This document shows positions 1 to 64,000 of a DNA stretch of 64,000 nucleotides, piece by piece (the first letter of the stretch is position 1; each line of letters opens with the position of its first letter). The stretch is from Octopus sinensis (lineage: Eukaryota). A program made the translations under genes and the position numbers. The notes beneath the pieces are model-generated. The model was not told the DNA's origin. It ran no database searches and was given only the letters and a program-made list of their open reading frames with translations. The DNA lies in assembly GCF_006345805.1 (NCBI RefSeq), contig NC_043011.1:6386001-6450000 (forward strand), given 5' to 3'.

Positions 1-2384
1 GTCCTCTGCTGTCTCGGTCGTTATCCTCCCCCATCTCGGTTGTCGTCCTCCGCTGTCTCGGTCGTTATCCTCCCCCATCTCGGTCGTCGTCCTCTGCTGT
101 CTCGGTCGTTATCCTCCCCCATCTCGGTCGTCGTCCTCTGCTGTCTCGGTCGTTATCCTCCCCCATCTCGGTTGTCGTCCTCCGCTGTCTCAGTCGTTAT
201 CCTCCCCCATGTCGGTTGTTGTCCTCTGCTGCCTCGGTCGTTATCCTCCCCCATCTCGGTCGTTGTCCTCCGCTGTCTCGGTCGTTATCCTCCCCCATCT
301 CGGTCGTCGTCCTCCGCTGTCTCGGTCGTTATCCTCCCCCATCTCGGTTGTTGTCCTCCGCTGTCTCGGTCGTTATCCTCCCCCATCTCGGTTGTCGTCC
401 TCCGCTGTCTCGTCGTTATCCTCCACCATCTCGGTCGTTATCCTCCCCCATCTCGGTCGTCGTCCTCTGCTGTCTCGGTCGTTATCCTCCCCCATCTCGG
501 TTGTTGTCCTCCGCTGTCTCTGTCATTATCCTCCCCCATCTCGGTCATCATCCTCCGCTGTCTCGGTCGTTATCCTCCCCCATCTCGGTTGTTGTCCTCC
601 GCTGTCTCGGTCGCTATCCTCCCCCATCTCGGTCGTCGTCCTCCGCTGTCTCAGTCGTTATCCTCTCCCATCTCGGTTGTCGTCCTCCGCTGTCTCGGTC
701 GTTATCCTCCCCCATCTCGGTCGTTGTCCTCCGCTGTCTCTGTCATTATCCTCCCCCATCTCGGTCATCATCCTCCGCTGTCTCGGTCGTTATCCTCCCC
801 CATCTCGGTTGTTGTCCTCCGCTGTCTCGGTCGTTATCCTCCCCCATCTCGGTTGTTGTCCTCCGCTGTCTCGGTCGTTATCCTCCCCCATCTCGGTCGT
901 CGTCCTCCGCTGTCTCGGTCGTTATCCTCCCCCATCTCGGTCGTCGTCCTCTGCTGTCTCGGTCGTTATCCTCCCCCATCTCGGTTGTTGTCCTCCGCTG
1001 TCTCGGTCGTTATCCTCCCCCATCTCGGTCGTCGATCTCTGCTGTCTCGGTCGTTATCCTCCCCCATCTCGGTCGTTGTCCTCCGCTGTCTCGGTCGTTA
1101 TCCTCCCCCATCTCGGTCGTCGTCCTCCGCTGTCTCGGTCGTTATCCTCCCCCATCTCGGTCGTCGTCCTCTGCTGTCTCGGTTGTTATCCTCCCCCATC
1201 TCGGTCGTCGTCCTCTGCTGTCTTGGTCGTTATCCTCCCCCATCTCGGTTGTTGTCCTCTGCTGTGTCGGTCGTATCCTCCCCCATCTCGTCGTCGTCCT
1301 CCACTGTCTCGGTCGTTATCCTCCCCCATCTCGGTCGTCGTCCTCTGCTGTCTCGGTCGTCGTCCTCGCTGTCTTGGTCGTTATCCTCCCCCATCTCGGT
1401 CGTCGTCCTCTGCTGTCTCGGTCGTTATCCTCCCCCATTTCGGTCGTCGTCCTCCGCTGTCTTGGTCGTTATCCTCCCCCATCTCGGTTGTCGTCCTCCG
1501 CTGTCTCGGTCGTTATCCTCCCCCATCTCGGTCGTCGTCCTCTGCTGTCTCGGTCGTTATCCTCCCCCATCTCGGTTGTCGTCCTCCGCTGTCTCAGTCG
1601 TTATCCTCCCCCATGTCGGTTGTTGTCCTCTGCTGCCTCGGTCGTTATCCTCCCCCATCTCGGTCGTTGTCCTCCGCTGTCTCGGTCGTTATCCTCCCCC
1701 ATCTCGGTTGTTGTCCTCCGCTGTCTCGGTCGTTATCCTCCCCCATCTCGGTTGTTGTCCTCCGCTGTCTCGGTCGTTATCCTCCCCCATCTCGGTCGTC
1801 GTCCTCCGCTGTCTCGGTCGTTATCCTCCCCCATCTCGGTCGTCGTCCTCTGCTGTCTCGGTCGTTATCCTCCCCCATCTCGGTTGTTGTCCTCCGCTGT
1901 CTCTGTCATTATCCTCCCCCATCTCGGTCATCATCCTCCGCTGTCTCGGTCGTTATCCTCCCCCATCTCGGTTGTTGTCCTCCGCTGTCTCGGTCGTTAT
2001 CCTCCCCCATCTCGGTCGTCGTCCTCCGCTGTCTCAGTCGTTATCCTCTCCCATCTCGGTTGTCGTCCTCCGCTGTCTCGGTCGTTATCCTCCCCCATCT
2101 TGGTCGTTGTCCTCCGCTGTCTCTGTCATTATCCTCCCCCATCTCGGTCATCATCCTCCGCTGTCTCGGTCGTTATCCTCCCCCATCTCGGTTGTTGTCC
2201 TCTGCTGTCTCGGTCGTTATCCTCCCCCATCTCGGTTGTCGTCCTCCGCTGTCTCGGTCGTTATCCTCCCCCATCTCGGTTGTCGTCCTCCGCTGTCTCG
2301 GTCGTTATCCTCCCCCATCTCGGTCGTCGTCCTCCGCTGTCTCGGTCGTTATCCCCCCCCATCTCGGTCGTCGTCCTCCGCTGT
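1..2384. repeat. 44-bp minisatellite (~54 copies) built from two diverged 22-bp subunits
   Basis: Unit CTGTCTCGGTCGTTATCCTCCC+CCATCTCGGTCGTCGTCCTCCG; CTGTCTCG recurs at 9 and 53 (period 44). The array runs off the window start. Confidence 0.97.
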
Positions 2385-2535
2385 GAAGAGGTTGGCATTA
2401 GGAAGGGCATCCGGCTGTAGAAAACCATGAAGAAGACAGCTGGAGCCTGGGGAAGTTCTCTGACTCCTCTATTGTCGAAACATCCAACCCCTGCCAGCAA
2501 GGATAAGACATTAAATGATGATGATGATGACAGAG
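2385..2535 (+). mobile_element. 3' tail of RTE-family LINE (5'-truncated)
   Basis: GTTGGCATTAGGAAGGGCATCC...CATCCAACCC...TTAAATGATGATGATG; same tail follows the RTE ORF at 13417-13880. Confidence 0.75.
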
Positions 2536-4289
2536 AAGTTTCTGATGAAATGGTGACAATAAAGTGATTGACAGCCTAAACACACACACACACACATGCA
2601 TACAAAATTATGACACTGGTAAAATTATTACAGCAAGTCTGCAGTGATTGTGGTGATGGAGAAAGTGTGGTGGTGGTGGTGGTGGTTAAATGTTTGTAAT
2701 AGGTCCAACATAAGCAATCTTTGCTTGTCTTTGAGCCGTTTAGTGTTTAAGAAGTGCCACCTGAAGTGCTGCACATCAGTTCCATTGTCAACATTAAACC
2801 AAAACACAATATCACAGCTGACATGTAACCATGGACATCGTTCTTTAAACATAAAATACTCTCCATTATTCAGTTGCGTAAATCATCATTCTCTCTACCA
2901 CCCCACTCCGTCTCTTGTGATATTTTCAATGTGTAAGGGTGGCTGTGCTCACACACATGCACACACACACCTTTCCATGTTGTAAAGCTGTCAGCAGATG
3001 TGTGAGTTGTTAGTCTTTTTCATTTGTCTATGTGTTTGTATACACTGTGTGCATGTTCTGTCTGTCTGTCTGTCTATATGTATGTGTGTGTGTGTGTGTA
3101 TACACTGTGTGTGCATGTTCTGTGAGTGTGTGTGTGTGAGAGAGAGCTGTGCTCTAACATTTCTTAATGTATTTAGCACAACATTTCTTATTGGCCCATT
3201 GCCTTAGTAGTTAGGGTGTTTGGCTCCTAAACATACAGATGTGGGTTTGGTACCCATACTTGGTGGCACACTGTGGCCTTCAACAACATATTTCATTTCA
3301 TATTGCCCCAATCTACTCAACTGTAGTTGAATACTAGCCTGAAGCAGTGCTGATGCCCTGCCCTGGCTCTCCAACCCTCACACTCTGAATATTCTACTGG
3401 TTCAAGTGTGAAGGGGTCAAGTGACTATATGAAACAATTAGCAAGAGCATGGTGCATACTGCCAACCCATAGCTGTTCATGAATTGCTCTTGGCTGTACT
3501 GCTGTACAGTTATCATGTGTGTTTTTCATGTGGCACCAGCACAGCTGCTTTCCATGTGGCGCTGGTATGGCAGCTTTTCATGTGGCACCAGCACAGCTGC
3601 TTGTAATGATAGTTTGGGATATATATCTATATGTATGTGTATATATATGGAGAAAATATTGTGGATACTTATTTTATTTGTATCACAACAAGAGCCTAGC
3701 AGATAGTTTAATAGAAATAAAATTTAAATAAACATGACTTGACATAATATAAGCATAAAAATTGCCTACAATCTGGCGACCAGATTGAAATGTGTGTTTA
3801 CTTAAATTTTATTTGTATTCAACTATTTGCTATGTTCTTATTGTGATAGAAATAAAATAAGTATCCACAATATTTTTTTTCCATTTTCTTATATCAATAA
3901 ATGTAAATTAGACTGTTTATCCTTATATATCGAGAGAATTGCCCAATATGTCCATTGATAACACCAGTTGAGTTCCATATTTTATAATCCCTAAGGAGGA
4001 CATTATATCCTCAAATTAACTGATTTATATTTACTTGTATTTATATTCTCTTTTATATATATTCTACTTATTATACAACATTACTCTTTTATGTACACTT
4101 TTTTATGTACATTCCTTTATGTACACTGATTTGTTCTGCTTTTTATATTTAACCCTACAGTCTCTTATGTGGTAGTTTAATAAAGTATCTGATTGAGTAT
4201 TATCTGGTAATTGATATTTGATTTAGTTGTATTTCTCCATTTTCTTATCTTGTATTAGTAATTTGTGGTAAATCATTTTACCTTTGCCC

Positions 4290-4620
4290 CTGAATGTGGC
4301 CGTTGCCAGTGCCCCGACTGACCTCCGTGCCGGTGACATGTAAAAAGCACCATCCGATCGTGGCTGTTGCCAGCAACGCCTGGCCTCCGTGCCAGTGGCA
4401 CGTAAAAAGCACCATCCGATCTTGGCTGTTTGCCAGCCTCGTCTGGCACGTAAAAAGCACCCACTACACTCATGAAGGGGTTGGCGTTAGGAAGGGCATC
4501 CAGCCGTAGAAACATCGCCAGATGAGACTGGGCCTGGTGCAGCCTTCTGGCTTCCCAGACCCCGGTTGAACCGTCCAACCCATGCCAGCATGGAAAGCGG
4601 ACGCTAAATGATGATGATGA
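4290..4620 (+). mobile_element. RTE LINE 3' UTR/tail fragment with internal tandem units
   Basis: Highly similar to 13570-13880; ends in (ATG)n. Confidence 0.8.
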
Positions 4621-4743
4621 TGATTATATATATATATATATATAGTGAATCCAAACAAAGAAGAACAAACAAGAAAAATCAAGACTGTGAGGACATGGTA
4701 CAAGTACTGCATTATCAGACGCTCAGGAAAGGAAAGAAAGAGG

Positions 4744-4775
4744 ATTTTATGTTTCGAGTAAAGCTCTTCAGAAAT
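4744..4775 (-). ncRNA. Decayed hammerhead-like motif in a Penelope-type repeat
   Basis: Minus strand ATTT-CTGAAGA-GCTTTACTC-GAAA-CAT-A-AAAT: core and 4-bp stem I present, stem II defective. Confidence 0.3.
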
Positions 4776-5319
4776 AGGGAAAAGTCCAAAGGAAGGGATG
4801 ACAGAGGAAGAAAATTGCCAACAATACACATTTTCTATTTCCATTGCCACCAAACATTCTCCACATTGTCTTAAAAGTTTTATCAAAGTTGAGCTGATAA
4901 GGAAACTTCTGTGCAGTTGTTTGACCTGCTAGAATTAACAGTCAAATACCCCTTTGATCACAACTATTTCCAGTGAAGTGGGATACATTGGAAGGATGCT
5001 GTCCTAGATATACAGAAACTTGTACATGAACATCATACAGGTGTTTTGCTATAGAGGAGGTAAAGATGGTGGTATGTAGCAGTAATATGTTGAGGGTTGT
5101 CGTAATGTAGAGGAGCCAATATCGATCAGATATAAAAAAGAAAATTCTTTTTAACTCCAGTGAAGCAGAAATTTTAGCCTCTTGGAGCTGCATGGTGAGC
5201 GATTTTCTACTTGGGGAAGCAATTTTCTACTTCAAACCACAGTTTAGAATTAATTTATCATTTTTCTGTAAGAAACCAGTGAAAGTGTTGCTGTGTTGTG
5301 AGAAGGTTGCTTCAAAACC

Positions 5320-5610
5320 AAATGGTTCCTGGTTCATTCCCATTGCATGGCACCTTGGGCAAGTGTTTTTTTACTATAGTCTCAGGCCAACTAAAGCTTT
5401 AGGAGTGGTGGATGGAAACTGAAAGAAGCCTGTTGTGTGTGTGTTTGTTTGTCCTCAACCACTGCTTGACAATCAGTGTTGGTGTGTAACTTAGTGGTTC
5501 AGCAAAAGATACTGATAAAAAAAATGAGTACTGGGGTCAAATAATTCGACTAAAATTTCTTCAAAGCAGTGCCCCAGAATGGCCATAGTCTAATGATTGA
5601 AACAAATAAG
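5320..5610 (+). mobile_element. Degenerate tRNA-headed SINE, family A
   Basis: GGCACCTTGGGCAAGTG, GGAAACTGAAAGAAGCC and 3' GAAACAAATAAG motifs match intact copies. Confidence 0.65.
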
Positions 5611-5751
5611 AGATACAAGATTAACTTGGAAAGGTTTTGACTCAGTCGAACCAATGGAAACATTGGTTTTGTTTGTGTTCTGTGGATGGAATGCACTCCT
5701 GAATTCAGGTTCTAATCTCAGTTGAAAGCATTTCATTTATGTTTCAAATAC

Positions 5752-5797
<46 letters not shown>

Positions 5798-6829
5798 CTC
5801 CCCTAACCCTAACCTTGTAAGTAATGGGAAAGTCTTGTTTGTCCTTATGTAAAGCCATCTTACATATTGTTTTTATATCACATATTCTGCAACATCTGTT
5901 ATCACTTTTCTCTGATGTCAATTCATTTCTCCCCCCCCCCGACAATCTGGCATCGTGCCCCTCCCATCTCTATCCTACACCACACCATTTTGCATTGCAC
6001 TACCCCCATGCTCCACCCACCACATCACTTTGTGCTAAACCATTACAACACCACCACTGCCCTACCCTGCATCATACCACGTGCTACCATGATGTACCCC
6101 ACCTCCTCATCCATTGCCACCCATTCACTCACTCTTCACTACACAACACTGCCTCTATTTAACCACTCCATACCTTAAAAAAACCCTCACTGTACTAGAA
6201 CCCACACTGAACTAGACCACATCATGCACGCTGCATCATACTGTGCTATATTGCTCTGCACTTCATCACTAAAGGATGTGAAAACAGAACCAGCAAAGTT
6301 GTTATCTGTTTGAAAACAGAAGCTGCCGAAAGTCAAATTTCAGATTTCTCCAAATTGGATTGTCTGATATTGCCAGACAAAACCTATTTCCAGATTACAC
6401 CATTTAATGGAACCAAAATATTGAAAATGGAAAAAATAAAAATAAAAGTGTTAGTGTTTATTGGCGGCAGAGAAATCCATAACAGACATTTGATTGAACA
6501 GCTGTCGATAAAGGTCACTTGGTAATCGAGGCTTTATTAGTGCACATGAATCTAGTCTCTATTAATATTGCTTTCAAATTTTGGTACAAGGCCAGCAATT
6601 TTGTGGGAGGGAGGATAAGGCGATTGCATCAACCCCAGTGCTTGACTGTTGCTTATTTTATCGATCCATAACCTGCAAGTCGAAACTAGTGGAATTTGAA
6701 CTCAGTGTAAAGACAGGAAAAATGTCCTGAAGCATTTTGCCTGGCATGCTAACGATTCTGCCAGCTCGCTTCGTTAGTCTGAATTTACATTGAGACATTC
6801 TGTCTGAGTTTCTAACATTCATACAAATA

Positions 6830-7110
6830 TAGATCTGTGGTAAAAAGCTTGCTTTCCAATCACATGACCCTGAGTTCAGTCCCACTGCATAGCACACTTT
6901 GGCAAGCATCTATTATGGTCCAGGGCTGATCAAAGCCTTGTGAGTGGATTTGGTTGAAGGAAACTGAAAGAAGTTCATTATGTATGTGTGTGCATGTGGC
7001 TTAACGGTTTGGCAAAAGAGACTGATAGAATAAGTACCCGGTTTAAAAAGAAAATTCTTCAAGGTGGTGCCCCAGCATGGCCACAGTCTGACTGAAACAA
7101 GTAAAAGACA
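6830..7110 (+). mobile_element. Degenerate SINE family A
   Basis: Same motif order as 55584-55985. Confidence 0.65.
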
Positions 7111-7264
7111 GAAGATATGTGTGTGTTACTGTCTCTTAATCTTGACATCATGTGACAGTTGTAAATGAGTGTCACTGTCACTCAAGTGGTGTCGTTTGAT
7201 TCCAATTCCTTGTGAGAAACCTATCTGGCTTTAGGAGAAATATTTACCTAACAGGTAACATTTC

Positions 7265-7655
7265 ACACACCGGGCAAAATGCTTTGCGGTATTTCGTCTG
7301 CCGCTACGTTCTGAGTTCAAAATCCGCCGTGGTCGACTATGACTTTCATCCTTTCGGGGTCGATTAAATAAGTACCAGTTATGCACTGGGGTCGATATAA
7401 TCGACTTAATCCGTTTGTCTGTCCTTGTTTGTCCCCCCTGTGTTTAGTCCCTTGTGGGTAATAAAGAAATAGGTATTTCGTCTGCCGCTACGTTCTGAGT
7501 TCAAAATCTGCCGTGGTCGACTTTGCCTTTCATCCTTTCAGGGTCGATTAAATAAGTACCATTTACGCACTGGAGTCGATGTAATCGACTTAATCCATTT
7601 GTCTGTCCTTGTTTGTCCCCTCCGTGTTTAGTCCCTTGTGGGTAGTAAAGAAATA
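7265..7655 (+). mobile_element. Dimeric SINE family B (tRNA-like head plus two 184-bp bodies)
   Basis: GGTA(T) at 7288, 7472 and 7656 (period 184); flanked by GGTAACATTTC (7254-7264) and GGTAGCATTTC (7656-7666) as probable TSD. Confidence 0.85.
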
Positions 7656-8041
7656 GGTAGCATTTCCCTCTCGTGGAAATTTTGGCAACATGAGGGGCAT
7701 CTGGCCACAGAAAATCTGCCTTGACGAATTTCATTTGATTCGTTTGAGCATGAAATAGTGGATATTAAGGTAGGATGATGATGATGATGATGATGGTGCT
7801 CTCTGTGACTGACAGGTAAGAAAACAACCCCCCCTCCCTGAAATCCGTAACTCCCCTACCATTCCACTGACGAAACAATGTCATTTAAAACCAAACTATT
7901 GTCGTTTCTCTGATGTGTGTTTTGCATTTTTCTTTTCAATTCAATTTTAAGTGAATCTTTTTCAATTAAATAAAAACAGATTTTTTTTTTTTCTTCATCT
8001 CCTTTGATTTTCTCACTAAATATTGTTTTATTTCGTTTCAG

Positions 8042-8814
8042 AAATCACTGCATGCTGTTGTTGTTGTTGTCGTAGCAGTCGTCCTCTCCGCCACATTTGG
8101 ACTCAGTGATGTTACCCGACCGCCAGCCCGTCGCCTCTTCTTGCTGCTGCTGTTGCTGCTACTGCTGTTGCTGCGTTCACCCCTGTCTGGCAGACTAGTT
8201 CATTGTGTGGTGGGTGGGGGGGTACTTGTAAAATGTCCTGTAGAGCGCCCATTCTAGGACTGCTACCACTACAGACACAGCTACTACTACTACCACCACA
8301 CCACCAGCAGCAGCAGCAGCAACAACAACAACACCAACAACGTCGCCGCCGCCGCCGCCACCACTGTGACTGCCACTGCCGCCGTCGACGCCACCACCAC
8401 CACTGCTACTACTACTACTACAACAACACCACCACCAACAACAACAACAACTACACCCACCTGCACTGCCACCACCACCACCACCACCACCGACTGCACC
8501 ACCACCACCACTGTCCTTGCTGGCGGTGTTGCACAACCCCGCCTCCTTACCCCCCTCCTGTTGCTCCTGTCAATCACCTCCCTCCCTGTCTTTGTCATAG
8601 TGTTTGTCACAGTCACTCTGTTATTACATAGCTAGGCCTCGTCCCCACCACCACCACCACCTATAGTACTCTTATTACTGCTGATATTACTGAAAAAACT
8701 CCTGTCTGGGACATTACTGCTGGCCGCATAGGTTGCACCACCACCACCACCGCCCCACCATCATTGCCTCCCACCACCACCACCAAGTGGTGAGGAGGTG
8801 ACATTGGTGTTTTG

Positions 8815-8845
<31 letters not shown>

Positions 8846-9076
8846 TGTATGTCCAACTGACACACGGAGATTTCAACCAGTTCCACGCTCCACCCCTCCA
8901 CACCATAAAGCAACAAGCTAACCCTCCCCTGCTGTTTCCTTAAAATATCCAACCAACCAACCAACGAACCAGTCAGTTGAGGAAAGGAACTCAACCACCT
9001 GACCGACCGACCGACCAACCAACCCTTAATTATTTGTCTTGGAGGGGCTACAGCTCACCACCGATTGGCTTACCGG
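8042..9076 (+). other. GC-rich triplet-repeat region, probable long 5' UTR of MGAT4
   Basis: Directly upstream of ATG 9077; strong polypyrimidine tract with AG at 8040-8041; runs of CAG/CAA/CAC/TAC/GCC. Exon status is inferred. Confidence 0.45.
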
Positions 9077-9158
9077 ATGAGAGCAAGACTGAAGAATGTT
9101 GTTCTTTTGCTGGTCATGGTCTTCATTTTGCCCATATTCTTCATGGTGACCCGACCAG
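9077..9158 (+). CDS. MGAT4: MGAT4A/B-like GlcNAc-transferase IV, coding exon 1 (type II signal anchor)
   Basis: MRARLKNVVLLLVMVFILPIFFMVTRP: basic N-terminus plus hydrophobic helix; donor CAG|GTAAGC, phase 1, matching exon 2. Confidence 0.8.
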
Positions 9159-9574
9159 GTAAGCTATTTCCTTTTTTTTTTGTTTTTCTCAAGCAGCTTA
9201 AAAGCATACTGGCCCTCCCCCACCTCTTAAACACCATAATGACCCGTTCGAAGTATGTAGTGTGATAACACACTTTTCTCACCAACCAGTCTCATTAATT
9301 TCCTCTTCCTCCTCCTCTCACCCCTCTATCCCACCCCACTCCACCCTAATCTTTCCCACCCGCTTCATTTGTTTATTTTTCCTGTCCAAGATGAGTTGCT
9401 GTTAATTAGTTAATGAGATGATAATTTTTCAGAGCAATTAGTCTCAGCTGAAGGGTTTACATTTCCAGTATTCCTCTCAATTCTGTGTTTGATCAGTTTT
9501 ATCACTAATCCTCCTCACCAACTGTTCAATTCCAAACTGGATTCAAATTGGTCGTCTTGACAATGTTTATATCT

Positions 9575-9760
9575 ACAGGTCGGTGGCATGTAAAAGCACC
9601 CACTACACTCTCGGAGTGGTTGGTGTTAGGTAGGACATCCAGCCGTAGAAGCATTGCCAGGTCAGATTGGAGCCTGGTGCAGCCTCCCGGCTTGCCAATC
9701 TGCAGTCAAGCCAACCGACCCATTCCAGCAGGAAAAGCGGATGTTAAACAATGATGATAA
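9575..9760 (+). mobile_element. RTE LINE 3' tail
   Basis: AAAGCACCCACTACACTCTCGGAGTGGTTGG...ATGATGAT. Confidence 0.75.
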
Positions 9761-10488
9761 TACATTATTTACAATTGATAGATATTTGTCCTCATCTTGT
9801 TTGTTGTTAACATAACATTTCGGCTGATATACCCTCCAGCCTTCATCAGGGGTCTTAGGGAAATTTCGAACCTGGGTTCTCATTCCTTAGGTATTTTTTA
9901 ATGTTATTATAACAACAGACCCCTGATGAAGGCTGGAGGGTATATCAGCCGAAACATTGTCATCATCATTATCATTTAATGTCTGCTTTCCAAGCTAGTA
10001 TGGGTTGTACAATTTGACTGAGGACTGGCAAACCAGATGGCTGCACCAGGCTCTAATCTAATCTGGCAGAGTTTCTACAGCTGGATGCCCTTCCTAACGC
10101 CAACCACTCCGAGAGTGTAGTGGGTGCTTTTACATGCCACTGGCATGAGGGCCAGTCAGGCAGTACTGGCAACAGCCACGCTGAAGTGGTGTTTTTTACG
10201 TGCCACCTGCATATAACCAGTCCAGCGGCACTGGCAATGACCTCGCTCAAATGTTTTTCACGTGCCACCAACACAAGTGCCAGTAAGGCGATGCAGGTAG
10301 CGATCACGTTTGAATGGTGCTTTTTACATGCCACCGGCATGGGACAGTCAGCTGCTCTGGCAGCGATCATGTTCGGATGGTGCTCTTAGTGCTCCGCTGG
10401 CATGGGTGCCAGTCATCGAATTTGTGAATTTGATTTGATTAACAACAAACGAGATGAGGACAAATATCCATCAATTGTCAATAATGTA
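9761..10488. mobile_element. Penelope-like terminal repeat in inverted arrangement, right arm split by an RTE tail
   Basis: Perfect 38-bp inverted repeat 9818-9855 / 9917-9954; homology extends to 9761 on the left and resumes at 10439-10488 on the right; each arm has CTGATGA-A-GGCTG..CAGCC-GAAA. Confidence 0.7.
9961..10438 (-). mobile_element. RTE LINE 3' UTR (reverse), inserted in the Penelope-type repeat
   Basis: Reverse complement of the RTE tail, starting with (CAT)n; several internal tandem units. Confidence 0.75.
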
Positions 10489-11544
10489 CATAATTCCTCA
10501 TCTCTTAAATATAGAACTGATAATGATAATGCCGATGATGATGAGGTGCAGGCATTGCTTTGTGATTAAGAAGCTCACTTTGCAAGCACATGGTTTTGGG
10601 TTCAGTCCCACTGCGTGGCACTTTGGGCAACTGTCTTCTGCTATAGCTCTGGGACAACCAATATCTTGTGAGTGAATTTGATAGATGGAAACTGTGTGGA
10701 AACCTGCTCTGTGTGTTTTTTTATGTGTGTGTGTCAGGTTAAGTCTCACTGGGGGGCACCTTGTGCAAGTGTCTTCTACTGTAGCCTCGGCTGACACAAG
10801 CCATGTGAATGGATTTGAGAGACAAAAACTGAAAGAAGTCCATCATGTGTGTGTGTGTCTTTGTAAGTTTGTCCTCCACCGCTACAACCGGTGTTGGTGT
10901 GTTTACATCCCTGTAACTTAGCAGTTTAGCAAGAGACCAATAGGAAAAGTGCCAGGCTTAAAAAAAAAGTACTCTTTTTCCAAATTAAAGCTAATATTTT
11001 TGTCCACTCAGCCACTGACATGTACCTGGGCACGAATGAAACACCTGGTGACAACAAATTGGAGATGTTGCTACTGAATCCCAGGTAAACTCTGGTGGAG
11101 TAGATCTGAGATCAGTTGCATTCCAGCTGTGACCATCACATCTTTTCCTTTAGTTCACAGAACCCAGAATTACATTATCCAACATATGGTTTGATTTGAG
11201 GGATATTTGGCTATGATTTCTAGAAGGTCAAGCATAGTAGTTTCGTTGTTGGTTAGTGTGGTGCAAGCATTGTCATGTAATTAAGTTTATTTCCCAACTG
11301 CACCCTTTCAGATCAGCCCTACTGCTTGATGACCCCAGGGCCACTGTCTTCTATTGTAGCTCCCAGGCTAACAACATGGAAAATGGGATGATTATGATGA
11401 TGGTCTTAGAGACGTTAATTCATCTTAGACATCTTCACAATATTTTCTCTCTTCTCCCAGCTCTCACTTCACACTTTTCACTTATAATAATTCTTCTACT
11501 CGAGGCACAAAACCTGAAATGTTGGTGCAAGTGACATTCGTAGT

Positions 11545-11935
11545 TATCTCTCTCCCTCTCTCCATAGTTGTCTCTCCCTCTGTAGTGGTCTCTCTCTCTC
11601 TTCTCCCTCTGTAGTGGTCTCTCTCTCTCTTCCTCTGTAGTGGTCTCTCTCTCCCTCCCTAATTTTCTCTTTCTCCCTCCCTAATTGTCTCTCTCCTTCC
11701 CTAGTTGTCTCTCTCCCTCCCTAATTTTCTCTCTCTCCCTAGTTGTCTCTCTCCCTCCCTAATTGTCTCTTTCTCCCTCCCTAATTGTCTCTCTCCTTCC
11801 CTAGTTGTCTCTCTCCCTTCCTCTCTCTCTCTCTCTCCCACCCTCTCTCTTTCTCTCTCTCCCCGTAGTTGTCTCTCTCTCCCTCCCCTTAGTTTTGTCT
11901 CTCCATGTGGTTGTCTCTGTCTCTCTCTGTCTCTC
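11545..11935. repeat. CT-rich degenerate minisatellite
   Basis: Recurrent CCCTAATTGTCTCTCT / GTAGTGGTCTCTCT units. Confidence 0.8.
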
Positions 11936-49875: not shown

Positions 49876-50812
49876 TATATATATAACTAATGTAGGATAA
49901 AATTTTTTTCGGGAAAGATTTTTTTATCAATGGCCAGCATAAGTTTCGAGACGCATAAATTATTATGGTTATTGACACATTTTGTCTTTTTTCGGCATAT
50001 TTGGCATTAGAATTTTTCTTTTGCCCTTTGATATTAACTCTCATGCGACTCTGCATCTTTCTTTCTTTCTCTCCCATTCCCTTTTCGTCTTTTTTCCCTC
50101 ACTTAACTTGTCTCTTCCTCTCTCTCTCATTCTTCATTCTCTCTCTCCTTTCACCATTCTTCATGGTCTCCTCGCACCATTCCCCTTCTTCTCTCTCTTC
50201 CTCTTGCTCCTCCTCCCCCATTCCCGTCGTCCATCTGCGACGATACTCCGTCGTAACTGCTATCCTGTCTTTTCTCGCCCGCCTTCTAAGGCTACTGGTC
50301 GACATTTTTTCTCTCTCGTCGTCCCTATAATCCAGCGTTTGCAATACTTTTTTCGTCTGGCGTTAACAGCCCTTCTTATCTTGTTCTCCTTGTCCTGTCT
50401 CTCACTGTTATATATTTATTTTTCCACTGTTTATATATATATTTTTTACTGTTTATATGTTGTACTGTCGTTACCGTCTTGCTTTTTTTACCCCTCTGCG
50501 AAAAGATCTCAGATTTTAATTGATTTGCTTTTCGCAGGAAGGAAGTTTTCTTCGAAGTATACGTCTCGCTTTTATCCTTCGAAACGTTTAGTAGATGAAA
50601 CCTTAGCGACTGAAGAAGGGGATTTTTCGTTGTGCTTATTGTCCTGTATCTCTTTTTTTGCTTGTCTTGTTCCTTGGTTTGTGTCTATGTTTTTCGTCTC
50701 TCTATGTGTTCGACGTCTTTTTGTGTCCTGTACACATATATGCGTGTATATGTACATGTAGAGGTAGGTACGTACATATATGTTTATATATATGCATATG
50801 TTCTATTTTATT

Positions 50813-50858
<46 letters not shown>

Positions 50859-51012
50859 GGTGTGTGTGTGTGGTTGGTGTTAGGAAGGGCATACAGCTGT
50901 AGAAACTCTGCCAGATCAAGACTGGAGCCTGGTGCAGCCATCTGGTTCGCCAGTCCTCAGTCAAATCGTCCAACCCATGCTAGCACGGAAAGCGGATGTT
51001 AAATGATGATGA

Positions 51013-51049
<37 letters not shown>

Positions 51050-52044
51050 TGCAGACATGACTGTATGGTAAGAAGCTTGCTTCCTAACCACATGGTTTCA
51101 GGTTCAGTTCCACTGTGTGGTACCTTGGGCAAGTGTTTTCTACTATAGTAAATTGTAATCAATCTATGATGACTAAAATTAGTCATAAATAAATGTGTGT
51201 GTGTGTGTTTTGTATCTGTGTTTGCCCCACATAACTGCTTGGCAATTAGTGTTGGTGTATTTATGTTCCGGTAACTTAGTGGTTTGGCAAAAGAGAACTG
51301 ATAGACTAGGTACCAGGCTTAAAAAAATAAATCAAGTAATGGGGTCAATTCTTCAATGTGATGCCCCAGCATGGCCGCAATCTAATGTTTGAAACAAGTA
51401 AAACTTAAGTAAAAGGAAAATATAGACAGACACTTAACGAGCTGCTAAACCTCACATCTCTGCTGCTTGTCTCCCTCCTCCCTTCTGCACATCTCACTTC
51501 TCCTTTTCTTCCATTTAGTTTATTTAATTAATGCTAATTTATTTCACTTTAGTTTTTTTTTTGTTTTTTGTTAATTGTTTGTTGCCTTTGTTGTTTCTTT
51601 TTCTTGTAGAAACTATCATCTGCAACTAGAAAAGTTTTCTAAGATGTGATTGTGTTTAACTTTGCTTCTGTTTCAGCAGTGTAGACAATTGTGGTTTAAT
51701 GTCTTTCCCATGCATTCTTTTCAACATGACATAGAGTACAAATAATGGAGTGAATCGGTGTTGAAATGTATAGCAACCGGCTAAATTAACTGTAATCAAT
51801 CTATGATGACCAAAATTAGTCCGTCTGTCCACATTAAACCTGTCGGTGACTGTCCAGTAGTATCCAGGGCACTCAGTTCTCTGTTGCCTTTCACTATCAG
51901 CTGCATGCTTAAAAACTATTCAAAGGGCCCCATGGAATATCATCTTGAATAATTTTAGGGAGCCAAATGTGTCTTTTGGTGTAGGGTCCTACCTAAAAGG
52001 AAACACCGCATTTATGAGGTGGCACAAGCGGTGGTTATGTCATT

Positions 52045-52469
52045 CTCTCTTTTCTCTTTTCTCTCTTTCACTTCTTTCAGTCATTTGACTGCGGCCATGC
52101 TGGAGCACCGCCTTTAGTCGAGCAAATCGACCCCGGGACTTATTCTTTTTGTAAGCCCAGTACTTATTCTATCGGTCTCTTTTGCCGAACCGCTAAGTGA
52201 CGGGAACGTAAACACACCAGCATCGGTTATCAAGCAATGCTAGGGAGACAAACACACACACACAAACATATACACACACACTTATATATATATATATACA
52301 TATATACGACAGGCTTCTTTCAGTTTCCGTCTACCAAATCCACTCACAAGGCATTGGTCGGCCCGGGGCTATAGCAGAAGACACTTGCCCAAGATGCCAC
52401 GCAGTGGGACTGAACCCAGAACCATGTGGTTGATTAGCAAGCTACTTACCACGCAGCCACTCCTGCGCC
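52045..52469 (-). mobile_element. SINE family A, full length
   Basis: Reverse complement of 55584-55985 and 58794-59222. Confidence 0.92.
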
Positions 52470-52783
52470 TATATTATATGAAGAATAATTAAATCTTCCA
52501 TAGACATTATAGTCATATATTATCAACCTGTAATACCTTGGTCAACACCACTGTGAAACGAACACTCGTTTGTCCAATAGTTTGCCATTCCATATCTGCA
52601 TGAATCTCATGGAGTGTATTGAGCTGATTTTCTACACCTGGATGCCCTTCTAGTTGCCAACCTTCATCAACGTAATATTTATTCATGGCCAGACATGTTC
52701 TCACAAAGTATTGGAAATGAATGACACTGCTTGTATAACAGTGACATTCATTTACAGCTATCATGTGATGTCAAGACAAAGAG

Positions 52784-52819
<36 letters not shown>

Positions 52820-53060
52820 TGGGTTTAAGGCTTCGGGGCTGTAGTAGAAGACACTCTTTTCAAGGTGCCATGCAGTGGGACTGAACCCAGAACCATGTTA
52901 TTGGGAGGTAAAGTTCTTAACCACATATACCTGTGCCTGTCAATAGTTATCACCTCTTAATTATGTTTTTGTCACTAAATTAAATATTCACTAAATTCAG
53001 TCCTTGCAGTTCTGCCACCTGATGGTTGCGTGCATAATTTTCTCCTCTCCTTCTCTTCAG

Positions 53061-53223
53061 ATGGTCAATATGAAGCATTATTGGAAAAAAGGTTTGCTGA
53101 ACTGCATGCACGGCTGAAGTTTGCTGAGTCTCTGAACAAGCAGAGAAAAAATGATATTCACATCCTGCGTAGTCAGTTCACGTACCTCTTGCAGTCCGTA
53201 CTTCACAGCAATGTTTCAAACAA
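53061..53223 (+). CDS. MGAT4: MGAT4A/B-like coding exon 2 (coiled-coil stem)
   Basis: Acceptor TCTCTTCAG|, donor AA|GTAAGT; DGQYEALLEKRFAELHARLKFAESLNKQRKNDIHILRSQF resembles the MGAT4 stem (REFLALRDRLHAAE..); phase 1 to 2. Confidence 0.85.
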
Positions 53224-55583
53224 GTAAGTCAGCTCACATGTGTGGTTTTCTTTGTTTTGTTTGTTGCTTCCTTTTCTTTGTTTCTACAGAAATCAATTGT
53301 ATTGATATTGACCCACCGGACACATGTAATTGCATGTTCGATAATGTGATAGGATACCTGTGACCTTATATGAGACTGGTAAGCCGATGCATTTAACTCT
53401 TTCAAGCTGACACCTGAGACTGGAAGAGATTTCAGTGGGATGATGTTTTCCAGAGGACAAGGAATGGTCATAATGTTTAGTACAGGGTCTGAGGGCTTGG
53501 ATACAATATGGGTGACAAAGCGGCAAGCTGGCAGAATCGTTACTTCTGCTGCATCCTGTATGGGTATAAAACTATTTTTATGTTTGCCCACAATTTTCCT
53601 TTTCACCCACCACTGACAATATAATCTCTTCCATTTACTCTCTTTCTTTTGCACCCCTCCACACACAATGGTATCCACTTTATTACTGTCTCTCCTTCAC
53701 CACCCTCTCCCAACTATAATTCTGTTTCTCTCATCATACTTTGACCTCACCTTACTTCATATCTGCTCTTCTCTCCTTTAGTTATAGATCCACTTAGGTT
53801 TTGCAAATGGCTAGAAGACCTCATTGATGTTGGTGCCACAGGAAACCGCACCTAGTACTCCTTGTAAAGTAGTTGGCATTGGGAAAAGCATCCGTCTGTG
53901 GAAACTTTGCCAAAGCAGACACTGAAACCTGATGCGGTTCTCTGATTCATTGAATCTTGTTGAATTGTCCAACCTGTGTCACCATGGGAGGCAGACATTA
54001 ACTGTTGATTGATAATGATGATGACTGTATCCTATGTAAAAGTTAGGACGGGAAAGGGCAACACCCATGAGACCTGAAAGGGCAACACTCATGAGTCTTA
54101 ATAAAGACTGATGTAACCAGTGACTATCCTGAATATCTCATGATATTCAGGATGGTTAAGTGTGGCTAGCAAGTTACCAGGGAGTCTAGTCTGACTAGAA
54201 CAGAGAGGGCTTGGTGAAAGGTACTCTAAAATTTAATCTGTTACTTAGTTTAACATTACTGTTCGGCCCCTGTGTAACTTTAGTCATGTCCATATGGGGA
54301 TGAAAGCATTCAAATCAGAGAACAAGGTATGCCATAGTGTCCCAATTTATTGTAATGATGACACAAACCAATATAGGAGTTTCTGTTTTTACTTGACATA
54401 GTGGAGAAAGCTGCCTAATATCCCTCAAGTAACACCCCCCCCCCCAGGTAGTACTAGATCGTGACTGACCTGTGGTTAAACAACAGCAATAATTTGAATG
54501 AACAAGGAGGCTTCTATAGAGTTACACAACTGATCCCATGTAGCTATCAACCTTGCTTCACCAATTTCCTCTTTGAAAGCTGACCGTCAGTATTTTTAAG
54601 AACTGGTTTGCTAATTGTGTCGTTTTTTCTGTCACCTCAATGTGGTCAAACAACTGACCAATATTCATGAACAATAAGTAGTTTAAAAAAGCTCTATAAT
54701 ACAAATTCGTTTGCTTTTAATTTATTGGCTTTCAGACTGAAACACTAGTATATAAAACACTCTAGGGTCTCTTTTGTCAGTAACTAGCACAATGTTCTTC
54801 AACTAAATTGCTTGGGTACCACCTCAAAATGTCATCCACAAATACAAATAACATTGTCTCCATGATATATTATTTTGATAAATTATTTAAAGATGGTCTT
54901 TTAATCAATGTGACATATAATGAATGCATAAATGATGGAATATCGTGCCAGTCTGGCATTTATGTGGTTGCTTTGTTTCCGTTATTGTTGTTATTGAATA
55001 ACCATGGTCAGTTTTGTTTGAATAGTTCTGTGGTGTGTAGCTAGGCGGACTAGTAATTGCTTGACCTGCATTCTGTCAGTGGTCATCTGATATTTGTGAA
55101 GATACAGTAATATTAGGATTAAACATGTGATTTCTGTTTGAAGGATGGAAATGTTTAGGGGAGACTTACTCTATAAGACTGGCTGTGAGCAGTTGAGTGA
55201 CTATGAAAATAAATGTTATTCTTTCATAGGCCTGAGTTTTTATTACTTGTTGAAGAATATCTCTGGTCAATTCTGTTCAAATTGACCTAATTACTCTGGG
55301 GACAGTCAATTTAGCATTGTTGTTATTTAGTCCTACATTGGACCTAATTGAGCAAACGTACAATCAAAGATATTCTACTCAGGATCATCCCATCGTTTTA
55401 ATCAATGTTTCTAGGATTACGTTGTAAAGTATGGATTATGAGATAATGTTGCTGATACAATAGTATGTTCCTACCTACCTACTTACTTTTGTGTCATGCT
55501 ATAGGAAAGTAATAAGAAAAAAAGAAATAAGTTAGTAGAGGCAGAAGCAGCAGTAGTGATAACAGTGGTGTTGATAATGAACA

Positions 55584-55985
55584 GGCGCAGGAGTCGCTGT
55601 GTGGTAAGTAGCTTGTTTACCAACCACATGGTTCCGGGTTCAGTCCCACTGCGTGGCACCTTGGGCAGGTGTCTTCTACTATAGCCTCGGGCCGACCAAA
55701 GCCTCGTGAGTGGATTTGGTAGACAGAAACTGAAAGAAGCCCGTCGTATATATATATATATATGCGTGTGTGTGTGTTTGTGTGAGTGTGTTTGTCCCCC
55801 TAGTATTGCTTGATAACCGATGCTGGTGTGTTTATGTCCCCGTCACTTAGCGGTTCGGCAAAAGAGACCGATAGAATAAGTACTGGGCTTACAAAGAATA
55901 AGTAAGTTCCGGGGTCGAGTTGCTCGATTAAAGGCGGTGCTCCAGCATGGCCGCAGTCAAATGACTGAAACAGGTAAAAGAGAGA
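55584..55985 (+). mobile_element. SINE family A, full length
   Basis: tRNA-like head, internal (TA)(TG), tail GAAACAGGTAAAAG. Confidence 0.92.
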
Positions 55986-56301
55986 AAGTGAGAGACAGAT
56001 AAAAAAAGAACAGGATGTAGAAATTTCAGAAGGTGAAGGTCATATGGGAATGGAGTAGGAAAAGTCAAAATATGAATATATAGCAAAGCTTGTAATGTCA
56101 TGGCATCTTCAGTTATGTCTTTCTCCGTATTTCTCCCTTAACTCCTTCAATTATTGTGTCTCTTTGTTTGTCTTATGCAATAGGTGTTAATAGTGCATTT
56201 GGATGCGTTTCTGCCAGAGTTCTTCAGGGGAACACTTTATTACATCATGTTAACATGGATCAGATGCTTCTGTTCTCTCTGTACACACACACACACACAT
56301 A

Positions 56302-56683
56302 TCTTTATATATAAAAGTAAGGTTGTGTGCTGTCTGTCCCCTACGAGTTAGATTCCTAACTACTCCCACATTTTGCGGTGCAGTTTAACCCAAACCGGGT
56401 ATCTTATAGTCGTGATTCATATCGAGCCCTTCTGGGATGAGTCTACGATTTAAAAAAAAAATTTACCATCATTTTCCTCCATTTTAATGCATTTTTTTCG
56501 CTATTATATAAGGGAAGTAACTCTCTGAAAATGTCTACGATGAGTCAACGATTTAAAAAAAATTTACCATTTTTTTCCCATTTTTAATGCATTTTTTTTG
56601 CTATTTTTTGGCTACAACTCTCTAAAAATGCTTATATAGTTATTTCCCTTACAAACCCGAGCAACGCCGGGCGATACTGCTAG
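56302..56683 (+). mobile_element. Complete 382-bp non-autonomous Helitron
   Basis: A|TCTTTATATATAAAAG 5' end; hairpin CCCG-A-GC-AAC-GC-CGGG (56656-56671); CTAG|T 3' end; inserted between A and T with no TSD. Confidence 0.88.
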
Positions 56684-56874
56684 TTTTTATTAAAAGTTAC
56701 AATAAATGTATTATTATTATAATTGACACTGAAAATATCCGAAACGAAGGTTTTTAATTTGTTTGATAAAAATAAATGAATATTATACGGGTTTTCTTTT
56801 TTCCTAACTATATACCTATTTTGTCTCCCTCCTGTATATATATATAAACATATGATTCATTTTCTCTGTTCTAG

Positions 56875-57050
56875 GTCAGTCCTAATCGAGAAGTTTCCAA
56901 GTGATCTCCAAACAGCTCTAGTCAACTTCACTGACCTTTATGGACAGTCCTCCATCCATTTACCTAGCCTTTTCACCTATCTCCCTCATCTGTCTCACAA
57001 TCCGAATGGCATGAGACCAGCCTATAAATTGTCTCGCAACCGCTTTGGAG
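56875..57050 (+). CDS. MGAT4: MGAT4A/B-like coding exon 3
   Basis: Acceptor CTGTTCTAG|, donor GAG|GTAAGT; LPSLFTYLPHL..MRPAYKLSRNRFG matches MGAT4 LPTVFHHLPHL..LQPAV..GRTG; phase 2 to 1. Confidence 0.9.
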
Positions 57051-57145
57051 GTAAGTCGTTAAACATTGGTGGGATGTGGGGTGATGGCAGTGCTTTGTTA
57101 ATTTTATTTTGTGCATATGTGTGTGTGTGAATATGTGTGTGTATG

Positions 57146-57180
<35 letters not shown>

Positions 57181-57932
57181 ATGTATATATATATATGTGT
57201 GTGTGTGTATATATATATGTATACACATTGGTACAAAAATGACTGTATAGTCACAAATGCAGCTGTGTGGTTAAGAAGCTTGCTTCCAAAGCATCTTTTC
57301 TTAGGTTCAGTTCCATTGCACAACCCTTTGGATACATGTCTTCTCCTTTAGCCCTGGTATGTCCAATTCTTTGTGAGTGGATTTGGCAGATGGATGACTT
57401 GCCCACTCTAGAATTTTTTTTTGCTGTTGGTGGTGGGGAACAAAACACACACACACACACACACAACAAGCTTCTTTCAGTTTCTGTCTATGAAATGCAC
57501 TCACAAAGCTTTGGTCAGCTTGAGGCTATAGTAGAAGACACCTGTGGAATTGATCTTGGAAGCATGTGGTTGGGAAGCAGACTTCTTGCTTCACAGCCAC
57601 ACCTGTGCCTATGGTAATATGAATAAAAATAAAATGGAAGAAAGGAATAGTGACTTATTGATCCTAGAAACCTGACAAGGTTTCCTCCTCGCTGAGCTTT
57701 GCCTCACAGTTTAGTGGTTAACAGTTTGAGTGACATACCACTGTAAATGATACTTTCAGCATTCAGTGAACCATGGAAAACTGTATGTAAAAGCCTCACA
57801 CGGCTAAACAATTTTATTTTCTATTTGTTTTCTTTTCTTTTTCCTTAAGAAAGAGTCTATTGATTGTGTATAGATTCATATCTAGTAGGAATCATTGAAG
57901 GTATTGATGAGTATTGATTAAAAATAAACTCA

Positions 57933-58330
57933 GGCGCAGGAGTGGCTGTGTGGTAAGTAGCTTGTCTACCAACCACATGGTTCCGGGTTCAGTGTCTTGT
58001 TCCGGGCAAGTGTCTTCTACTATAGCCTCGGGCCAACCAAAGCCTTGTGAGTGGATTTGGTAGACGGAAACCGAAAGAAGCCCGTCGTATATATGTATAT
58101 ATATATATGCGTGTGTGTGTTTGTGTATCTGTGTTTGTCCCTCTAGCATTGCTTGACAACTGATGCTGGTGTGTTTATGTCCCCGTTACTTAGTGGTTCG
58201 GCAAAAGAGACCGATAGAATAAGTACTGGGCTTACAAAAGAATAAGTCCCGGGGTCGAGTTGCTTGATTAAAGGCGGTGCTCCAGCATGGCCGCAGTCAA
58301 ATGACTGAAACAAGTAAAAGAATAAAAGAG
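57933..58330 (+). mobile_element. SINE family A
   Basis: Near identical to 55584-55985. Confidence 0.92.
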
Positions 58331-58793
58331 TCAAGTAAATAAGATTTTTTTTTTTGTTTTTGTAAGCGGAAATCTTTGTGTATGCTGCTCATCCCTAATA
58401 TCAGGAGTGAAATGAATTGACTTAGCTTAGCTCCACCCGACCACGTCGAGGAGCTGAGAGATAGCTCCTGTCTTGTAATTGGAATACCAGCTCCTGGCCA
58501 GGTTTATTTTGGCTCAGTGCTGCGAAATATTGAACCCCTCGTTAGTTTGCTGTGGACTGTAATGCGCTGTACATCATCCTGGCATGGTATCATGGCTAAT
58601 TGGGGTAGGCATGGCTGGCTGTGGGGGGTCAAGAAGGTAACTTGAAAACCACAAGTTGAGGGGTTCAGTCCTTCTGCAGAGATGCTGTTTGAGGCAGATT
58701 TTCTACGGCTGGATGCCCTTCCGGTTGCCATCCTTAACTGGTTTCCATGCAGTACTATCTCAATATTTTCCCTTGTTAAACATGTTAAACATA

Positions 58794-58958
58794 GGTGCAG
58801 AAGTGGCTGTGTGGTAAGTAGCTTGCTAACCAACCACATGGTTCCGGGTTTAGTCCCACTGCGTGGCATCTTGGGCAAGTGTGTTCTGCTGTAGCCCCAG
58901 GCCGACCAATGCCTTGTGAGTGGATTTGGTAGACGGAAACTGAAAGAAGCCTGTCGTA

Positions 58959-59005
<47 letters not shown>

Positions 59006-59222
59006 GTGTTTGTGTGTCTGTGTTTGTCCCCCTAGCATTGCTTGACAACCGATGCTGGTGTGTTTACGTCCCCGTCACTTAGCGGTTCTGCAAAAGAGAC
59101 CGATAGAATAAGTACTGGGCTTATAAAGAATAAGTCCCGGGGTCGATTTGCTCGACTAAAGGCGGTGCTCCAGCATGGCCGCAGTCAAATGACTGAAACA
59201 AGTAAAAGAGTAAAAAAGAGAG
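58794..59222 (+). mobile_element. SINE family A
   Basis: Near identical to 55584-55985. Confidence 0.92.
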
Positions 59223-61399
59223 TATGTTTTTCACAGAAGACTGAAAACAACTCTGCTTATATGACAGTGCCGCTCATTTACAATTATCACATATCTAGAC
59301 AAGGCTGTGCACCCCACCCCCCACACACACACAATATAGGCTTTTTTTCAGCTTCTGTGTATGAAATCGATTCAGAAAATTTTGTCCACTTTTGCACAAT
59401 GGGATTAGACTCAAGACTATATGATTTGGGAAGTAAGTTTCTTAACCATGCGGCCATGCTTGTTCCCTGTATAGTACAAGAAAATAGGGATAATATGACC
59501 CTATGTAAAGTTGGCTTCTGTTTGATGACAAAATTTGCATAACAGTGTTTTCATGAGAAATAGCGCCGAGCAACAATAAAGATGAAGAGCCCTGACCATA
59601 GTTACAAAAGTATAAACCAAGGAATCAATGGTTTTAGTCCATAGTTTTTCCTCTCCTTCTCAAGGATAATATTACTTGTTGTACCTTAAGAGGATTATTT
59701 TATTGTAATCAACTTCTATTGTTTACAGATCAATCAATCAATTAAATTATTGATTAGTAGACAATGTAACTTAAGCCTACAGCCAGTGTGTATGGTTATT
59801 GGTAAAATAACCTTCTCAAAGTACAGCAATATTGATTCCGACCTGGTTTCTCATCACAGTTCGTACAAAGCCAACTTCATTAATGAAAATGTCAAATCAT
59901 TTTCCTTGAATTTAACCCACACTCACTTCACGCTAACCATCATTGTTCTCCCTTTTTAATTTATAAATGCAGTTTTTATATTTTCCGATAGTTCTTTTTT
60001 TTTTTTTTTTTCACTTGTTACAGAGAATGGTGAAATGCAGAGATTAGTTTTAGGGGGGTTAAACACACATAGACTGTGGGCATGCTGGGGCTCAGCCCTG
60101 AAGGGTTCAGTTGAACAAATTGACTGCAGTACTTGTGTTTTATGTAGTCTGATATGTAGTTTTATGTACCTGCTAAGTTACAGGGATATAAACAAACCAA
60201 CACTAGTATCCAAGTGATGATGGGACAAACACACACACACACACACATGTATATATGATGGACTTGTTTCAGTTTCTGCCTACCAAATTCACTCGTAAAG
60301 CATTGGTTGGCCCGGGACTTAACTTGAAACAATACATTTGCAATGAGAACTGCTTTAACCTCGTGACCAATGCTGTGTTTTTGTTTGTTTAATCTCTCAG
60401 CATTCGGATTACTGCCAAGTGCAAAACTTATTCATTCATGCTTTGAATTTATCCTTCATTATCTTGTAGTCTTGAGATTTTGATGATGTAATTATTTTTT
60501 AGAAAGATATTGTAGGGTAAGTGTAAGAAGCCAGATGTGGCCAGTTTGAACATAAAACAGGCAGAATATTTTGGTTGGATACTGTTGGTTTAAATGTTAA
60601 CCTGTTTAGCCAGTGTTTTCATAAATCCATTTCTCTATATTTAATCAATTTTTCTATATTTCATCCATTGATTTGTTTCCTTGTATTATTGTGCATATTT
60701 TCCAGCAGGCAGGGCTTTGGATAGGGAGGTATTTGAGACGGGATTTTACTGTTGGATGATCCTTTTATTCAAAGAAGGGAATTTTTTTTTTTTTACTTCA
60801 TAGATCTTTGAAAACACAAAGCAGCTAGTTATAATGTCAATAAGCAATGGAAGCCTCATTCATTGTTTTGCTGAAGCAAAAGCCATGAAATGTCAACAAT
60901 CATGCAGGCATGCCTGTACACGTACTGGCAACTAACACATGCATGCACGCACACATGCACGCACACATGCACGCACGCACAGAGAGAGAGAGAGAGAGAG
61001 AGGGGGACAGACCTTTTAGTTTCCATCTACCAAATTTACTCACTAGCCATTGGTCATCCTGAGGTTTAAATAGAGTTTGCCCAATGTACCCTGCAGTGGG
61101 GCTGTGCCTGAAATCACACCTATGTCTGTCCCCATTTTAAATAAATCCAATGTTCATCCATGGCCATGATTATATCTGGAACCATTCATGTGTTTTCTGT
61201 TAGGGCTTCAGCCCTGCCAAAGCCTTGTGAGTAGATTTGGAAAGCAGAAACTGAAAGAAACCTGTTCTGTATGTTTGTGTCTTTGTGTTTGTCCCCCGCC
61301 ACTGCTTGACAACCAGTTGGTGTGTTTATGTCCTTGTAACTTAGCGTTTCGACAAAAGAGACTTATAGAATAAGTACTAGGCTTTAAAAAAAAAAGTCC

Positions 61400-61705
61400 T
61401 GTGTGGCATCTTGGGCAAGTGTCTTTTGCTATAGCCCCAGGCCGACCAATGCCTTGTGAGTGGATTTGGTAGACGGAAACTGAAAGAAGCCTGTCGTATA
61501 TATGTATATATATATGTGTGTTTGTGTGCCTGTGTTTGTCCCCGATGCTGGTGTGTTTACGTCCCCATCACTTAGCGGTTCGGCAAAAAGATACCGATAG
61601 AATAAGTACTGGGCTTACAAAGAATAAGTCCCGGGGTCGATTTGCTCAACTAAAGGCGGTGCTCCAGCATGGCCGCAGTCAAATGACTGAAACAAGTAAA
61701 AGATA
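61400..61705 (+). mobile_element. SINE family A, 5'-truncated
   Basis: Begins at GTGGCATCTTGGGCAAG. Confidence 0.85.
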
Positions 61706-62007
61706 AATTCTGGAGTTATCATAACCCACCCCCCCAATTGATTTTCCTTCATGTTTGCCATCATTCAGTCAGGATGCAGATTGCAGATGTAGAGGGCCCC
61801 GTTTGTCAATGAGGCAAGCAGAGGCCAACAGATAGTTGTGCATTCTGCTCAAAGGCAGAAGATTAAAATAACTACAGTAGTAGTATTTGATCCCTTGACC
61901 ATGTGTTCACTAGTAATCCAGCACCTTAAAAACACAATTTTTTTGTCTTTCAGCAGAGCTCTTAACCATTCTAATGACTTATGGCATTGTTTTTGGATTC
62001 ATTGCAG

Positions 62008-62141
62008 TTTCTATGGTGTTTGGCATTCCGACGATAAAGCGAGACAGAGTCAGTTACCTGCGTCGAACGTTGCATTCACTGATTGATGGACTTAACGAAG
62101 AAGAGAGAGAGGACTGTCTAATTATTGTGTTCGTGGCTGAG
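62008..62141 (+). CDS. MGAT4: MGAT4A/B-like coding exon 4 (start of catalytic domain)
   Basis: Acceptor TTGCAG|, donor GAG|GTATGG; [45 protein letters not shown] is the conserved GT54 family motif. Confidence 0.95.
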
Positions 62142-62580
62142 GTATGGTTAATGCTGTTGTTGTTGTTGTTGTCTGGCCCCAGTTCGGCCCTGAATAAGCA
62201 CATCCTGCGGTTCAAGATGTTCCAACTGTGACCTTCCCATCTTTTTGTATATCTAGGACTATGTGTCTCTTCTTTTCATTGATGGTAGGGTGTGATTTGA
62301 AAGAATTTGGCTGCTATTTTTAGTAGGTCAAGTGATGATAGTTTTCTTTTTTTTTTTTGTTTAAAAATATATGGTGGTCATTGCAATGTGACAGTTTGTT
62401 CACTGATCTGTTTTGGTCATGTATGGTGTGTAATGTAAGTACATGAGGTGGGGCAAAGGTTTGTACAAAAAATAAAGGAAGGAAAAAAAAACCCACCCCA
62501 AAATAAGAAGGTCAAATGGTAATAAAAGTGGAGAGAACAGTTGTTTGTTGGTAAATAGTCAGTTCCTATCCATTCAGGCA

Positions 62581-62680
62581 NNNNNNNNNNNNNNNNNNNN
62601 NNNNNNNNNNNNNNNNNNNNNNNNNNNNNNNNNNNNNNNNNNNNNNNNNNNNNNNNNNNNNNNNNNNNNNNNNNNNNNNN
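62581..62680. other. Assembly gap (100 N)
   Basis: Run of N. Confidence 1.
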
Positions 62681-62850
62681 ACTCTTATGTTGGAGCGAGG
62701 TCATTTAACCCTATTATCTCCCCTAATTTTGCTCTGTGTCTCACGTTTGATCTTTGACTTCTGGCCGAAATCAGATCGCCATGTTGATTTGCAAGCCTCT
62801 GCACGCATTTTTTTTCCTCTCCTTCTTTCTGTGTTTTTTTTCTCTGTGTA

Positions 62851-62888
62851 TCTTTCTGTTGAAGAGCGTAGGCTCGAAACGTTAAAGA
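62851..62888 (+). ncRNA. Minimal type I hammerhead-like motif, copy 1
   Basis: TCTTT-CTGTTGA-A-GAGC-GTAG-GCTC-GAA-ACGT-T-AAAGA. Confidence 0.6.
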
Positions 62889-63750
62889 CTTGTTTTATTT
62901 ATATTTCCTGAGCGCCATACTAATACAATTGTTTGTTTGTATTCCACCTGCCTTCGTCTTTTGTCTATTTTCATAAAGCTTCCCGTTATATATATCCTTT
63001 CCCCCGACCCCTACTTCTTCAGTCCTTCATCCTTTCACCCCTACTCCCCTTCCCTTCTTCCCTCTTTCTCCCTCTCCTTCCCTTCTTCCCTCTTTCTCCC
63101 TCCCTCCTTCCCTCTTCCCCTTCCCTCTGCTCCCTCACTCCCCCTCGACCTCTTTCCTCCTTCCTCCCCCTCCTCCTCTTCCTTCTCCCCCTCCTCTCCT
63201 CTTCCCCCTCTCCTCCCCCTCTCCTCCTCACTACACCACACGACTTCACACATCACATCATGTGTGATGTGCCATGCTAGTACATACACCAACTAATACA
63301 TACTAATACGTACTAATACATACTAATAATACACCAACCCTATACATACACACGTCCAGACCCCTCATACGCACTTATACTCTCTCATACACACACACCA
63401 CAACACTTATACATACTAATACGTACTAATACATACTAATACATACACCAACCCCATACATACGCACGTCCACACCAATCCTACGCAATAATACTCTCTC
63501 AACACACACACACACACACCCTTATACATACTAATACATACACCAACCATATATACACACGTCCAGACCCCTCCTACGCACTATTAGCTGGTCCTTCAAC
63601 CATATCAACCCCATTATCTCCCCTTATTTCGCTCTCGCGTCTCATGTTTGATCTTTGACCTCTGGCCGAAATCAGATCGCCATGTTGATTCGTTAGCTAC
63701 TGCACGCATTTTTTTTCTCCTTCTTTCTGTGTTTTTTTTTCTTCTGTGTA

Positions 63751-63788
63751 TCTTTCTGTTGAAGAGCGTAGGCTCGAAACGTTAAAGA
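63751..63788 (+). ncRNA. Minimal type I hammerhead-like motif, copy 2
   Basis: Identical to 62851-62888. Confidence 0.6.
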
Positions 63789-64000
63789 CTTGTTTTATTT
63801 ATATTTCCTGAGCGCCATACTAATACAATTGTTCGTTTGTTTTCCACCTGCCTTCGTCTTTTGTCTATTTTCATAAAGCTTCCCGTTATATAATATATAT
63901 ATATGATGTATATGTTATATATATATGTATGTGTATTATATATATATGTATGTAATATATATATATGTTAGTATATATGTAGATATATATATATGTTGTG

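What the first reader, a model, noticed from the sequence alone, without database searches (positions are those of the whole stretch)
62707..63890. Tandem pair of minimal hammerhead ribozymes 900 nt apart: candidate retrozyme or circular-RNA unit in an MGAT4 intron
Seen: both 284-bp repeats carry the identical motif TCTTT|CUGUUGA|A|GAGC-GUAG-GCUC|GAA|ACGU|U|AAAGA. It has a perfect 5-bp stem I, a 4-bp stem II, a palindromic ACGU stem III and a GUU site, and is unchanged although other parts of the repeats have diverged. Established: Penelope-like elements and metazoan retrozymes carry minimal type I hammerheads with palindromic stem III that cleave as dimers when tandem copies are co-transcribed. 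Inference: cleavage at 62883 and 63783 would release a 900-nt monomer sense to MGAT4. The core has a non-canonical A6U (CUGUUGA) in both copies, so it is either a variant ribozyme or a dead one.
Basis: partly seen in the sequence, partly recalled or inferred. Interest (0 to 1): 0.75.

Follow-up and report, generated by a model that had tools for sequence, protein, structure and literature searches.

The report
Penelope-type minimal hammerhead pair, core-mutated
Two 288-bp direct repeats in an MGAT4 intron each carry a motif built like the minimal hammerhead ribozymes of Penelope-like retrotransposons, but with a change at a conserved core base (A6 to U), so it is most likely a crippled relic of a known kind of mobile element, not a new working ribozyme.

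Summary
Repeats at 62705-62992 and 63605-63892 are 288 bp long, about 92-93% identical and 900 nt apart. Each holds the same 38-nt motif (62851-88, 63751-88), sense to MGAT4.

The motif meets every published structural mark of Penelope-like-element (PLE) minimal hammerheads except A6:
- 5-bp helix I
- an extra base between A9 and G10.1
- a G10.1-C11.1 pair
- a palindromic ACGU with no loop 3
- location in flanking direct repeats

A descriptor scan finds only these two sites. Shuffles give about 0.003 such sites per window. A metagenome scan with position 6 left free found four contigs (three different sequences) with the same helix II and ACGU, all with A6.

Rfam finds nothing, but it also misses those canonical relatives. 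The identical stretch runs 91 nt, and the whole 3' half is near-identical, so motif invariance is not specific. U6 pairs with A15.1 in a more stable rod-like hairpin. Published mutagenesis reports low activity for mutants of the CUGA turn.

The source genome could not be reached, so family consensus and covariation are untested.

Verdict: probably a non-autonomous PLE or retrozyme-type partial tandem with a disabled hammerhead. Modest interest.

The parts
62705..62992 (+). Direct repeat 1 (pseudo-LTR-like, 288 bp). Its left edge is its own boundary: 62681-62704 is not homologous to the sequence ahead of repeat 2.
63605..63892 (+). Direct repeat 2 (288 bp, 93% identical to repeat 1). It ends where a (TA)n-rich microsatellite begins.
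62851..62888 (+). Minimal type I hammerhead-like motif, copy 1. Helix I is 62851-55 with 62884-88. Core CUGUUGA is 62856-62. The extra A is 62863. Helix II is 62864-67 with 62872-75, and loop GUAG is 62868-71. GAA is 62876-78, palindrome ACGU is 62879-82 and U17 is 62883.
   Evidence: features compared with PMC4209133
63751..63788 (+). The same motif, copy 2, identical base for base. The predicted cleavage site is after 63783.
62859..62859 (+). Core position 6 is U instead of the conserved A (also at 63759). In the minimum-energy fold it pairs with A15.1 (62879).
62993..63604 (+). Internal 612-bp body with no protein-family match. It holds CT-rich low complexity at 63044-63229 and a 114-bp tandem of 2.2 copies at 63292-63541.
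63887..63997 (.). (TA)n-rich microsatellite abutting the 3' end of repeat 2. Insertion bias toward microsatellites, (TA)n in Naiads, is reported for PLEs.
   Evidence: PMC8557442
62581..62680 (.). Assembly gap of 100 N, 24 nt upstream of repeat 1. It hides the true left flank.
62008..62141 (+). MGAT4 exon (AG acceptor, GT donor). The element lies 564 nt downstream in the following intron, in the sense orientation.

Best explanation
The locus is a head-to-tail partial tandem of about 1.3 copies of a roughly 900-bp non-coding unit. It reads as a 288-bp repeat, a 612-bp low-complexity body and a second 288-bp repeat. This is the pseudo-LTR layout left by Penelope-like elements (PLEs) and their non-autonomous derivatives, the animal non-LTR retrozymes. 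It sits in an MGAT4 intron, in the sense orientation, next to a (TA)n microsatellite. Each repeat carries a PLE-type minimal type I hammerhead with no loop 3. Helix III could form only between two copies, through the palindrome ACGU.

Inferred mechanism. In the parent family the motif would have cut multimeric transcripts at GUU|A as a double hammerhead. Here the core reads CUGUUGA (A6 to U) in both copies, so the change predates their split. U6 disrupts the CUGA uridine turn and pairs with A15.1, which favours an inactive rod-like hairpin. The pair is therefore most likely catalytically crippled or dead, and the MGAT4 pre-mRNA is probably not cut to any useful extent.

Shown: the anatomy, its rarity by chance, the existence of canonical relatives elsewhere, and the folding preference. 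Inferred: the PLE or retrozyme origin and the loss of activity.
For: [quoted passage not shown] Helix I is 5 bp, within the 4-5 bp reported there.

The motif is the only hit in 64 kb on both strands, against about 0.003 expected.

The pattern CTGNTGANGAGCNNNNGCTCGAAACGT, with position 6 free, found 4 metagenome contigs (3 different sequences). All read CTGATGA and carry the extra base. The same pattern found 0 matches in 596 Gb of prokaryotic genomes and 0 in viral contigs. This helix II plus ACGU flavour is therefore a genuine natural hammerhead type, and the window copy differs from it at position 6 and in three of the four loop 2 bases.

PLE biology fits the layout: partial tandems forming pLTRs, HHRs near the 3' end, microsatellite insertion bias and non-autonomous derivatives (PMC8557442). 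Retrozyme units of up to 972 bp, often intronic, are related to pLTRs.

For loss of activity: the MFE hairpin is -10.8 kcal/mol against -8.4 for the hammerhead fold. The hammerhead-competent fraction is 1.3-1.6% with U6 and 3-9% with A6. Mutants of the CUGA turn have low activity. The natural A6C variant is about 10^4-10^5-fold slower in Mg2+ than in Mn2+ at 0.3 mM. Even canonical min-HHRs cleave poorly in vitro.
Against: No RT or endonuclease ORF lies between the repeats. The only RT in the window is a LINE-type RVT_1 at 34441-36183. No convincing target-site duplication was found, and the left flank is cut by the gap. Helix II is 4 bp, shorter than the 7-8 bp reported for Schistosoma PLE motifs, although the canonical metagenome relatives also have 4 bp. 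Similarity to those relatives is confined to the motif, and the scan pattern was derived from the window motif itself. Rfam gives no hammerhead hit, which is uninformative given the control. Ordinary local tandem duplications occur elsewhere in this window, for example the roughly 1.51-kb duplication at about 47.2-50.0 kb. A duplicated segment is therefore not in itself a PLE signature. Whether this species has PLEs at all is unknown.
Confidence: 0.6

Rival explanations
1. The motif is a chance look-alike. An ordinary local duplication of intronic sequence happens to contain an imperfect 13-bp hairpin that matches 10 of 11 conserved hammerhead core positions. There is no ribozyme ancestry and no mobile element.
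For: Allowing one core substitution, shuffles give about 0.003 hits per 64 kb. By my extrapolation that is on the order of 100 per genome of 2-3 Gb, so a scan of many windows will meet some. The two copies are one event. The MFE structure is a simple rod-like hairpin. Unrelated tandem duplications of about 1.5 kb exist in the same window. There is no RT, no target-site duplication and no further copies in 64 kb. Motif invariance is explained by the near-identical 3' half.
Against: All 4 shuffle hits had a 4-bp helix I, and none reached the 5 bp seen here. The motif also carries the PLE-specific extras: a bulged base at 9a, G10.1-C11.1 and the ACGU palindrome. It shares its helix II and helix III sequence with independent canonical hammerheads, and that pattern has 0 matches in 596 Gb of prokaryotic DNA. 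A chance motif that also falls in a duplicated segment (about 5% of this window, my estimate) comes to roughly 1e-4 per window by my arithmetic.
Confidence: 0.2
2. It is an active variant ribozyme. CUGUUGA is the working core of a living retrozyme family. The two copies pair through ACGU in the MGAT4 pre-mRNA or in the element's own transcript, cleave after 62883 and 63783, and release a 900-nt RNA that is circularised.
For: U6 is shared by both copies even though their 5' halves differ by about 15%, so it predates their split. The 3' 151 nt, which includes the motif, differs at only 3 positions. By my reading of the alignment, 7 of its 8 CpG sites are intact in both copies, against several decayed CpGs in the 5' half. 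That could reflect constraint. A natural position-6 variant (A6C, phage Bcep176) is active with Mn2+. Rare core variants are tolerated in nature. The 900-nt unit size is within the retrozyme range.
Against: No activity or expression data exist. Single mutants of the CUGA turn had low activity and were not rescued by second mutations, apart from the C3-G8 pair swap. Min-HHRs are poor cleavers even with a canonical core. The intermolecular helix III is only 4 bp between sites 900 nt apart. U6 favours the inactive hairpin. Gene conversion between nearby direct repeats explains the clean 3' half equally well. All four natural relatives found have A6.
Confidence: 0.1
3. The duplication is an assembly artefact next to the gap. 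One real copy was assembled twice.
For: Repeat 1 starts 24 nt after a 100-N gap. The region is rich in low-complexity sequence, which is hard to assemble. Another duplication in the window, at about 47.2-50.0 kb, has 100% identical blocks and could itself be artefactual.
Against: Both copies lie in one contig on the same side of the gap. They are separated by 612 bp of unique sequence, differ at 24 positions concentrated in the 5' half, and have different left flanks. False duplications are normally near-identical and straddle gaps.
Confidence: 0.05

Closest known systems
Minimal hammerheads (min-HHRs) in the pseudo-LTRs of Penelope-like elements (Cervera & de la Pena 2014, PMC4209133)
   Same: It is a type I motif with no loop 3 and a palindromic 15.2-16.2 (ACGU), so helix III forms only in a dimer. 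It has an unpaired base between A9 and G10.1, a G10.1-C11.1 pair and a short 5-bp helix I. It lies in each of two direct repeats that flank an internal region.
   Different: Core position 6 is U, not A. Helix II is 4 bp, against 6-8 bp in the described Schistosoma and Drosophila motifs. The 612-bp body has no RT/GIY-YIG ORF. No family of copies could be shown.
Animal non-LTR retrozymes (Cervera & de la Pena 2020, PMC7229834; Li et al. 2026 preprint, 10.64898/2026.07.22.740005)
   Same: It is non-coding and arranged head to tail with one type I hammerhead per unit. The 900-nt unit is within the reported 51-972 bp. Intronic copies are common. Retrozymes are reported to be related to PLE pLTRs.
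   Different: Typical retrozymes have units of about 300 bp with canonical type I hammerheads and loop 1-loop 2 contacts, often in many copies. Here there are only about 1.3 units, a min-type motif and a mutated core. The unit GC is 45%, at the edge of the reported range of below 45%. No circular RNA evidence exists.
Natural position-6 core variant: A6C hammerhead of phage Bcep176 (Perreault et al. 2011, PMC3088659; Naghdi et al. 2020, PMC7151607)
   Same: It is a natural sequence with a substitution at A6 in an otherwise consensus core.
   Different: That variant is A6C, in a full-length tertiary-stabilised ribozyme, and was shown to cleave (weakly in Mg2+, well in Mn2+). I found no report of a natural A6U variant in these papers, and this motif is untested.
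Plant LTR retrozymes (Cervera et al. 2016, PMC4918200)
   Same: Two direct repeats of about 300 bp each carry a hammerhead and flank a non-coding body. The cleavage-to-cleavage distance is 600-1000 nt.
   Different: Plant elements have type III hammerheads and a GC content above 55%. From my own knowledge, they also have a primer-binding site, a polypurine tract and 4-bp target-site duplications. None of these is seen here.

Membership tests
Hammerhead ribozyme (catalytic core consensus) | 5' core box C3 U4 G5 A6 N7 G8 A9 | tested here: not met
   The sequence is CUGUUGA, with U at position 6 in both copies (62859, 63759). The other six positions fit.
Hammerhead ribozyme (catalytic core consensus) | G12 A13 A14, A15.1-U16.1, and H17 not G | tested here: met
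   GAA is at 62876-78. A15.1 is 62879 and U16.1 is 62882, pairing only in trans through ACGU. H17 is U at 62883.
Hammerhead ribozyme (catalytic core consensus) | Three helices around the core | tested here: inconclusive
   Helix I (5 bp) and helix II (4 bp) are present. Helix III exists only as a 4-bp intermolecular palindrome. The predicted MFE is a competing rod-like hairpin, -10.8 against -8.4 kcal/mol.
Hammerhead ribozyme (catalytic core consensus) | Site-specific self-cleavage | not testable with these tools
   This needs in vitro transcription or RNA end mapping.
Rfam hammerhead families (RF00163, RF00008, RF02275-7) | Covariance-model score at or above the gathering threshold | tested here: not met
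   There was no hit at gathering on the window or at E <= 10 on 1.3 kb. As a control, canonical-core min-HHRs in L001, L002 and L004 are also missed at E <= 10. The models do not cover this architecture.
PLE min-HHR (PMC4209133) | [quoted passage not shown] | tested here: met
   A at 62863 and 63763.
PLE min-HHR (PMC4209133) | G10.1-C11.1 pair | tested here: met
   G at 62864 pairs with C at 62875.
PLE min-HHR (PMC4209133) | Palindromic 15.2-16.2 and no loop 3 | tested here: met
   ACGU at 62879-82.
PLE min-HHR (PMC4209133) | Located in both flanking direct repeats (pLTRs) | tested here: met
   One motif lies in each 288-bp repeat, 104 nt from the repeat's 3' end.
PLE min-HHR (PMC4209133) | Genome-wide consensus families with covariation | not testable with these tools
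   The source genome is not in any searchable collection. The ORF spanning the repeat had no protein-database match, the MGAT4 exon peptide found no relatives and the exact-sequence look-up found nothing. The best RT relative is only 54% identical.
Penelope-like element (autonomous) | RT plus GIY-YIG endonuclease ORF between the repeats | tested here: not met
   The 612-bp body is low complexity. Its ORFs have no Pfam hit at E <= 0.1.
Animal non-LTR retrozyme | Head-to-tail repeats, each with a type I HHR, unit size in the reported range | tested here: met
   Two motifs lie 900 nt apart in about 1.3 units. The reported range is 51-972 bp.
Animal non-LTR retrozyme | Canonical type I HHR with loop 1-loop 2 contacts | tested here: not met
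   It is a min-type motif with no local loop 1 and a GUAG loop 2. PMC7229834 describes min variants as belonging to PLEs.
Animal non-LTR retrozyme | Expressed as circular RNA of unit length | not testable with these tools
   No transcript data are available.
Plant LTR retrozyme | Type III HHR, PBS/PPT, 4-bp TSD, GC above 55% | tested here: not met
   The topology is type I, no flanking duplication was found, and the unit GC is 45%.

The most novel reading that the evidence does not exclude
CUGUUGA is not decay but the consensus core of a living family of 900-nt non-autonomous PLE or retrozyme elements. In that case a natural A6U hammerhead still cleaves as a dimer, perhaps with Mn2+ or a host factor. 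It would release a 900-nt RNA, possibly circular, from the MGAT4 intron. The near-identical 3' halves of the repeats would then reflect constraint on the ribozyme and the 3' end.
Probability: 0.08. Interest if true: 0.55.

Novelty: new member of a known kind. Interest (0 to 1): 0.27.

Why it matters
If the main reading is right, this is one more decayed copy of a class of elements already known to be abundant in animal genomes. It adds little beyond annotation. It does show that helix-III-less hammerheads escape the Rfam models. If U6 turned out to be the family consensus and active, it would be a second natural position-6 core variant. That would give a useful test case for how the uridine turn tolerates change in dimer-dependent minimal hammerheads. 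It would also be an example of a ribozyme cutting inside a host gene's pre-mRNA.

Tried and rejected
1. Rfam at gathering and at E <= 10 gave no hammerhead hit. I rejected this as evidence against the motif after the control showed that Rfam also misses canonical min-HHRs.
2. I tried to reach other copies in the source genome through spurious ORFs. The 74-aa ORF spanning the repeat has no relatives. The MGAT4 exon ORF is not on record and has no word-sharing relatives. The LINE RT's best relative is only 54% identical. The species is therefore absent from the protein collections, and the family consensus is untestable here.
3. The metagenome hits L001-L004 have no homology to the window beyond the motif and no RT ORFs nearby. 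They serve only as independent examples of the ribozyme type.
4. The literature string search for the motif found only unrelated primers and a clam miRNA.
5. The target-site duplication search found only a non-adjacent shared 6-mer, TATGTT. I do not count it.
6. The alternative register (U3 U4 G5 A6 A7 G8 A9 with a 2-bp helix II) needs a U3-G8 wobble plus a 2-nt insertion before G12. I rejected it as worse than A6U plus the known extra base.
7. My nested-model evaluation of the double-hammerhead fold failed, because the intermolecular helix III is a pseudoknot in that notation. I give only a qualitative statement that a 4-bp ACGU duplex is marginal.
8. The first genome-contig scan got no answer from the server. 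The repeat succeeded.

Full report
**What is there**

Reading 62400-64000 and aligning the two segments confirms two direct repeats, at 62705-62992 and 63605-63892. They are 288 bp long and 93% identical by BLAST. They start 900-901 nt apart and are separated by 612 bp. Both lie in one contig to the right of a 100-N gap (62581-62680). The 24 nt between the gap and repeat 1 do not match the sequence ahead of repeat 2, so the repeat has its own 5' boundary. The structure is about 1.3 head-to-tail copies of a 900-bp unit, not a full tandem pair.

The body contains CT-rich low complexity (63044-63229) and a 114-bp tandem of 2.2 copies (63292-63541). Repeat 2 ends against a (TA)n-rich microsatellite (63887-63997). 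ORFs in the body have no Pfam match. The window holds no further copy of the repeat.

**The motif**

Both repeats carry an identical UCUUU-CUGUUGA-A-GAGC-GUAG-GCUC-GAA-ACGU-U-AAAGA at 62851-62888 and 63751-63788. The parts are:
- Helix I: 5 bp.
- Helix II: 4 bp, with a G10.1-C11.1 pair.
- Helix III: only the palindrome ACGU, with no loop.
- Predicted cleavage: after U17, at 62883 and 63783.
- Deviations from the classical core: U at position 6 (62859, 63759) and an extra A after A9.

An alternative register (U3...A9 with a 2-bp helix II) needs more violations, so I dropped it.

**Is it more than chance?**

I wrote a descriptor following Cervera & de la Pena 2014. It finds only these two sites in the window on both strands with up to one core substitution, even with helices relaxed to 3 bp. 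It recovers canonical controls.

In 1235 dinucleotide-preserving shuffles there were 0 canonical hits and 4 one-substitution hits. None had a helix I of 5 bp or more. That is about 0.003 per 64 kb. The motif is therefore far from chance for one window. By my extrapolation, a genome of 2-3 Gb would still hold on the order of 100 chance one-substitution hits. The two copies are one duplication event, not two observations.

**Comparison with known minimal hammerheads**

- no helix III or loop 3
- palindromic 15.2-16.2
- a conserved unpaired nucleotide between 9 and 10.1
- a conserved G10.1-C11.1 pair
- a helix I of 4-5 bp
- action proposed as dimers, with low activity in vitro

The window motif meets each of these. 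The 'extra A' that looked like a defect is a family hallmark. Only A6 fails, and helix II is shorter than in the described Schistosoma motifs.

**Independent relatives**

I scanned metagenome contigs for CTGNTGANGAGCNNNNGCTCGAAACGT, leaving position 6 free. Four contigs matched (three different sequences). All read CUGAUGA, carry the extra base, have loop UAAC and end in ACGU plus C or U. The same pattern has no match in 596 Gb of prokaryotic genomes or in the viral collection.

This helix II and helix III flavour is therefore a genuine natural hammerhead type. The window motif is that type with A6 changed to U and three of the four loop 2 bases different. Similarity to those contigs stops at the motif, and they carry no RT nearby.

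**Rfam**

No hammerhead family matches at gathering or at E <= 10 on 1.3 kb. As a control I scanned L001, L002 and L004, which have canonical cores. Rfam misses them too. The negative result says nothing about this motif.

**Conservation between the two copies**

There are 21 differences in the 5' 137 nt and only 3 in the 3' 151 nt (Fisher p = 5e-5). The identical run is 91 nt (62843-62933). By my reading of the alignment, 7 of 8 CpG sites in the 3' half are intact in both copies, while several in the 5' half have decayed. Gene conversion between nearby repeats, two different template RNAs, or constraint on the 3' end could each explain this. Two copies cannot separate them. What does follow is that U6 predates the split of the two copies.

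**Would it work?**

- Folding. The minimum-energy fold is a rod-like hairpin in which U4, G5, U6 and U7 pair with G16.2, C15.2, A15.1 and A14. It is -10.8 kcal/mol, against -8.4 for the hammerhead fold. The hammerhead-competent fraction of the ensemble is 1.3-1.6% with U6, against 3-9% for an in-silico A6 version.
- Mutagenesis. Roberts et al. 2023 (PMC9901934) report low activity for single and double mutants of the CUGA uridine turn, apart from the C3-G8 pair swap.
- Natural variants. The only natural position-6 variant I found is A6C in phage Bcep176. In the mouse-gut ribozyme the same substitution made cleavage about 10^4-10^5-fold slower in Mg2+ than in Mn2+ at 0.3 mM, and overall activity is low (PMC7151607 and PMC3088659).
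- Baseline. Canonical min-HHRs already cleave poorly in vitro.
- Helix III. A 4-bp intermolecular helix between sites 900 nt apart is marginal. This is my estimate; the nested model could not evaluate it.

I therefore judge the pair crippled or dead.

**Context**

MGAT4 is confirmed. Exon peptides from about 56.9 kb and from 62008-62141 (+) hit Pfam PF04666 at E = 1.8e-15 and cover only profile positions 3-79 of 280. The exon has AG and GT splice signals. The element lies 564 nt into the next intron, in the sense orientation.

PLEs form partial tandems with pLTRs, carry HHRs near their 3' ends, favour microsatellite targets and spawn non-autonomous derivatives (PMC8557442). Animal non-LTR retrozymes have consensus units of 51-972 bp, are related to pLTRs, and about 44% of Xenopus tropicalis copies overlap introns. 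The architecture fits this group.

Against over-reading it, the window also holds an unrelated tandem duplication of about 1.51 kb at about 47.2-50.0 kb. Local duplications are not rare here.

**What could not be done**

The source genome is out of reach. The ORF over the repeat, the MGAT4 exon and the LINE RT have no close relatives in the protein collections. The DNA collections do not hold this species. Family consensus, covariation, a parent PLE, the empty site, read support and expression all remain open.

**Verdict**

- Best reading (0.6): a non-autonomous PLE or retrozyme-type partial tandem whose minimal hammerhead carries an inactivating A6U.
- Chance look-alike inside a local duplication: 0.2.
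- Active U6 variant: 0.1.
- Assembly artefact: 0.05.

It is a new member of a known kind and of modest interest.

Noticed in passing
window 62705-62992 vs 63605-63892: Divergence between the two repeats is strongly uneven. The 5' 137 nt differ at about 15% of positions, many of them CpG/TpG changes. The 3' 151 nt differ at 2%, with nearly all CpGs kept. Gene conversion, two template RNAs or constraint could each explain this, and none can be chosen with two copies.
   Followed up: partly
window 1-2384: A 44-bp satellite array of 54 copies, 91% matching, runs off the left end of the window. It produces long spurious ORFs in three frames.
   Followed up: partly
window about 47176-49992: A tandem duplication with a period of about 1.51 kb has blocks of 124-300 nt at 100% identity. 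It is either very recent or an assembly duplication. It shows that local duplications unrelated to ribozymes occur in this window.
   Followed up: partly
window 38760-43586 (- strand): A series of ORFs from a Helitron-like element. One hits Pfam Helitron_like_N at E = 1.5e-36. Others look like PIF1-type helicase fragments, but I judged that by eye only.
   Followed up: partly
window 34441-36183 (+): A LINE-type reverse transcriptase ORF (RVT_1, E = 2.7e-29) is embedded in very long AT-rich trinucleotide-like microsatellites at about 33.3-35.2 kb and 36.5-37.0 kb. Its best database relative is only 54% identical.
   Followed up: partly
window e.g. 4273-4578, 10053-10389, 13459-13776, 23259-23519, 47331-47672, 58504-58878: A short interspersed repeat recurs in both orientations across the window. 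It is seen as recurring pseudo-peptides such as '...[16 protein letters not shown]...' and '...[12 protein letters not shown]...' in the ORF list. It was not characterised.
   Followed up: no
window 61013-61064 / 61435-61486 and 61187-61292 / 61416-61521: Inverted and direct repeat pairs (52-106 nt, 73-83% matching) lie just upstream of the MGAT4 exon. They are probably copies of an interspersed repeat.
   Followed up: no
L001 3586-3616 (+), L002 938-964 (-), L003 3045-3071 (-), L004 2097-2123 (-): Environmental contigs carry canonical-core minimal hammerheads of the form CUGAUGA-N-GAGC-UAAC-GCUC-GAAACGU-H. No Rfam model detects them, even at E <= 10. L002 and L003 are identical across the 147 nt inspected around the motif.
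   Followed up: partly
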